Shown here piece after piece: positions 1 through 64,000 of a stretch of 64,000 nt of DNA (positions are counted from its first letter, which is position 1; every line of letters begins with the position of its first letter). The stretch lies in IMG/VR virus record IMGVR_UViG_3300019776_000919, positions 1-64,000 of that record, one strand, 5' to 3'. The stretch comes from a virus. Position numbers and translations under genes: made by a program. The notes under the pieces were generated by a model, which was not told where the DNA came from, made no database searches, and saw only the letters and a list, made by a program, of their open reading frames with translations.

Positions 1-27
1 AGCAACCCTTCACCATCAAGTCCCCTC

Positions 28-1101
28 ATGGAAGAGGGTACTGTTGTACAACTAGATATTCAAAGATCATTATGCAAAGTTAAAACTTTGAAGGGACAAC
101 TTTTACAAGATGTTACTTGGGCTTTACCATCAGGAGGTTCGACTCGTGGATCAATTAGAGTAACACCTTCTATGGGTGATCGGGTTATTGTTAATTTCGG
201 ATTAGGATACCCAATAATTACAAATTTCATCCCTAGAATACAGAGCCTTAATAGCGTAGATTCCTTAGTTATTGGATCAGGGGAAGGTTCAGTAGACATG
301 GGTTCATATGGTCCAAGTTCCGGGTCGGTTTCCGGGGACCAAAATAAACCCGATGACATGGTCGGCGGAGACACTCTAGTATCTTCTTCTGGAGGGGCTA
401 CTGTAGCGACTTTAAAGGGCGGTTCTGCGCTAATGAGAGCTGGCAGAGGTGCCGAAGTATTCTTGTTTAATTGGATTGGACTTGTCAGAATTGTTTCTCG
501 GAATTGGGCTCATTTTACAGACCTAAGTTCAGACGTAATAAAGAATTTCAACAATAGGCTTTATAGATATACTGGATATTCAAAATCTTTTTCTGATAAT
601 AAAAACGAAGATTACAAACTACATTTTTATTACGGAGATGTGAAAGCTGCTGAAACTATAAAAGCTGGATATGATACTTATACAGGTACTCCTGCTACAG
701 ATAGCATCTTATATAAGGAACAAGTCTCTGGACCCGCTTCGATAGAATATTGTAAAAGAACATATAATGATTCTGGTGAAATGGAGATTCTCATAAACAA
801 CGGGACTCATGTAACAAGAATAGTTCAAACAGCGGAACAGGTGCAAATAACTTGGAACAATCAAAACATTGTAACCATTACGGAAGCTTCTATTCATGCT
901 GTCCATAAAGACGGAGCGGATCTAATAATGGATTCCTCAAGTATAAGGGCTACCTTTGGAGGTAGCGTAGCTACTATAGCTAATTCTCAAGCAACCATTA
1001 CAAATGGGGCTGGATCTTTAACAGTAAGCCCTTCTACTACTTCCCTTGTAAATGGTGGACATTCTGTCATAGTTTCAAGTTCCGGGGTCAGTATTAGTTA
1101 A
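28..1101 (+). CDS. baseplate central spike protein (gp5/gpV-like)
   Basis: N-terminal OB-fold-like segment (P.MGDRV.V.F..GYPII), C-terminal short beta-repeat tract typical of a beta-helix spike; virion gene context. Confidence 0.6.
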   Translation: MEEGTVVQLDIQRSLCKVKTLKGQLLQDVTWALPSGGSTRGSIRVTPSMGDRVIVNFGLGYPIITNFIPRIQSLNSVDSLVIGSGEGSVDMGSYGPSSGSVSGDQNKPDDMVGGDTLVSSSGGATVATLKGGSALMRAGRGAEVFLFNWIGLVRIVSRNWAHFTDLSSDVIKNFNNRLYRYTGYSKSFSDNKNEDYKLHFYYGDVKAAETIKAGYDTYTGTPATDSILYKEQVSGPASIEYCKRTYNDSGEMEILINNGTHVTRIVQTAEQVQITWNNQNIVTITEASIHAVHKDGADLIMDSSSIRATFGGSVATIANSQATITNGAGSLTVSPSTTSLVNGGHSVIVSSSGVSIS

Positions 1102-1102
1102 G

Positions 1103-1110
1103 GCTAAAAT
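1103..1110 (+). promoter_or_regulatory. putative late promoter -10 (GCTAAAAT)
   Basis: G(C/T)TA(A/T)AAT recurs shortly before + strand starts at 1120, 8547, 16353, 17987, 31221. Confidence 0.45.
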
Positions 1111-1119
1111 AAAGTACTA

Positions 1120-1704
1120 ATGGCTTACGACATATATACCAGGTCTTTTGGTACCCCTAATGCTAACAAACTAGTTTCTATTTCTTCAGTAGCTACCGGT
1201 CAACCAGCATTAATTTTATCTTCCCCTTTAGGGGGAGTTGTATCAACAACTGGAATGACTCGGCTAGATTCCAATGGAAATCTATATGTTTGTATCGATA
1301 CATCTGTTAGTTGGAATATTGCAGTACTAGAACAAAATTTTGTTAATGATTCTTCTGTAAGTTTAATAAGAAGAGTTGAGAAATTCGATTTGCTGAATAT
1401 AAAAGGAGAGTCTGGCACTATATATATAACTAATACTCTGCCAGTAGAATATTATCTCTGGGATGGTTCAGGTATGGTTTTATTACCGACTGCTATCCAA
1501 AGCAATTCCTTAAAAGGATATTCAGATTTAAACATTTCAAATATAGTCTATAATGATTCTGGTAAAATAGTAAGTTACATTAAGAACGGTGTTACTCATA
1601 CGGTAGATTACTCTGTACTTGGCAAGGTAACTATAAGTAATACTTCTGGTGCAAGCAAAACGTTTGTGCTAAATAACCAAGGAAAACCAATCTCTTTCAA
1701 TTAA
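1120..1704 (+). CDS. putative virion structural protein
   Basis: 194-aa beta-rich ORF at the head of a tightly packed + strand operon. Confidence 0.5.
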   Translation: MAYDIYTRSFGTPNANKLVSISSVATGQPALILSSPLGGVVSTTGMTRLDSNGNLYVCIDTSVSWNIAVLEQNFVNDSSVSLIRRVEKFDLLNIKGESGTIYITNTLPVEYYLWDGSGMVLLPTAIQSNSLKGYSDLNISNIVYNDSGKIVSYIKNGVTHTVDYSVLGKVTISNTSGASKTFVLNNQGKPISFN

Positions 1705-1706
1705 TC

Positions 1707-2093
1707 ATGGCAAAATTTGCGCATTCAGACACCCTAGATCAAGGCCCTAATCTTATTAAAACTTCCGCTACTAAAATGTTGTTAATATCTTCATATACCG
1801 TAGGGGATAGTTATGCAACTGTTACAGCTAATACCTTAGCTACAGTTAATATGACAAGTACGGATTATACTTTCTCAAGTTCAGGAAATAATAGACTTCT
1901 GACTGTGGCTAGTGGTAAATCTACTACTGCCACCGCAAGTGCTTCCGGTACTCCAGATTTACACATTGCTTTTACTGACGGCACCTCTAGAGTTTTATGG
2001 GTAACTGACGAAGCAAGTAATGTGGCTATTTCGAGCGGAGCTACTATCAATTTCCCGTCAAACATAACCTATACGACTCAACAGCCTACCTAA
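1707..2093 (+). CDS. putative virion/tail accessory protein
   Basis: S/T/A-rich beta-sandwich-like 128 aa; 2-nt spacing to neighbours. Confidence 0.55.
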   Translation: MAKFAHSDTLDQGPNLIKTSATKMLLISSYTVGDSYATVTANTLATVNMTSTDYTFSSSGNNRLLTVASGKSTTATASASGTPDLHIAFTDGTSRVLWVTDEASNVAISSGATINFPSNITYTTQQPT

Positions 2094-2095
2094 TA

Positions 2096-3505
2096 ATGGC
2101 TACCCCCGTATCTAGTTACTTCGGCAACTCAGGAGGAAATAATAGCTATATCGGTATGGCTACACCTACTATTGCCCCAACCGGGAAGCAGGCGTTACTT
2201 TCAATCATACAAGCCGCCCCCTTAGGCTCCTGGTTTAAGGTTAATAGTAATGTATATCAATCGGTATGGGGGTCTACAGATTATGAGCCTGATTTTGGAG
2301 CCGGAGTTTCTAGCCCAGATGCTCAAATAAGACCCTGGTCTTCGTTTGCCTGGGATGACTCTGCCTGTAGATTAATTCTATGGGGAGGAGGTCATGCCAA
2401 CAGTTCAAGTAATTCTATGTGGATTTGGGAAGGCAAAGACCAACTTTGGAAAAGAGCTTTTTATCCAGCAAAGTTAACTGCTGCTGGAAATGATACAATA
2501 GATGGGGGACTAAGCAGTCCTGTAAGCTCCCATACTTATAGAAACCAAGTTTATTTATCTGTTATGAATAAGTTTGCTAGTTTCGGAGGGGCTTGTCAAC
2601 CAAGCGGGGCTGGTTGGGTATTACGAGATTCAGGCGGTACTGTGCTAAGAAGTATTATATGTTATATTGCAGACCTATCTAAAGCAGGATTAGGTATGGT
2701 GGGAGGCGCTTCTGGCAGTAATCAAAAAAGAAATTCTACTGCTTTAGTAAGTGTAGCCGGGGCACAAGCTTGGTCGGCAAGGGATTGGATAGGGGTTGGA
2801 CAATCTACGTCAATAACTAATTATTTATTGACAAGAATAAACGGATATGCTCAAGCTACTGTAGAATCTGGAAAAGACGTGGTTTACTTAAGTTGTGGAC
2901 CGGGAGGAGCTACATCTTTATATCTGGTCCGAATAGAATTTAATTCCGACGCTAGTACTGATGTTTTAACAATAGTAGGTGCCCCTGGTAGTAACGGTGC
3001 AAACTCAATGGGTGGAGCTATTGACACCACTAGAAAAATATCTATTGCAGCGGGAACTTCTACCAATCCTTTTTTCGTATGGAATCTAAATACTCCAGGT
3101 TTAAGTAATTACAGCATATCTGTACCTACATCTGCAATATCTGGGACTGGGGCTTCAGATGTCATATCTGCTATAACATCTGGATCGGCGTTGGGATTTT
3201 TATATGATGAAAAACGAAATTGTTTTATCATATGGCTTTGGGGAGGAATGCTGTATACTTTAACTCCTCCATCTAACCTATCCAATCTAGGAACGTCTGG
3301 GTGGATATGCACTAGAATATCTGACAATTCTGCATCACCCAGGCCTTTATACACTGGGGAGTTTGTACCCTCGGGGGCTCAAGAAACCGGCATACATGGT
3401 AAATGGCAGAGATCTGCTACATTAGATGTATATATAGGCTTACAAAATTCTTATGACGGGAATGTTTGGATGTACAAACCTTCCGATTGGACACTACCAC
3501 CATGA
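2096..3505 (+). CDS. putative virion protein with beta-propeller-like fold
   Basis: WGGGH, SSHTY, FGG kelch-like motifs; G/S-rich. Confidence 0.5.
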
Positions 3506-4809
3506 CCATTTCTCTTAATACAAGTCACTCTCTATATCCCAATCTAATATCATTGATTGCGGTTGATGGCGGTGTTCTAGTCGATGTAAAAAATCCATCC
3601 ACTGTATTTACCCCAGATGCATCTAGTTCATTTGGAACCGGGGGTTACGGACCATACTTCAGAACACTATCTGCTGGTACATATTCTCCTCAAGGCGCAA
3701 GTTTCTCTCCAGCCCTTTCATTTCCAACATCTTCTACGCCATTATCGTATTTTGTTGCCTTTAACAAAGTTGAGACAAGTGGTAGATTACTAGGTCATAC
3801 TACGGGAGGAGATACTTATTTACCCAACCTTGCAGTAACTGCAGGCGGGTTAGCTTCTATCGCAGAAGGTTACTCAGGCAGCACTTTAGCCACCGGTACT
3901 ACTAATATTAAAGACGGTGCACAACACACCGTAGCAGTGACGAGGCCTGCCGGAGATAGCCCCGCCTCTATTCTTTATGTAGACGGGGCATCCCAGGCCA
4001 CAGCTTCCGGGGTAAATTACGGAACTGCTGGGGTAGGGGTAAACTATATTGGCGGGGAACCCGGTCAGAATTCTATAACTGCAAATATTGTATTTATAGC
4101 ATTTTTTAATAAAGTCCTAACCTCTGCTGAAGTTTCAACCTTACACAGTTCTCTGACAGGGGGAGGATCTTTTGCCCTCATACAAGCTGCTGCGTTGTCT
4201 TTTTCTGGAACTATACCTGGACAATCAGGTGTTGTAGGGACAGCATTTTCGTGGTCTGGATCATCCTTAGCTAGCTTCTTTTCAAACGGCACAGCACCCA
4301 TTTCGTATTCTTATACGGGAACTTTGCCGCCTGGATTATCTTTCAGTACCAGTACTGGGATTATATCTGGTACTCCTACTACTCAAGGCACATACAACAT
4401 AACGCCTTCTGCTACGGATTCAAGTGGTAGTCCGGTTACTGTACCGGGAAATTCTTTCTCGATATCTATATTAGGGGCCGGGACTAACCTAACGGTATCT
4501 AGCAGTACTCAAAGTAATTTAAGTTCTACTGGTAATATTACTCAAATAGCCCCGGGCCAAGGCACGATTACTACCCTACCTTTGAAAAATAATACAGGTA
4601 GTTTACTAGCGTCAGTCTCCAATATAACTGTATGGATTTACAACGTATCTACTGGAGCTTTGGTCTTAACGTATAACGGCTTATTGTCCAATTCAAGCGG
4701 AATTTTAACTTTTACCGATCCTTTAATAGTATCAGGAATTTCTTATAGATTAGTTATACGTATTAATTCTACTGGGGCTGAGGGTTTAGTTACTGTAACT
4801 GCGGCGTAA
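3502..4809 (+). CDS. virion protein with LamG/concanavalin-like and Ig-like (He_PIG) domains
   Basis: [10 protein letters not shown]...LYVDG LamG signature; [17 protein letters not shown] He_PIG signature; ATGA overlap favours start 3502 over 3466. Confidence 0.7.
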
Positions 4810-4813
4810 TGAA

Positions 4814-5632
4814 ATGAGTAAAAGCATCAGAGTAGATACTAACAGCCTAATATCTGGGGCTGTTGTAATAGGTGATAGAGGATTAGGAGTTTCAGGATCC
4901 TCTGTACCTAGTACCGGGGCGGGTGGCCCGGGGTATATTTATCCAAGTTTAAATCTCCCGGCTGATGCTAACAATGAATATATCGGGTTAATAGTAAGTC
5001 CTCCGTCTGCAGGGACTTTTTTTGCTAATGAAGATACTAGCGCTACCCTAACTGGAGCATCGACAGGCATATACCCATTTACAGTAAACTTAATAGAAAA
5101 TGGGATTAGCTTAGGGAATTTTACTAGCTATTTCTATATAAATACACCTATACCTGTAAATCTGGTTGTTGCAAATTCTGTTCAAAGTAATACTTCTACT
5201 AGCGTAACCATAACTAGAGTTAACAACTTAGTTGTTTCTAACTCAACTCAATCTAATTTTTCAAATTCAGTATCAATTTCACAAACTGTAAATTTAATTT
5301 CAGTTGCATCTTTACAGTTAAATAGTTGCAGTACGGGAACTATCAGTATCAGTTCTGGGTTACAAGCAACGTCTTGTGTACAAAACAATACAAGTTCTAC
5401 GGGGGCAATCTCCGTATTCTATAATTTACAAGGGTCTAATTCAACGCAGCAGAACTCTTGTACTTCTGGTTTTGTCTATGGACCCGGGTTAGGAATCCCC
5501 TTAGATGTAAGTCAATCCACCCAATCAAACTATTGCTTTAGTGGACCTATCCAAGTTTTACCTCCAGTATTTGTAAACATAATACCTATAACTGCAGGTA
5601 TTACCCTGGACGGTCAAATCATTCTTTTCTAG
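4814..5632 (+). CDS. putative virion fibre/accessory protein
   Basis: Repeats of about 21 aa (L.V.nS.QSN.S.s..I) also present in the preceding protein. Confidence 0.55.
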   Translation: MSKSIRVDTNSLISGAVVIGDRGLGVSGSSVPSTGAGGPGYIYPSLNLPADANNEYIGLIVSPPSAGTFFANEDTSATLTGASTGIYPFTVNLIENGISLGNFTSYFYINTPIPVNLVVANSVQSNTSTSVTITRVNNLVVSNSTQSNFSNSVSISQTVNLISVASLQLNSCSTGTISISSGLQATSCVQNNTSSTGAISVFYNLQGSNSTQQNSCTSGFVYGPGLGIPLDVSQSTQSNYCFSGPIQVLPPVFVNIIPITAGITLDGQIILF

Positions 5633-5885
5633 TTTTAGATGCCGGGTGATCGCCCCAATGAACCTTACCTTTAAATAAAGGCGGAGGAATCCAACGGGGT
5701 TTCGGGGAGATGGGGCCAAAACCTACTACTGCAATTTCACCGTTTTTACGAAGTCTGCCAAACATTACATGAGGAAAAGGCCCCCAGTGGGACCTTCTTA
5801 TAACTAAGAACCCTCTTCTGTTTTTTAGTTTTCTCCGCCTGTATAGGATTAAGGCGAAAATAATGCAATTAGAATAACCCCTCAT
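5619..5885 (-). CDS. small basic hypothetical protein
   Basis: 88-aa ATG ORF filling the gap between convergent operons. Confidence 0.45.
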   Translation of the reverse strand: MRGYSNCIIFALILYRRRKLKNRRGFLVIRRSHWGPFPHVMFGRLRKNGEIAVVGFGPISPKPRWIPPPLFKGKVHWGDHPASKTRKE

Positions 5886-5962
5886 TCTTGTATTTTAAGT
5901 CTGGGTCTACTTACAATGTAAGTTATTACAATATGTTAAATAAGCTAAAAAAAAATAAGCTA

Positions 5963-5993
5963 AAAAAACAGGTTATATTTAACCTTGTTTTTT
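5963..5993 (-). terminator. intrinsic terminator downstream of RT (bidirectional)
   Basis: AAAAAACAGGTTA-TATT-TAACCTTGTTTTTT hairpin with A/T tracts on both sides. Confidence 0.65.
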
Positions 5994-6000
5994 ACCAGAA

Positions 6001-7227
6001 TTATGTAGTTATCTGTGATACGGTGAAATCGGAGGAATTCTTAAACCCCAACATCGCCTCTTTTATTTCCTCTGTAGTAGCAGGCATTTCTATGCCAGAG
6101 TTCCACGATAGTTCAGGTATTTGAACATCCGGATATTTTTTCAGATACGGTGTGGTAACTTTCTTGAATGCCAGTTTAAACGCCATACCGGCATCTGGAT
6201 TTAGCTGACACATCCAGTTTATGCGACCGGCATATTTCCGTATGAAAGCCTCGGGACTAAGCCTCGTTTTTGCCGCTTCGTGTTCTATTCCGTTTTGTTT
6301 GCAATTGTGAATTATTGCTCTAAGTTGAAGTCTTTCTGTTTTCTTTAAATTTACTTTTTCATTAACTACCGATCCACATACCCATTGTCGGTTATGCGGC
6401 CTCATGACTTTTGTTTTGGCATTGTTGATCAGAAACCCTGCATCATTGACAGCTTTCTTGATCGTATCCAATATAAGATTGGTATGTTCTTTTGCTTGAT
6501 CTAATGTATCAAATTTTTTATTATGAGATACTGTGATATCGTCTGCATAAATAGTTAGTTGCAGTTCATTCTCATCACAGAACGCTTTTACTACGGGGCC
6601 GAATGTGTATGCTGCAATTAAGTTACTAATTTTCGGGGCCGTTAATGAACCTTGAGGAACGTAAAACTTATAGGTGCATGCTTCTGCCAACAATCTTGCT
6701 GGCATTTCACCTATACCTAATTCCTTAAACAACTGTTCCACCATATATTCTTTAATGGATGGAAAAAAGTCTTTAATATCAAGGCTTATTACCACTTCTT
6801 TACCTAAGTGCTTTTCAGCCATCTTAGGAATAGATTTCCCCTTTTCAAATCCGTAAATGTATTCGGGGATTTCTACTTTATCCAGTATCCTACTTAAAAT
6901 TCGATACTGTAATACTCTCATCCCCGTATTTGGATTATGAATTTTCCTCAGCTTCTGCTTCGACGATTTCGTAGCCTTCTTCTTCAAGAAGAGTATGGAG
7001 TAGTGTGAGTTCTTGTTCTTTATAAACCAAGTCAGCTTCTGAGTCGTCTCCCACTCCAGTAACTTGGTCAAATCCTTGGATGTTGCGATCCCCGATATCT
7101 TTTGAAGTATTGGGTTTAGCTTGAACCTCTTCTGCGTCTTGCTTAGCTGTTTTGGTTCTTTCTTTTGTTCGATAATCATTATTGCAGAAGTCGTCATATG
7201 TAAGTGTTGTTTTTTTTGCCGGTACAT
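6001..7227 (-). CDS. retron-class reverse transcriptase
   Basis: HY..F.LKKK...R.IHNP, YGFEKGKS..KMAEKH (region X-like), LDIKDFFPSI, PQGSLTAPKISN, YADD, N.AKT, VCGSVVN (region Y VTG variant), retron-like thumb; exact start uncertain. Confidence 0.9.
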   Translation of the reverse strand: MYRQKKQHLHMTTSAIMIIEQKKEPKQLSKTQKRFKLNPILQKISGIATSKDLTKLLEWETTQKLTWFIKNKNSHYSILFLKKKATKSSKQKLRKIHNPNTGMRVLQYRILSRILDKVEIPEYIYGFEKGKSIPKMAEKHLGKEVVISLDIKDFFPSIKEYMVEQLFKELGIGEMPARLLAEACTYKFYVPQGSLTAPKISNLIAAYTFGPVVKAFCDENELQLTIYADDITVSHNKKFDTLDQAKEHTNLILDTIKKAVNDAGFLINNAKTKVMRPHNRQWVCGSVVNEKVNLKKTERLQLRAIIHNCKQNGIEHEAAKTRLSPEAFIRKYAGRINWMCQLNPDAGMAFKLAFKKVTTPYLKKYPDVQIPELSWNSGIEMPATTEEIKEAMLGFKNSSDFTVSQITT

Positions 7228-7663
7228 GTCTAATGGATCGTATTACGCCTCTTTTCAAATCACCTAGCGTTACGTAATACAATTCACGATCTATTACTAC
7301 AAACCCTTCTCTAACAATACCGGGGGGGAAATTTGCCCTCCAAATATTGTCGTTCATACGGGCTGGGGTCCCCATTTTATAGTAATAAAACTTCCCTTGA
7401 TAAGGGACTATATATCTACTTGATCTTCGGGCCAGCTTACTATCTACTTCTCCGTAAGCTGTACTACCTTTTGGCGCAATTATCTGTATACCAGTCTCAT
7501 ACGAAGGTATTTCATACCCGTAATCTATAAGATCTTTTTGAGTTACAGATATATTTTTTGGTATCGATGACCCGGCTTTAACGTATATTACTCCTTCTTC
7601 TTGTGGAGTTGCATTTACTCCAGCTGTTGTAGTTTCTACTGATTTGCTATTAGGAGTGCTCAT
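6935..7663 (-). CDS. hypothetical protein upstream of, and overlapping, the RT (candidate partner/effector)
   Basis: 242-aa ATG ORF co-oriented with the RT; last 293 nt overlap the RT ORF in another frame. Confidence 0.65.
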   Translation of the reverse strand: MSTPNSKSVETTTAGVNATPQEEGVIYVKAGSSIPKNISVTQKDLIDYGYEIPSYETGIQIIAPKGSTAYGEVDSKLARRSSRYIVPYQGKFYYYKMGTPARMNDNIWRANFPPGIVREGFVVIDRELYYVTLGDLKRGVIRSIRHVPAKKTTLTYDDFCNNDYRTKERTKTAKQDAEEVQAKPNTSKDIGDRNIQGFDQVTGVGDDSEADLVYKEQELTLLHTLLEEEGYEIVEAEAEENS

Positions 7664-7699
7664 TTTATCTGTATCAGATCTTGAGCCCCCGAAATTTTT

Positions 7700-7849
7700 T
7701 TAAATAGCTGACGAAGTTTTGAACTGTTCCCGAGTAGTCAATATCACATTTCTGACAGTGTGATAGATTTCCAGGATAAAGTTACCAACTAAGATCATTG
7801 CTTTAGCTACTGCTTTAATTTTCGGGAGGAGGTTTAGTAAAGAGTTCAT
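7700..7849 (-). CDS. small hypothetical peptide (MNSLLNLL...)
   Basis: 49-aa ATG ORF between the 7928 promoter and the 7663 gene; could instead be non-coding leader. Confidence 0.35.
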   Translation of the reverse strand: MNSLLNLLPKIKAVAKAMILVGNFILEIYHTVRNVILTTREQFKTSSAI

Positions 7850-7927
7850 ATTTAGTTTTATTGTTTTAATGTAAAAATTCAGGTAAAATGACAAACTCTA
7901 ATTGGTCGTTCTATTCTACCTATTTTT

Positions 7928-7936
7928 CTTATACCA
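7928..7936 (-). promoter_or_regulatory. phage promoter (TGGTATAAG) for the RT operon
   Basis: Exact match to the motif repeated before nine - strand units; -35 is degenerate here. Confidence 0.6.
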
Positions 7937-7964
7937 GAAATTAACGAATTGTGTAGCAAATTAC

Positions 7965-8537
7965 ATGACGGAATTAAAATCTAACATGGTTTTAAATGGG
8001 GATTTTCTATTGTCCGCTCTTTCTAAAGAAAGATTGGCTAAATGTATAGATGAAAACCCCTCACTTAGAGGGTACATACGAGGGTATATTTCTGAAGAGA
8101 AATTACGGGATTACTTAGAAAATATTCCGGGTATTTCCGAAGTGAAAAAAATTCCCGATCTTCATTCTAAGAAGGGAGATTTTTCTTTTTTATATCAGAA
8201 AAAAGAATACTCAGTGGAATTGAAAAGTTTAAGTGATGATGTAAAAGAAGACTTTTTAAACTCCGGAGTCAAAGCATCCTTAAGTTTAAAAAGGACAGGT
8301 ATTCGTAAATTATCAGATGGTAGAACAACCATTTGCTTAGATAGAAATCAATTTGATATCCTGGCTATTTGTACTGTATCCATTGCTGGAGAATGGGGTT
8401 TTAAATTCATACTTAATAAATATCTACCAAGCGCCAGTATTGGACAAGAATACTTAAGCTCCAGTATAGTAATAAATACTGAAAATACTCCAATGCTGCG
8501 GGACACTATAATAGAAGTTTTAACAGATATAAGCTAA
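7965..8537 (+). CDS. PD-(D/E)xK restriction-endonuclease-like protein
   Basis: GYISE...KGDFSF...VELKS catalytic-type motifs, FDILAI; ATG start at 7965 preferred. Confidence 0.6.
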   Translation: MTELKSNMVLNGDFLLSALSKERLAKCIDENPSLRGYIRGYISEEKLRDYLENIPGISEVKKIPDLHSKKGDFSFLYQKKEYSVELKSLSDDVKEDFLNSGVKASLSLKRTGIRKLSDGRTTICLDRNQFDILAICTVSIAGEWGFKFILNKYLPSASIGQEYLSSSIVINTENTPMLRDTIIEVLTDIS

Positions 8538-8546
8538 AATCTTAAC

Positions 8547-9188
8547 ATGCAATTGTCAAACGATCAGATCGTAAGCATTCTAATGGCCAAATATAAAAAA
8601 GATGGCGTAGATATGTCTCGTATCGTAGCGGATCCAGTTTTCCGTAGCCTGCCTTTAAATAGTCAAATTGAAGCATTGAAAGATAATGCGAATGATATCC
8701 ATTCTTCAATTAAGCCAGGATTGAATAACTCGGATATTAAGTCTATGGCCGTAGATGCTGGGTTTGCAGGAGTAGCAAGTACCCTAGGTGCAGGGGCTAT
8801 TATTGCAAAATCCGGCCTTGTAAATGGGGAAACTTTATCCTCAGTTCCAAGTCTAATTGCCCATAGCAAAGCTATGAGAAATGTAACTATCTTTGCAGGC
8901 CTTTCAGGCCTTGCTATTGGAGGATTAGCTTCTTTATTAAACAAGAGGTCTGAAATTAATCGAAGAAAAAATGCTGCTGCAGTTACTGAAAGCCTTTCTT
9001 TGAACCCTACTTCGGAGCGGGCTGTTGTAGCATTATCCAAGTTGCAGACATTCACAGGGTCAGGGGTAGATACTCAGATTGCCAACAGGGCATCCAGTAT
9101 GATGCTTGATAAATATAATAAAGGCAGCGAAAACATATTGCCTAACCTATATCAAGATAGGTTTCTTACTCATTTAAATTCCAAATAA
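8547..9188 (+). CDS. putative virion protein with hydrophobic Gly/Ala helices
   Basis: Late promoter GCTAAAAT at 8533; two G/A-rich hydrophobic segments. Confidence 0.5.
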   Translation: MQLSNDQIVSILMAKYKKDGVDMSRIVADPVFRSLPLNSQIEALKDNANDIHSSIKPGLNNSDIKSMAVDAGFAGVASTLGAGAIIAKSGLVNGETLSSVPSLIAHSKAMRNVTIFAGLSGLAIGGLASLLNKRSEINRRKNAAAVTESLSLNPTSERAVVALSKLQTFTGSGVDTQIANRASSMMLDKYNKGSENILPNLYQDRFLTHLNSK

Positions 9189-9192
9189 AAAC

Positions 9193-10083
9193 ATGATCGG
9201 TTATACCCTAAAACACGTACTTGAGCTGGTTCCAGAAGCTCTGCCTTTAGTTAAACAAGCTTCAGTCGACGCGGAATATCCAATCTCGTCAAAAGACAAT
9301 TGCTTAGCTTCCGCCTTAGCTATTAACTATAAGAAGAATTTCACAGGCGAAACTGTAGATTATGATGTTCTTCAAAAAGTAGCTAATGCAGTAGATTTAT
9401 ATAATTTAGAGGATACTGTTTCTACTCTGACTAATAAAATGATCTCTCGCAATTCTGCAAAGATTGTCAAACAAGCGAGTTTAGCAAATGAACCATCTTT
9501 TCTATTGAAGCAAGCTAACTGGATCGGTGATCTGGCAGGTATGACTAATGTCAGAGAAATGTCTGAGGCTGCAGAGGAACTGTTCGAAAAGGCTGCGAGT
9601 TTAAACGAAGCCGTAGATCCTAGAGTAGAGATGTATTCCGGTAGAGGTGTACTGGTCAAAGAAGCGGTCTTAGCTTCCCTTGAAGCTAGATTTTCGGCGG
9701 TAAAAGATAGCACTTTTGTAAAAATCGCCTCTGCTGTTGGGCAAGAACCTGATTTAATTTCTAATCCTAGAACAGTGAAATCTTTATGTTCAGTAATCAA
9801 CAAACTTGATGAAAAACATCAATTATTTTCAGTCGGATATAATTTTGTAAAAGAAGCTATGATCACAAAAAAGGCTAGCTTTACAAAATGTCAAGTCAAA
9901 GTTTCAGGTAAAGAATATCCTTTAGAGAAGATTCTAAGTCTTCCGTCCAACCAACTAGATGGGTATTTGGGCGAAGGTTTCACTAAAGAATTGAATAGTG
10001 ACCCTAATTCTGCGAAATATCTGATAGAATCCTTGCCTGCTGATAGTCAGCAAATATTGGCAACTATTCTGAAAAACGTTTAA
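9193..10083 (+). CDS. putative head/virion protein
   Basis: Repeated K(Q/A/I)AS motifs; operon context. Confidence 0.45.
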   Translation: MIGYTLKHVLELVPEALPLVKQASVDAEYPISSKDNCLASALAINYKKNFTGETVDYDVLQKVANAVDLYNLEDTVSTLTNKMISRNSAKIVKQASLANEPSFLLKQANWIGDLAGMTNVREMSEAAEELFEKAASLNEAVDPRVEMYSGRGVLVKEAVLASLEARFSAVKDSTFVKIASAVGQEPDLISNPRTVKSLCSVINKLDEKHQLFSVGYNFVKEAMITKKASFTKCQVKVSGKEYPLEKILSLPSNQLDGYLGEGFTKELNSDPNSAKYLIESLPADSQQILATILKNV

Positions 10084-10610
10084 TGATAAACAAAGATATT
10101 AAAATTTCACATTTGATATTCTTGCTAAATACTAAATTTGGCGAAGAGTGGAAAGAATGGGAACCTGAGACTATAATGTCTGAAATAGGTTTTCCTGATT
10201 ATTTAGTCATGGAAAAAATCTATGTTCTTCAGACACTGAGTAAAGGTCTCAATGAGGCAATATCTATTCCCGAATTTTTTTGTTGGCTTTGTTCAATTGT
10301 AAACAACGACTACGCCGAATTTGAAACTCTAGAAATGCCTAATTGCTTAGAAATGGCTTGGGCTATCATAGAAGTGAAAAGGGTTGCTCAGCTGTTAAAC
10401 GTCGAGTTTAAACCCACCGAAGAGTTCTGCGACATAACAGGTTATCTTCTTAAAGAAGAGGGATTCTCAAAAACAACTTATCCATTCGAGTTTCTTTCTG
10501 AAAAATACTTTACCCCAGGTCAAACTGAAGAAGATGTAGCTTTAAAAAACAAAGGTATTCAAGCATATATTGCATTCATGGATAAGTCATTACCAACAGT
10601 AGAAACTTAA
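10083..10610 (+). CDS. hypothetical protein
   Basis: TAATG-coupled ORF, WEPETI motif. Confidence 0.55.
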   Translation: MINKDIKISHLIFLLNTKFGEEWKEWEPETIMSEIGFPDYLVMEKIYVLQTLSKGLNEAISIPEFFCWLCSIVNNDYAEFETLEMPNCLEMAWAIIEVKRVAQLLNVEFKPTEEFCDITGYLLKEEGFSKTTYPFEFLSEKYFTPGQTEEDVALKNKGIQAYIAFMDKSLPTVET

Positions 10611-10611
10611 T

Positions 10612-11019
10612 ATGTCAACCTTACAAGCTACAATAAATACCGCTATTTCTTTTGCAATAGCCGGTCCTGACAATACTACTCCACTTACAGATAGTGGCAT
10701 CTATTTAGATGGTAATGTATCCTCAGAGACCATGACGGCTACTAGAATAGGCTCGACCTTAATGTGGAAATTGTCTTTTAGTCCAGCCTCCACCGGTACA
10801 TACACTATCTACGCTTTTGGCAAAGTGCAAGTCTATTTACAGGTCACCGCTCGCTCTGTTCAAAGTCTTCTTACTAACATTGAAGATGAAGCTTTAGGCA
10901 GTTGGTCATGGAATAAGACTACGGGAGTGCTTACTATGCTTCGTCAAAACGGTACTACGTTATCCACATATTCCGTGACAGATACATTAGCTTCTGCCAC
11001 TAGAGAAAAGCTCTCTTAA
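10612..11019 (+). CDS. putative virion Ig-like protein
   Basis: beta-rich, F.P..TGTYTIY motif. Confidence 0.5.
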   Translation: MSTLQATINTAISFAIAGPDNTTPLTDSGIYLDGNVSSETMTATRIGSTLMWKLSFSPASTGTYTIYAFGKVQVYLQVTARSVQSLLTNIEDEALGSWSWNKTTGVLTMLRQNGTTLSTYSVTDTLASATREKLS

Positions 11020-11026
11020 ATAATCT

Positions 11027-11052
11027 AAAAAAGAGGGTTAACCTCTTTTTTT
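11027..11052. terminator. bidirectional intrinsic terminator
   Basis: AAAAAAGAGG-GTTAA-CCTCTTTTTTT between convergent genes. Confidence 0.75.
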
Positions 11053-11065
11053 CTTCTTGTTAAGA

Positions 11066-12277
11066 TTATTCCGTCATAGGTTGTAACGGAGGTATTCCTT
11101 CAGGAAGTGGTGGGACAGGGATGGGGTTTAAAGTTACCCCTTCACTCTCTGGTGTTGATGCATCGGCAGTAGACGTAGCTACCTTTTTCTTCGGTTTTTT
11201 CACCGGAGTTAAAGGAGGTACTTCTTTAGACACTTGAACTTCTGGTACCGCTTCTTCTTTTGGAGGTCGAGGAATAGATTCAAAGTCCCCGGAAATAGTA
11301 ACCCTAAGGTTAGCTGCGGCGTAATCTACTAAAGTACTTTCTACGGGTTTCCAAAGAGTTTTGAATTCTTTAGTGTCACAGCCGTATAAAAACTCCCCAA
11401 CGTCTGATTCCGTTTTGCTGTGGTTTGTAGCACAACGCCGAATCCATTGCCGAGGCGTATTCCACTCTGTTACAATTGAGCCGTCTAAAGCATATCTAAT
11501 CCCGTCGTACGCCATAGGTTTCAAATACAAAAAGTTTTGAACTGTCGAGCATATCAACGCAGCCATCATATTGTTAATGGCTAACGATTGGGGTAGATCT
11601 ACGCAAGATAACTCAGACGCACTGCCACCTAGATCATTGTAGTAAGCCAGGTCAATCGGAATATAGTCTACATCTTCTGGGGCGGACAAGGCTTTCGGTA
11701 CATAATCTACCTTCCGTTGATTAAACGTAGTAGGTACAGAATTAGTGGTAAAAAATTTGATTTGACCGAAAGCATCCTCGTTACCAGCATCAATTACAAA
11801 TATATTCCTGGCACCGGTACTTGCCGTACGGTACAAGGACTGAGGACCTCTATATAAGAGGTTTCTCAAAATAGTTCGTCTAGCATCAGCAGAGTCAACT
11901 GCCAAAATAACTATTGAATTATTAAAGCTCGGTAATTGATCTGCTCCGATAAAAGTTATATTACCGGATAGAGTTATAAATTCAGTACAAGCAAAAATAG
12001 GGACGCCAAACGCATTGGCGTATCTGTTTGCTAATACTGCCGCTTTATTTTTTCCAACATCCTTTGCGACAAAATGTTGTCGCATCAAATTCTTCTCTTC
12101 TACTATGTCCCCGTCTATAACATAGATTGGTAGATTTGCAATCCAAGCTTGAGGGTTAAATTTAGTAGTACATGTTCTAACTAATTGAGATAGACCAGGC
12201 ATAAGCCTAGATCCGGTTCCACCAGCTCCGATTAGGATGATTGAACTGGGAACAAAATGAGGTTTATAATTGTACAT
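11066..12277 (-). CDS. ThiF/E1-like ubiquitin-activating enzyme (PRTRC-type)
   Basis: IGAGGTGS, DGD.VE.KNL.RQ.F...DVG.NKA..LA.RY, AVDS..AR, IDAGN, LSC (putative catalytic Cys), Q.L.IN. Confidence 0.9.
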   Translation of the reverse strand: MYNYKPHFVPSSIILIGAGGTGSRLMPGLSQLVRTCTTKFNPQAWIANLPIYVIDGDIVEEKNLMRQHFVAKDVGKNKAAVLANRYANAFGVPIFACTEFITLSGNITFIGADQLPSFNNSIVILAVDSADARRTILRNLLYRGPQSLYRTASTGARNIFVIDAGNEDAFGQIKFFTTNSVPTTFNQRKVDYVPKALSAPEDVDYIPIDLAYYNDLGGSASELSCVDLPQSLAINNMMAALICSTVQNFLYLKPMAYDGIRYALDGSIVTEWNTPRQWIRRCATNHSKTESDVGEFLYGCDTKEFKTLWKPVESTLVDYAAANLRVTISGDFESIPRPPKEEAVPEVQVSKEVPPLTPVKKPKKKVATSTADASTPESEGVTLNPIPVPPLPEGIPPLQPMTE

Positions 12278-12336
12278 AAGTATGTAAGGGTATAAGTAAA
12301 AGTATTACCTTCTACTTATACCAGTTTTTTGTTTAT

Positions 12337-13902
12337 TTACAAACCATTAGCCGCCAAATCATCTTTTGCTTTTTCCGGCAAAAGTTCAGCAAGCCGACGA
12401 AAAATATTGAGTCTATCACTCTCCCGAATAACTTCAAACATTCCGCTGATACTGCGCTCCAGCAAAACGGGGGAAGATGCTAACGTAGGAGTAGCTAAAT
12501 CAACGGCCATGTATGCTCTTGCTGCATCTACTCCGTGATTTATAGCAATCGAATCAAATTCACCCATCTCAGGGCCATTTTCTCCTACGAGTTCAGCTGC
12601 TGCCATATTGCGATCTATTTCCCGGAAATACTCGTCAGCTTGTTGACTCAAACTATCGTCTGATGCATCTTCTTGACTGAAAGAAGTCTCGATGATTCTG
12701 CGAGCGTTTTGCTTAATGGTTTCAGTTTCCGGATCCCCTGCCATGTTAGCAAAAAGTTCGTTATAGTCTTCTTCCGTCAATGCACCGTTTCCGATTTCCA
12801 CCAATTGAGACCCGTCTCCTCGAAATCGGCTCCCCGGCGGGACTCCTTCAGTATCTTGTGCCTTTGATGACGCGGACGTTTGAGTAGTTTGGCCCTGTTG
12901 GTGACGGCTTGTTTTCTGTTGCTTTTTCATCTCCGACGCTTGGCGTCGAAGTTCCCGCTTGATAGATTTTTTTGACACTGCACCCCCTTGGGCAGAAGTG
13001 TTTGTTTGAGTTGAAGTAGATTCTTCGTTAGAAGTGCCGGTCTGTTGTACCCCATGAATAGGTCCCGACATTCCATACCCAAAGCCAAAACTTGTTTGAG
13101 CGGGAGGGTTATTGTTAACTTGTCTAACGGGAAAATAAGTACGAGATTGGTTACTCTGCCAATTCCCATAATTACCGCCAGGGTAAGACACTGCTGCCGG
13201 AGTGTTGACGTTTACCTTGTCCAACCAAGTAGAAGGGATTTCTTTAGGAAGTTCTTTTTGTTCAAACAAGTCTGTCATTTGAACATCCATTCGACTGCCG
13301 TGGTAGGTAAAGCGGAATTTCATACTACGTTCCGGCTTATCGTTATGTCCGATAACTCCACTATACCGAATGCAATTTGTGTCGTCCCGATCATCAGTGC
13401 CGCTAAAGAATGCATTGAAGTCGGCATGTGAATGGATATCCACAACAATGGTAGATTCAGGAGGCAAAGACGACCAGTCATATGTTGCGCTGGCGTGACC
13501 TACAGTTTGGTTTGGAACGTGAAGGTGGTAACCTTCTTTCTCATTCCAAAGAATCCAAATCATTGCTTCGAGCGCTTTACCCTTCTTCACAATAACTTGG
13601 CGGAAGAATTCTTTAACTTCATTCAGCAAATCCATCGGGATTTTCCCGTCTGGTAGAAAATTAATCCCGGGAGTAACCTTAGGCAACGTAGCCCCAGGGA
13701 TTTCCTTAACCGGTAGACAAATATACCGAGCTTTGCCGCCAGCGCCAGGGCGCAAAATGTGATATTTAACCGGACCAGTTTCACTCATCATAAAGATTTG
13801 ACTGTAACCCTGCTGAATAGCTTGCTCTAGGGGGGTTATTCCATCAACAGTCTCATCTCCAAGTTCGATAATGCAGGAGATATAGGGTGCTAAGATTTTC
13901 AT
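12337..13902 (-). CDS. JAB/MPN+ metalloprotease (PRTRC protein A-like) with long low-complexity C-terminal extension
   Basis: Upstream Glu (LEAM) plus DIHSHADFNAFFSGTDDRDD = HxH-x7-S-xx-D JAMM motif. Confidence 0.88.
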   Translation of the reverse strand: MKILAPYISCIIELGDETVDGITPLEQAIQQGYSQIFMMSETGPVKYHILRPGAGGKARYICLPVKEIPGATLPKVTPGINFLPDGKIPMDLLNEVKEFFRQVIVKKGKALEAMIWILWNEKEGYHLHVPNQTVGHASATYDWSSLPPESTIVVDIHSHADFNAFFSGTDDRDDTNCIRYSGVIGHNDKPERSMKFRFTYHGSRMDVQMTDLFEQKELPKEIPSTWLDKVNVNTPAAVSYPGGNYGNWQSNQSRTYFPVRQVNNNPPAQTSFGFGYGMSGPIHGVQQTGTSNEESTSTQTNTSAQGGAVSKKSIKRELRRQASEMKKQQKTSRHQQGQTTQTSASSKAQDTEGVPPGSRFRGDGSQLVEIGNGALTEEDYNELFANMAGDPETETIKQNARRIIETSFSQEDASDDSLSQQADEYFREIDRNMAAAELVGENGPEMGEFDSIAINHGVDAARAYMAVDLATPTLASSPVLLERSISGMFEVIRESDRLNIFRRLAELLPEKAKDDLAANGL

Positions 13903-13923
13903 GGTAGTTTCTACGCTTATAAA

Positions 13924-14703
13924 TTAATAAATTCGAAGTTCTTCGTAAGGAAAAGTGCCACCTTGATCGGCTAACTTTTTAAGGTGAGAATACCACTTAG
14001 AGTATTCCTCGTTTCGGAATTTAGGTTTTAACGCTGTTAAACCCAAGTCGTTATTAAAAGGAGCATCAAACAGTAATTGGTAGTAGGAGTGCAAACCTCT
14101 TAAATCTGGAAGTTTGTATGAACTGATTTTTGTATTGGATCCGTAACAAAGTTTTCCAGATTCATATACGTTAGTAAACGGTAAGATCGATACTCCATTC
14201 TCAGCGGTTATAAACGTACGAGGAATCTCTTGTAGAGAGTCCCTAGTTGCATAGTAACGCGTGTCATTGACTAAATATTCAGTCGGCCCGCTTTTTACCA
14301 ATGATTGAGAAATGATTACGTTCGGAAAAACAACATTGAACGGGCTATTGCTTAGATATTTAATCGGTTTAATACCGCCCGGATAATAGCAACAAACTCG
14401 AATTCCGTTTTTCGATTTTTCAAAATAAAAAGCGCCATTCGGCAACCATATTTCTTGTTTTTGAGATTCCCCAGTATCAGAAGCTTCCACGTTTGCATTC
14501 AGAAGCCCGATAAATTCAGGGTAACTAACAACTTTGTAAAGGCCAGGTGTTAGCTCTAGGCGGACACTATTCTGAAGCATTTCTACTTTGATAGCCTCCA
14601 CAGTAATTGTTTTTACGGGTTCCTGTTTAACTTCAGGGGGTTTTTCTGCGGCTGCGTCTTGTTCAACTACCGCCGTGGTATCTAATACAAAATCTGAACT
14701 CAT
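13924..14703 (-). CDS. prokaryotic E2-like conjugating enzyme (PRTRC protein B / Prok-E2 family D-like)
   Basis: LPFTNVYESGKLCYGSN matches PFxNV..G.xC.G with putative catalytic Cys; F.APFNNDL; lies between Ubl and JAB/E1. Confidence 0.8.
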   Translation of the reverse strand: MSSDFVLDTTAVVEQDAAAEKPPEVKQEPVKTITVEAIKVEMLQNSVRLELTPGLYKVVSYPEFIGLLNANVEASDTGESQKQEIWLPNGAFYFEKSKNGIRVCCYYPGGIKPIKYLSNSPFNVVFPNVIISQSLVKSGPTEYLVNDTRYYATRDSLQEIPRTFITAENGVSILPFTNVYESGKLCYGSNTKISSYKLPDLRGLHSYYQLLFDAPFNNDLGLTALKPKFRNEEYSKWYSHLKKLADQGGTFPYEELRIY

Positions 14704-15086
14704 AGGAAATCATCTAAGTCCGGTATTGAATACAAAGTAGGGATCTTTTTTGCCATAAAATTTAAACCTTGTATGGCTTTAGTCTTATCCGTGTAATTTT
14801 TATAGACGTGCCTGAGCATTGTATCTGCTATCAATCTCAGGTCTTCACTCACCCCTAAAGCTATTAAATCTTGCGGTGGCTTTACTTCTGATTGAAAACT
14901 TTTAAAGTCTTTTCTATAAATATAGGGATCAGGACCTATTGATTTAAGACTAGGGAGAATCCGGTCTCCAATAGTGTCTTTTGCACCAATAGGGCTAGAC
15001 AGTATCTTAATAGTTTCCCGGATCTCACCGAGGTCATCGGCCTTTTTTACATTAAAAGCTTGGGATACTAAGTTTGATAGGTTCAT
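14700..15086 (-). CDS. hypothetical protein in Ubl operon
   Basis: ATGA-coupled to the E2 gene. Confidence 0.55.
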   Translation of the reverse strand: MNLSNLVSQAFNVKKADDLGEIRETIKILSSPIGAKDTIGDRILPSLKSIGPDPYIYRKDFKSFQSEVKPPQDLIALGVSEDLRLIADTMLRHVYKNYTDKTKAIQGLNFMAKKIPTLYSIPDLDDFL

Positions 15087-15927
15087 TGGCGACCAATCTC
15101 GTAATTGTTTTCAATATTGTTGGGAGCTTCGGTAAGTAATATAGAGGATGCACTGGTTGATCTTTACTAGACTGCAAATACTCCTGTAACAGGGTATTAA
15201 CCAATTTAATGCTTTCTTCAGGATTGGATTTAATAGGGTCCATTTTAATTCTAAATTTATCCATAAGGTAACCGTATTTCCTATCCGTAATCCCGTTGAA
15301 ATTTCTGAAATCCCTCATGTTAAGGCAATCAGCAGTATCTGGGAAACTTGCGTATGTTTTATCTACCCGATTATTAGCCGGGATTATTTTTTCGCAATAA
15401 GTTGCTCTTTTGCTGAAAGTATGTATGACCCATGAGACCTCGAATATCTTCATTTCAGGTAGCAGTTTGCCATGGGCCAAATCTTCCATTAAGGTTCCAG
15501 CTCCTTTTTGATAAGGCGTTGGATTTAAAATCGATACTGAATTTTTTACACCCATTAAATTGGTAACGCAAAACTTCTGTATGAGCCGAACGTATCGCTC
15601 TAATACTTTAGTCTTTCTCGCTGCGCCAAGTTCAGTATCTACAAATCTAAATGTCATTACTAAGGATAAAGGATCCTCTGTAACCATTAATTGGAAAAGA
15701 TGATTGTCATAGCTCAGAGCTTCGGAAACCATCTGGGCTCGAATCCCATCCCGAATGTGCCGCCCTGAAATATTGTGTTGGCCGGTTAGGGCCCGCATAT
15801 AAGGAATCTTCTCCGCTAAAAGATCAGTGGACATCTGATCTAAAAGTGTTTTTATTACAGAGTCTGCAGCAACGTCTGTAATTTGAGAATCTTTAGGTAT
15901 TTTTATTTGAGTAACGATGCCTGCCAT
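15052..15927 (-). CDS. hypothetical protein in Ubl operon
   Basis: 291-aa ORF with GAGGG RBS. Confidence 0.65.
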   Translation of the reverse strand: MAGIVTQIKIPKDSQITDVAADSVIKTLLDQMSTDLLAEKIPYMRALTGQHNISGRHIRDGIRAQMVSEALSYDNHLFQLMVTEDPLSLVMTFRFVDTELGAARKTKVLERYVRLIQKFCVTNLMGVKNSVSILNPTPYQKGAGTLMEDLAHGKLLPEMKIFEVSWVIHTFSKRATYCEKIIPANNRVDKTYASFPDTADCLNMRDFRNFNGITDRKYGYLMDKFRIKMDPIKSNPEESIKLVNTLLQEYLQSSKDQPVHPLYYLPKLPTILKTITRLVANEPIKLSIPSF

Positions 15928-16002
15928 ATACCCTCAGTTGTAAATTGAAGGACTAAAAAAAGCAGGCATCTTGCCCGCTTATCCTAGCCTAAAAGGCTAA
16001 AA

Positions 16003-16212
16003 TTAACCCTTATTTCCCGTGCGGGGGGCAAAGGTAACTTCTCGAACATCACCCTCCGGGGTGGTGTTGACAACCGTGGTAGCAGTCATGTTATTGATGC
16101 CAGGGATCTGGGCACCGTACATACTTTGAATGCGAGCTGCGTCAAAGTCACCGGGGATGTTGTACAGAGCGTCGATGCTGGGGACACGGATAATAGTCTT
16201 AATAACGGCCAT
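16003..16212 (-). CDS. ubiquitin-like protein (PRTRC protein C-like)
   Basis: 69 aa, beta-grasp-sized, ends F.PRTGNKG (C-terminal Gly, GxKG as in PRTRC protein C); first gene after promoter. Confidence 0.8.
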   Translation of the reverse strand: MAVIKTIIRVPSIDALYNIPGDFDAARIQSMYGAQIPGINNMTATTVVNTTPEGDVREVTFAPRTGNKG

Positions 16213-16292
16213 AATGTTCTCTTGTTTCTAGAAAAAAAGGAAAGGGTAAAAAAGGAAAGTCAAAGATAAGAGAAACTCATCTTCGTACTTTT

Positions 16293-16321
16293 CTTATACC
16301 AGGTATTGCCAAATTATTGAA
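16293..16321 (-). promoter_or_regulatory. phage promoter driving the Ubl operon
   Basis: TTCAAT-N17-TATAAG with TGG extension, followed by AAAAGTAC. Confidence 0.75.
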
Positions 16322-16352
16322 AATTTATTAGGTTATAATACTAGATATATCT

Positions 16353-17948
16353 ATGGAAATTAAAGCATCTCAATTAGCCCCTGCAATTCTTCAACTAAAG
16401 GGGAAGCCGTTAGACCTGTCAGAGTATAAACCGTTTGAACTCGTATACGACGTATCTCCTCCTACATTAACTGCGTGTTGTGGAAGACAGATAGGTAAGT
16501 CAGTTAGTTTGGCAAGTGCTATTACAACAACGAGTATTTTACGCAAGCATTTTTCTACTCTGTTTGTAAGTCCTTTATCCCAGCAAACTTCTAGATTTTC
16601 AACTCAATATCTAGAACCTTTTATTAACTCTCCTATTGTTAAAAATCACTTCATAGATGCGTCTTCTAAGAAAAACGTATTTTCTAGAACTTTTACCAAT
16701 GGCTCTGCAGTTACTTTAGGTTACGCAGAGACGGAGCAAGACGCCGACCGTATTCGTGGGGTTTCAGCGGATCAAATGTATTTTGACGAGGTACAGGATG
16801 CCAGTTTGGAAGCTTTGCCTATTTTGGAAGAAACGCTGTCTGCCTCCGAGCACATGTTTAGACGATACACCGGTACTGCAAAAGGGGAATCGAATACTCT
16901 AACAGTTTTGTTTAAAAGATCTAACATGTTGGAGTGGGTTGTAAGATGTACTCACTGCGGAAAACACGCTATACCCAATGAGTTTGAAACCTGTTTAAAA
17001 ATTATTAACGCCAATCCTAACGGCCCAGGTTGTCCACATTGCGGCGGGTTGTTGGATATGAAAACTGGAGTTTGGATGGCTGGTAAACCAAGTGTAAAAA
17101 ATCACGTAGGTGTTCATATACCTCAATTTTGCATTCCAGCTAGAACCACCCCTAAGAAATGGGCGGAGTTGGTAGATAAGGCAAAAAGGTACGATCACAT
17201 TAAATTAAGTAATGAAGTTTTTGGATTACCCGTAGGAGCTGGTGGTAGACCTCTTTCTTTAAGACAAGTAATGGGAGTCTGTAACCCTTCAAGAACTTCT
17301 TTTGATACAGGTTTTCCTAAAGACGATAGAAATATCCTATTTACAGTGCTAGGTGTAGACTGGAGTGTTACGGGATCCGAAAAGAGTTATACCGTCGTTA
17401 CTGTTCTGGGATTTGACTACTCTGGTAAACAGTATATTGTGTACGCTCAGAGATTGGATGGTATTGATATACTAGCTCAAGTATCTAGAGTAATAGAACT
17501 CTATAGACAGTTCGAATGTTCACATATTGCCTCAGATAGAGGGGTTGGTGTTCTACAAGGTCAATTAATGAAGAGAGCACTTGGAGATGACAAAGTTAGT
17601 ATGATTAATTACGTTGCTGCAAAAGCGAACCTCCGTTTCGATAAAGAAGGTAATTATTTTGCTGCAGATAGAACTTTAGCAATTGATACTGCAGTTATCA
17701 AGATCAAGATGGGGCCCAGTAAATTGGAATCTCCAGCTTGGTCATTAATGGAAACGTTTTGGAATGACGCCCTGCATATATACGAAGAGGAATCGCATAG
17801 CGGTAGACGACTGTACAGAAAAGATGAGGACGGCACCGACGATTTCTTACACTCCTTAGTTTTCGCAAACATAGCTCATATGATTGTTAAAGGTGACTTT
17901 ACATATCAAGATAAAGAATCAATTGAAGATGATACTTTTAATTTCTAA
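16353..17948 (+). CDS. terL: terminase large subunit
   Basis: Walker A-like GRQIGKS, Walker B YFDEVQD, TGT motif, Zn-ribbon CxxC...CxxC, nuclease GVDW and DDFLHS. Confidence 0.88.
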   Translation: MEIKASQLAPAILQLKGKPLDLSEYKPFELVYDVSPPTLTACCGRQIGKSVSLASAITTTSILRKHFSTLFVSPLSQQTSRFSTQYLEPFINSPIVKNHFIDASSKKNVFSRTFTNGSAVTLGYAETEQDADRIRGVSADQMYFDEVQDASLEALPILEETLSASEHMFRRYTGTAKGESNTLTVLFKRSNMLEWVVRCTHCGKHAIPNEFETCLKIINANPNGPGCPHCGGLLDMKTGVWMAGKPSVKNHVGVHIPQFCIPARTTPKKWAELVDKAKRYDHIKLSNEVFGLPVGAGGRPLSLRQVMGVCNPSRTSFDTGFPKDDRNILFTVLGVDWSVTGSEKSYTVVTVLGFDYSGKQYIVYAQRLDGIDILAQVSRVIELYRQFECSHIASDRGVGVLQGQLMKRALGDDKVSMINYVAAKANLRFDKEGNYFAADRTLAIDTAVIKIKMGPSKLESPAWSLMETFWNDALHIYEEESHSGRRLYRKDEDGTDDFLHSLVFANIAHMIVKGDFTYQDKESIEDDTFNF

Positions 17949-17986
17949 TCGTGTTATAATACCTAAACATTTAACCATAACTAACT

Positions 17987-18571
17987 ATGTCTAATTCTGA
18001 TTTTGAACTGCCGATTAATTCAAGAAATAAAAAGCCTCAAGGACCGGCCTCAGCGCCGTTTGTAGCCCCTAATAAAACTCCAAGCACCCCTAGCCCTACT
18101 TTAGCTACAAAATCGATTTCAGGGGCTTTAAATGAGTCCGGTGATGATGACGAAACTAAAGAACCTACCTCTAATAAAAATGGCGAACCTTTTTATCCAC
18201 AAGAAGAATTGTTCCGGGTATTTGATGAAATCATTTTCTCCGGCGAATACAGAGAATCATTTAATATCAGAGGGAAAGTTCCAGTTACTTTCAGAACTAG
18301 AACGGCAGAGGAGATTTCTGAAATTCAACGATTTATTGATTCTTCAGACTTCAAGTTGATTTCTACTGTAGAATCTGTAAGATCAGTCATGAATCTCAGA
18401 TATGCTCTGTGTAATTATAGGGATAAAAATTTAGAGCTAATGAAGGATACTGATAGAGCTGTTTTCATTGAAAGTCTACCTGGCCCGATTATAGGAATGC
18501 TTTTGAATCAACTAAGTAAATTTGATAGCAAGGTTAGTCAAGCTTGTAGAGAAGGTGAAGAAAATTTTTAA
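17987..18571 (+). CDS. tail assembly chaperone (gpG-like)
   Basis: Directly upstream of tape measure region; ends in slippery A AAT TTT TAA. Confidence 0.7.
   Translation: MSNSDFELPINSRNKKPQGPASAPFVAPNKTPSTPSPTLATKSISGALNESGDDDETKEPTSNKNGEPFYPQEELFRVFDEIIFSGEYRESFNIRGKVPVTFRTRTAEEISEIQRFIDSSDFKLISTVESVRSVMNLRYALCNYRDKNLELMKDTDRAVFIESLPGPIIGMLLNQLSKFDSKVSQACREGEENF
18562..18568 (+). other. programmed -1 ribosomal frameshift heptamer A AAT TTT
   Basis: X XXY YYZ in correct phase; -1 frame runs TTA AAA CAA CCC TGG GCA TTG into ORF 18586..18957. Confidence 0.75.
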
Positions 18572-18957
18572 AACAACCCTGGGCATTGCAACGAATGAAG
18601 TTGCACTTCCGGGGTATTCAGGTACCTGCCCTAGGAAGTCCTCGGGATATTGTGTACCGCAACTATTTATTGCACGAAACTAGAGTTGAAGCTAAAAAAC
18701 ACCAAATGTTATTGCTTACAACAATAGGTGCTCCGTTTATAACTACAGATTCAGCAAGATCTAGTTGGGATAGACAAGCTAAGCAAGCATTTGAAGAGTA
18801 TGTATCATTAATGTTTGGCGAAGAGGTAACTCCAAATATGAGGGAAGAGAATGAAATGATGGAGTTCTACATGAACAAAGTTAAAAATTCAAGTCCAGTT
18901 TTATCTGGAAGTTCTTCTAAAGGTAACTTGGTCGTATCTAATTTACCAGAGTTTTAA
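18568..18957 (+). CDS. tail chaperone frameshift extension (gpT-like)
   Basis: Open -1 frame with no RBS of its own; position before tape measure gene. Confidence 0.7.
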   Translation, partial: LKQPWALQRMKLHFRGIQVPALGSPRDIVYRNYLLHETRVEAKKHQMLLLTTIGAPFITTDSARSSWDRQAKQAFEEYVSLMFGEEVTPNMREENEMMEFYMNKVKNSSPVLSGSSSKGNLVVSNLPEF

Positions 18958-18970
18958 ACATCTAAAATAT

Positions 18971-18995
18971 AAAGGCCCACATCAGGGCCTTTTTT
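18971..18995 (+). terminator. intrinsic terminator-like hairpin
   Basis: AAAGGCCC-ACATCA-GGGCCTTTTTT. Confidence 0.6.
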
Positions 18996-18999
18996 CAAC

Positions 19000-21855
19000 A
19001 TGAATCCATACGGTCCTTCTGGCGATCCTTTTATGTCAAACGCCGATCAGGCGGCAAATAGTTTTTCAAACCCCATGAACATGGCTCACATGGCTCCTGG
19101 CTGGGGGATGAATCCTGCGTACCAAACACCTTCCTATGATGCTCCATACAGACCGGCTTACTCAGGCCCAAATCCGTATGCGTCGTATCAAAAGCCTGGA
19201 TTCTTTGGTTCAGCAAGCAGGCTATTTAATCCGTTCCATCAAGATCCTACTTGGGGAAATCCCTACGATCACAATAGAAGTTCTTTTGATGGATTAGCTA
19301 CTAGGCCTATTGATGGAGGCATGAATATAATGCAAAACTATGTAATGCCTACTGCTGCAATGTGGGCTACTAATAATGCATTTACACGAGCCATGGGTAG
19401 ATCAATTGGATCGGGCATTGGATCCGGGGTAATGCAAGGTCTTGGATTCGGTGGTAGAGCCGCCGGTGTGGCTGGAAGTGTAGGAGGTTTTGCTGGGGGC
19501 TTTTTAGGCCCATTGGCTGCAGGCCTTGCAGTAGCCAATGGGATAGATGCTACTATATTTCAACCTTACAATCGAGTAAGAGCAGCTACAGACGACATTA
19601 GGAATACGTTTTCTGGGATTACTATGCCCGGTAACGGAGGATCTTCTATTACAGGTCGTGGATTTTCTCGCGGAGAAGCCTCTAGGATTGGGAGCAGTAT
19701 TGACTCATTAGGAATGATGGATAGTACATTTTCTACTAATCAGTACCATGCTATTGCTTCTATGGGGATGAAAACCAATCTGTTTGATGATGTAAGTTCT
19801 GGAGCTGGCGTAACAAGTAGAGTATCTTCAATTGCATCTCAGATTAAGACAATTTTAGCAATATCGAAAGATCCTAATATACAAACCGCCATCGAGGAAT
19901 TAAGCAAGTTAAAAATGGGAGGGGCTAGTGTAGCTGGAGGGGCACATTCACAAGCTATGAGCGCGTACTCTAGTATCGGCATGAATGCAAGCGCTGCCGG
20001 GGTCTCTGTTCAAAGAATGATGAGTACAGTAGGTGCCCAAGGACAATACATGTTCCAAATGAACGGTATGACTCCTTATCTAGGCCAAATAGCAGCTTCA
20101 AATGCGTTTGCGGGATTTGCTTCCGCCCACAGAACAGGTCTTCTTTCAGACGGTGCTTTGGCCAGAATGGGCGGCACTGAAGGTGCTACTCAATCGGCAG
20201 TTGCTGCTCAGTTAACTGGCCAAAGAACAGCTTATAACATGATGGGTTTGGCTGTTAAAAATATGACCGGGGCTAGTACAAATGGATTTGTAGGTACTGC
20301 TTCAGCTTATGGGGCAATGGCCGCTAGAAATCCTATGGGAGTTGCAGGTCAACAGTTACTTCATGGCGATGAGTGGTTGAGTAGGCAATCCGAAACACCT
20401 GAGGGGTTCTTAACTTTAGAAAAAGGTGCAATTGAAAAATTACGTACTACAGGGCAAAGACCTACCGGTCCAAACGGTACGTATGATCCTGCGCAAGTCG
20501 CTATAGCTATGCAATCTATGGGAGCTACTCCTGCAGAAATTCAAGCTTATGCTAGGTTAAGACAATCTCAGACAAATTCTACCGTAGTAGATCACAATGT
20601 AAAAGCTTTCCGTGCTCAAACTATTGAAACAGTCGATGCTGCAATCGATCAAGCCGGAGCTAGGCAGGGCTTGGTAAATAGCACAATTAAGAGAGTTTCT
20701 GAATTTGGGAAATCAGCAGTTGATTCTTTATCTTTTGGTCGTACCGCTGCAGAGGGAGTAGGGGATTTTACTGACAACACTGAAAGTTTATTTTATAAAC
20801 ATTGGAAGGGGGTTGGTGTTAAAGACCTTTCTTCAGGAGATTTTAATAAGCAATTTGATATTCGAAAAATTAAGGATAAAGTATTGCTAGGAAAAGATCC
20901 TTTGAACATGAGTAAAGTTGGCATATTAGAGTCGATAAATACTGCTGCAAAATCAGGTGGCCCAGGATCGGCCGCAGCAAGAGAATTGTTAGAAAAAGGA
21001 TTTGATCATAAGGACGCTAAAGATTTACTAGTTAAGTTTTTAAAAGCCAGAGGAGATAGAGTTTCTAAAAATACGTTAGAGGATCTTGAAAAATCATCAG
21101 CTCCTTTTGACGAAATTGCTAAGATGGCCCGAGGTAACGTACTTAACTCTGGAAATCCTGGAGGGGTACTTGCGGATGATGCAAAACGTATTTCCGAGAT
21201 AACGGGTACTAAAGGGGACTTAGTTGATAATTTAAAAATACTAGGAGAGGCTCAAGAATTATTTGCCACGGAAGGCCCCTTAGGTTTAAAAATAGAAGAT
21301 GCCTTAAAAGACGGTAAGTATAAAGAGCTTGCCGGGGTCTTAAATAAATCTGACGATAAAGTAAGCGCTTTAACAAAAATGGTTAAGGATTCTGCTGAAG
21401 GAGGTTATAGAAAAGCCGCCAAACTTGCAGGATCAATGAGCATGTCAGTTGAAGAAATGTATGCTGCACCTACTAGATTTTCATCTGATCAATCAGTTGT
21501 CAAAGCTATTATTGATAGTAAAGGCGATAGAGTTAAATTAGCTGCCATACGTGCTGCAGAATTAAGTAAACGTAACGGTGGTTCTTTACGCGGAATGTCG
21601 GTATTGACTAATGATTATGCTAAAAGAGATGAACTGAATAATATATACTCCGCCTTGGATAAAGGAAATGAGCATATAAGCAATGCAAAAGAGTTATCAA
21701 AATCAGAGGTTAATTGGGGGAGTTTATCTAGTAGTATGGGGGAAGCCGCAAATGTTCAATTAGCCGCAGCTCAAATGAATTTACAAGCTGCTACTATAAA
21801 TGCGAAAAACAGAGGTATTCAATTTTCTGCAGGAAACTCTAAGCCTGCAAATTAA
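19000..21855 (+). CDS. tape measure-like protein
   Basis: 951 aa, A/G/M-rich helical with Gly-zipper hydrophobic segment; follows frameshifted chaperone. Confidence 0.65.
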   Translation: MNPYGPSGDPFMSNADQAANSFSNPMNMAHMAPGWGMNPAYQTPSYDAPYRPAYSGPNPYASYQKPGFFGSASRLFNPFHQDPTWGNPYDHNRSSFDGLATRPIDGGMNIMQNYVMPTAAMWATNNAFTRAMGRSIGSGIGSGVMQGLGFGGRAAGVAGSVGGFAGGFLGPLAAGLAVANGIDATIFQPYNRVRAATDDIRNTFSGITMPGNGGSSITGRGFSRGEASRIGSSIDSLGMMDSTFSTNQYHAIASMGMKTNLFDDVSSGAGVTSRVSSIASQIKTILAISKDPNIQTAIEELSKLKMGGASVAGGAHSQAMSAYSSIGMNASAAGVSVQRMMSTVGAQGQYMFQMNGMTPYLGQIAASNAFAGFASAHRTGLLSDGALARMGGTEGATQSAVAAQLTGQRTAYNMMGLAVKNMTGASTNGFVGTASAYGAMAARNPMGVAGQQLLHGDEWLSRQSETPEGFLTLEKGAIEKLRTTGQRPTGPNGTYDPAQVAIAMQSMGATPAEIQAYARLRQSQTNSTVVDHNVKAFRAQTIETVDAAIDQAGARQGLVNSTIKRVSEFGKSAVDSLSFGRTAAEGVGDFTDNTESLFYKHWKGVGVKDLSSGDFNKQFDIRKIKDKVLLGKDPLNMSKVGILESINTAAKSGGPGSAAARELLEKGFDHKDAKDLLVKFLKARGDRVSKNTLEDLEKSSAPFDEIAKMARGNVLNSGNPGGVLADDAKRISEITGTKGDLVDNLKILGEAQELFATEGPLGLKIEDALKDGKYKELAGVLNKSDDKVSALTKMVKDSAEGGYRKAAKLAGSMSMSVEEMYAAPTRFSSDQSVVKAIIDSKGDRVKLAAIRAAELSKRNGGSLRGMSVLTNDYAKRDELNNIYSALDKGNEHISNAKELSKSEVNWGSLSSSMGEAANVQLAAAQMNLQAATINAKNRGIQFSAGNSKPAN

Positions 21856-21873
21856 TTATATTAAGATAGCGCT

Positions 21874-22110
21874 ATGGCAATTATCAATCAACCACGTAAG
21901 GACTTTGTACGTCCAGTACTTACTGCACTTACGCCATTAACCCTGTATTTAGAACGGGTAAATTCTATCTCTGAGGGGCTGAGAGACTCTTCTGATGGAT
22001 TCGATTATCTACCCATGCAGTTCGGAGGGATAAAAGGCCAGCAACAATCGCTTGTAGCCAACTCTGTAATCAAGGTTATTAATTTCAAGATATCATCAAA
22101 TGCCCAGTAA
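21874..22110 (+). CDS. small hypothetical virion protein
   Basis: 78-aa ORF in operon. Confidence 0.5.
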   Translation: MAIINQPRKDFVRPVLTALTPLTLYLERVNSISEGLRDSSDGFDYLPMQFGGIKGQQQSLVANSVIKVINFKISSNAQ

Positions 22111-23707
22111 TATTTCCGATACAAATGTTTTCACTCCGCCAGGATCAAACGCTACTGCTGCAGAGGTAGACCAATACGTTTCTAAAACAACTGATGCTGT
22201 TCAAACAGTTACTATAACAGGTAAGCGTTTACGTACAAATGTTTTGCAAAAAGACGGGAAAATTACCCAGACAGAAAGATTATTCAGTACAAGGGCAAGA
22301 TATACCGCTACTGATCCTCAATCTGTAAATACAAATATAGAGGCATCTAGGGGGCAATGGGCGTATATGAAACTCATGACCAGTACCGCTCAAGCCAAAG
22401 AATATTCAAGCAAACAAACTTCTACTAGAGATGTAGCTTTTAAAGAACTCATAGGCCAAGATAGTGCTGTGTCGAAAATGGCAGATGCTACTGGAAATAA
22501 GAAATCAGGGTATGATAAATTTCTTATTACAGGGGTGTCTTGCAGCATGTCTGAAAAAATACAAATTTCAGAAGTGTTTGGAGATAATGAAGTGGTTTAT
22601 TATTTTGGACATCAACCAATGGTGTTTAATCTAAATGGATTACTGATAGATAGTGTCGATAATGATTGGTTAACAACTTGGCTGCAAATGTATAGTGATT
22701 TCTTACGTGGAAGTCAAACAGCTAAAAATTATGAATTGATCAGATTAGTACTACCTAATATGATTTTGACCGGCACTATTAGCGGTTTTAATTGGAGCCA
22801 GGATGCATCCAGAGATACAGACATACCTTTTAGTATGCAGTTTATTGCAAAAGTAATTGAACCGCTACCTACTTTAAGAGAAGGTATGGTTTTATCAAAT
22901 GGATTATCAAATGTAGATTTTTCGCAAGCATATAAACTTGTAAGTAAAAAAGAAATCAACTCTTTAAAAAATCAATTTGCAACTTTAACTTCTGTAATTC
23001 AAGACCCTCTATCTACAACTAAAGATAGAGCAGATGCACTATCCCAGTTAGGTACGGGACTAGGGGGAGCGTTCGGTAGTTTTTTAAATGCGTCATCTGG
23101 CACAATTACTCAGTTTCAATCTACGGTAGAGGGGTGGGATCAGACAAGCAAATCTACTATAAATGGATTACGTAATTCAGCTATGTTTCAAACAGTTACG
23201 TCTTCCTTAAATGGTATTCGTACTAACTTGTTCTCACCTATATACGGAGTACTTTCTAGTCTGACAAAACTAGTATCTAATACTCTCAACTCTGCAAATG
23301 CCCTTGTTAATTCCGCCATTAATCCAGTTAGAAATATTCTAAGGGATATTACTAATATTTCGGTTAAAGCAACAGCCCTAGTTAATTTAGTTAACAGCTC
23401 TATTACGGCGTTCGGTAGAAATGTAACGGGACAACTTAAAGGAGTAGAAGAAGATTACAAAACCGCAATTAAGTCTTTAAAACAAGCATCCGGTGCAATA
23501 GGAACTGCCCCTAAATCAGTATCTAATACGATTGCCCATATGTTTAGTAATGGGTTGTTGAACTCGAATACCGCATTTTTAAAATCATCTCCCAAATTAA
23601 CCTTTAATAGCCCATCTTTAACTTTAAGTTCAAGTATCCCAGTATCTAAAACAGCCCTTCTTTCCGGAGTACTTGGATATACTTCCGCTACTGCCAATTC
23701 ACTATGA
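22100..23707 (+). CDS. tail/baseplate protein (tube initiator-like)
   Basis: EK.QI.E.FGD..VVYYFG..P..F.L.G.L.D segment; position after tape measure. Confidence 0.5.
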   Translation: MPSNISDTNVFTPPGSNATAAEVDQYVSKTTDAVQTVTITGKRLRTNVLQKDGKITQTERLFSTRARYTATDPQSVNTNIEASRGQWAYMKLMTSTAQAKEYSSKQTSTRDVAFKELIGQDSAVSKMADATGNKKSGYDKFLITGVSCSMSEKIQISEVFGDNEVVYYFGHQPMVFNLNGLLIDSVDNDWLTTWLQMYSDFLRGSQTAKNYELIRLVLPNMILTGTISGFNWSQDASRDTDIPFSMQFIAKVIEPLPTLREGMVLSNGLSNVDFSQAYKLVSKKEINSLKNQFATLTSVIQDPLSTTKDRADALSQLGTGLGGAFGSFLNASSGTITQFQSTVEGWDQTSKSTINGLRNSAMFQTVTSSLNGIRTNLFSPIYGVLSSLTKLVSNTLNSANALVNSAINPVRNILRDITNISVKATALVNLVNSSITAFGRNVTGQLKGVEEDYKTAIKSLKQASGAIGTAPKSVSNTIAHMFSNGLLNSNTAFLKSSPKLTFNSPSLTLSSSIPVSKTALLSGVLGYTSATANSL

Positions 23708-24546
23708 GAAACTATACAAATACGCTATTGTTTGAATCGGCTTTAGATGCTATAAGTCCGTCAAATGTTCAATTGTACAATGTTGCATTTCGCCTTTTTA
23801 ATCCGGTAGTTAAAGCAATAGAAAATGATTGCGGAACTTTGCTTGGGACTCCGATCCCAGTGGATTTTAAAGCTGAGGGATTTATTGAATTAGATACAGG
23901 TCTTCCTATTACAAAATCAAATATCATTTCATTAGCACTATCTAATTCTAGATTTGTAAGTGTTAGATCTGCGTATTCTTGCATTTCCAAAGGAGGGGTT
24001 TGTAAAACATGTTTGGCCGCATCGAAACCCAGAGTTTCTATTACGGTAGGCTCTACTTATCAAGTAAATCCTGAACTTATAATTTCTACTAACCCATCTG
24101 TACTGCTATCTGGGCAAACCACCGTCACCCTCCCGTATAATACAACTCAATATGATACGTTGTATATATATGATAATGGCGCATTAGTAAGTCAAAGTAG
24201 TTACACCGTGTCAGGATCAACTTTAACTTTTTCATCTGCCCCGGTCTCCGATAGGCCTTTACTATTAAAGTTCAGTATCTATTCAAATGTAGGTTTTTAT
24301 TACTGGTTAGCAGGTACTTATTCCGGATCTTTGCTTGGCATTAAATCCTTGGCAGAATTACCTTTACCGCTTAAACCCAGTTTATTGTTAAGTAACATAA
24401 ATAATTACGATATTGATAGTATTATTAAGTTGTTAAAAGATACTGAGATTGCAGATCAAGATTTCGTATCTTACATACCTTCGATAAAAGATCCTTTGGA
24501 AAAAGCTATTTTTGTAGTAACATTAGGGTCTATCTTTTTAAATTAA
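23704..24546 (+). CDS. virion-cluster protein with RNA polymerase beta-prime-like Zn domain plus Ig-like domain
   Basis: ENDCGT..G and V.VRS...C....GVC..C resemble RpoC EDDCGT..G and VRS...C....GVC..C; C-terminal NG.L....YTVSG.TLTF..AP. Confidence 0.55.
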   Translation: MRNYTNTLLFESALDAISPSNVQLYNVAFRLFNPVVKAIENDCGTLLGTPIPVDFKAEGFIELDTGLPITKSNIISLALSNSRFVSVRSAYSCISKGGVCKTCLAASKPRVSITVGSTYQVNPELIISTNPSVLLSGQTTVTLPYNTTQYDTLYIYDNGALVSQSSYTVSGSTLTFSSAPVSDRPLLLKFSIYSNVGFYYWLAGTYSGSLLGIKSLAELPLPLKPSLLLSNINNYDIDSIIKLLKDTEIADQDFVSYIPSIKDPLEKAIFVVTLGSIFLN

Positions 24547-27087
24547 ATGACTACTTTTGCAGCGTTCACATCAAACCCTACTTTTTATGGGGTTACCGCA
24601 CTTAAAGCAGTTCCTGCCAGTAAGAATAATACTGATGTAATTGCTCCGGATGTAAAGTTATATATTGAGGGTGTTCAAGTACCATTTGAAGCAATTTCTA
24701 TTAATCAATCATATAACAGTTTACCAACTGCAGAAATACAAGTTCCACCGAGCAGTGGGTTAATAGATATTACTAGAGGGTATGAGCCTAAAGTCCATGT
24801 TTTCTATAAAGATGATAACTATGGTGGATATCGGTTGTTGTTTTGGGGCCATATTAAAAGCACTAGTTATGGAAGAAGTAGGTCTCAAGGATCTACTTCA
24901 ATAAGCTTTCATTGCGAGCATAAAAATGCAATACTTTCTCAAGTAACAATGGACTTTACTGGGTGGGCTAATCAAAACTCAGATAGTGCTACTGATCCGG
25001 GGTCAAATGGAGGTGTGACTAAACCGCCAGCGTTTAGTTCAATGATGATGGTAGTAGAGGCCATGGGTGGAATAGAAGGTGTTGCTACTACAGATGAAAA
25101 ACTCTCTCCTTTTAATGAGAAGATATTCGATGCTCCAGTAAATAAACTTGATCCTTCCTTATCTAAATTAGAAAATCGTCTAAGCGGCATGCCGGGGGTT
25201 GCTGTTAATTTATGGAACCAATTAAAAAGAGGTGCTTACCTAAACAAGGTAGACAATATATCACTAACCTCTCTATATATTCCAGTGATAGAGGAAGGAA
25301 TTGGGTTTTTTAAAAGAATGAGCGGTCATCCGCTGCTAGAACAAAAGCTTCAAAATAGTAAACAGCCTTTCTGTCAGGATAATTCCGGTTCAAAATCAGT
25401 AAATATAATCGTACCTCCGTGCTCTAGAGTTAGTTTGGTTTCTGCCGTACAACGAGATTTGACCGTTAGAAACCTTTCTGCTATGTCTAGCATGTCTGGT
25501 GAGATGACTTCGTTTCATCAACTAATGCAGGGTTTTATGGAGTACTCAAAGTATGACGTTAATACTTTAGCTAGTCCCGCAGAAATTAATGCTAACCCCG
25601 GAGTGTATATAGAAGATGTGAACTCTACAGGAGTAGAGAAGTCAACTGTAGAAACAATACTTAAACCTCAAATACCTTTCTACTACAGCCCTATCTGTAA
25701 TGTACTGCTCCCCAGAATGTATCATTCTATTCAGGTTAATCAAGTAGAAAGTTCAGTCCCTACTAGAATAACAGTATTACATGATGCTATGCCGGGGGCG
25801 TCTAGTAATGTAAATACTAGTTTTAAAGCGCCTTCCTCTGTAAGAGAAGCGGTTGCATATAACTCTTTATTAATCGGTAAGAAGACAACTCAAGATTTAA
25901 AGCTATCGGATACTATGGCGTATTCTTTCCATATCCCAGGTAAACATGAAACTGGCACTGGAATACGCCACATGAGAGAAGCAATTCCTTGGTGGCTTGC
26001 TATCATCATGGGTGATGAAAACTTAAAGGGTGAAAGTACTCAGAGAGAAGAAGTTCCTGCAAAAGGCACGGAAGATTATAACCAGTTAATGTTTTTAAAT
26101 TCCGAATGGAGATCCAGATATGGCGTAGACGTTAAATATGGTAATGGAGATATTCAGTTAAATTTCAATGCCGCTAAAAATAATCTAAATCCTTATGATC
26201 CTTCAAATACTACTTTGCTGCCATACCAAAGAACTCTATTGGGTGCGGTAGATATTAAATTTTCCGAAAAGGTAGCAGAATCTAGGACGGGATCTATAGA
26301 TGCATTATTTAATCCATATATTATCCCAGGATACCCTATGGATGTTATAGATGACAGTCCTAATCATCCCAGTTTCCATGGCTACTGTACTTCTGTGACT
26401 CACACTATTACTGCTAGATCTATCTCCACTTCTATCGGTATGGTGTCCGTAACTACATATGCGGAGTTATCTAACTACTATATTCCTCCGGTTGCTCCGT
26501 ATCTTCAATCTGCGTTGAATATGATAAATGGTACTATTAATCAAGATTTATATAATAGTACTCCTGCAAACGACCCATCTCCATTCTCATCGTCTTCTTC
26601 AGTTCTTATCCAAAATCCTGTTGCTAAAGCTACAGCTGATACTTTTTATAAACAGGTACTTGGGGTAGGCTCAATATCACCAGATGATTTGATTCATTTT
26701 GCTTCCGGCAGAGCTTATCCTTTATATAGAAGAGCAGGGTTATTAATTCCAAGATTAGTTGCAGGGGCGGTTCCAAATATAAAACCTCATCACGCAGTTA
26801 CTCCTCACTCTAACTCTGAATCTAGAATAAATGATGATTACTATACTTCAGTAGGAAACCTTAGAATGGTCAGTAGACCTATTGAAAGCAAGGAAAGTAT
26901 TTCATCTAAGTTCGGGTATAATTTTATAGATCTAGACAGAGATCTTTATAACGATTCTTTTATAAACTACGTTAATCCTACCTTGGCATCTAATCTGTTT
27001 TTAGAGCCGGGTGCAAGTTTGTTCCTTGATTACATGGAAACTGAGGATTTTATTAATGCTGTAAAATCAAAGATTAACTTACAATAA
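24547..27087 (+). CDS. baseplate hub / tail protein
   Basis: VKLYIEGVQVPF N-terminus; FNPYIIPGYP...GY..SVTH.I C-terminus resembling gp27/gp44-type hubs. Confidence 0.55.
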   Translation: MTTFAAFTSNPTFYGVTALKAVPASKNNTDVIAPDVKLYIEGVQVPFEAISINQSYNSLPTAEIQVPPSSGLIDITRGYEPKVHVFYKDDNYGGYRLLFWGHIKSTSYGRSRSQGSTSISFHCEHKNAILSQVTMDFTGWANQNSDSATDPGSNGGVTKPPAFSSMMMVVEAMGGIEGVATTDEKLSPFNEKIFDAPVNKLDPSLSKLENRLSGMPGVAVNLWNQLKRGAYLNKVDNISLTSLYIPVIEEGIGFFKRMSGHPLLEQKLQNSKQPFCQDNSGSKSVNIIVPPCSRVSLVSAVQRDLTVRNLSAMSSMSGEMTSFHQLMQGFMEYSKYDVNTLASPAEINANPGVYIEDVNSTGVEKSTVETILKPQIPFYYSPICNVLLPRMYHSIQVNQVESSVPTRITVLHDAMPGASSNVNTSFKAPSSVREAVAYNSLLIGKKTTQDLKLSDTMAYSFHIPGKHETGTGIRHMREAIPWWLAIIMGDENLKGESTQREEVPAKGTEDYNQLMFLNSEWRSRYGVDVKYGNGDIQLNFNAAKNNLNPYDPSNTTLLPYQRTLLGAVDIKFSEKVAESRTGSIDALFNPYIIPGYPMDVIDDSPNHPSFHGYCTSVTHTITARSISTSIGMVSVTTYAELSNYYIPPVAPYLQSALNMINGTINQDLYNSTPANDPSPFSSSSSVLIQNPVAKATADTFYKQVLGVGSISPDDLIHFASGRAYPLYRRAGLLIPRLVAGAVPNIKPHHAVTPHSNSESRINDDYYTSVGNLRMVSRPIESKESISSKFGYNFIDLDRDLYNDSFINYVNPTLASNLFLEPGASLFLDYMETEDFINAVKSKINLQ

Positions 27088-27293
27088 TGACTACCGCTAA
27101 CATAGAATCCGCATATTCAGGTTTACCTGCTGTAGCTAGTATACCTACAAACATTATGAATCCCGGGGTACTTAGTAATACTAGCTCTGCTCCAGAGTGC
27201 TTTGCGAATCAACGATTCAGTAATAAATTACAGGCGTACTTAGTTTCATATGTAAATTCAATCGCCAGTACTCATCCTATATTTGAAGGATAA
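27087..27293 (+). CDS. small hypothetical protein
   Basis: TAATG-coupled ORF. Confidence 0.5.
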   Translation: MTTANIESAYSGLPAVASIPTNIMNPGVLSNTSSAPECFANQRFSNKLQAYLVSYVNSIASTHPIFEG

Positions 27294-27299
27294 ATAGAA

Positions 27300-28058
27300 A
27301 TGAATATAAACCCTTTCCCTGAAAGAGCCATTATTGACGATTCAGATACTGAAGAAGTTACTCCTCAGAAAATAGACTATAAATCTAAAGATTTAGAATT
27401 ATTTAATAAATGGAATGCTTCTAAATCTAAAAAAGATATGTCTGAATTAGTCAAACATTTAAATCCAATTATCCATAAATCAGTTGCCGGAGTTGCAGGA
27501 TCTGTACCAACATCAGCGTTAGCTGCGGAAGGTAAATTGTGGACTATTAAAGCAATTAAAACTTTTGATCCCTCTAAAGGTTTTGCTCTCAGTACTCATG
27601 TAATGAATTACATAAAAAGAATTAAACGAGTTAATTATAAGTATCAAAATTCCGTTAGATTACCGGAACATATGCAAACAGAATATCATTTATGGAATTC
27701 TGCCAAACAACAATTGTCTGACGAACTAAATGAAGAACCCACTCTTGAGCACCTATCTAAGAGATTAAACTGGCCAATGGCCAAAGTTAAAAGGTTTAAT
27801 GATAGAATATATTCTGACCTAATAGAAAGTGCTAGTGAAAACCCTACTCAAGTGACAGAATATTCTGATAATAATCTGATGATGAATCATATACTCTCCA
27901 ATCTAACTGAAGATGAACAATTCATATTAAAGAATAAAGGTAAGATGTCTGCTACTGAGCTTTCTAATAAACTTGGTGTAGATACAAATCGTTTAAATTA
28001 TTTGTCAAGAAAGCTAAGGGATAAGATTTTTAATATGAAAATGGAATTGGGAATCTAA
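27300..28058 (+). CDS. phage sigma-70 family sigma factor (FliA/SigB-like)
   Basis: Region 2 IKAIKTFDPSKGFALSTHV, VRLP, region 3 EEPT.E.LS..L, region 4 LTEDEQFIL and HTH. Confidence 0.85.
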   Translation: MNINPFPERAIIDDSDTEEVTPQKIDYKSKDLELFNKWNASKSKKDMSELVKHLNPIIHKSVAGVAGSVPTSALAAEGKLWTIKAIKTFDPSKGFALSTHVMNYIKRIKRVNYKYQNSVRLPEHMQTEYHLWNSAKQQLSDELNEEPTLEHLSKRLNWPMAKVKRFNDRIYSDLIESASENPTQVTEYSDNNLMMNHILSNLTEDEQFILKNKGKMSATELSNKLGVDTNRLNYLSRKLRDKIFNMKMELGI

Positions 28059-28433
28059 ATGTCAGTCCTATCAGAAATATCCAATATCTTCAATAGCCTT
28101 TCTACTTTCCTAAAGGATACTAGGGGCTACATAAGTACGGGTAGTAGTTTCCCTGATATTTCTGATATCGAAAGCTTGACATATTCAGAATCCCTGACCT
28201 ACGTAACGTCTAACGCATTAGGATCAGCTGGTTTTGAAATCGGGGCAGTTCAGGAATCGATAATGACAGCCGACGCAGTAAGCAGAGAATGTGCTATGGC
28301 TGCTTTATCAAAAAGTGAATTGTATACAGATATATTAGCTGATCTAGATCGGGAAATTCAATATTACGACTCGTCAGAAGCCTATTTTCGAGGAGTAAGT
28401 TCCGGTCATAACACTAACGGAAGTAGATCTTAA
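28059..28433 (+). CDS. hypothetical protein
   Basis: Abutting ORF in operon. Confidence 0.5.
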   Translation: MSVLSEISNIFNSLSTFLKDTRGYISTGSSFPDISDIESLTYSESLTYVTSNALGSAGFEIGAVQESIMTADAVSRECAMAALSKSELYTDILADLDREIQYYDSSEAYFRGVSSGHNTNGSRS

Positions 28434-28436
28434 TAA

Positions 28437-29735
28437 ATGAAATATAACCGTATTGGTACTGAAAAAAACCTTCAAGCTGGTAGTACTTATGATCTATTGT
28501 TAGTAAAGGTTAAAGGAGTTTATCCAGAAGGTCAAATCACTTTTGGCCTTTATGATACTCCTATGAAAATAACCGGGTTGCAAAAAGTAGCTCAGCACTT
28601 TCTAAGAGTATTGCTTTCATCAAAAGGGAGTGATCCTTTTTACCCTAAGAAGGGGACCTTATTTCCTAGTGTACAAGTAGGTTCTAACATTACTTCTAAT
28701 AATTCGGAATTGATCTCGGATATAGTAGAAGCTGTAGAAGATGCTTCTCAGCAAGTTAAAACAATGCTTAATAATGAAGGGGCTGATCTAGAATCGGCAC
28801 TTGATTCTGTTAAAGTACTAGGGGTTACTCCAACTGAAGAAGGCTGGATTTTAGTTTTATATATGCTCACATTAGCTGGAGAAGGTGCAGAAATTAGTCT
28901 GCCATCACCTAGTTTTGGAATAGATCCGGTAGAAATTGTAGATTATCCAGTTATACCGGTTACATCCCCTGGAGGAGGCGGAGGTGGAATTACCGAAGTA
29001 ACCGTAGTACCAACCGCTGCATTTTCACTAACCCCATCGTCAGGAGATTACCCCCTTATAGTTAGTTTCACTGATAGTTCTACGGGTGCCCCGACTTCAT
29101 GGAATTGGAATTTTGGGGATGGTAATACAAGTTCTATTCAAAGTCCTACCCATACATATACTTCAGCAGGGACATATTCACCTTCATTAGTAGTGGCTAA
29201 CTCTGCAGGATCTAATTCTGTATCCCACTCTCTAACCGTTACAGTCCCCTCTTCAGGTCCAGGATTTAACATTACATTTGAAGAGTATGGTGCAGATGCT
29301 ACATATTCCGGTAAAACAATCACTTCTTCTACGTATGCTGCATATCATGTGATTTTTGATTCGCATACCACTGTTTATAGAGCGGGAACTGGGCCGGGGT
29401 CTATTGCTACAATGCCCACCCCAGTCGGAGGTTTGGCAGTAGCTGCCGTTGGATATCCATATCCAGTAGTTATGACTTTTGACAGATCAACTGATATATT
29501 ACCCGGTACTTTAATTTTTGATCTATGTACTTCATCTTTTACCATTTCCGTTACAGCATATGACTACGATGATTATTCTGTTGGGCGAAATGTAGGGCCA
29601 TATCATTTGGCAGTGGAAATGGGCTGGTTACTTGATCAAACTTTAGATCTTTCCGAGTTAGGGTATATAGATAGAATAGAGTTTCAAGGGACGGGATTTT
29701 TTACCCTTAAAAATATAAGATTTATACCTGCATAA
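28437..29735 (+). CDS. gp25-like baseplate domain + PKD + variable C-terminal domain (paralog 1)
   Basis: KITGLQKVAQ.FL.VLL..KGSDPFYP..GT; PKD motif SFTD.STG.PTSW.WNFGDG..S....PTH.Y. Confidence 0.65.
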   Translation: MKYNRIGTEKNLQAGSTYDLLLVKVKGVYPEGQITFGLYDTPMKITGLQKVAQHFLRVLLSSKGSDPFYPKKGTLFPSVQVGSNITSNNSELISDIVEAVEDASQQVKTMLNNEGADLESALDSVKVLGVTPTEEGWILVLYMLTLAGEGAEISLPSPSFGIDPVEIVDYPVIPVTSPGGGGGGITEVTVVPTAAFSLTPSSGDYPLIVSFTDSSTGAPTSWNWNFGDGNTSSIQSPTHTYTSAGTYSPSLVVANSAGSNSVSHSLTVTVPSSGPGFNITFEEYGADATYSGKTITSSTYAAYHVIFDSHTTVYRAGTGPGSIATMPTPVGGLAVAAVGYPYPVVMTFDRSTDILPGTLIFDLCTSSFTISVTAYDYDDYSVGRNVGPYHLAVEMGWLLDQTLDLSELGYIDRIEFQGTGFFTLKNIRFIPA

Positions 29736-29739
29736 TCAA

Positions 29740-31149
29740 ATGAAAACTAATAGAATCGGAACTGATAAAAACCTTCAATCCGGGGGTACCTACGACCTGT
29801 TAATGGTAAAAATTGATGGCGTTTTTCCTGAAGGTCAAATATCGTTCGGATTGTATGATGTTCCTATGAAGATAACCGGGCTTCAAAAAGTAGCTCAGCA
29901 TTTTTTAAGGGTTCTACTTACAGGTAAAGGCAGTGATCCATTCTATCCAAATAAAGGGACTTCATTTCCACTATTAAACGTCGGATCTAATATTACAGAA
30001 TCTAGCCAAGAAATAATTGCAGATATTAAAGAATCTATTTCGGATGCGGTTAAACAAACCAGAGCAATGTTAAATCCTAACAATGAAGATAAAGAATCCG
30101 CCTTAGATGATGTTCAATTATCAGGAGTTACGGCTACAGAAGAAGGTTGGATAATCGTACTTTATTTAATAACACTAGCAGGTGAAGGTGCAGAAGTTGC
30201 AGTACCATTCCCAGCTTTTGGAATTGAAAAGCCAGTCAGTTATGAAGGATTTGTTATTCCGGATGCACCACCCCCTGTAATAGCTTCATTTACAGTAAAC
30301 CCTAACTCCGGTGCAGCTCCTTTATCTGTATTATTTACGGATACTTCTTCCGGCAATCCAAATACTTGGTTATGGAATTTCGGAGATGGTAATACGAGTG
30401 CTCTTCAAAGTCCAGTCCACATCTACAGCGCAGCGAATACATACGATGTAACTTTAACTGTTAGTGGAAGCCATGGGTCTGATACTTTAACAAAGACGGC
30501 TGCAGTAACGGTGACGGATCCTTACGCTGCGTACACAGGGCTATTATTTCATTTCGATGGATCTGTTGCAGATTCATCTTCAAATAACATTTCAGCTACT
30601 TTAGTAAATTCCGCATTTATAAATACAACTACTGTTAAATTTGGTACCGGTGCATTAGCTACTACTACGGCTTCAAATTCTAGATTAGTGACTGCTAACG
30701 TAGCCCCTCTGCAGCTTACAGGGCTTTGTACTATAGAATTTTGGGTAAATTTTACCGATGTAAGTGCTGGCCAGTATTTCGTCACATCTAATTATTCAGG
30801 CGGAAATAGATTTTGCTGGTTCTATACTGACGGGGCAGGTACTTTAAATGTTTACTTCCTAGGTACAACTTTTGCAACATCTGCAACAGTCACTACAAAT
30901 AATTGGATTCATGTTGCAGTAACTTGGGATGGTACCACTAGAAGATTTTTTAAAAATGGCAGTTTAATTTCTCAAGATACTACTATACCAAATTTCCAAA
31001 ACGCCCCGTTAGGATGGAGTATTGGTGGACCAGATCCTTCTATAGCAGGGGTTGTAGGTAATCCCGTTAAATACATAGATGAATTTAGAGTAACTTACGG
31101 TGCTGCTAGATATACGGCTCCGTTTACTCCATCTTCAACTCCGTTCTGA
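29740..31149 (+). CDS. gp25-like baseplate domain + PKD + LamG (paralog 2)
   Basis: Same N-terminal ~160 aa and PKD as paralog 1; LamG motifs TIEFW, WIHVAVT, IDEFRVT.G.ARYT. Confidence 0.7.
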   Translation: MKTNRIGTDKNLQSGGTYDLLMVKIDGVFPEGQISFGLYDVPMKITGLQKVAQHFLRVLLTGKGSDPFYPNKGTSFPLLNVGSNITESSQEIIADIKESISDAVKQTRAMLNPNNEDKESALDDVQLSGVTATEEGWIIVLYLITLAGEGAEVAVPFPAFGIEKPVSYEGFVIPDAPPPVIASFTVNPNSGAAPLSVLFTDTSSGNPNTWLWNFGDGNTSALQSPVHIYSAANTYDVTLTVSGSHGSDTLTKTAAVTVTDPYAAYTGLLFHFDGSVADSSSNNISATLVNSAFINTTTVKFGTGALATTTASNSRLVTANVAPLQLTGLCTIEFWVNFTDVSAGQYFVTSNYSGGNRFCWFYTDGAGTLNVYFLGTTFATSATVTTNNWIHVAVTWDGTTRRFFKNGSLISQDTTIPNFQNAPLGWSIGGPDPSIAGVVGNPVKYIDEFRVTYGAARYTAPFTPSSTPF

Positions 31150-31220
31150 CATAAAGTAATTCTATATAAATAACCGGATCAATACTTAACAATAATCAGT
31201 ATTCCGGTTATAATCTTTTT

Positions 31221-33191
31221 ATGTCAGATCTTTATTCAGTAATTTCGGGTATGCAACCCGATCAGCAAGATATCGTCGAGGCTGAATTACTTACCCGTCA
31301 AATATTAGAAGCTAATTATCCAGACCTAGATTTAAGAGAAGGTACTGGAATTCGAGACTTATTGGTAAGACCTTCTGCTTTTATTTTGGCTCTATGTAAA
31401 AAAGGCGTAGAGTATTACTTTTCACAAAATACTCAAAATAAAGTAGATAATTCTACTCCAACTGAAATTGTTGATGACATTCTGAGCAATCTTTTCTTAA
31501 CTAGAAATACTGGCACCTATGCGGTTATAAGTGCTAGATTGTACTTTGCCAGACAAAAATCAGTATCCCTAAATACTAACGTGAGTTTTTCTACTGATGG
31601 TAATTTGTTATTCTTCCCATCATCAGCAGTGTCATATCCCAGTACTGCAATGCAATATGATTCATTTCAAAATGAATGGTTTATAGACGTAGAATTAACT
31701 GCGGCCAGTAAAGGAGTTGCATATAACATTAGCTCAGGTAGCTTGTTATACTTTACTAATTTCGATCCTTACTTTTTACATGGGGAAATTAATTTCTTAT
31801 CTAGTGTAAGTACAGAACCTGAAACAAATTTGCAATTCATTGCAAGGGCTCAATATTCAATCAGTACTAGAAATCTAATAAATAAACCTTCTATTCTCAA
31901 CAGATTAACTTCTGATTTGAATTTTCTAAATCGCATAAAAGTAATAGGTGCTGGAGAAGCTGAAATTTATAGAGACCAAGCTTGGGTTAGAGGAGGTCCT
32001 GGTACTTCTAGAAATGCCTCTAGTATGGTTCTTACGGACGGGAATCTTAAGATGCAGATTTATATGCCGACTCATGGTTTCGTAGTAAACCAACAACTTT
32101 CGGTAATTGAGTCTGGTAGTTCGGTTAGTAAATTGGTTTTAAACAGAGTCCATGTAACAGACGTGGTTGATGCAGATAACTTTAAGATTAATATCGATGT
32201 TTCTGTAACCCCTAGAACTTTCTTATATCCAGTAGTCACCCCTTTAGAAGAGGATGTATATATTCATTTAGGTGGTCAAGTAGATATTCATTTATCTGAA
32301 ACAGTATCATCATCTTTACATCAATACACATTAGATTCTACTGGATCTGTAAATTTAACTGGACCTATATATAGCATAGTACGTAGCTCAGTATCTCCTG
32401 GCACAGCGGATACTGTTCCATTTGGAACTCCTTTTACGATTACGTATCCCGGTCATACTCAAGATAACAGTGCTACATTTTCTCAGGACGGTACAGGCAC
32501 TATCACAGTAGTATTAAAAAATCATCCTATGTCAGTAGGTAGAATGGTAAACATAGTGGGTTGGCCTACAGGATCTTCAAATTTACAGTTTACAGTATCT
32601 AGCGTAATAGACGGCAACACATTTAAAGTAGGATCGGGACTACCTATCTATACAGTAGACTCCGGATTATCTCCGTATATAAAATATGTATATCCAGGAA
32701 AAGATGTAGGGTTTTCTCAACGTCAAGTTTTAAAGGTGAGTTTTGGCCCTACTTATGCAGGGGGAACAGCTAGTTTTACTTCTAGTCAATTTGAATACTT
32801 AGATTCAGTACAACCATATTTAGAATTACCTGAAAATAGAGTTGTTTGCGCTGACCCTTTAGCAAGAGGGTTTGATATATACGCATTAAACGTTGGTATT
32901 ACTGTGTACGATACGACTCTCCCTACTACCGGTTACGTTCAGACTTTAGTAAATGATTTCTTAAAAACCTTAGCCCCAGGTCAAGATTTCATTTTATCGG
33001 ACTTAGTTGCGTATTTAACTTCTACGGGGGGTATTACTAATTTACAAACCCCTCTAAACGTTACATATACCTATTACACAAAAGACATGTTCCCTGGCAG
33101 AGCAGGTACTGTGACGGACGTACTTATGGCTGAATCAAGTACTTCGATTTATATTGTTAACTATGTATCTACTGCACTAATTCATCTATGA
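31221..33191 (+). CDS. baseplate wedge protein (J/gp6-like)
   Basis: PDLDLREGTGIRDLLVRP, A...G..YNI, ETN..FI.R; late promoter at 31207. Confidence 0.7.
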   Translation: MSDLYSVISGMQPDQQDIVEAELLTRQILEANYPDLDLREGTGIRDLLVRPSAFILALCKKGVEYYFSQNTQNKVDNSTPTEIVDDILSNLFLTRNTGTYAVISARLYFARQKSVSLNTNVSFSTDGNLLFFPSSAVSYPSTAMQYDSFQNEWFIDVELTAASKGVAYNISSGSLLYFTNFDPYFLHGEINFLSSVSTEPETNLQFIARAQYSISTRNLINKPSILNRLTSDLNFLNRIKVIGAGEAEIYRDQAWVRGGPGTSRNASSMVLTDGNLKMQIYMPTHGFVVNQQLSVIESGSSVSKLVLNRVHVTDVVDADNFKINIDVSVTPRTFLYPVVTPLEEDVYIHLGGQVDIHLSETVSSSLHQYTLDSTGSVNLTGPIYSIVRSSVSPGTADTVPFGTPFTITYPGHTQDNSATFSQDGTGTITVVLKNHPMSVGRMVNIVGWPTGSSNLQFTVSSVIDGNTFKVGSGLPIYTVDSGLSPYIKYVYPGKDVGFSQRQVLKVSFGPTYAGGTASFTSSQFEYLDSVQPYLELPENRVVCADPLARGFDIYALNVGITVYDTTLPTTGYVQTLVNDFLKTLAPGQDFILSDLVAYLTSTGGITNLQTPLNVTYTYYTKDMFPGRAGTVTDVLMAESSTSIYIVNYVSTALIHL

Positions 33192-34429
33192 CAGCACCGA
33201 TTTCTCTATTTGATGCTAAGGGGTTAGATGTAGGTTCTGATGCTCGGAATATGAGCTATCTATATGGCCTCTCCGACTTCTTTTCTTACGTATTTGAAGA
33301 TACGAGTACTGTCAACTTAATGTTAGAGGCGAACGCAGTTACTGCATCGGAAATTTATAGTAATTTTTTACAGCTCACTTCTTCCTTATCAATTTCAAGT
33401 ATTCAGACTACATTAGGCGCAAGTATAAAACTAATCCTTATCAAGGACTCGGATAAGGTGGGGAGTACTCCTAAATATAAAATCAATCTTCCTATTAGTA
33501 AAGCTAAATACTTAGCAAATAAACCATTTCTTCCTACAGATTTACTAGAATCGAACGTAGACTTCAGAATAACCCAAATAGATAGTGAATCTTGCTACAT
33601 TGAATTTGCAAAACCACTGATCAATCATACGTTTAGTAAAAGGCCTACTACTTCTGGTGAAAACGAATATGCAATTTGGGCAACCGATGTAATGATCGAT
33701 GCTCAATTAATGTATACCTATTATGGAAAAATACTAGGAGTAAACCCTGAAGTTTCCAGTGAGCAATTTTCTAATTTTATATATGGACTTTACTACCTCT
33801 ACGTAAATGGTCCTACTTTGCAAATAATGGAACAGGGGTTAAATCTTGTTTTAGGTATACCACTAGTAAGAAGTTCTTCTACTGTAGTTGATATTCGTTA
33901 TAACTCTACTACTAGTCAATATATAATCATTACTGATAATGAGCAGTACGTATTACCTACGGGAATATCTCCATTGGTAAATATAGGTGATTCACTAAGC
34001 ATAGGTGATAGTTTAGCTAAATGGATTGAATTAAAGGATTATACTTCCGATGGGGCGTGGTGGCTAAATGTAAGTATCCCTGATAATATTATTAAGAATT
34101 TATCTGGGAGTCAAACCGATAGATTTGCTAAAGCCGGTAGTAATTTTGATTACTTAATGTCAAACTACCTTTATAAAAATACGTTCCTAGTAAGAATTAA
34201 TATAGGTACTTTTAATGATAATAAGTACTTTTCATACTTATCTGATATATTGTATAATGCGAAGCCTTCCCACACTCAAGCAGTATATGTCTGGAGAATA
34301 GATTTAGGGAGTGTTAATGAAGGAGTTAGCGTATCTGAAGTATCTTTTACAACAAATCAAGTAGCAGCAGATATAGCCTCTATGCGGTCTATCAATACAT
34401 TCCAAATAAATTACACATATAATGATTGA
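33188..34429 (+). CDS. baseplate wedge protein
   Basis: LY..GPT...ME.GLN..LG.P and KPSHT motifs; follows J-like gene. Confidence 0.6.
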   Translation: MTAPISLFDAKGLDVGSDARNMSYLYGLSDFFSYVFEDTSTVNLMLEANAVTASEIYSNFLQLTSSLSISSIQTTLGASIKLILIKDSDKVGSTPKYKINLPISKAKYLANKPFLPTDLLESNVDFRITQIDSESCYIEFAKPLINHTFSKRPTTSGENEYAIWATDVMIDAQLMYTYYGKILGVNPEVSSEQFSNFIYGLYYLYVNGPTLQIMEQGLNLVLGIPLVRSSSTVVDIRYNSTTSQYIIITDNEQYVLPTGISPLVNIGDSLSIGDSLAKWIELKDYTSDGAWWLNVSIPDNIIKNLSGSQTDRFAKAGSNFDYLMSNYLYKNTFLVRINIGTFNDNKYFSYLSDILYNAKPSHTQAVYVWRIDLGSVNEGVSVSEVSFTTNQVAADIASMRSINTFQINYTYND

Positions 34430-34922
34430 AAAAGAAACATCACAATTAGGTATGAGTCTCGGTCTTCGTGGGTTTCTTACCGTTGCTAAAATTTATGAAG
34501 ACGGAAATAGAGAAGTAATATTTGAAGATGAAAATCTTATTGTAAATGGTGGTCGTTTAATTGCAGCTAGGCAATTACAATATTCTTCAGGATCAGGAGA
34601 CCCTCTTTCATACGCAAAAATCGGAACCGGGGGAGCTACAGACGGTGCAGGTTTATATTTAAAAACTCCTACTGTAACAATGACTGATTTATATACCCCG
34701 GTAGGTATTAACATCCCTATTGTAAAAACCGCTCACAACGATTCTATACCAACAATAACATTATTAGCAAACGTAGATAATTCTGTTGCCAACGGACTAT
34801 ATATTAACGAAGCTGGGTTTTTCTCCGCATCGGGAGTAATGTTTAATATCAAAGTATTCCCCCGAGTACTTAAACAATCATCCTTTTCACTGACTCTAGA
34901 GTGGGTTTTACAAGTATCATAA
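34422..34922 (+). CDS. baseplate/tail-collar protein
   Basis: NLIVN.G...IGTGG...NG..INEAG.F...G.MF pattern. Confidence 0.6.
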   Translation: MIEKETSQLGMSLGLRGFLTVAKIYEDGNREVIFEDENLIVNGGRLIAARQLQYSSGSGDPLSYAKIGTGGATDGAGLYLKTPTVTMTDLYTPVGINIPIVKTAHNDSIPTITLLANVDNSVANGLYINEAGFFSASGVMFNIKVFPRVLKQSSFSLTLEWVLQVS

Positions 34923-34923
34923 T

Positions 34924-35286
34924 ATGTCTACCTATACAATTACAATTACTACTACTTTAGAACCAGACCACTACGTTGTTACTGCAACAGCAGTAGGAAC
35001 TGATACTTTACCGTCCGATATTTTTGTTTATGAAAACTTAGGTACCTCTACATTAGGATCCTACTACGGGGTCTGCTCTTATTTAGATTACGGAAGATTT
35101 CAACATTTTAACGGTACACCTATTCCAACGTTTGGAAATAGATTTGTAAAAACTTCAACGGCAACAATCTTAGTTCCACTGGATAAGAGTCCCGAGTCAG
35201 TAAAAGCTAAGATTGTTAGCGATATTACAAAATTTAAAAACGCATTCTTAATTAGTCACACTTCTACACAGGTATACACAGTATGA
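34924..35286 (+). CDS. hypothetical virion protein
   Basis: Operon context. Confidence 0.5.
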   Translation: MSTYTITITTTLEPDHYVVTATAVGTDTLPSDIFVYENLGTSTLGSYYGVCSYLDYGRFQHFNGTPIPTFGNRFVKTSTATILVPLDKSPESVKAKIVSDITKFKNAFLISHTSTQVYTV

Positions 35287-36122
35287 GTCTTAAGTTCACA
35301 AACAACGCCCGTACCTTGCTTACGGCTAATATTTCAGCAGTGGATACTACTATTCCAGTATCTTCTACGTCAGCTTTCCCTACTATCAGTTCAGGGGCCG
35401 ACGCTTTTTATGTAACTATTTCAGATGGAACAAATACGGAAGTAGTCTATGTCACGGGTAAAACAGGTACTTCTTTTACGGGTTGTGCTAGAGGTGTAGA
35501 CGGTACCACCGCTAGAGCTTTTACATCCACTACTCCAGTTGAACAAAGACTGAATGCAGGGGCTCTGAATTCATTCCTTCAATTAGGCGGCGGTATTATG
35601 GCCGGGAGTTTACAAGCTGCTTGGGATGCAAGCTTACCCTATGAAGTAGTTACTAAGCGACAGTTAGATACTGTAACAACAACTGCAAATAGTGCGGCGG
35701 CAACTGCTTCTAATGCATTGCCTCTATCCGGCGGTACCATGACAGGGTATATTACGTTGCACTCTGGAGCTACGGCATCTTTTCATCCCATAGCTAAAGC
35801 GCAATTAGATACAATACTTACTAGTTATCTAACCGTGGGTAATTTTGCAAGTTCGTTGGCTGCAAATGGGTATCAATATTTACCAAGCGGTTTGCTAATT
35901 CAATGGGGGTACCAGGCAACTCCAAATGGAAACTACTCATTCCCAATTGCATTTCCCAACGTATGTTATGTTATAGTAGCTGGTAATGCTGACTCTCAAG
36001 GTTCTAACGTAGATAACTCTTTTGCATACCCTGTTAGTTTGAGTCAATTTCATATGGCTTCTAAATCAAGTCCAGGTTCAATTTCTGCTTATCCTACGTA
36101 TTGGATAGCAATAGGAAGATAA
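35283..36122 (+). CDS. tail fibre protein
   Basis: RG.DGTTA.AF, LPLSGGTMTG repeat, NGYQ.LPSGLLIQWG...FPIAFPN...WIAIG C-terminus. Confidence 0.8.
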   Translation: MSLKFTNNARTLLTANISAVDTTIPVSSTSAFPTISSGADAFYVTISDGTNTEVVYVTGKTGTSFTGCARGVDGTTARAFTSTTPVEQRLNAGALNSFLQLGGGIMAGSLQAAWDASLPYEVVTKRQLDTVTTTANSAAATASNALPLSGGTMTGYITLHSGATASFHPIAKAQLDTILTSYLTVGNFASSLAANGYQYLPSGLLIQWGYQATPNGNYSFPIAFPNVCYVIVAGNADSQGSNVDNSFAYPVSLSQFHMASKSSPGSISAYPTYWIAIGR

Positions 36123-36125
36123 TTT

Positions 36126-36563
36126 ATGACGATATTTTTTAGTAAAACTCAAAACGGATTTTTCAATTCGGATATTCACCAGTCTATGCCAACTGATGTA
36201 ATAGAGATTTCAGATGAATTACATCAATCCCTACTTCAAGGGCAAAGTGAAGGTAGACAAATTTCAGCAGACGAGTCTGGTAATCCAATACTGGTAGACA
36301 GGTCGGGGCCGTTAGTCACAAAAGAAAATATGTGTTCCTTTATTCAAGCGGCGTTAGATGAAAAAGCCAAAGAATATGGATATGACAATATAATGTCAGC
36401 TATCTCCTATGCGGATGAGCCTGGGATTAATAAGTTTCAAACTGAAGGTAAAGCTTTCAGGCTTTGGCGTTCATTAGTATGGGATTATGTTTTTAACTCC
36501 CCAGAAAGCATAGCTCCGGCTGATGTTTTGGCAAATTTGCCAGAATTCTCCTTGGAAAATTAA
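36126..36563 (+). CDS. tail fibre assembly chaperone
   Basis: FS...NGFF...IH..MP.D..EIS...HQ.LL.GQ..G..I..D..G.P.L; follows fibre gene. Confidence 0.75.
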   Translation: MTIFFSKTQNGFFNSDIHQSMPTDVIEISDELHQSLLQGQSEGRQISADESGNPILVDRSGPLVTKENMCSFIQAALDEKAKEYGYDNIMSAISYADEPGINKFQTEGKAFRLWRSLVWDYVFNSPESIAPADVLANLPEFSLEN

Positions 36564-36611
36564 CGAATTAAATCCTCATACAGCTTTAAAATAATAGCTT
36601 AAGAGGAAGTA

Positions 36612-37004
36612 ATGGCAGAACCAAGTTTAGCAACAGTAAGTGCAGGGGCAGGGCTGGTAGTAGTAGCTACCGTAGCCCTAGGCCCTATTCTAGGCGAATA
36701 TTCTATTATTATAGGATTCGGCCTGTTAGGTACATTAATTGCACTATCTGAATCTGTACAAACATCAATTTGGAAATCACTTCTTTTCGTGATAAGAGGG
36801 GTGATTTTCAGTTTTGTTTTTTCAGGACTTATAACTTCTTTAGTAGTAAAATACTTATTACCTCAAGACCTCGGTAACACTCCTTATATTGCAATGGGGG
36901 CAGTAGCTTTTGTAATAGGTTGGTCAAGTGACAGATTTCAAGTTATAAAAAATGCTCTTTTGAAAAGAGTATCCAAGATAGTAGATAAGAATGATACCCC
37001 ATGA
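36612..37004 (+). CDS. holin-like membrane protein
   Basis: 3-4 hydrophobic segments, basic C-terminus, GAGG RBS. Confidence 0.5.
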   Translation: MAEPSLATVSAGAGLVVVATVALGPILGEYSIIIGFGLLGTLIALSESVQTSIWKSLLFVIRGVIFSFVFSGLITSLVVKYLLPQDLGNTPYIAMGAVAFVIGWSSDRFQVIKNALLKRVSKIVDKNDTP

Positions 37005-37504
37005 ACGCACTTGTTACTTTCGGATTTTTAACAGTAATAGTAGGTGGTTATCTGTTACACAAGGTGGATAAAACATACTCTTGGTTTACCCGAATGAGCA
37101 TAGTTGCCTTAACTATGTCTGGTGTTCTTATGATTTGGTTCGTAGCGTCAGTAAAAACTCCACCCGTAAGTGAAGCTAAGGTTGAAATTTTAGGATATAA
37201 CTCTCAAGGTTTAGTGGCATCATTCAGTGCGGTCAGTACTAGGAACTGTTCAATAGAAGGTATTGATGCCTTCACTATAAACCAAGGTGACCTTTCTTTG
37301 CTTCAATCTAAGTTTATCTATCTGGGAAAAAGCAACGGGGTTGAAAAAGGTTTCATTACAGTTTCCAATCCAGAGCATATCAGTTCGGATAAAATTACGT
37401 TTAAAACAAGGCATTTTTGCCCCTTTGGATTTCAAGTAGTTACTAAACTAGAAGAATTTAACATCCCTAAGATACTGGATAAATCCAAGGTGCAATTACC
37501 GTGA
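37001..37504 (+). CDS. membrane-anchored protein (possible lysis accessory)
   Basis: Two N-terminal TM segments; ATGA-coupled. Confidence 0.5.
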   Translation: MNALVTFGFLTVIVGGYLLHKVDKTYSWFTRMSIVALTMSGVLMIWFVASVKTPPVSEAKVEILGYNSQGLVASFSAVSTRNCSIEGIDAFTINQGDLSLLQSKFIYLGKSNGVEKGFITVSNPEHISSDKITFKTRHFCPFGFQVVTKLEEFNIPKILDKSKVQLP

Positions 37505-38130
37505 TGCAATATAAAAACTTTGAACTAACTCCTGGTATCTCTCAAGATTTAATATTTGAAATATTAGATGATACTTATTTAAAAGTCGATCTTACAGGAT
37601 ACACTGCAAAGTTAGAAGTTCTTAATGAAAATTCTTCACTCAGATTAACTTCAACTACCTCTTCTGTTATCGGACTGGGAAATCTAAAAGTCCCTGTAGT
37701 AGATGTTGACACATTAAAAATTGGTAGCGGTCAATATCAGTATCGCCTCGTATTAACAGACTCGTCTAGTAAAACCAGAGTTCAGTATAAAGGATTCTTA
37801 ACTCTTTCAGAGCCAGTATTCAATAGCGGGTCCATTGCCCCAGTTCAAAACGTTGTTTTGGCGGACGGGTCTTTATTCCTAAATGCCCCAGATTCATTAT
37901 CATTAGGAGTATGGTACTCAACAGTCAACCCGTATAGATTAATGGTTTCAGGTACTGGGGTTTTATCTATGGATTTAAGAGATCCTGCCGGAGCTATTAC
38001 TATGGATACTCAGAGATTTGTAGGAGATCCTACCAGTGAAGTTCAGTGGGTATTCTATTATGGTCCAAATCCCGGGTTTAGAATAAATCAAAACTCTGGT
38101 ACTAATACAATTAGGTTTGCACCCCAATGA
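37501..38130 (+). CDS. virion protein (BppU-like N-terminus)
   Basis: DLTGYTAKLEV...G.Y.Y.L.L...G.LT pattern. Confidence 0.5.
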   Translation: MMQYKNFELTPGISQDLIFEILDDTYLKVDLTGYTAKLEVLNENSSLRLTSTTSSVIGLGNLKVPVVDVDTLKIGSGQYQYRLVLTDSSSKTRVQYKGFLTLSEPVFNSGSIAPVQNVVLADGSLFLNAPDSLSLGVWYSTVNPYRLMVSGTGVLSMDLRDPAGAITMDTQRFVGDPTSEVQWVFYYGPNPGFRINQNSGTNTIRFAPQ

Positions 38131-38399
38131 AACTAAAAAAAGTACAAGAAGGGTTACCTCCTGAAGATTGCCCGAAAGTAGTCCTTATTTCATGGGAGGA
38201 CGCCAAAGTAATTTCAGATGGTGGAGTCTGGATGACAAATAGAGAATTTGACTACGAACCCCATACGGTATGGCAGGTTGGGTTTTTATTAAAAGACGAC
38301 CCTGCCGGAATCATAATTGTAGAGGCGTGGCATAAAGATCTAATAGGGAATCCAACTCAAATACCCAGAGGTATGATTAAATCATTACAATACCTGTAA
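38127..38399 (+). CDS. hypothetical protein
   Basis: V.I.W.DA...VGFL...IP..MI motif; last gene before terminator. Confidence 0.6.
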   Translation: MKLKKVQEGLPPEDCPKVVLISWEDAKVISDGGVWMTNREFDYEPHTVWQVGFLLKDDPAGIIIVEAWHKDLIGNPTQIPRGMIKSLQYL

Positions 38400-38417
38400 A
38401 GTATAAATCTCACACTG

Positions 38418-38442
38418 AAAAGCACCGTTCTGGTGCTTTTTT
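38418..38442 (+). terminator. intrinsic terminator ending the late operon
   Basis: AAAAGCACC-GTTCT-GGTGCTTTTTT. Confidence 0.75.
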
Positions 38443-38448
38443 CATTTC

Positions 38449-39007
38449 AAAGCCAGTTTTTATTTCCACTTGCCAGTTTTGTCCGAAATTTATGGCAGAA
38501 ATTGTTCCAGTAAAATCAGGCAAAAGCCAGTTTTTAAAAAAGCTAAAAATAAAAAGTGGCTTCAGAAGTTCCAGTATCTATTAAGGAAAGAGGGTCAAAA
38601 GCCAGTTTTCCACCTTTTTTTGAAAAAAATATACATACTCTGTGTGAGAGATGAATTGGAAAAAAGTAGAAGCCATAAAAACGTCTCTTATATATATTAT
38701 ATATATAGATCTCAGGAGAAGAATATATTATATATATAAGAAGATGTATGTTTTACTGGCACTTTAATATTACAATACTTAATTCTATTTTTCTAGAAAT
38801 TTTTTCTCTCTCATAGAGTATGTATATTTTTTTCAAAAAAAGGTGGAAAACTGGCTTTTGACCCTCTTTCCCTTATAGATACTGGAACTCTTGAAGCCAG
38901 TTTTTAAAAAAGCTAAAAATAAAAAGTGGCTTTTGCCTGATTTTACTAGAACAATTTCTGCCACAAATTTCGGACAAAACTGGCAAGTGGAAATAGAAAC
39001 TGGCTTT
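38449..39007. repeat. large inverted repeat (arms ~203 bp) with GCCAGTTTT iterons and AT-rich palindromic core; candidate origin or terminus
   Basis: 38449-38651 is the near-perfect reverse complement of 38805-39007; (TA)n palindrome at 38686-38741. Confidence 0.9.
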
Positions 39008-39164
39008 ACAAGTAAAACGTAGATGTTTACTTTACAACCTACTTAAATTTATAGACGGTAAGAAACCCACTCTTTTCTTTAGTACCTCACCCCTTCTATT
39101 TCAAACGAAAACGGGCCTAGCTTCGTTTTAAATTTAAAGGTAGTACTACGCCCTACCCTAAGCT

Positions 39165-39189
39165 AAAAAAAGGGCTTAAAAGCCCTTTT
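39165..39189 (-). terminator. intrinsic terminator
   Basis: AAAAAAAGGGCTT-A-AAAGCCCTTTT, reads hairpin + U tract + AGC on the - strand. Confidence 0.7.
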
Positions 39190-39212
39190 ATCAAATTTGC
39201 TCGGAACTAGCT

Positions 39213-40211
39213 TCAGCCAATTAACTTACGCAAGAACCTGCGGATAGGTCCGGGACTTTTTTCCTTTTCTGAAACTACAGATGTCACCTGTTGAGCAGCA
39301 GGTTTTTCTTCAAGCGGAGTTTCCACTTTAGGTTCTGCTTTACTTTCCACTTCAGGCTCTTGTCTCAGACCTTTATTGTCGTGTATGTTTCGAGGAGTAG
39401 ATTTTGATTGCATTTCCTCATCGCAATCGTCAATTTCTTTGACTATCTTTTGAAGTTCAGCAATCAATCGAGCGGCCAAGGCCTCTTTCTCTTTAGCACT
39501 CATACCGGCAATAGTTGAGATATTAGGAATGATTTGGTTGGAAACCGTTTCATTCTCTAGCGTCAGCCCCAACCCTAGTTTTTGAAGCGACCCTGCTTTA
39601 TTCAGGATTTCTTTAGCTTTATTGTCAAATTCTTTATTTCCACTATGCATTCCGATAGCAGCTTTAATGGCTTCATCGAGGTTGTCTATTTTGTTTAGAA
39701 TGTCCGTTTCAAGATCGTTGTATTCCGGAAGGACGAGTTTGTATTCAGGAACATACCCTTCGATAGATAACCCTTCATACCGAATTTGAATAGGCAGCTT
39801 CATGGCTCTACGCATGTATTCCAGATTCAAAATGGAATTTAACCTAGAGAATCGAGGACCTAATACTGACAGTGAAGATGTCAATTCGATACCAGACCCA
39901 AAACTGAGGATATCCGTAAATAGGATAAACGTATCTGAAGACAAACTTTTAGGTGCAAAAGTGACAACCTTAGGTTTATCTTTTTGAAAACCCGCATCTG
40001 TATCAAGAGAATCCCGAAGGTTTCTCATTTCTACCATGAGACTGTTAAAAGCATCGATAGCTGCGAGGATGTCTGTAGTAGACATATCTCGAATAACAAA
40101 TCCAACGTTGATATTGCCTTTGGATTTAATGTCACCAACAATGTTTTTAACAAAAGCAGGGACTTCTTTATCCGAAAGAATAGAATCGAGATTTAAATGA
40201 AACTGGTCCAT
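39213..40211 (-). CDS. hypothetical protein
   Basis: 332-aa ORF TAATG-coupled to tmk. Confidence 0.65.
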   Translation of the reverse strand: MDQFHLNLDSILSDKEVPAFVKNIVGDIKSKGNINVGFVIRDMSTTDILAAIDAFNSLMVEMRNLRDSLDTDAGFQKDKPKVVTFAPKSLSSDTFILFTDILSFGSGIELTSSLSVLGPRFSRLNSILNLEYMRRAMKLPIQIRYEGLSIEGYVPEYKLVLPEYNDLETDILNKIDNLDEAIKAAIGMHSGNKEFDNKAKEILNKAGSLQKLGLGLTLENETVSNQIIPNISTIAGMSAKEKEALAARLIAELQKIVKEIDDCDEEMQSKSTPRNIHDNKGLRQEPEVESKAEPKVETPLEEKPAAQQVTSVVSEKEKSPGPIRRFLRKLIG

Positions 40212-40879
40212 TACATTACCTTTTTAAGAAAATCTAAAGTATTTGAAAAAACTTGGGTTCGAGTTTGATTTGCATCAACTACAAAATATGCAGATCTATT
40301 GCTTAAAATTCGTTGCTCATACCTTTCGGCAATATCTGACATGAAGTCCATTGCGTCATCGTCTAGTGCCTCAGAGACTTTATCCCTGAGTTGCAATCTA
40401 GATTCTGCTATACCAACTGCAACGTCTAAATATATTGTCACATCAGGGACAATAATATCCTTATGCTGGCTTTGTACTGCGTTAATGAAATCAGAAGATA
40501 CTCCCATTGCCCCTTGGTATGCCCAAGAAGAATCTGCGTGCCTGTCGGTAAGAACAACAGCGTTATCTTTCCTTGCAAGAACTTTTTGTATCATTAGTAA
40601 GTTTTCAACTCTGGCACCTTCCAGTAAAAGAAATGCTACTCGGGGATCTACTGAAGCTTTTTTCAAAATGCTTCTAACTCCGGTACCTACTTGAGTAGAC
40701 CCTGGCTCAAATAGTGTATATACAAAGTCGCTATTACTACGAAATTGAGTAGCTAATGCAGAAACTAAATCTGATTTACCGCTACCATCAATACCTTCAA
40801 AAGCAATGAACCGAACTTTTTTACCTGCAAAAGATTCGGGTGTGGGGTTAGTTTGTAAAAGTTTACTCATTTGTTTCAA
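40211..40879 (-). CDS. tmk: thymidylate kinase
   Basis: FEGIDGSGKS P-loop, EPG, DRH..SS.AYQG, PD.TIYLDV. Confidence 0.9.
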   Translation of the reverse strand: MKQMSKLLQTNPTPESFAGKKVRFIAFEGIDGSGKSDLVSALATQFRSNSDFVYTLFEPGSTQVGTGVRSILKKASVDPRVAFLLLEGARVENLLMIQKVLARKDNAVVLTDRHADSSWAYQGAMGVSSDFINAVQSQHKDIIVPDVTIYLDVAVGIAESRLQLRDKVSEALDDDAMDFMSDIAERYEQRILSNRSAYFVVDANQTRTQVFSNTLDFLKKVM

Positions 40880-40896
40880 TATTGTTGTGCTTTAAA

Positions 40897-41727
40897 TTAC
40901 AGCATACTAACTAACCACTCTATATCGGCTCGGCCACCTGATGCGTTTCGGTGACCCCCGCCATTAAAATTTTTTGCTACATTGGATACGTCAAAGTTAG
41001 ATTTAGTAGCCTCGCTTCTGAAACTTAATCTAACTACGCCAGACCCGTCAATGTACCAAAGAATTGCGTAATCAATGTCCAATTGCTTGCATAACTCATT
41101 ACCCATTTCTGAAGTTAAATGAGTAGTATTTAATAGGGCAATCTTACTACCACCGTAAGTCATTAGTTTTACATTACCAGATGGTATGACTCGGCCTACC
41201 TCTTTATCTTTATATTGAGAAATTGCTTCCCCACTATTTTTCAGAAAAGAAGATCCTTCCTTGCTTGAAATGGCATCCCATGCCCCCATATCTTCTGGAA
41301 TAACAGAAAGACCTGACAGTACTGCTTTTGTATCAGGTAACTCCCATCGCCAAAGATCACGGTCTTGGATAAATTCTAATAGGGTAGGGGTTGGTACGCC
41401 AGGATGAAAATATTCCCAAGCTAGTACAGCCCCGCTTTTTTCCATGTCGAATGTAGCGTAGGGCTCGTCACTTAAGATTTCTTTTGCAGACTTATGGTGA
41501 TCTAATACTTTCAGTACTTTAGACCTAGAGTACAAATCCCGTAAGAATTCTTTACTATATGAAAAATCTGCAATGTAGACTTCAGATCCTGATTCTATTT
41601 CCGGAGTAGGATCTTTATAATCCGCTGGAATATAAATAGCTTTATCACCGAATTTTTTCCAAGCAGCATACTTAGCCCCTAAACCATCCGTACAAGGATA
41701 GTGGTGAATTACATAAATTTTAGTCAT
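40897..41727 (-). CDS. DHH/DHHA1 phosphoesterase
   Basis: H..C.DG, DF, DHH, DRDLW, SFRS, GGGH..A.G. Confidence 0.88.
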   Translation of the reverse strand: MTKIYVIHHYPCTDGLGAKYAAWKKFGDKAIYIPADYKDPTPEIESGSEVYIADFSYSKEFLRDLYSRSKVLKVLDHHKSAKEILSDEPYATFDMEKSGAVLAWEYFHPGVPTPTLLEFIQDRDLWRWELPDTKAVLSGLSVIPEDMGAWDAISSKEGSSFLKNSGEAISQYKDKEVGRVIPSGNVKLMTYGGSKIALLNTTHLTSEMGNELCKQLDIDYAILWYIDGSGVVRLSFRSEATKSNFDVSNVAKNFNGGGHRNASGGRADIEWLVSML

Positions 41728-41794
41728 TAGTGATTTGAACTTGGATTTGAATTGTAAATTGATAACCTAAAGAAAAAGGGTTTCTTTTTCCTTC

Positions 41795-42390
41795 GTTGAC
41801 TGAATTGGATTCAATCTTATCATTCCTGATAAGATTGAAGACATCTCTGATAGATATCTTTGTTTATGTGGGGGTCGTGTTGGGTTTTATCGGGGTTTTA
41901 ATCCCCTGCACCGACAGCCTCACTAAGGACATACAGTTACTGTACATCTGAGCTACATCTTACTACCCTATTAACCAATGTAATTGGTAGTCTTTTGCCG
42001 CTATTTACTCAACGTGAAACGCCGTTATACTCCGGCTGAGTTTAAGAGAACGTTAACTCTGCACACCTCACGAGATCTGAGTACCAGGTGTTAATGGTCC
42101 AGCTGCATGCAGGATCCATGGAGGAGTGACTCTTGACCAAGTCATGCAATGACTAGGTCAGTTGGTTTCGAATAATGTATACACTATTCCTGACAGCATA
42201 TTCTTACACAATAAGATAGTTTTCGGCCTACCCTACTCTGTAAACATACACTTATCGAATACTTAACGTCTGGGTAAAGATTGAGCTTAATGAAACCATT
42301 TTCCCCGTTTCTATGAAAACTTCAGGGGGAAAAGACTATTATCGAGCAGTGACTGCTCAAAGCTTTTAATGCTACCAAAATCTTTACAAA
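41795..42390 (-). ncRNA. large structured non-coding RNA candidate
   Basis: No ORF of 60 aa or more; dense hairpins (13-bp 41810-41839, 12-bp 42134-42160) and long-range complementarities; strand inferred from context. Confidence 0.55.
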
Positions 42391-42394
42391 AAAA

Positions 42395-42587
42395 GGATAA
42401 ACTTATCCACTGGGTATGAGGTGCTCTTCTTATTTATATAAAACTTATTAAATGTTCTATATAAGTTTTAAAAGAGACCACGTCGTAGATGTCCAATCCA
42501 GTGGCCAGTTCTTCGGTAGCCCAAGCTACCGAAAACAGCTTTGAAGATAGTTACGTTATCTTCATGCTTTTCAGCAATACTTTATCC
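42395..42587 (-). ncRNA. structured RNA unit A (retron msr-msd-like)
   Basis: Terminal IR GGATAAA/TTTATCC, G directly after the 5' arm, three short stems, long hairpin. Confidence 0.55.
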
Positions 42588-42602
42588 GACTCAAATTAAT
42601 GA

Positions 42603-42832
42603 GTATTTCAAATCAAACAATACACTATATTTATTCATTATTTCTACTGCAGCTCTCTTTAGAACCGGTTAGTACTACTGGAGAAGACCTTATGTCGACA
42701 TATGTCGAGATCGATGTCCGCCGGGTAGTGCGTCAGTAGTCCTTGGCTAACAAAGTTAGCCAAAAGAGCTTTGAAGATAGTTACTCATCTTCCGCCGTTT
42801 GGCGTACTATATTTATATTTGATTTGAAATAC
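42603..42832 (-). ncRNA. structured RNA unit B (paralog of unit A)
   Basis: 15-bp terminal IR, same stem order, identical 18-mer AGCTTTGAAGATAGTTAC and GATGTCC, compensatory stem changes. Confidence 0.6.
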
Positions 42833-42875
42833 AACCTAGGGTTTAACTAGGTTGTTTACAGCACTTTAAGTCTGT

Positions 42876-43079
42876 TTAGTCAGCTAAAGCAAATTCTTCG
42901 ATTGCTGCCATTTGCGCAGGACTTCGACTCTTCCAGCTTTTTGGCCAGTTATCAGGAGTCGGGGAATCTAAAGTTTCGATACTATCGCTATCTCGAAATG
43001 CAAGGTATGCGCCTTGATTATCTTTAATAATTGCGAAACCCTCATCTGGGTATTCGATAACTTGTTGCGTCATGCACAT
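42876..43079 (-). CDS. small hypothetical protein
   Basis: 67-aa ORF downstream of tRNA-Arg. Confidence 0.55.
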   Translation of the reverse strand: MCMTQQVIEYPDEGFAIIKDNQGAYLAFRDSDSIETLDSPTPDNWPKSWKSRSPAQMAAIEEFALAD

Positions 43080-43117
43080 GATGGTCTTTCAACGGTTAGA
43101 ATACTGCTAGGGAAAGA

Positions 43118-43194
43118 TGGCGTGTCCAGAGGGATTCGAACCCCCGACCTACTGCTTAGAAGGCAGTTGCTCTTTCCAGCTGAGCTATGGACAC
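43118..43194 (-). tRNA. tRNA-Arg(TCT)
   Basis: GTGTCCA acceptor stem, TAGCTCAG D-arm, loop CTTCTAA, GGTTCGAATCC, encoded CCA. Confidence 0.95.
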
Positions 43195-43197
43195 TTA

Positions 43198-43434
43198 TTA
43201 CTTCAGGATTTCAAAGTCCATTCGATGAGTGTAAATATCATCAGCTTGGACACCGACGCTCTTAGCAATAAGTCTAACAGTTTTGAATGACGGGGAATAA
43301 TCCGCATTCGTGCTAGACGCATGGCTAAGAACTCGGCTGACAGTCGTTCTGCTCAAACCAACGTATTCAGCCAACTGTGCGTTGTTGAAGTTACCTTGAT
43401 TCTTAAGTTTACGAAGATTTTCAGCGAGTCTCAT
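43198..43434 (-). CDS. XRE-family HTH regulator
   Basis: NLRKL......N.QLAE..GLSR.TVSR...PS..T...IA...GV. Confidence 0.85.
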   Translation of the reverse strand: MRLAENLRKLKNQGNFNNAQLAEYVGLSRTTVSRVLSHASSTNADYSPSFKTVRLIAKSVGVQADDIYTHRMDFEILK

Positions 43435-43490
43435 TTGTTTTCTATTTTGGTTAAGTTAAGAAATAAACCTATACATGGTTCTGTACTTTT

Positions 43491-43519
43491 CTTATACCAA
43501 AGAATAGAAAAAAATTGAA
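43491..43519 (-). promoter_or_regulatory. phage promoter for XRE-tRNA-ncRNA unit
   Basis: TTCAAT-N17-TATAAG (TGGTATAAGAAAAGTAC). Confidence 0.75.
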
Positions 43520-43903
43520 TCAATGAGCCCTGACTACAGCAGGTTTCTTGATATACTTCAGCTCAATGACTCGGTTCTTATTTCTCATTTCAGATAGCAT
43601 CTCTTTTATTTCACCGGGTAGATTCTTATCAGAAAACCCGGCAGGGATTACTAAAAGGTCTCTATTAGAATTAAACTGAGACTCACCCATTCTAGGGCTG
43701 TGAGATACATACTTGTGGTTAAATACTTTTTTCAATTCTAATTCTTCTTCGGATACCAACGGAGTATCAACTTTTATTTCAACGATTTCTTTATTTCCTA
43801 ATTCTTGCTTTTGCGCTTTCTTTTGCGTTTGCAGCATCGTTGAAAATAAAGGGTAAAGATGCAAGGCAACAAGCGTCCGCCTCATGATCAGTTTTAAATT
43901 CAT
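43520..43903 (-). CDS. hypothetical protein
   Basis: ORF after ruvC; true start probably downstream of 43903. Confidence 0.5.
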   Translation of the reverse strand: MNLKLIMRRTLVALHLYPLFSTMLQTQKKAQKQELGNKEIVEIKVDTPLVSEEELELKKVFNHKYVSHSPRMGESQFNSNRDLLVIPAGFSDKNLPGEIKEMLSEMRNKNRVIELKYIKKPAVVRAH

Positions 43904-44375
43904 ATGAATTATCTGTTATATGTTTTGCCAAAGCTACGCTGAATTTCTTATCGAAAGACGGCGATGGGTTACTAAATCCTGTATGTTGATTGCATATCTG
44001 AGATATTTTGATTTTCCAATCAATAGCTCTGATCATCTTTGGATACACACTTGAATCAGTACAAGCATTATACCCTAGAAATCGTGCTCTAATCATGCCT
44101 ATCAACATGGTTATGTTTTCAGTCTCTGAACTGAATACATTGTTGTATGGCACATATCTTTCTATAGTGATGAACTTTATCTCGAATTGAGAAGTATCAC
44201 TGATCATGGAATTGATTATGATTGGAAGTTCTTCTATAAAACCATAATCGTTTTTAGAAGGATTAAATACCCCAGATGCAATTACTTTTACTTTAAAAGG
44301 CTGTACTTTTTGAACTATGGAAAGTCCTAGGTTTACCCACCCAGGATCTATTCCTATTGAGATTTCTGTTTTCAT
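43791..44375 (-). CDS. ruvC: RuvC-like Holliday junction resolvase
   Basis: IGIDPG..NLG, IE, DH.ADA. Confidence 0.85.
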   Translation of the reverse strand: MKTEISIGIDPGWVNLGLSIVQKVQPFKVKVIASGVFNPSKNDYGFIEELPIIINSMISDTSQFEIKFITIERYVPYNNVFSSETENITMLIGMIRARFLGYNACTDSSVYPKMIRAIDWKIKISQICNQHTGFSNPSPSFDKKFSVALAKHITDNSYEFKTDHEADACCLASLPFIFNDAANAKESAKARIRK

Positions 44376-44686
44376 TATTCCGATTTAACAATAGAAGATC
44401 CGGATGTTATAGTACCGGTACCACCTTCTATTACGATAACTGCATCTCCTTGCCTAGCTATAGTTTTACCACCTGCACCTTTAAGCACTCCGCTACCCCC
44501 GGTTACTTTAAAATGATGACCACAATTAGTATTACCAGTATCGTTTACTGCTACCGCATCTTGACCATCAACTTTAAACCCGCCTGACCCGGACGTAAAT
44601 ACTCCTGTCCAGGCCCTGGGCGAACCGTGGGCAGTACAAGTACCGGCAACAGTATCTCCGACCCTTGCTATGCCCATTTGAGCCAT
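44375..44686 (-). CDS. PAAR-domain spike tip protein
   Basis: ARVGD...C..H, VDG..A...D...CGH, IARQGD, I..GS; TAATG coupling gives start 44686. Confidence 0.85.
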   Translation of the reverse strand: MAQMGIARVGDTVAGTCTAHGSPRAWTGVFTSGSGGFKVDGQDAVAVNDTGNTNCGHHFKVTGGSGVLKGAGGKTIARQGDAVIVIEGGTGTITSGSSIVKSE

Positions 44687-45639
44687 TAATAAACCCATTC
44701 CCCAGACATTGAGTTCTTTGAGTACTGAACGGAAGTAGCTTCGAAGAAATTAGCAAAAGTATTGGATGTGATTAGGTCAATCCAAGGGAGAGGGTTTTCT
44801 TTGATTCCGAATTGTGGTTTCAATCCCATTTGCTGCATTCTATAATCACAGACGTAACGTACGTACGCCTTTACACTTTCTTCAGTTGCGTTGTTATTCT
44901 TACCAACTTTATAAGTAAGAGTAATGAATTCATCCTCTAGTGCAACGACTTTTCTGGCAGTCTCGTAGATTATCGCTTTAAAGTGATTATTGATAACCGA
45001 AGGATTTTCTTCCAAATAGAGATTAAACAAAGTAGTTAAACCGTTTACATGAACAGATTCGTCCCCGATGCTCCATTGATTACCACTTACCGTACCTGGT
45101 AATTTACCCTCTTGACTGAAAGAAAGCAGCATAGCAAACATGCCGAATAGGTTAACCCCTTCCATTAAGACTTGTTTTGCCAAATACAAAGCAATTTCAG
45201 AAGGGTTACCTAGCGGAGATTCTTCAATCATGAAATCATGCTTATCCTTCATTTCCTTAAAAGACAAAAACTCTGACATGAAAGCTTCGCTATCGTAACC
45301 TAACGTATCGTTAAGTCTCTTATACGCTTTCATATGTGTAGTTTCTCTTGCTGCAAAACTTAGCAGCATGATTCTTGCATCGGCATTCTTGAAAATAGGG
45401 AGCAGCCTATTTACGTAAGATGCACACACATCGGTATCGGATTGAGTAAACAATCGAAGAATGTTTTTTATGAACGCTTTTTCCTCTTCGGAAATAGTAC
45501 CATTCTTCCATTGCTCGCAATCTATTCTCATGTCCATTTCTTCAGGAATCCAATGACCGCGTTCATGTTCATCAGTGATTTCTTGAAGCTTCAAATACTT
45601 CGGTACAAAAATTTCATTAGTTTCAGTTAAATTTGACAT
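44686..45639 (-). CDS. nrdB: class Ia ribonucleotide reductase beta subunit
   Basis: HW.PEE, F.Q.D..V, RE..H..AY, EGV.LF..F, DES.H, NFFE. Confidence 0.95.
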   Translation of the reverse strand: MSNLTETNEIFVPKYLKLQEITDEHERGHWIPEEMDMRIDCEQWKNGTISEEEKAFIKNILRLFTQSDTDVCASYVNRLLPIFKNADARIMLLSFAARETTHMKAYKRLNDTLGYDSEAFMSEFLSFKEMKDKHDFMIEESPLGNPSEIALYLAKQVLMEGVNLFGMFAMLLSFSQEGKLPGTVSGNQWSIGDESVHVNGLTTLFNLYLEENPSVINNHFKAIIYETARKVVALEDEFITLTYKVGKNNNATEESVKAYVRYVCDYRMQQMGLKPQFGIKENPLPWIDLITSNTFANFFEATSVQYSKNSMSGEWVY

Positions 45640-45642
45640 TTA

Positions 45643-47484
45643 TTATCCCTGGCAAGCAACGCAGTCAGCACCTTGAGTTGACCAATCAACTAAAGCTTTT
45701 CTTTCAATATTTTTAACAGTATCAATTTTGCTTTCACGTTCTGTACGGAAGTAATACAACGTAAGAACGTTTTCCGATTTCAAGAATTTCAAATGAACAC
45801 TATTAATATATTCTCTTGACATACCTGCAGTAAAGAACAGGTTTAGAGATTGAGCTTGAGAAATATATCCACCTCTTTGATCGGCTAATTCAATCAGCCA
45901 ATGTTGATCAATTTCATTGGCGCATTTAAATACTGCCTTTTCAATATCATTTAGTTCCGGTAAATGCTGAACAGAGCCGTTATGCTCTAGAATACTATTC
46001 CAAGTTGTTTTGTTATTAATACCTTTATGTTCCAGCAAGGCTTCTAGGTAGCGATTTTTCATAACAAAAGAACCAGCTCTAGTATCTTTAACAAAAATGT
46101 TTCTATACCACGGTTCAATAGAAGGAGATGTATTTGCTAAATCCGCAGAATTAGCGTTAGGGGCAATAGCAGTAAGTCTACTATTTCTCAACCCAGTACC
46201 TAACATATCTGGAGCTTCCCCACGTTCCAAAGCTAGTTTTTTACTTTCTTCAACTGCCCTAGAACTTATCAATCCGAATACTTGATGGGTTAATTGAACT
46301 GCAGAATTAAACCCTCCGCTTTCAAACGGGATCATTTTACTTTGAAGTAAACTATGCCATCCAAATGTACCTAAACCCAATGCTCTTTCACGTTCAGCAG
46401 AAAATTTAGCTTTTGCCAGACTAGCAGGCACATTGTCGATAAAGTATTGCAAAACATTGTCTAGGAATCGAATTAAATCTTGAACAATAGTCGTGTCTTT
46501 CCACTCTTCAAACTTTTCCAAATTTAAAGAAGAAAGGCAACATACGAAGGTTCTAAATTCATCCGTAGGTAAAGTAATTTCTGAACACAGGTTTGACCCT
46601 TTAACTTTTAAACCTAGCTTTTTCTGGGACTCTGGCATTTTTCTATTTGCCAAGTCAATTTTAAGCATAAAAGGCTCACCGGTCAACGCCCTGGTGTCAA
46701 GCATATCTTCCCAAATTGCCCTAGCACTGATGGTATCAAAAATTTTACCTGAATGAGGGCACTTTAACGCTATCTGTTTATTGGTGAGTACAGCATCAAT
46801 AAATTCATCGTTTAGGTTAACTGCACTGTGAAATTGTTGACGATTATCTGACCGGCGTTTGGCATCTCCACCAGGAACCCTAAAACGAATATGTTCCAAA
46901 ATGTCTGGATGATTGACATCCATGTAAACCGCTATGGCACCTCTACGACTACCACTTTGTTTAAAGTAGCCTATAGACGAATCAATTACCTTGAGGTAGG
47001 GTATGGGTCCAGGAGCTTTTTTAGACGTGCCACGGATCGAATTATGGGCTCCCATGCCTCCTCCTGCCATACTCAGAGTTGCCAATTCTTGAATAAAGTC
47101 AACTTGACCTTTTGCGCTATCAGGGATTTCTGCTGCGAAGCAAGAAATAGGCAAGCCTGTAATCTTTTCTTCCGGAAGAAAAAAAGAATTGTACCAGTAG
47201 TGAGCACCGGTTTTTCCAGGATCCTTAACCCATTTACCCTTCGCTGCATTCGAGAGTACTGGACTTGCATACATGAACCAATTATTGTATGCATAATCGT
47301 AGATACGTTGGGCTAGCTCATAATCCCCGTAGCAAAAAGTAGTAGCTGGGCGGGCAAGAGCTTGAGGAATAGTCTCCCCTTCTCTTATATAGTGACCTTC
47401 TAATAGGGTCTTTGAGAAATCATTAACATAGTCTGGGTTTTTTCTATCTATTTGAATTCCGAGATACGAGTATTTATTGGACAT
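45643..47484 (-). CDS. nrdA: ribonucleotide reductase alpha subunit (no ATP cone)
   Basis: SP.L.N, ISCF, SNLCSEI, VCCLSS, AIAPNANS, SQAQSLN, LYY.R, C-terminal CxxC. Confidence 0.95.
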   Translation of the reverse strand: MSNKYSYLGIQIDRKNPDYVNDFSKTLLEGHYIREGETIPQALARPATTFCYGDYELAQRIYDYAYNNWFMYASPVLSNAAKGKWVKDPGKTGAHYWYNSFFLPEEKITGLPISCFAAEIPDSAKGQVDFIQELATLSMAGGGMGAHNSIRGTSKKAPGPIPYLKVIDSSIGYFKQSGSRRGAIAVYMDVNHPDILEHIRFRVPGGDAKRRSDNRQQFHSAVNLNDEFIDAVLTNKQIALKCPHSGKIFDTISARAIWEDMLDTRALTGEPFMLKIDLANRKMPESQKKLGLKVKGSNLCSEITLPTDEFRTFVCCLSSLNLEKFEEWKDTTIVQDLIRFLDNVLQYFIDNVPASLAKAKFSAERERALGLGTFGWHSLLQSKMIPFESGGFNSAVQLTHQVFGLISSRAVEESKKLALERGEAPDMLGTGLRNSRLTAIAPNANSADLANTSPSIEPWYRNIFVKDTRAGSFVMKNRYLEALLEHKGINNKTTWNSILEHNGSVQHLPELNDIEKAVFKCANEIDQHWLIELADQRGGYISQAQSLNLFFTAGMSREYINSVHLKFLKSENVLTLYYFRTERESKIDTVKNIERKALVDWSTQGADCVACQG

Positions 47485-47561
47485 TTATTATTTAAGAGTT
47501 TTAATTGTAATTTTTGTTGACTAAAAAAAACTAGAGACCTAATGGTAGGTCTCGTATTTTT

Positions 47562-47590
47562 CTTATACCAGGAAAAGTATTTTATCTGAA
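47562..47590 (-). promoter_or_regulatory. phage promoter upstream of nrdA
   Basis: TTCAGA-N17-TATAAG. Confidence 0.6.
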
Positions 47591-47592
47591 AA

Positions 47593-47952
47593 TTAACCGG
47601 TAGAAGCGTTATTTTCAGAAGAATTTTTTTCACCAGTTTGACCCTCAGTATTTTCTAGGGTTTCGTCACTGGGATTCATTTTTGATAACAATGTTATCAA
47701 GATGGCTATTGCTGTAACTACATTTTCAGATGGAATACCAGGATTCCAATGTTTGTTATCCGCAGGCCACCATACAGGAGTACCCTCTAAGCTTACCCCT
47801 TTCTCTAAAGAATAGGCTGAGTGGATTGCATAGCAAGCCGCCGCCGCACATTCTGAGCCGAAAGTCTTAGGGTCAGATTTTAATAAAACCCCTTCTTTTT
47901 CTAGTCGAGAAATTTCAGCGGTGATTTGTTGTTGGATTTTTTCAAAACTCAT
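47593..47952 (-). CDS. hypothetical phage protein
   Basis: AAACYA...WWP.....W.P motif; coupled ORF. Confidence 0.6.
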   Translation of the reverse strand: MSFEKIQQQITAEISRLEKEGVLLKSDPKTFGSECAAAACYAIHSAYSLEKGVSLEGTPVWWPADNKHWNPGIPSENVVTAIAILITLLSKMNPSDETLENTEGQTGEKNSSENNASTG

Positions 47953-48449
47953 GATTTACTAGAGCCAGCGCTTAGTCCAGAAGTAAGTTGTTTTGTAAGA
48001 GAATCCATAGTTTTAGATAAATGTTGCTTTAAAACTTCGTTAGTTTTCTCAGTGAAAATCTTCTGAATCATCGAATCAATCCTCATACCGATTCGAGTTT
48101 CAATCAATTTCTGAGTATCTTCTTTATTCAGAATATCTGTAACTGCAGAACTCACGGTTTCTTGTATTTTTTTCTCTAAGTCCCTTTTAAATTCCGGCTT
48201 TAATTTATACGTTTCATATTTACCGTATCCGCTAGTACTCACAAATTTAGAATTGACTTCAGAAACCGTTTGGTTAATCTGAGATTTGATATCAAAATCC
48301 GCTTTTATTAGGGACGAGGAAGCTTCTTTATAAATAAACCTTTTGGTTATTTCTTCAATGACACATTGCTGAAGTTGCAAACGTACTTCTGACCCTGCGG
48401 GGAATAGTGTTTTTACCGCTGAACCATCTAGCTTTAATTCAATTGACAT
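47949..48449 (-). CDS. hypothetical coiled-coil protein
   Basis: Start at MSIELK preferred, avoiding overlap. Confidence 0.6.
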   Translation of the reverse strand: MSIELKLDGSAVKTLFPAGSEVRLQLQQCVIEEITKRFIYKEASSSLIKADFDIKSQINQTVSEVNSKFVSTSGYGKYETYKLKPEFKRDLEKKIQETVSSAVTDILNKEDTQKLIETRIGMRIDSMIQKIFTEKTNEVLKQHLSKTMDSLTKQLTSGLSAGSSKS

Positions 48450-48451
48450 TT

Positions 48452-48700
48452 TTAAACTCGAAAAGTTTCTGATAGATCTACTTTTAGTTCGTCTGGATGA
48501 CAACCTTTTACCTTACCAGTACCAACTAAATACCCAAGTTCATAGCCTTTATATTTCCCGAAGCTATAACCCCACATTATACAACAAATTCCTACGACAG
48601 TAACGGTAAGAATTACTGCAACCCCTATTGCAATATTGGTAAAAACCGGGTGCATTAGAACATCTCTAATTGAGTAGTTGTTGGTAATCCTAAAGCCCAC
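48452..48700 (-). CDS. small membrane protein
   Basis: Single TM segment; start uncertain. Confidence 0.5.
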   Translation of the reverse strand: MGFRITNNYSIRDVLMHPVFTNIAIGVAVILTVTVVGICCIMWGYSFGKYKGYELGYLVGTGKVKGCHPDELKVDLSETFRV

Positions 48701-49077
48701 TGTTTTAAATAATGATCATCTTTATTCTTTGGAAATTCTACTTCTTCTAACTCATCTATAGAATATAATCGAATGCATCCATTTCCATAGTTTCTCTCAT
48801 TACTTACGGCGGAAAATACTTTACTACATTCCGAGTTATCATAATTCCGCTCCAACACACCGTACCCTTGAGAAATTGCATATATACTTTTCAGAGAGGT
48901 AATTTCTATAAAAAATACACGGTTGGGGTACTTGGTTGTAGTAGACCAAGGCTCCTCTTTAAATTCAGAGTTTGGAGGATGACAATTCGGCCATCTAAAA
49001 TATCCAAAATCGTGAGATATGGTAGCCCCAGGCTTTATACGGGCCCAGAAGAAAGACTTTGTGACTTTAGTGTCCAT
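48655..49077 (-). CDS. hypothetical protein
   Basis: Packed - strand ORF. Confidence 0.55.
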   Translation of the reverse strand: MDTKVTKSFFWARIKPGATISHDFGYFRWPNCHPPNSEFKEEPWSTTTKYPNRVFFIEITSLKSIYAISQGYGVLERNYDNSECSKVFSAVSNERNYGNGCIRLYSIDELEEVEFPKNKDDHYLKQWALGLPTTTQLEMF

Positions 49078-49444
49078 ATTCTTTTAAGAAATTTTCAAAA
49101 TCTTTTTTCAACAACTCAGCCATTTCCCCTCTAACCGGTTTGCCATCGGCAGCATCCCTTTCTAAGACGTTACAAATCATCTTGACAGATGCACACAATT
49201 TAATGTGCGCAGCCTCTTTTTTACTGGCAGTATCAGGAGGGAATCCTAACTTTATATCTTTTTGTACTTGTAAGGATTCTTTGATCGAAGAAGCTTCTTG
49301 TTTTCCTAAAAACTTTTCTTCGATGGCTTTAGTAGCTTGAATCATATCCGCTAAAGTTCGAATTTCTTGTTCAGCCGGTCTAATTTGACCGGGAGCATGA
49401 GTTTTATTTGTTACTTTGTGAGCGGGTTGAAATGGTATAGACAT
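49067..49444 (-). CDS. hypothetical protein
   Basis: Packed - strand ORF. Confidence 0.55.
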   Translation of the reverse strand: MSIPFQPAHKVTNKTHAPGQIRPAEQEIRTLADMIQATKAIEEKFLGKQEASSIKESLQVQKDIKLGFPPDTASKKEAAHIKLCASVKMICNVLERDAADGKPVRGEMAELLKKDFENFLKEYGH

Positions 49445-49480
49445 ATTATACTGACCCGGTTACCCGGGCCAGTTCCTTAT

Positions 49481-52078
49481 TTATAGACGAGGGTCAAGGA
49501 GCTTTTCTTGCTTCATTTGACCAATCATTTTAACAACGTACATTTTCCGGTCTTCATCATTTGCAGTTAGCATGGCTGATGCTAAAGCATGTTCCTGAAT
49601 ACTTGTACGGACTTTGCCTGAAATGTTCTTTTGACGACACAGACGGAGATATCGTTCCGGACGCGTATAGTCGTAACCATACACAATCCGTAGATACTCC
49701 TCTGAGCGTACTTTTAAGAACGGCAGTTCTGAGTTAGGATCTTCAGCCTTGACTACTAACCCTTCCATACCATTCTCGATAGTAAGGACATTGAAGAATT
49801 GTTTTGCAACTTCCACTTCTTCCGGCTTGGTCGTATCTATCTTCAAATAAGCGTCTTTATTTACGCTTTTAAAGTTGATAGATTGTAGCTGCTTAGACCA
49901 ATCCGTTACTGAAGTATCTGAATTATACAACACTTTGAATGGCCTAAATTCAACCGGAGTATCTTTGGTAAACAGCGCCAATGATTGGTGGAATTTCTTC
50001 AAATCTTGTTGTCGATTCGAAACATCCATTTCAGTTGCAAATCCGGTAAGTTTACTGAATTCAGAATCTGAAGCCAACGTCGTCAATTCATGATTGACCA
50101 AAAGCCCGTATGGATAAAAGTGAGAAGTAATGAGCCCCTCACCTAATGCCATCCACGGAAGAAGTTCTCCGTCGATGATCATATCTCCATAGGTCTCCAA
50201 GTCTGACGCTCTCTTAGCGTGTTCCGATAGTAGAAATTGCTTGTATTCTTCCGGAGTTTTCCCATGCACTCCTTTAATTACCCAGCCGCCACGACTAACG
50301 GCAAACGTTTTTTCAGGTTGACCCTTGTACAAATACAGCTGGCAACGACTACCCATGTATTTGCTTTCCAACGTTACTTCCGTTACTCCCCGATTTTTAA
50401 AGAAGTTAAACGCCCCTTCGAGAGGTTCGATTTTTTCATTTGAACTAGGTGCCGGAGCCATAGTTCCAGAAATATATCGAACACCGTTTTTCATGACTTG
50501 ATCCAAGAGACGTAAATCCCTTGCCTCTAAGTCATAGTCGAGGATGTTGAATTTGTTGTCTACCAGAATACCTTTTGCAAGGTCTTTAGCAACCGAAGGA
50601 TCTTCGACCCGAGTCTTGCATTTGATTTGAATTTGACTTGCAATCTTACCGTTTTCGATAAGAACTGCGGTCAGATCCCCTCCATACACAGCACCGGTAT
50701 CTAAGAAAACCTTATTTTTAAAGTTGAGCTTTTTGAACCTATCACTTTGCATCGAGGTCACATGACCAAAAATATGCAAAGGCATACTGGCATCAGCTTC
50801 TTTATAAAGCCAATTCAGATTTTCTTGGACTGATTTTTCACGGTCTTTAATTCGATAGTTTCTTTGGGCAGTTAAAGTATTGTCGTGTACTTTACCTAGC
50901 TCAGAATTCAGGCACGGCGCATGGGTAATGTAGACGGGTAGGCTACCATCTTCTGCAAACGTGTTGATAACTGCAAAAGGAAGTGATTGCTCAAAGATCT
51001 TAAAGAACTTTTCACGATGCTCCTCACTTTTCTCCAGAACCGAAACAGACGTAAAATAGTCCTTTTCAATTTCTAGATTGGGCTCAATCATCCCTTTCAG
51101 ACGCTTATAGACATAATTTTCGTGATTACCGATAATTACTATGTCGGTAGAAATACGCCCATACATCAAATCAACCATCCGAAGAGTATCGTTACCCTTG
51201 TCAAGATAATCCCCGACATGAATGATTCGATATTCTTCCGGAATTCGACTGATCAGCAGTTGCAGTTCATCAACGCATTCGTGAGAGTCTCCAATTACTG
51301 CAAACTTAGAAATCCCATCTCCCCCGTTGTAGTTAATTTCCGAGCACTCAAATTGAAGTTCAATTTTTTGCTTGGCAATTTCAGTAAGGGCGTGATCTTC
51401 CCATACTCCAGATGCGCCTTCAAACCACCAAGAGTTGTCTCGGGGAAGATCCCAGCCAAAAGACTCTTTATATGAAATCCGTAGACGCTCATCAAAGTTT
51501 TTTGCCTTAAGAGCAGGAAGGATTTTTCGGCGGAATTTGATAACTGAATTTTCAATGATTGCTTTTTCAGATTCAGTGTCTTCCTCATGGAAGTAATCCG
51601 AGCGATTCTTGTATTCAAAAGTAACTAGAACAACTTTATAGCCGTTTTCTTTACCAATGTTGAGAACCAGTTCCCGAAATTTCTCATCCATACCTGTAGT
51701 ATCTATTACTACAATCTCAGTGGAGATGGGGAAAGATACTGCTGCCCTGTATTTAGTAATGAGAAGCTTAAAAGCTTGTTCACTTACCGCCTGCATACCT
51801 TGAGTGTATTTGCTTGATGAGGCATACGGGGACAGATTTGAAATTTTCAACAAATCTTTGCGAATACGATCAGACGAGATGACCTCCCAGGGGATCATCA
51901 TTGCATCGCTCAAATTTGCAATGTCTTCAGCAAATTGAGATTTACCAGAAGAAGTGGGTCCGCAAAGAACAAACACCGTATGCGGAACCAAATTGATCTT
52001 CGGGATCAAATTGATGGGAGGTTCTGTGTTGCTAGAAGTATCGTTTGAATTCATGGTATTTTCGCTAGTCATTATCAA
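49481..52078 (-). CDS. pnkp: polynucleotide kinase-phosphatase-ligase (bacterial Pnkp type)
   Basis: GPTSSGKS kinase; GDSH, GDYLDKG, GNHE, GH phosphoesterase; KYMGSR, DGELLPW, EGLVVK, KVR..EYLR..YG.DY, LDPRL ligase. Confidence 0.92.
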   Translation of the reverse strand: MIMTSENTMNSNDTSSNTEPPINLIPKINLVPHTVFVLCGPTSSGKSQFAEDIANLSDAMMIPWEVISSDRIRKDLLKISNLSPYASSSKYTQGMQAVSEQAFKLLITKYRAAVSFPISTEIVVIDTTGMDEKFRELVLNIGKENGYKVVLVTFEYKNRSDYFHEEDTESEKAIIENSVIKFRRKILPALKAKNFDERLRISYKESFGWDLPRDNSWWFEGASGVWEDHALTEIAKQKIELQFECSEINYNGGDGISKFAVIGDSHECVDELQLLISRIPEEYRIIHVGDYLDKGNDTLRMVDLMYGRISTDIVIIGNHENYVYKRLKGMIEPNLEIEKDYFTSVSVLEKSEEHREKFFKIFEQSLPFAVINTFAEDGSLPVYITHAPCLNSELGKVHDNTLTAQRNYRIKDREKSVQENLNWLYKEADASMPLHIFGHVTSMQSDRFKKLNFKNKVFLDTGAVYGGDLTAVLIENGKIASQIQIKCKTRVEDPSVAKDLAKGILVDNKFNILDYDLEARDLRLLDQVMKNGVRYISGTMAPAPSSNEKIEPLEGAFNFFKNRGVTEVTLESKYMGSRCQLYLYKGQPEKTFAVSRGGWVIKGVHGKTPEEYKQFLLSEHAKRASDLETYGDMIIDGELLPWMALGEGLITSHFYPYGLLVNHELTTLASDSEFSKLTGFATEMDVSNRQQDLKKFHQSLALFTKDTPVEFRPFKVLYNSDTSVTDWSKQLQSINFKSVNKDAYLKIDTTKPEEVEVAKQFFNVLTIENGMEGLVVKAEDPNSELPFLKVRSEEYLRIVYGYDYTRPERYLRLCRQKNISGKVRTSIQEHALASAMLTANDEDRKMYVVKMIGQMKQEKLLDPRL

Positions 52079-53376
52079 GCAACCTTTTTAAAGTGAACCA
52101 TGAATGAACAAGGTTCTGAATTTATAACATCACCTAATGCAGAAACTTCTACATCAAAATGTTTAGGCGTAGCGATTGAACTAAGAAAGTCGCTTAGATC
52201 TTTCAGATCAGGTTCCCACTTGTGGTCATCGTGTCGGAATTGACCTTCTAAACCGTAGTTGACATTGAACGCATGATTAGGCATAGTAACCACTACGTTA
52301 GTAGGGCCTTCACCGCCATTTAGAATTGCTTTAAGAATCTCGATGGATTCTTTACGATCCATGTGTTCCAATACTTCTGACAACAATACATCATTGTTTT
52401 CAGCAATAGATGGATTGGAAGATAGAAATTCCATGTCAAATCTTTGATTGATGACATCGATATTTTCAATCTTGCGTTTCTTTAAACGTAAAGAATTAAT
52501 CTCGCAAATTTCAGGATCTACTTCAAACGCCAGAATCTGTGTGTAATCTGGCGACAATTTCAAAGAGTGGGACAACTCCCCGCATCCGATATCGAGCAGG
52601 CAGTCAGATACTCCTTTAGTCGAAAGAATACTTCTGACTGCATTCAATCGCTGGTTTTGATTATTACCCATTTGGAAAGTCATAGTTGCAGTATCTAAGA
52701 TACCCAATTTTCGTGCCTCTTCAAATAAAGGCCGGTTTGTTATAGCCCGTGAAATAAACAGGTGACGCAACGCATATGGGGCATCTGCGGAATTCAAAGA
52801 TCTCAAATATTTGAATACTACTTCTTTGTTCATCGGCACATACAAAGATTCGTCACTTAAAGTAACAATGATGCAGATAATTTGAAGCGTATTGAGGACC
52901 GCCGACACTGTAGGTCCAGTGACCTTAACCTTGTGGATAAAATTACTAACGTCTTTGTTCAAAGGCGTCATTTCAATTTGACATTCACCTTTGATTTTTA
53001 GCCAATTTACAATACGAGGGTTGGCTTGAATCACAACTTCTACATAAGCAGAGTTTGCAATAGGAATATCTAATTCATTACCGAGGGCTGCGGAACGTAA
53101 AGCCTCATTAATAATTTGGATGGGTGAATAGGGACTTGCATATCGAGTCAAGTCCAGATACTCAAATTCTCCGTTTTCACTAAAAGAATTTTCTAGATCT
53201 GAGTCTTTAAACAGAATTCGAAATTCTGAATTATCCGGCTTTGAAAACCAGCCGTAAATATTACCTTTGCGAACTTGTCGTTTAAAAGGTGTTTTAGATT
53301 CTTGAATCGTAGCGGGATTCTTAGAAAGGATAAAAGAAAATTGAGGATTGGATGAACCAACGGTAAGAATCGTCAT
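52075..53376 (-). CDS. hen1: Hen1 RNA 2'-O-methyltransferase / ligase activator
   Basis: N-terminal S.IL.KNP and Y.....Y.S; DIGCGE, EVLEH, T.PN..FN, FRH.DHKWE; adjacent to pnkp. Confidence 0.88.
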   Translation of the reverse strand: MTILTVGSSNPQFSFILSKNPATIQESKTPFKRQVRKGNIYGWFSKPDNSEFRILFKDSDLENSFSENGEFEYLDLTRYASPYSPIQIINEALRSAALGNELDIPIANSAYVEVVIQANPRIVNWLKIKGECQIEMTPLNKDVSNFIHKVKVTGPTVSAVLNTLQIICIIVTLSDESLYVPMNKEVVFKYLRSLNSADAPYALRHLFISRAITNRPLFEEARKLGILDTATMTFQMGNNQNQRLNAVRSILSTKGVSDCLLDIGCGELSHSLKLSPDYTQILAFEVDPEICEINSLRLKKRKIENIDVINQRFDMEFLSSNPSIAENNDVLLSEVLEHMDRKESIEILKAILNGGEGPTNVVVTMPNHAFNVNYGLEGQFRHDDHKWEPDLKDLSDFLSSIATPKHFDVEVSALGDVINSEPCSFMVHFKKVA

Positions 53377-53429
53377 GTGTGTTTCCCTATACGGGTTCCG
53401 TTGTTAAAAATAAATAACCTGGCACTACT

Positions 53430-53458
53430 CTTATACCAAATTACAACTGATTATTGAA
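53430..53458 (-). promoter_or_regulatory. phage promoter for hen1-pnkp
   Basis: TTCAAT-N17-TATAAG. Confidence 0.7.
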
Positions 53459-53818
53459 TATGGCGTTTCTTTGTTTGACAACGCTTCTATTTAAATCTTT
53501 TAAATACTCTATCTGCCTAGCAAAATACAACTTTTTCCGTTGGCTTTTTGTAGCCAATTTTTGGTCAAAAATTTGTTGTAAAGCCTCTACTTGACGAGCA
53601 TTAAGTTTTTCTGCCTCCAGTAGATCTAGTGTGTAATGAAAGCTTTCGGCCAATGTAGAATATGCTTTACCATCTATTTCAAACCACGCATTATTAACTT
53701 CGCAATAATAACCATCTCTATTAAATTTCGGAGGTATTTCCTTGCAACACTCAAGAAGTTCCTCTTCATCTAGGTTTGTCATCCAAAATTCTAACTGAAG
53801 GACTTTTGTTTTAGGCAT
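53441..53818 (-). CDS. hypothetical protein
   Basis: Packed ORF. Confidence 0.55.
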   Translation of the reverse strand: MPKTKVLQLEFWMTNLDEEELLECCKEIPPKFNRDGYYCEVNNAWFEIDGKAYSTLAESFHYTLDLLEAEKLNARQVEALQQIFDQKLATKSQRKKLYFARQIEYLKDLNRSVVKQRNAIFNNQL

Positions 53819-54287
53819 TCGTATGTCTCCACACTTTAACGGTTTCAGGATCTACACAAATATAAGGTATACCAGCTTCTTTAAACATCATCTCTCCGAC
53901 TTCTATAGATGTCTGCCAATCCGAACTTAGAGATTTGCTCGTATCATCAATGATTATTTTCAAAGGACGATGCTGGATAATATTACCGGCACAGGCGGCA
54001 CAAGGTCTATGAGTTACATGAAATGTAGAATTTTCTAGGGATCCTGTGCTGAAATGAATCGCATTTAATTCCGCATGTACCATCATGAGTCGTTTAAGGT
54101 TCTTATCATTCAATCTTTCCGGCGTATCCTTTACCATCTTAGGAAAGCCGTTGAACCCTTGACCTATTACTATGTCATTTTTGGAAATGACACACCCTAC
54201 TTTTGTAGACGGGTCTTTTGACCATTGCGCTATGAATTTTGCCTGGTTTAAGTATCGAAGGCTCCAATGGGAAATCATTTCATTCAT
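53811..54287 (-). CDS. dCMP deaminase
   Basis: SKDPSTKVG, G.NG.P, HAELNA, PCAAC. Confidence 0.9.
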   Translation of the reverse strand: MNEMISHWSLRYLNQAKFIAQWSKDPSTKVGCVISKNDIVIGQGFNGFPKMVKDTPERLNDKNLKRLMMVHAELNAIHFSTGSLENSTFHVTHRPCAACAGNIIQHRPLKIIIDDTSKSLSSDWQTSIEVGEMMFKEAGIPYICVDPETVKVWRHTNA

Positions 54288-54484
54288 ACAGAATACCCTA
54301 TATCAACATTAGGTACCCCTACGATACTTTCTTTTGAGAAAATACGCCATTTACCATCCTGGAAAATTACCTTAGTTTCTTCCCCGTCCAGAATAATAAT
54401 TAACGTATCAGTTCGTTCCAGTTTTACCTTCGCCTCGGAATATCTGAGCAAAGGTAAATCCATGTCTGCAGTTGTTAAAATCAT
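54284..54484 (-). CDS. small hypothetical protein
   Basis: ATGA-coupled to the deaminase gene. Confidence 0.5.
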   Translation of the reverse strand: MILTTADMDLPLLRYSEAKVKLERTDTLIIILDGEETKVIFQDGKWRIFSKESIVGVPNVDIGYSV

Positions 54485-54497
54485 ATTTTTTTTACGT

Positions 54498-54525
54498 AAA
54501 AAAAGCCTATTGAAATAGGCTTTTT
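54498..54525. terminator. intrinsic terminator
   Basis: AAAAAAAGCCTATT-GA-AATAGGCTTTTT. Confidence 0.75.
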
Positions 54526-54544
54526 AGCTTAGTCAAATATTGAC

Positions 54545-55579
54545 TTAAGCGGGCTTCTTGACGACAGGTTTACCTGCCGGTTTAGCGGAAGGCTTGGCGG
54601 CATCCGGGCCACCCCAGATTTGCCAAGCCCCGATGTTGGCGTTCTTGTTGAACGCAATGTACCGCCATGCCGGGTGCGTCTTGGGCGTTGAAGCGATGTC
54701 TTCGGCGTTGTCCAGAATGCATTTGCGGAAGCTGGCCAAAGCCTTGCCCATCGGAGAGGTAGCTGAGTAATTCGTCACCAGCATCGAACTCATGATCTGA
54801 AACGTCGGAACTCCGCTGCCCAAGGTCGGGTATGTCAGAGAATCTTGGTTCGGGTAGATCATCTTCAAGCGGGCCAGAAGTTCTGCAGGAACGGGCAGGA
54901 GCTTCAGTTCAGCCATGCGTCCCTTCAGGTTTGTCAGAACACCGGAAGGCTGAGCAGTCACCAGGATGGCGGCATCGTAGTCACCCTTCAAGACGCCGTC
55001 CACCGCTTCAGCTGAGCTTTTGACTTCGACCAGATTCATCGGCAAATTGCCAACGCTGGGGTGGGCCAACATCTTGCCCGTGACCAAGCTGCCACCGGCA
55101 GCAGCAACGGTCATGCCTTGCAGATCAGCGACGGTCTTCAAGATGATTTCTTCACCGCTCATCGAGAACTTGCCGATGGACAGTGCAACCCCGCCAACCG
55201 TGGCGACCTTCTTTTTGCCGAAATTGGCCCGGGTAATGAAGTGAGCTTGCTCGGGGAAAAGCGGCAGCAGAACCCGCAGACTTGTCAGATCACGTTGGTT
55301 GCGATTCAGCTCGGCAACGTCCATTTGAACGATGCTGACCCCGGCGTCGTTGGACAGCAAAGCATCCAGATTCGCTGAACTTCCGCTGGAAACCTTGGGG
55401 GTCACCACGTAACCGTCGCTTTTGCAGGCGGACGCTGCTTCGGTGACAAACCGAAAATAGCTGCCGGAGCTGTCACCGGTCGGTACTTCCAGCACCGTTT
55501 GGGCAAAACTGCTCATGCTCAGACCGATGCACAAAACAGCCAAGATGGCAGCAAAACCGCCATTGAAAAACTTTTTCAT
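54545..55579 (-). CDS. TAXI-family / periplasmic solute-binding protein
   Basis: Signal peptide, TG..SGSY, GS..NL..L, IVQ.D, L.PE..H, DL.G..VA; GC-rich codons. Confidence 0.8.
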   Translation of the reverse strand: MKKFFNGGFAAILAVLCIGLSMSSFAQTVLEVPTGDSSGSYFRFVTEAASACKSDGYVVTPKVSSGSSANLDALLSNDAGVSIVQMDVAELNRNQRDLTSLRVLLPLFPEQAHFITRANFGKKKVATVGGVALSIGKFSMSGEEIILKTVADLQGMTVAAAGGSLVTGKMLAHPSVGNLPMNLVEVKSSAEAVDGVLKGDYDAAILVTAQPSGVLTNLKGRMAELKLLPVPAELLARLKMIYPNQDSLTYPTLGSGVPTFQIMSSMLVTNYSATSPMGKALASFRKCILDNAEDIASTPKTHPAWRYIAFNKNANIGAWQIWGGPDAAKPSAKPAGKPVVKKPA

Positions 55580-55585
55580 TTCGAT

Positions 55586-55747
55586 TCACTTCCTCGGGTT
55601 GTTGGCCATTTGGCCGATAGCGGAATCCATGTTGGATCCAGATTGAGTCGGGATGACGGTTTGTTTTGAACCACCTTCTTGCCCCTGAGATAGGAACAAA
55701 ACAATGGCACCGAACAAAGCCAGACCCACGGCGGTCAGAGCTTTCAT
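55586..55747 (-). CDS. small membrane/secreted peptide (53 aa, not in ORF track)
   Basis: MKALTAVGLALFGAIVLFLS..., GAGG RBS, fills the gap exactly. Confidence 0.65.
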   Translation of the reverse strand: MKALTAVGLALFGAIVLFLSQGQEGGSKQTVIPTQSGSNMDSAIGQMANNPRK

Positions 55748-55748
55748 G

Positions 55749-56567
55749 CTACCTCTTGATGGGTTGCGGTTGGTAAATTTTGCTGTCCAGCGTTTCCAGG
55801 ACCACAGGACTGCTTTGCGTCAGTGCAGGCTTTGCCCCGGGAGGTGAAGCAGTCGCAAGAGTTTTTGCACGAGCAGAATCCGTCATGACGCGTTTCATGT
55901 GGTCCAAGTTGGCAAACGAATCGGTCATTCGTTTTTGGATTGCCAGGATCGATTCATCCTGCTGGATCTTGGCAATGGCTTCCGTTTTGCCAATACGGCC
56001 AGCAAATTTCGACAGACTGTCGCTGGACTGAGTAGCCCGCCAAATAGAGTCGGCCCGCTTGATCTGCTTGGAAAATTCCACCAGACCATCTTTGGCTTCA
56101 GAAATGGCTTGGTACACCAGCTCCCGGGTTTGAACCATAGATTCCAGGTGAGCCTTGAAGGCCGCAGCATCTTCTGGATAATTGCGGGCAATTTCTGCAA
56201 CTACCGGCTTGTGAGCTTCAACTTGTCTGCTGAACTCGTTTGCCATTTCCTCGTCAGCGTTGATCTGCTGCTGAGCCTTGTTGTAAAGGTTTTGCAGAGT
56301 CTCGACCGGATTTCTTCGGCTCTCCCATTTGATGGCTTTCAGGGTGGCATTACCCACCATGATGCCAAAAACAGGAGCCATCTTCAACGCAGTCCAAGCG
56401 ACTGCGCTGGCCACCAGAAGCCCTATCAAGCCGCCAATTGCCATGAAGATAAAAGGTGCGACCATAACGCACCCGACCAAGCCTAGGACCCAAGCTATCG
56501 TGCCTGAGAATCCTGTGCTGGTCGCCCCATCGAGGGGTTTGGGAAGGAACTTTTCAGAAAAGGACAT
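55749..56567 (-). CDS. membrane-anchored coiled-coil protein (PspA/IM30-like architecture)
   Basis: AGGAGA RBS before MSFSEK; two TM segments, NP.ETLQ, long coiled coil. Confidence 0.65.
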   Translation of the reverse strand: MSFSEKFLPKPLDGATSTGFSGTIAWVLGLVGCVMVAPFIFMAIGGLIGLLVASAVAWTALKMAPVFGIMVGNATLKAIKWESRRNPVETLQNLYNKAQQQINADEEMANEFSRQVEAHKPVVAEIARNYPEDAAAFKAHLESMVQTRELVYQAISEAKDGLVEFSKQIKRADSIWRATQSSDSLSKFAGRIGKTEAIAKIQQDESILAIQKRMTDSFANLDHMKRVMTDSARAKTLATASPPGAKPALTQSSPVVLETLDSKIYQPQPIKR

Positions 56568-56597
56568 TGGATCTCCTATTAGTCCTTGTTTGTTAAC

Positions 56598-56682
56598 TGG
56601 TGTGGGTAGAGGGACTCGAACCCTCAAGCCTTGCGACGAGGCATTTTAAGTGCCTTGTGTTTACCGATTTCACCATACCCAC
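56598..56682 (-). tRNA. tRNA-Leu(TAA)
   Basis: GTGGGTA acceptor stem, loop CTTAAAA, long variable arm, GGTTCGAGTCC, encoded CCA. Confidence 0.95.
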
Positions 56683-57119
56683 TATGTATTTTTATAAGAT
56701 ACTTTCTTAATTACATTTTCTATTGTTTTTCTGCTAACCCCGTATTTTACAGATAGCAATGAAATGAACCCTCGTGTCTTAGGGAACGACCTTATCTCTG
56801 AAACATCTTTTTCTGAAAGTTTTGATCTACCGTTCCCAGAACCGGAAAGTTTAGACTTGTGACTTTCAGAAAGAGATATTCCTTTTGATGGTGAGAAATT
56901 TTTACGCTGCTTTTTTACGTTATCTGATTTTGACAACAACTGTAAATTAGAAATATCGTTGTTTAAACAGTTATCATCAATATGATCCACTTCCATGGCG
57001 GGATCAATTTTTACACCATGATGTTTTTCGTATAGGTAGCGTGGATATGAAACGGTCTTACCATCGATTATGATAATCAATCTACCATCTGTTCTTTGGT
57101 AAGGACCGTGCGTAGCCAT
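56682..57119 (-). CDS. free-standing HNH homing endonuclease
   Basis: VDHID....NN..SNLQ.L...DN; NUMOD3-like HKSKLSG; C-terminal HTH. Confidence 0.85.
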   Translation of the reverse strand: MATHGPYQRTDGRLIIIIDGKTVSYPRYLYEKHHGVKIDPAMEVDHIDDNCLNNDISNLQLLSKSDNVKKQRKNFSPSKGISLSESHKSKLSGSGNGRSKLSEKDVSEIRSFPKTRGFISLLSVKYGVSRKTIENVIKKVSYKNT

Positions 57120-57122
57120 TTA

Positions 57123-57395
57123 TTAATGCCCCTTTGACTTCAGTGCCAGATCTAGCATCTTGTTTTCTGCTTCCAAGGAATTGATCTTTGCTTGAAGTCT
57201 TTCAAACTCCACTGCGATAACTCGGAACCTCCTGGCGTGAACCAGAAATTCTTTTCCTTCAGGCAAGCCTGTGTACTCAGCGGCAAGCCGTTGAGATTCC
57301 AGTGCCCAATCTAAAGGCGTAATCAGAATGGATGGAATATTCTCCACCGGGGTTTCCGGAGTCAATGTCCGGCTCGTTTTTTCAGGACTTGTCAT
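57123..57395 (-). CDS. hypothetical protein
   Basis: 90-aa ORF. Confidence 0.55.
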   Translation of the reverse strand: MTSPEKTSRTLTPETPVENIPSILITPLDWALESQRLAAEYTGLPEGKEFLVHARRFRVIAVEFERLQAKINSLEAENKMLDLALKSKGH

Positions 57396-57436
57396 AGTCT
57401 CTTATTGTAGTGGAAATCGACAGACTTTGTCAAGCC

Positions 57437-57547
57437 TTATCGGAAAACAAACGGAAGGGCACAAAGACCCACGATGAGGATTGCAATCCCCTCCACGGCG
57501 AAAGGGTCTTCTTTGACCCATTGCTTGATTTGTTCGATGCGGTTCAT
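57437..57547 (-). CDS. small membrane peptide (36 aa, not in ORF track)
   Basis: GGAGA RBS, MNRIEQIKQWVKEDPFAVEGIAILIVGLCALPFVFR; first ORF after the 57590 promoter. Confidence 0.55.
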   Translation of the reverse strand: MNRIEQIKQWVKEDPFAVEGIAILIVGLCALPFVFR

Positions 57548-57589
57548 TTGGTTTCTCCGGTTTGATTAAAGATATATCTCTGTACTAAT

Positions 57590-57619
57590 CTTATACCATA
57601 AATTACAAATAGTATTGAA
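57590..57619 (-). promoter_or_regulatory. phage promoter
   Basis: TTCAAT-N18-TATAAG...AGTAC. Confidence 0.7.
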
Positions 57620-57665
57620 TGTAAATTTAAGCTAAAGAAACGGGGCTGCCGTTTCTGAGGGAAGT

Positions 57666-58052
57666 TTAGACTTCCACAAACCCAACGTGTTTGAACACGC
57701 TCTTTTTTACTACTTGACCTTCCGGGCCGAGGGACTCTTCCGAAACCCTTTCAGAAAAAGCGTACACTGGCTTCAGGTCCAGTTCTTTACATTTAGCCTC
57801 CAGAAAAGGCATTAGGAACGGAGCCCCGCCGATCATCACTGCGGCCGTATCTAATCCTTTTTCGAAGACTTCTTGGAGGCCTAGGGAGGCGATACCCATA
57901 GCCCTCGCCGCTATCCACTTCTTCTCAGGGAGGCTCTCAAAAGATAACAACTCCTTGAGCTTTTTCAAGGAATCCCCTTCCAGGTTAATAACCCCAGCGT
58001 TGACCTGCTCAGGAGTTGCCTTGTGTTGAGTAAGATTGATAATCACTGACAT
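57666..58052 (-). CDS. hypothetical phage protein with its own promoter and terminator
   Basis: INLTQH.AT.EQ...IGGAP.LM...YAFS.R...F.H.GF; GAGGG RBS. Confidence 0.7.
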   Translation of the reverse strand: MSVIINLTQHKATPEQVNAGVINLEGDSLKKLKELLSFESLPEKKWIAARAMGIASLGLQEVFEKGLDTAAVMIGGAPFLMPFLEAKCKELDLKPVYAFSERVSEESLGPEGQVVKKSVFKHVGFVEV

Positions 58053-58095
58053 ATACCCTCATATATATGGAAAAGGAATATTCCTTCGTACTATT

Positions 58096-58125
58096 CTTAT
58101 ACCATTTTTCATTCTTGCAATTGAA
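58096..58125 (-). promoter_or_regulatory. phage promoter
   Basis: TTCAAT-N18-TATAAG...AGTAC. Confidence 0.7.
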
Positions 58126-58169
58126 AAAACCAAGCTAAAAACAAGGCTCACGCCTTATTTTCCACAAAG

Positions 58170-58343
58170 CTATCGAGCCTTATATTTCTCTTTACCAGTC
58201 CCGTCACAACCTCCGCATTTAGGGCGTCTACCGCTATCGTATCTACCGCTCCCGTTGCAAGCTACGCATGGCCTGGTTTTCCAACCATATATGTATTTTT
58301 TATAGTACTCCGTTCGATCTGCTTTTCTTTCCAAAAAGGTCAT
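58170..58343 (-). CDS. DnaJ-type zinc-finger mini-protein (57 aa, not in ORF track)
   Basis: CVACNGSG...CGGCDGTG, two CxxCxGxG motifs. Confidence 0.75.
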   Translation of the reverse strand: MTFLERKADRTEYYKKYIYGWKTRPCVACNGSGRYDSGRRPKCGGCDGTGKEKYKAR

Positions 58344-58346
58344 ATT

Positions 58347-58796
58347 TTACGCTGGTGTCGGAGGAGTTAACAATCCCAAATCTTGGATCGCCTTAGTGTA
58401 TTTAGGGAATTTCTTAACAACAGCTTCGACTGAATAGCAGGAATCTAATTGTATTTCAGTTTCCCGTATAAGAGTACCAAATTTAACGCTTTCTTCTTCT
58501 TTTTGCCTAACTATGTCTGCCATTAAAGTTTTCAGTTCTTCAGGGACATCGTTTTCTGAAGGCCAGAAATAAATATTAGTACGTAGATTATAAGAATACA
58601 CAAACTTTTGATTTCTACCAAAATAATTACTATATTCCGGATCTTCTAGAGTTTTCTTTACGTAGTCGGGAGCTTTATTAAAGAAGTAGTCTTGCTGAAC
58701 TTTGAAAAGAATCGACTCAAAATCTGGCCTCTCTACGCCATAAATGAATTTGTTTCGGATATTTCTTCTATTGTATGAAGTTAATCTAGTTGCCAT
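58347..58796 (-). CDS. hypothetical protein
   Basis: Packed - strand ORF. Confidence 0.6.
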   Translation of the reverse strand: MATRLTSYNRRNIRNKFIYGVERPDFESILFKVQQDYFFNKAPDYVKKTLEDPEYSNYFGRNQKFVYSYNLRTNIYFWPSENDVPEELKTLMADIVRQKEEESVKFGTLIRETEIQLDSCYSVEAVVKKFPKYTKAIQDLGLLTPPTPA

Positions 58797-58804
58797 TTGT
58801 TCAG

Positions 58805-59134
58805 TTAATTATTGCGTTTGGTTAAATTATAAAGTTCATCATGAGTCGAATCCCAATACTCCATATCTACCGGAGATGGTACATATTCCGGGTCTATTAT
58901 TATATCTGTGACAATTTGTTTCCAGATCTCTAATCGTGCGGACTTACTTATAACTTGCTGAATACGTGGATGCTTAAAGTTAGGCTCTTTCTGAGATTCC
59001 TCCCAAACAGCTCGTCCAAAAGCCAAGATTACTTCTAAATCTGCACCTTTAAGTTTATCCATCCCCCATTGCGATCCGATTTTTATTAAATTCAAATCTA
59101 ACGAGTCATTGTTTATATTGCTTGTTTTTTCCAA
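58805..59134 (-). CDS. hypothetical protein
   Basis: Packed - strand ORF. Confidence 0.55.
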   Translation of the reverse strand: MEKTSNINNDSLDLNLIKIGSQWGMDKLKGADLEVILAFGRAVWEESQKEPNFKHPRIQQVISKSARLEIWKQIVTDIIIDPEYVPSPVDMEYWDSTHDELYNLTKRNN

Positions 59135-59433
59135 GTACGGCCTTGATAATACTCTTGATTTTTTGCCACTGCAAAAGCATAGGCTTCTCTGTGGTATTCC
59201 CAGTATTGTTCACCTGAAAAACCGGATGGGGTTACTACGGTCCAGAGCCCATGACGTTTTACAAGTCTTGGTTTTTTTACAGGTGATGTTTCAAGAACTT
59301 TAATCCTGTTTTTAATTATTAGATCTATCAAATCCAAGTTTGAACAGGTGCATGTTTTCCCCCAAGGTTTTTGTCCTGGAAGTATTCCTGAAGCGGATTT
59401 CAACCCTCCGCATTTTGTACAAATCATAGTCAA
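59113..59433 (-). CDS. hypothetical protein (CxxC...CxC)
   Basis: ATGA-coupled. Confidence 0.55.
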   Translation of the reverse strand: MTMICTKCGGLKSASGILPGQKPWGKTCTCSNLDLIDLIIKNRIKVLETSPVKKPRLVKRHGLWTVVTPSGFSGEQYWEYHREAYAFAVAKNQEYYQGRTWKKQAI

Positions 59434-59699
59434 GGCTTATTATAAGAAGAGTAAGAGGAATACCAAACACAATTGTTTTGATTGTGTATATATTTACCGT
59501 CTTGGGTTAGTACATAAGGCTTAGGTTCATTTCGTGAATAAACCGCCCACCCTTTAATTGATATTCCTGGGCAAAAGATTTCCGCTTGAATTTTTGCCTC
59601 TGGTAATGGTACGTAAGTCTGAGTTTCACAACCTAACATACTACCGAATAACACGATCAGGAAGAAGAAAAACAGAGTAACTTTATTGATTCTTTTCAT
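59430..59699 (-). CDS. putative lipoprotein
   Basis: Basic N-terminus, hydrophobic stretch, MLGC lipobox-like. Confidence 0.55.
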   Translation of the reverse strand: MKRINKVTLFFFFLIVLFGSMLGCETQTYVPLPEAKIQAEIFCPGISIKGWAVYSRNEPKPYVLTQDGKYIHNQNNCVWYSSYSSYNKP

Positions 59700-59846
59700 T
59701 TAGAAAATCCCGAAGTATTTCAGTAGAAACTCTACGGATAAGTATAGAGAGTAAACGGGTATAATTAAAGCTAAGGTTGTTAACCAAAAACCTTTAGCTA
59801 AAATGATACCCATTATGTGTAAGATTAGGATTATAAATCTGAACAT
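59700..59846 (-). CDS. small membrane protein (48 aa, not in ORF track)
   Basis: MFRFIILILHIMGIILAKGFW..., abuts next gene. Confidence 0.55.
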   Translation of the reverse strand: MFRFIILILHIMGIILAKGFWLTTLALIIPVYSLYLSVEFLLKYFGIF

Positions 59847-59858
59847 ACTGTTTATCGG

Positions 59859-60044
59859 CTACGGAAAAACAGACCAAAGTAGCTTTATTACTTGCCACAG
59901 GAAATATCCAATCATACCTGTGAACCCGAGTAAACCAAGAAGACCTATAGGTAAATAGATTGGATCTGGAACCTTAACTAAATTGCCATCTATTGCATTA
60001 ACTATTGCTGCCAATACTAATAAACAAAAGCAAATTGCAATCAC
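59859..60044 (-). CDS. small membrane protein
   Basis: Two TM segments. Confidence 0.5.
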   Translation of the reverse strand: MIAICFCLLVLAAIVNAIDGNLVKVPDPIYLPIGLLGLLGFTGMIGYFLWQVIKLLWSVFP

Positions 60045-60047
60045 GAG

Positions 60048-60593
60048 TTAGTCCTTTTTGCTTAGAAGATCTTGGAATTTTTTTTCGTAATACTTCATGT
60101 TCATCCCGTCCTCTCCGGAAGAGTCTTTAATAAGATCCTCCATTAATTCGACAGCCTCTTGGTTAAACGCTTTCAATTTAGCATGATCTTTTAAAACAAC
60201 TTCAAATAGATCAGCTGCTTTCTGAGCATCATACAGAGTTCGTTCTAATTTTGCTTTTAAAACCCCTGCTTCTGAACCTACCCCACGAAAACAATACTCT
60301 GCAAATCGAACCCCTTCTTCGAATGCAGAAGCTTCTTTTTCCGTAGGGTCTTGTATGCTACTTAGCAGCCCTACTCTAATTTCCCCTTCAGGTAGGGGTT
60401 TATTTTTAAACTTGTTCTGCTCGTCTAGAATTTCCACTACTTCAGAAGTAAGCCTATATTTGCAAGAAAAAGCATGAGTCTCAACTCTCGGAGTTTTTGT
60501 GTTGCAATTACAAGAACCTACTAATAGTTCAGTAAGTTTTTTACTTAGGTTTTCATTTGGAAATCCCGCCAGCTTCTTAATTTGGTCGTTCAT
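60048..60593 (-). CDS. hypothetical protein
   Basis: C.C.TKTP....H...C.YR motif. Confidence 0.6.
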   Translation of the reverse strand: MNDQIKKLAGFPNENLSKKLTELLVGSCNCNTKTPRVETHAFSCKYRLTSEVVEILDEQNKFKNKPLPEGEIRVGLLSSIQDPTEKEASAFEEGVRFAEYCFRGVGSEAGVLKAKLERTLYDAQKAADLFEVVLKDHAKLKAFNQEAVELMEDLIKDSSGEDGMNMKYYEKKFQDLLSKKD

Positions 60594-60596
60594 GAA

Positions 60597-60956
60597 TTAA
60601 CCTTTTTCCAATTTTGCCAATTTTGACTGAAGTTTCATAATTTGATGCTCCATGGCATTCACGAGATCTGGATAACTTTCTACTTTATAAAATTTACAAA
60701 GCTCCGGATCTGGTCTAGGAAGAACTAGACATGGCATTTTTTCTTCCGGTTTAAATTGTTTTGAGAATTGCAGTGAATTCAGAATATATACCAGGCCATT
60801 GTCTTTGACTACCCAGTGGTCAATAGCTCTATCTTTTATCTGCGCAACTGCGTCTTCCGCCCAAGTTGGTACTTCAAATAGACTTGTATTTTTATTTATT
60901 AAAATTGCGTCTACGATAGTTACATACTTAGCCAACTCAAACGCTCCATTCGTCAA
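60597..60956 (-). CDS. hypothetical protein
   Basis: Packed ORF. Confidence 0.55.
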   Translation of the reverse strand: MTNGAFELAKYVTIVDAILINKNTSLFEVPTWAEDAVAQIKDRAIDHWVVKDNGLVYILNSLQFSKQFKPEEKMPCLVLPRPDPELCKFYKVESYPDLVNAMEHQIMKLQSKLAKLEKG

Positions 60957-61542
60957 AACTAAGCATCTTTAAAGGCCCTCCGCTAGAATCTACAACCCAT
61001 TTACCGACCTCCGAGTTATATTGCATGGGTAAGAAGGCTTTCTTTTCTTCATTCCAAAAACCGAAAAAGATTGGACCCCAATATGATTTAGGGACTTGAT
61101 TGAGATCTAGTCCCATAGTTTTTTTACGCAGCTTATAAATTCCTGAAATTGTCGGGGGCTTCGAATAAGGAGTCCAACCTTCTTTAGGCTGTATTTCTGG
61201 ATTTGCAGACGTATTATTAACTGGTTTACTGGAAGCTTCGCTACCCACCGGCAAACCTGAATACAGTGGCCACCCTTCTACTAAAGGTTCACCTGTCCAA
61301 GGGTTGTATTTCCAAGTAGGATCTAAGCCACTTACAGTCTTTTGCAAGATGGCCTTTCCCTCCGCAAAAGGAACAGTATTTTTCGTACACGATATACCAT
61401 CGAAGGATGAAATAGTTAATGTGCCGTTATGTGTTAACGGAGAGCTTAAATTGTTAGTCCCAGGTTTTGGAAATAATTCATTCAGAGTAATGTTTTTAGA
61501 TTCAAGCATTTTTAAACCTTTGTATTTTTTCGTAAACAACAT
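60937..61542 (-). CDS. hypothetical protein
   Basis: Packed ORF; start probably at MLESK. Confidence 0.55.
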   Translation of the reverse strand: MLFTKKYKGLKMLESKNITLNELFPKPGTNNLSSPLTHNGTLTISSFDGISCTKNTVPFAEGKAILQKTVSGLDPTWKYNPWTGEPLVEGWPLYSGLPVGSEASSKPVNNTSANPEIQPKEGWTPYSKPPTISGIYKLRKKTMGLDLNQVPKSYWGPIFFGFWNEEKKAFLPMQYNSEVGKWVVDSSGGPLKMLSFDEWSV

Positions 61543-61816
61543 CCGCTCTGTTATCTACTTCAACTAAGAGTTGATCCCTTATTTCTTCAGAAATAAATTT
61601 TGATTCATGCATAGTCATTATTCTGTGCTCGTCCCATTTTATAGCTTTAATTTCTCTTTTTATTGAACGAAATTCTAATTGAATTGATATCCAATAAAAC
61701 GTAGGTATACCTAATGCAATACTTGTAAATACAAGGCCAACAATAAAATAGTCTTTTAGCAAAAGGCCTGCCATTATAGAAAAGAAAAAGGAGGCGTATT
61801 TAAGTTCTTTTTTCAT
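61502..61816 (-). CDS. membrane protein
   Basis: Two TM segments; first gene after promoter at 61865. Confidence 0.55.
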   Translation of the reverse strand: MKKELKYASFFFSIMAGLLLKDYFIVGLVFTSIALGIPTFYWISIQLEFRSIKREIKAIKWDEHRIMTMHESKFISEEIRDQLLVEVDNRADVVYEKIQRFKNA

Positions 61817-61900
61817 AAGCTTTTTGTATAAGTTAAAGAAGAAACGTGTTCGTCTCTTTCTTAACTTATACCATAAATATTACAAGGATTGATTTATTGA

Positions 61901-64000
61901 TTACAGCAACAAACTGCCACCAAAACTGGCTGCGGATTTGGTTTTAATCTTTTCAATTATTGCATAGATTTCTGTTTGAGTAACTCCGGAATGTACAACT
62001 TCCGTTTCACCCCAAGAGATGCCAACATCGCCTTCACAACCAATGGGTAATTGGAGCCAAGGAAATGCTTTCATCGGGTATTCATCCATGGTCCGATAAG
62101 TTAGGTTAATAACTTCTGCTGCTTTTTCTATGGGGCACTCAATTTCTATCGAATCGTAGCTTGATTCAAAAATATTTTCATATTTTTATGGACTATATCA
62201 TAATGTGTTTAATACCCAAGTACCAAACACATTCCGTGCGCTCTAGAGGTTTTACCACCCGGTCAGGGCTCCATACCTTAGTCTCTGAACCTTCCACCTA
62301 TTCCTAGGCGGCTTGGCTGCTGATTATCCAATCTTTCTCTTTTTCAAACTATCACGTTTACTATTACTAATTACGTTGTAGTAGAGAAAGCTCTCAGGGG
62401 TTTCCAGCAATTCACACGGTTTTCAGTTATTCCTCACGAAATAACGCCGCCTACGTTAACGGTACATGTACAAATAGCACCGAAAGGTTTAACTACTCTA
62501 TTTACTTCTGTAAAAGTAGCCAAGCCGATAGTACTAGTTGCGCTTTGAATGATTACGTTTTGACTGTTGCGCAAAGAACCGTTATAAGCGGCTGTAGGCT
62601 TGAAGCAATTATAAGTCCCGAACTGACGCTTGCGTTGGCCAAGCGGAGTAATACTGAACTGATTGTATAGTGCAAATTTATGAGCTTTTTCAATGTATTC
62701 CTTTACTTTAGGGAAAGTGTTAAAGTACATTGCAATGAGCGTTTCAGCTTCCGATTTTTCCAGGTTAAGCTGCATTGCAATGCCTGCGATTGAAGATCCG
62801 TATAAGCAGATACTCTATATGTTTCCATATAGTCTAGACTATACCATCATCCTTTTATCTGTGAATCGATAAAGGATGCTCGCCGTGTTATGGATAAATC
62901 CATCCTAGTATCATCTGTTCTAGATGACCTATGAGTCGTTGAACCATTTATAACCATCCCTGGTTATTCTGGCTGCTGATTGCCATACCTGATTTCAGGG
63001 TTAGGGTTCCAGCAATTGAGCGAGTTTGCATACTTATGTTACCACAAGTAGGTACCGTAATCAATACTAAAAGTCAAAGTCTTGCTCAGCTGGCGCAACT
63101 CTTTATATTCCCTATATTTAGGATGACTGCTGTCTGACAACACAGCAATAATCTCTTCATAAGGAATCTTTCTCATGGCACTTGCAGAGAATGAATGGAA
63201 GTCCAATCCCTCTGCAATAGCTTTCAGCATAGCTGGCTCTTTGGATATGTTTGCTAGAACCTTGACTTCAGCAGAGCTAAAGTCAAAGCTAATAAACACA
63301 TACCCCTCCCTTACAGTATAACAAGTTCTTACGTTGTATCCGTGCCTTGCTCTTGGGAGCTGGGTCAGGTTAGGATCTGAACCGGTTATACGGAATGAAG
63401 AGGTGCCAAATTGATTGTAACTGGGATGAATTCGTCCGTCTCTTTTTACCCAGTCTTTGACGTACGTTTTAATGAACGTATTATGAACCGAGGAAATATC
63501 ACGGCGAACAGCCATATCAGCTAGGAACTGAAGCTTTTCATCTTTAGTTACGTATTTACCACCTAAAGGATCTAATCCTGCAAGAGTCAATAAGGCAACT
63601 CCATCAGTAGCAGGTTCACCACCTTTCGTAGTAAACGGTACTTCAAACCCTAGTTCTTCATACAAAAAGCTAGCTACTGCAGGGCCAGAATTTAAATCAA
63701 TTTTCTTCCCAATTTGAGAGAATATCTTATCTTCTAATTGAGCTATTTGCTCAACCATCTTTCTATCAAGGAATTGATTGCGGGGGATGGAATAACCCAT
63801 ACCTGCAATTTCCAAGTCGATAAGAAATTCATGAGCTGGTATTTCTAATTCCAAAAAGCTTTGAATTATAGGCGGAGCTTTCGAGTCCACTCTATTGCCC
63901 CGATCATCAAAATCGATAATCGGAGTTTCCATTACTAAATCTGGAAAAGTCTTGGCTAAAAGTTCAGACGTAGCAATGCAATCTATGCCTGCATAAGTAT
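61901..64000 (-). CDS. polA: family A DNA polymerase, 5'-truncated by window edge; exons 64000-63064, 62806-62459, 62159-61901
   Basis: ExoIII YAGID, motif A DFSSAEVKVLA, spliced motif B RQLSKTLTFSILYG, N..IQS, spliced motif C TVYDSIE. Confidence 0.92.
62160..62458 (-). mobile_element. group I intron 2 in DNA polymerase motif C (299 nt, ORF-less)
   Basis: AATTGCTGGAAA, AATCAGCAGCC, TTCAGAGACTA, GATATAGTCC core; P1 CCGU/GCGG; terminal G; splicing restores T-V-Y-D-S. Confidence 0.9.
62807..63063 (-). mobile_element. group I intron 1 in DNA polymerase motif B (257 nt, ORF-less)
   Basis: AATTGCTGGAA, AATCAGCAGCC, TTCAACGACT, GGTATAGTCTA core; exon ends in U with P1 GUAU/GUAC; terminal G; splicing restores S-I-L-Y-G. 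Confidence 0.9.

Follow-up and report, generated by a model that had tools for sequence, protein, structure and literature searches.

An operon on the minus strand (positions 11066-16212) was analyzed in a 64,000-nucleotide stretch of viral DNA, hereafter the window, which comes from a complete virus genome of 169,713 bp with direct terminal repeats.

The operon and its surroundings

Six co-oriented, intact reading frames, Ubl, X, Y, E2, JAB and E1, make up the operon (Table 1); all are open, and they lie where the first-pass annotation had placed a six-gene ubiquitin-like conjugation set. As that annotation also stated, the operon stands back to back with the large terminase gene, TerL being divergent from the Ubl gene, and a terminator-like hairpin, bidirectional in this case, follows E1. 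The promoter that it proposed was not recovered: a consensus scan of the spacer between Ubl and TerL found no sigma-70-type promoter, and one of a phage-specific type could still be present. ParB, said to be missing from the operon, is indeed absent, and moreover no ParB_N match occurred anywhere in the 169,713-bp record, while control genomes were matched. Y overlaps the end of X by 35 nt and the start of E2 by 4 nt.

PHROGs gave no name to the flanking genes, and a DNA search against 50,697 phage records found no match. Two of the Arash homologues of the convergent neighbours, gp242 and gp245, carry the GenBank label "structural protein". The capsid-loading N-terminal tag M-N-K-Y-L-x-K-I-A is absent from all six operon proteins.

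Table 1. Features of the operon and its flanks, in window coordinates.
Feature	Position	Strand	Basis or remark
Three conserved convergent neighbours (296, 175, 135 aa)	9193..11019	+	homologues of Arash gp242, gp243, gp245
Bidirectional terminator-like hairpin	11027..11051		separates E1 from the convergent 135-aa neighbour
E1-like adenylating enzyme, ThiF fold, 403 aa, predicted catalytic Cys225, Pro/Lys-rich tail	11066..12277	-	ThiF 2e-10; PRTRC_ThiF 4e-25
JAB/JAMM metallopeptidase, 521 aa	12337..13902	-	Prok-JAB 2e-8; PRTRC_A 1.5e-19
E2-like carrier enzyme, Prok-E2_D / PRTRC_B type, 259 aa, predicted catalytic Cys186	13924..14703	-	Pfam, alignment
Y, 128 aa, small helical, acidic D-F-[VIL] C-terminal tail	14700..15086	-	positional homologues
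X, 291 aa, lineage-specific, hypervariable	15052..15927	-	position of PRTRC protein F
Terminator-like GC hairpin and T-run	15952..15980 (hairpin 15960-15980)	-	directly 3' of the Ubl gene
Ubiquitin-like modifier Ubl, 69 aa, made finished, ending R-T-G-N-K-G	16003..16212	-	beta-grasp model, PRTRC_C homology
Divergent control spacer, Ubl to TerL	16213..16352		read from sequence
Large terminase TerL	16353..17948	+	phrog_675 3e-52, GpA_ATPase; conserved divergent neighbour

The modifier and its enzymes

The modifier had been described as a 69-aa protein ending TGNKG, and its C-terminus does read PRTGNKG. A beta-grasp fold had been named beforehand as one of the points on which the interpretation turned. 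The AlphaFold2 model, built on an 18-sequence alignment, is confident (pLDDT 90.1), with the order strand-strand-helix-strand-strand and a free tail at residues 64-69, and its fold neighbours in the VIA top list, among them GB1, TINCR, MoaD, ubiquitin, FAT10, Fubi, ISG15 and SUMO, are almost all beta-grasp or Ubl proteins, at a modest Z of 3.6-4.8. Foldseek against the PDB gave nothing at E <= 0.001, with matches only at E 0.03 or higher, and a word-based protein search returned no match besides Ubl itself. Profile alignment with hhalign linked it to proteins of the PRTRC_C type, including one labelled protein C in RefSeq (95.8%, E 7.7e-9); PRTRC stands for ParB-Related, ThiF-Related Cassette and is covered by NCBIfam models TIGR03734-03742. 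Three of the 18 aligned family members, the window's Ubl not among them, matched TIGR03738 weakly (best E 0.0012). Across this alignment F61, G66 and G69 are invariant and K68 is nearly so; the C-terminal G-x-K-G is retained in all 18 sequences, and the Ubls of the related loci, Arash and D69 likewise end in this motif.

There were several precursor forms of Ubl among the relatives. Di-Ubl precursors are encoded at three loci (L009, L017 and L020), a tri-Ubl in Vibrio phage D69 and a penta-Ubl at L028, and the Ubl of L024, L026 and D69 has a C-terminal extension of 1 to 22 residues. The junction falls after K-G in every poly-Ubl and tailed precursor, and such polyproteins and short tails would therefore need cleavage after K-G; as these forms in relatives show, the C-terminal Gly of Ubl would be exposed by processing. 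A hairpin and T-run like the one behind the window's Ubl gene occurs at the equivalent site in about 15 of 21 folded loci, Arash and D69 included, and in relatives is often followed by TTTTTTTAGT, of which there are only three occurrences in the window. This hairpin is probably an attenuator, yielding more Ubl mRNA than enzyme mRNA.

The putative catalytic Cys that the first-pass annotation assigned to E2 is C186, which together with P175, N178 and G188 is invariant across 25 aligned sequences, one of them the protein of Ralstonia phage Dina that RefSeq labels PRTRC protein B. E2 itself reaches Pfam Prok-E2_D at E 1.5e-4 and 22 bits, under the cut-off of 25, and had no NCBIfam match at E <= 0.01; 22 of the 25 aligned relatives match Prok-E2_D, the best at 1.6e-45. 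In JAB the peptidase (residues ~85-230) is followed by a low-complexity linker and, at the C-terminus, by a conserved domain; the C-terminal part is a separate gene in L014-L016. Its reading as a JAMM protease is borne out by the complete motif E...HxH-x7-S-xx-D, with E112, H157, S158, H159, S167 and D170 all invariant in relatives, and its sole NCBIfam match is TIGR03735 (PRTRC_A; 70.4 bits, cut-off 101.8). Profiles of E2 and JAB found no real solved relative, and matches of the enzyme profiles to Huntingtin were rejected as spurious, as they fall on the low-complexity linker. For E1, identified earlier as ThiF/E1, conserved residues are the Gly loop at 17-22, D55, D57, R66, Q67, K78, D128 and C225, this Cys being present also in Arash, D69 and canonical PRTRC ThiF. 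The best NCBIfam match is TIGR03736 (PRTRC_ThiF; 88.4 bits, cut-off 144.75), and the closest solved chains, at E about 1e-6, are those of the NEDD8 E1 UBA3 and of UBA7, true Ubl activators.

An alternative explanation could be that no target is conjugated, with Ubl acting either as a sulfur carrier of the ThiS/MoaD type, activated by E1 for thio-modification, or as an assembly chaperone trimmed by JAB. The chaperone model has been proposed for lambda tail proteins I and K. A tie of Ubl and JAB to tail assembly was noted by Iyer et al. 2006 (PMC1779556). The fold neighbours of Ubl include MoaD chains, E1 has weak matches to the ThiF and MoeB families, and virion genes adjoin the operon. Nevertheless every relative retains an E2 whose Cys is invariant, the best solved relatives of E1 are UBA3 and UBA7 rather than MoeB or ThiF, poly-Ubl precursors are typical of modifiers, and the operon contains no recognisable rhodanese, cysteine desulfurase or sulfur-insertion enzyme, so that we regard a purely carrier or chaperone role as improbable.

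X and Y keep their positions across the relatives while their sequences are extremely variable. Searching 1.84 billion representatives with phmmer found only X itself; X was also without a match in NCBIfam, Pfam or PHROGs, an atlas search gave scores < 0.9 and TM < 0.5, and its AlphaFold model is poor (pLDDT 50.6). A profile of its positional homologues matched nine clusters, all unnamed or misnamed, and X is linked weakly and colinearly to the X family of the clade, with common motifs PY, RY and TLxRK. PRTRC_F was matched by none of 19 X homologues even at E <= 1. VIA matches of X (Z up to 7.3) reflect only the small, generic alpha/beta domain that aminotransferases have, and were rejected as uninformative. 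Y likewise had no family match (NCBIfam, Pfam, PHROGs) or atlas match; its positional homologues, of 84-164 aa, are found in 26 of 28 loci and most have the C-terminal motif. No target and no E3 or RING-like domain could be recognised. Positional conservation combined with hypervariability would be compatible with a role in recognition, and X and Y are most likely fast-evolving partners that choose what is tagged, or are tagged themselves.

Inheritance and relation to known systems

The six-gene order is retained in 28 related viral loci and in two cultured genera, those of Salmonella phage Arash and Vibrio phage D69. A survey of related phages had been proposed earlier, and throughout the lineage it found the operon intact with invariant catalytic residues, frames included, from relatives with 88% TerL identity down to the cultured phages at 44-48%. 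TerL adjoins the operon in most relatives; in Arash it lies at the start of the record and the operon at the end. Pairwise divergence of the enzymes follows that of TerL (Spearman about 0.7, Mantel p 0.001). As far as sequence comparison can tell, the operon is a vertically inherited, fixed core or hallmark of this phage lineage and not an accessory gene set. An idle inherited cassette, i.e. a decaying PRTRC remnant without present function, would have in its favor that ParB and PRTRC proteins D, E and F are missing, but with frames open and catalytic residues kept over such a range of TerL identity it is very hard to credit.

Arash (gp251c region to gp246c) and Vibrio phages D69, D181 and D148 belong to the same lineage, with the same gene order and flanking genes, and their E1 proteins are 31-37% identical to that of the window. 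The annotation of their operon genes goes no further than hypothetical or structural, their X and Y are not recognisably similar to the window's, and the Arash Ubl frame (L163:107-307) differs from the annotated one. The Arash E1 and E2 homologues carry the GenBank label "structural protein", and the Arash particle proteome contains proteins numbered Gp246-249 and Gp251 (PMC10585845). Virion presence of these homologues is weak evidence, because ribonucleotide reductases and helicases were present in the preparation as well and because the Gp numbering of the paper is not one-to-one with the GenBank labels (PMC10585845).

The resemblance to PRTRC cassettes noted in the first-pass annotation stands for gene order, Ubl homology and the best NCBIfam matches of E1 and JAB, with scores that fall below the curated cut-offs. 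In PRTRC (plasmids, ICEs and, for example, Ralstonia phage Dina gp02-gp07) the order C(Ubl)-F-B(E2)-A(JAB)-ThiF(E1) parallels Ubl-X-(Y)-E2-JAB-E1, PRTRC_C and the phage Ubl are homologous and both have the G-x-K-G motif, and the Cys residues of E2 and E1 align with those of the phage operon. PRTRC differs in having ParB, of which there is none in the whole phage genome, and no counterpart of its proteins D, E and F was detected in the phage operon. The phage Ubl stops exactly at K-G, whereas Dina protein C has about 65 further residues, and the phage operon has the additional small gene Y and long extra C-terminal regions on JAB and E1. Its setting is a 170-kb lytic-type phage, beside TerL, rather than a plasmid, an ICE or a temperate-phage early operon. 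Prokaryotic Ubl/E1/E2/JAB operons, polyubiquitin-like forms included, were tabulated by Iyer, Burroughs and Aravind 2006 (Table 1, rows 6d/6e; PMC1779556) and likewise have a stand-alone Ubl, JAB, E1 and E2-like set on mobile DNA; the phage links in the part of that paper drawn on here are to Ubl and JAB of lambda-type tail assembly only, with no full phage cascade. A literature search found no publication testing any PRTRC-type system experimentally.

Bil and CBASS Cap2/Cap3 are host defence systems in which E1 activates the C-terminus of a Ubl or target, a thioester forms on E2, and JAB is the peptidase. By analogy the same chemistry would be expected of the phage operon; E1 and E2 are fused and a free Ubl is absent in CBASS, in contrast to the separate E1, E2 and Ubl here. 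PADLOC (2023 release, which may lack Bil models) yielded only faint matches of the E1 nucleotide loop to CBASS E1-E2 models (E 7e-6 to 8e-3) and none for E2, JAB or Ubl. The operon could nonetheless be directed against other mobile elements, as a defence of Bil or CBASS type or a means of superinfection exclusion that tags components of phages competing within one cell. Its part list, Ubl, E2, JAB and E1, equals that of Bil systems, which are reported to tag phage tail proteins (PMC10557695, PMC11601596), and the hypervariability of X and Y is like that of conflict systems. We consider this unlikely, since the operon is inherited vertically at one fixed genomic place and is no patchy accessory island, PADLOC models are unmatched apart from the faint E1 loop, and there is no close cellular homologue, the best match among 185,579 species genomes being 33% identical.

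Proposed cascade and its possible roles

The operon probably encodes a self-contained, active and phage-autonomous Ubl conjugation cascade of a large lytic-type phage. The earlier suggestion that the phage runs its own tagging pathway agrees with a complete, apparently active set of Ubl, E1, E2 and JAB, but its extension to reversal of host defence is without direct support, PADLOC matches being faint and the operon a fixed core. From parts, catalytic residues, precursor forms and vertical inheritance, established by sequence and models, we infer each chemical step of the cascade along with its timing and targets. The Ubl gene would be transcribed from the spacer common with TerL, and most transcripts would probably end at the hairpin behind it, so the tag would be in excess of the enzymes. 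The window's Ubl would be ready for use as made, while in relatives the poly-Ubl or tailed precursor would be cut after K-G by JAB. E1 would then adenylate the terminal Gly and load Ubl onto Cys225, and E2 would accept it on Cys186 and hand it over to an amino group of the target, most likely of a lysine. JAB could additionally strip the tag from targets.

What the cascade is for can be given only tentatively. A role in formation of the phage's own particles or in late takeover is conceivable and slightly favored, because the operon is a fixed core beside packaging and virion genes; counter-defence is only slightly less likely. It is also possible, if speculative, that this lineage of 165-190-kb phages has its own Ubl ligation with X and Y as exchangeable adaptors, tagging host proteins or its own virion proteins. 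If so, host targets might be, for example, defence or proteolysis factors, and virion parts might be shielded from host Bil-type tagging. Cultured members of the lineage, Salmonella phage Arash and Vibrio phage D69, make the question directly testable. Trypsin digestion would leave a single Gly from the tag on the target lysine, and as its mass equals that of a carbamidomethyl group, routine proteomic analysis would miss it.

A role of bacterial ubiquitin-like tagging in defence against phages was demonstrated only recently. Full tagging machinery in phages, in a core operon retained despite deep divergence, would mean that bacterial viruses employ this chemistry too; if the adaptor reading is true, it would be the first Ubl-ligase system of a bacterial virus.

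Layout of the operon and its genome

The window covers the initial 64 kb of a 169,713-bp virus record that is complete and carries direct terminal repeats. The six genes share one orientation on the minus strand, spanning 16212 to 11066. All six ORFs of the set that the first-pass annotation had placed here (Ubl, two unnamed genes, E2, JAB, and E1) are present, as is its terminator, a bidirectional terminator-like hairpin at the operon end. The promoter it had proposed was not recovered: a consensus scan of the 140-bp spacer between the Ubl gene and that of the large terminase (TerL) gave no sigma-70 match. Its remark that the operon is without ParB holds and extends to the whole phage genome. 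None of the six operon proteins matched a PHROG family. Ten large neighbouring proteins in window positions 1–30000 have almost no PHROG matches, placing the phage at a great distance from the phage protein families described so far, and a 357-aa protein at 28–1101 matches gp238 of Salmonella phage Arash, which adjoins a PAAR spike gene.

Features of the operon and its borders in window coordinates; PRTRC, ParB-Related, ThiF-Related Cassette
Feature	Position	Strand	Details
Operon-end hairpin	11027-11051		bidirectional, terminator-like
E1	11066-12277	-	403 aa; ThiF 2e-10; PRTRC_ThiF 4e-25 (under curated cut-off)
JAB	12337-13902	-	521 aa; Prok-JAB 2e-8; PRTRC_A 1.5e-19 (under curated cut-off)
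E2	13924-14703	-	259 aa; Prok-E2_D E 1.5e-4, below cut-off
Y	14700-15086	-	128 aa; family evidence: none
X/Y overlap	15052-15086	-
X	15052-15927	-	291 aa; family evidence: none
Hairpin and T-run	15952-15980 (hairpin 15960-15980)	-	directly 3' of Ubl gene
Ubl	16003-16212	-	69 aa; C-terminus PRTGNKG
TerL, large terminase	16353-17948	+	divergent from Ubl gene

The modifier and its enzymes

The 69-aa product is best read as a ubiquitin-like modifier, with the strongest evidence coming from comparison of relatives. G-x-K-G ends all Ubl homologues, usually as R-T-G-[NT]-K-G. Three viral loci (L009, L017, L020) encode a tandem pair of Ubls, Vibrio phage D69 a tri-Ubl polyprotein with spacers (VPHD69_0307, L162:4385-5176), and another viral locus a penta-Ubl polyprotein with spacers (L028:3592-4698); in both polyproteins (K/R)TGTKG ends every repeat, and both are like polyubiquitin precursors. 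In L024, L026, and D69, one to about twenty-two extra residues follow K-G. Such poly-Ubl and tailed forms make sense only with a peptidase cut after K-G that frees the terminal glycine, as in polyubiquitin, and JAB would be the obvious candidate for this predicted cut. The proposed beta-grasp fold is borne out by the AlphaFold2 model (18-sequence alignment, pLDDT 90.1, pTM 0.75), which has strand-strand-helix-strand-strand order and a loose tail at residues 64–69, and by VIA-align against 48,161 chains, where the list was almost wholly beta-grasp (GB1, TINCR Ubl, MoaD, ubiquitin, FAT10, Fubi, ISG15, SUMO) at Z 3.6–4.8 across 54–68 residues, modest values that a domain of this small size would be expected to give. 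In Foldseek no row reached E <= 0.001; the leading ones were domains of proteins L and G, a MoaD-like protein, UBX, and NEDD8. Profile-profile comparison joined the Ubl family to PRTRC protein C (95.8% probability, E 7.7e-9), and TIGR03738 was weakly matched by three of the 18 aligned family members, the window's own Ubl not among them.

Judging from conserved residues, E1, E2, and JAB look active. Across a 27-homologue alignment of E1, the invariant or near-invariant positions are the G17–G22 glycine loop, D55, D57, R66, Q67, K78, D128, and C225. C225 is retained in Arash and D69 and also in Ralstonia phage Dina, whose ThiF is a canonical PRTRC protein. UBA3, a subunit of the NEDD8 E1, and UBA7 are the solved chains closest to the E1 profile (E about 1e-6), with MccB behind. 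The putative catalytic Cys noted earlier in E2 corresponds to C186, which with P175, N178, and G188 is invariant in 25 sequences, the RefSeq-labelled Dina PRTRC protein B among them, and Pfam Prok-E2_D was matched by 22 of these (best E 1.6e-45). The assignment of JAB as a JAMM protease likewise stands, the full signature (E112, H157-S-H159, S167, D170) being invariant in an alignment of relatives. The JAB gene is split in L014, L015, and L016 (about 5500–7950) into a short JAMM gene and a separate C-terminal-domain gene, whereas the window has both parts fused in one protein of 521 aa, and in L014 and L016 an opposite-strand gene intervenes between the two pieces.

We consider it probable that the operon is an active Ubl conjugation cascade. 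Ubl would be made abundantly, helped by a conserved hairpin 3' of its gene, with JAB processing Ubl precursors where needed; Ubl would then be adenylated, form a thioester on E1 Cys225, pass to E2 Cys186, and be joined to lysines of target proteins, from which JAB could take the tag off. An alternative explanation could be that Ubl is a sulfur carrier or chaperone without conjugation, but this is quite unlikely because the E2 Cys is invariant and poly-Ubl forms exist, and that the operon is a dead remnant is scarcely credible.

The hairpin and the genes X and Y

The GC hairpin and T-run behind the Ubl gene recur in about 15 of 21 loci folded: besides the window, these are L003, L005, L006, L009, L010, L012, L014, L015, L023, L025, L026, L028, and phages D69 (L162) and Arash (L163). 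The string TTTTTTTAGT comes after the hairpin in many of these loci and has only three copies within the 64-kb window. The hairpin is a possible attenuator and TTTTTTTAGT a possible conserved signal before X.

Between Ubl and E2 there is a gene of 199–355 aa in every relative and one of 84–164 aa in 26 of 28 loci. Compared with the nearest relative, identity is 88% for TerL, 65% for Ubl, 46–51% for E1, E2, and JAB, and 33–66% for flanking genes; X and Y gave no BLASTP match to it. Only three short motifs and a colinear but weak HMM match link X to the X family of its clade, and neither profile comparison nor NCBIfam search found a link to PRTRC protein F, which has the same position. Sequence, profile, atlas, and structure searches assigned no fold or family to X, nor did family and atlas searches to Y. 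Their fixed position and extreme divergence would fit recognition factors or substrates. In most Y proteins (homologues in L002–L028) the N-terminus is conserved and the chain closes with acidic residues and then D-F-[VIL]. SSB and T7 gp2.5 carry acidic docking tails with an aromatic end, which the Y C-terminus resembles, and by analogy the D-F-[VIL] end may be a docking peptide. The frames of X and Y overlap by about 22–44 nt, Y being the +1 frame, in most relatives (L004, L006, L009, L010, L011, L014, L017, and others), and conservation of the Y N-terminus begins at its first Met.

Inheritance and relation to known systems

An E1-profile scan of viral contigs gave 256 stretches with an E1 relative, and the order Ubl-X-Y-E2-JAB-E1 occurs in 28 loci (L002–L029) among the best 80 of these, many on 100–193-kb contigs. 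In most, TerL is divergent on one flank, and the other flank carries two shared convergent genes of 135 and 175 aa. The survey of related phages that the first-pass annotation had suggested found the same gene order in 28 viral loci and in the cultured phages Arash and D69. Pairwise divergence of E1, E2, and JAB follows that of TerL (Spearman 0.68–0.71, Mantel p 0.001), which fits vertical descent, and on these sequence comparisons the operon is a hallmark of a phage lineage. The phage could instead carry it for defence or exclusion, but this is unlikely for an operon that is core and vertically inherited; by PADLOC models, its proteins belong neither to CBASS nor to another PADLOC defence family. 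The best E1 match among 185,579 species genomes had 33% identity, and there were about 110 metagenome E1 clusters at E below 1e-30. The closest cellular E1 relatives, from Oscillospiraceae and related genomes (L083, L084, L089, L092, L103), sit in loci where a gene for a ~1000-aa protein precedes those for JAB and E1 and no separate gene is recognisable as E2 or Ubl.

Deposited phage relatives are Arash (180.8 kb) and Vibrio phages D69, D181, and D148 (about 187 kb), which have TerL of 44–48% identity to that of the window and flanking genes in common with it. Arash has TerL at the first bases of its record and the operon at the last, so that they are neighbours on a circular map. Its Ubl (66 aa, ending RRTGTKG; L163:107-307, OQ632216.1) lies in a frame other than that of annotated gp251c (L163:102-320), and the deposited annotation probably misses it. 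The E1 and E2 homologues of Arash are labelled 'structural protein' in GenBank, and a sucrose-gradient particle proteome lists Gp246-249 and Gp251 (PMC10585845); because the preparation was rich in enzymes and the numbering is not cleanly mapped, we take this as evidence that the proteins are made, not of virion membership.

Of named systems PRTRC comes closest; Dina has its canonical order E-C-F-B-A-ThiF. The resemblance noted earlier holds for the families of Ubl, E2, JAB, and E1 and for their gene order, but the phage proteins fall under curated cut-offs, there is no ParB, proteins D, E, and F are missing, and Y is additional. The phage Ubl gene encodes the finished form directly, whereas Dina protein C has about 65 residues beyond G-R-K-G. 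The account of bacterial operon classes in Iyer et al. 2006 (PMC1779556) has phages only with tail-assembly Ubl and JAB, and our literature search found no functional study of PRTRC or a comparable phage-encoded cascade. The phage operon is a previously undescribed form of PRTRC-type system, and the existence of culturable relatives makes its role open to experiment.
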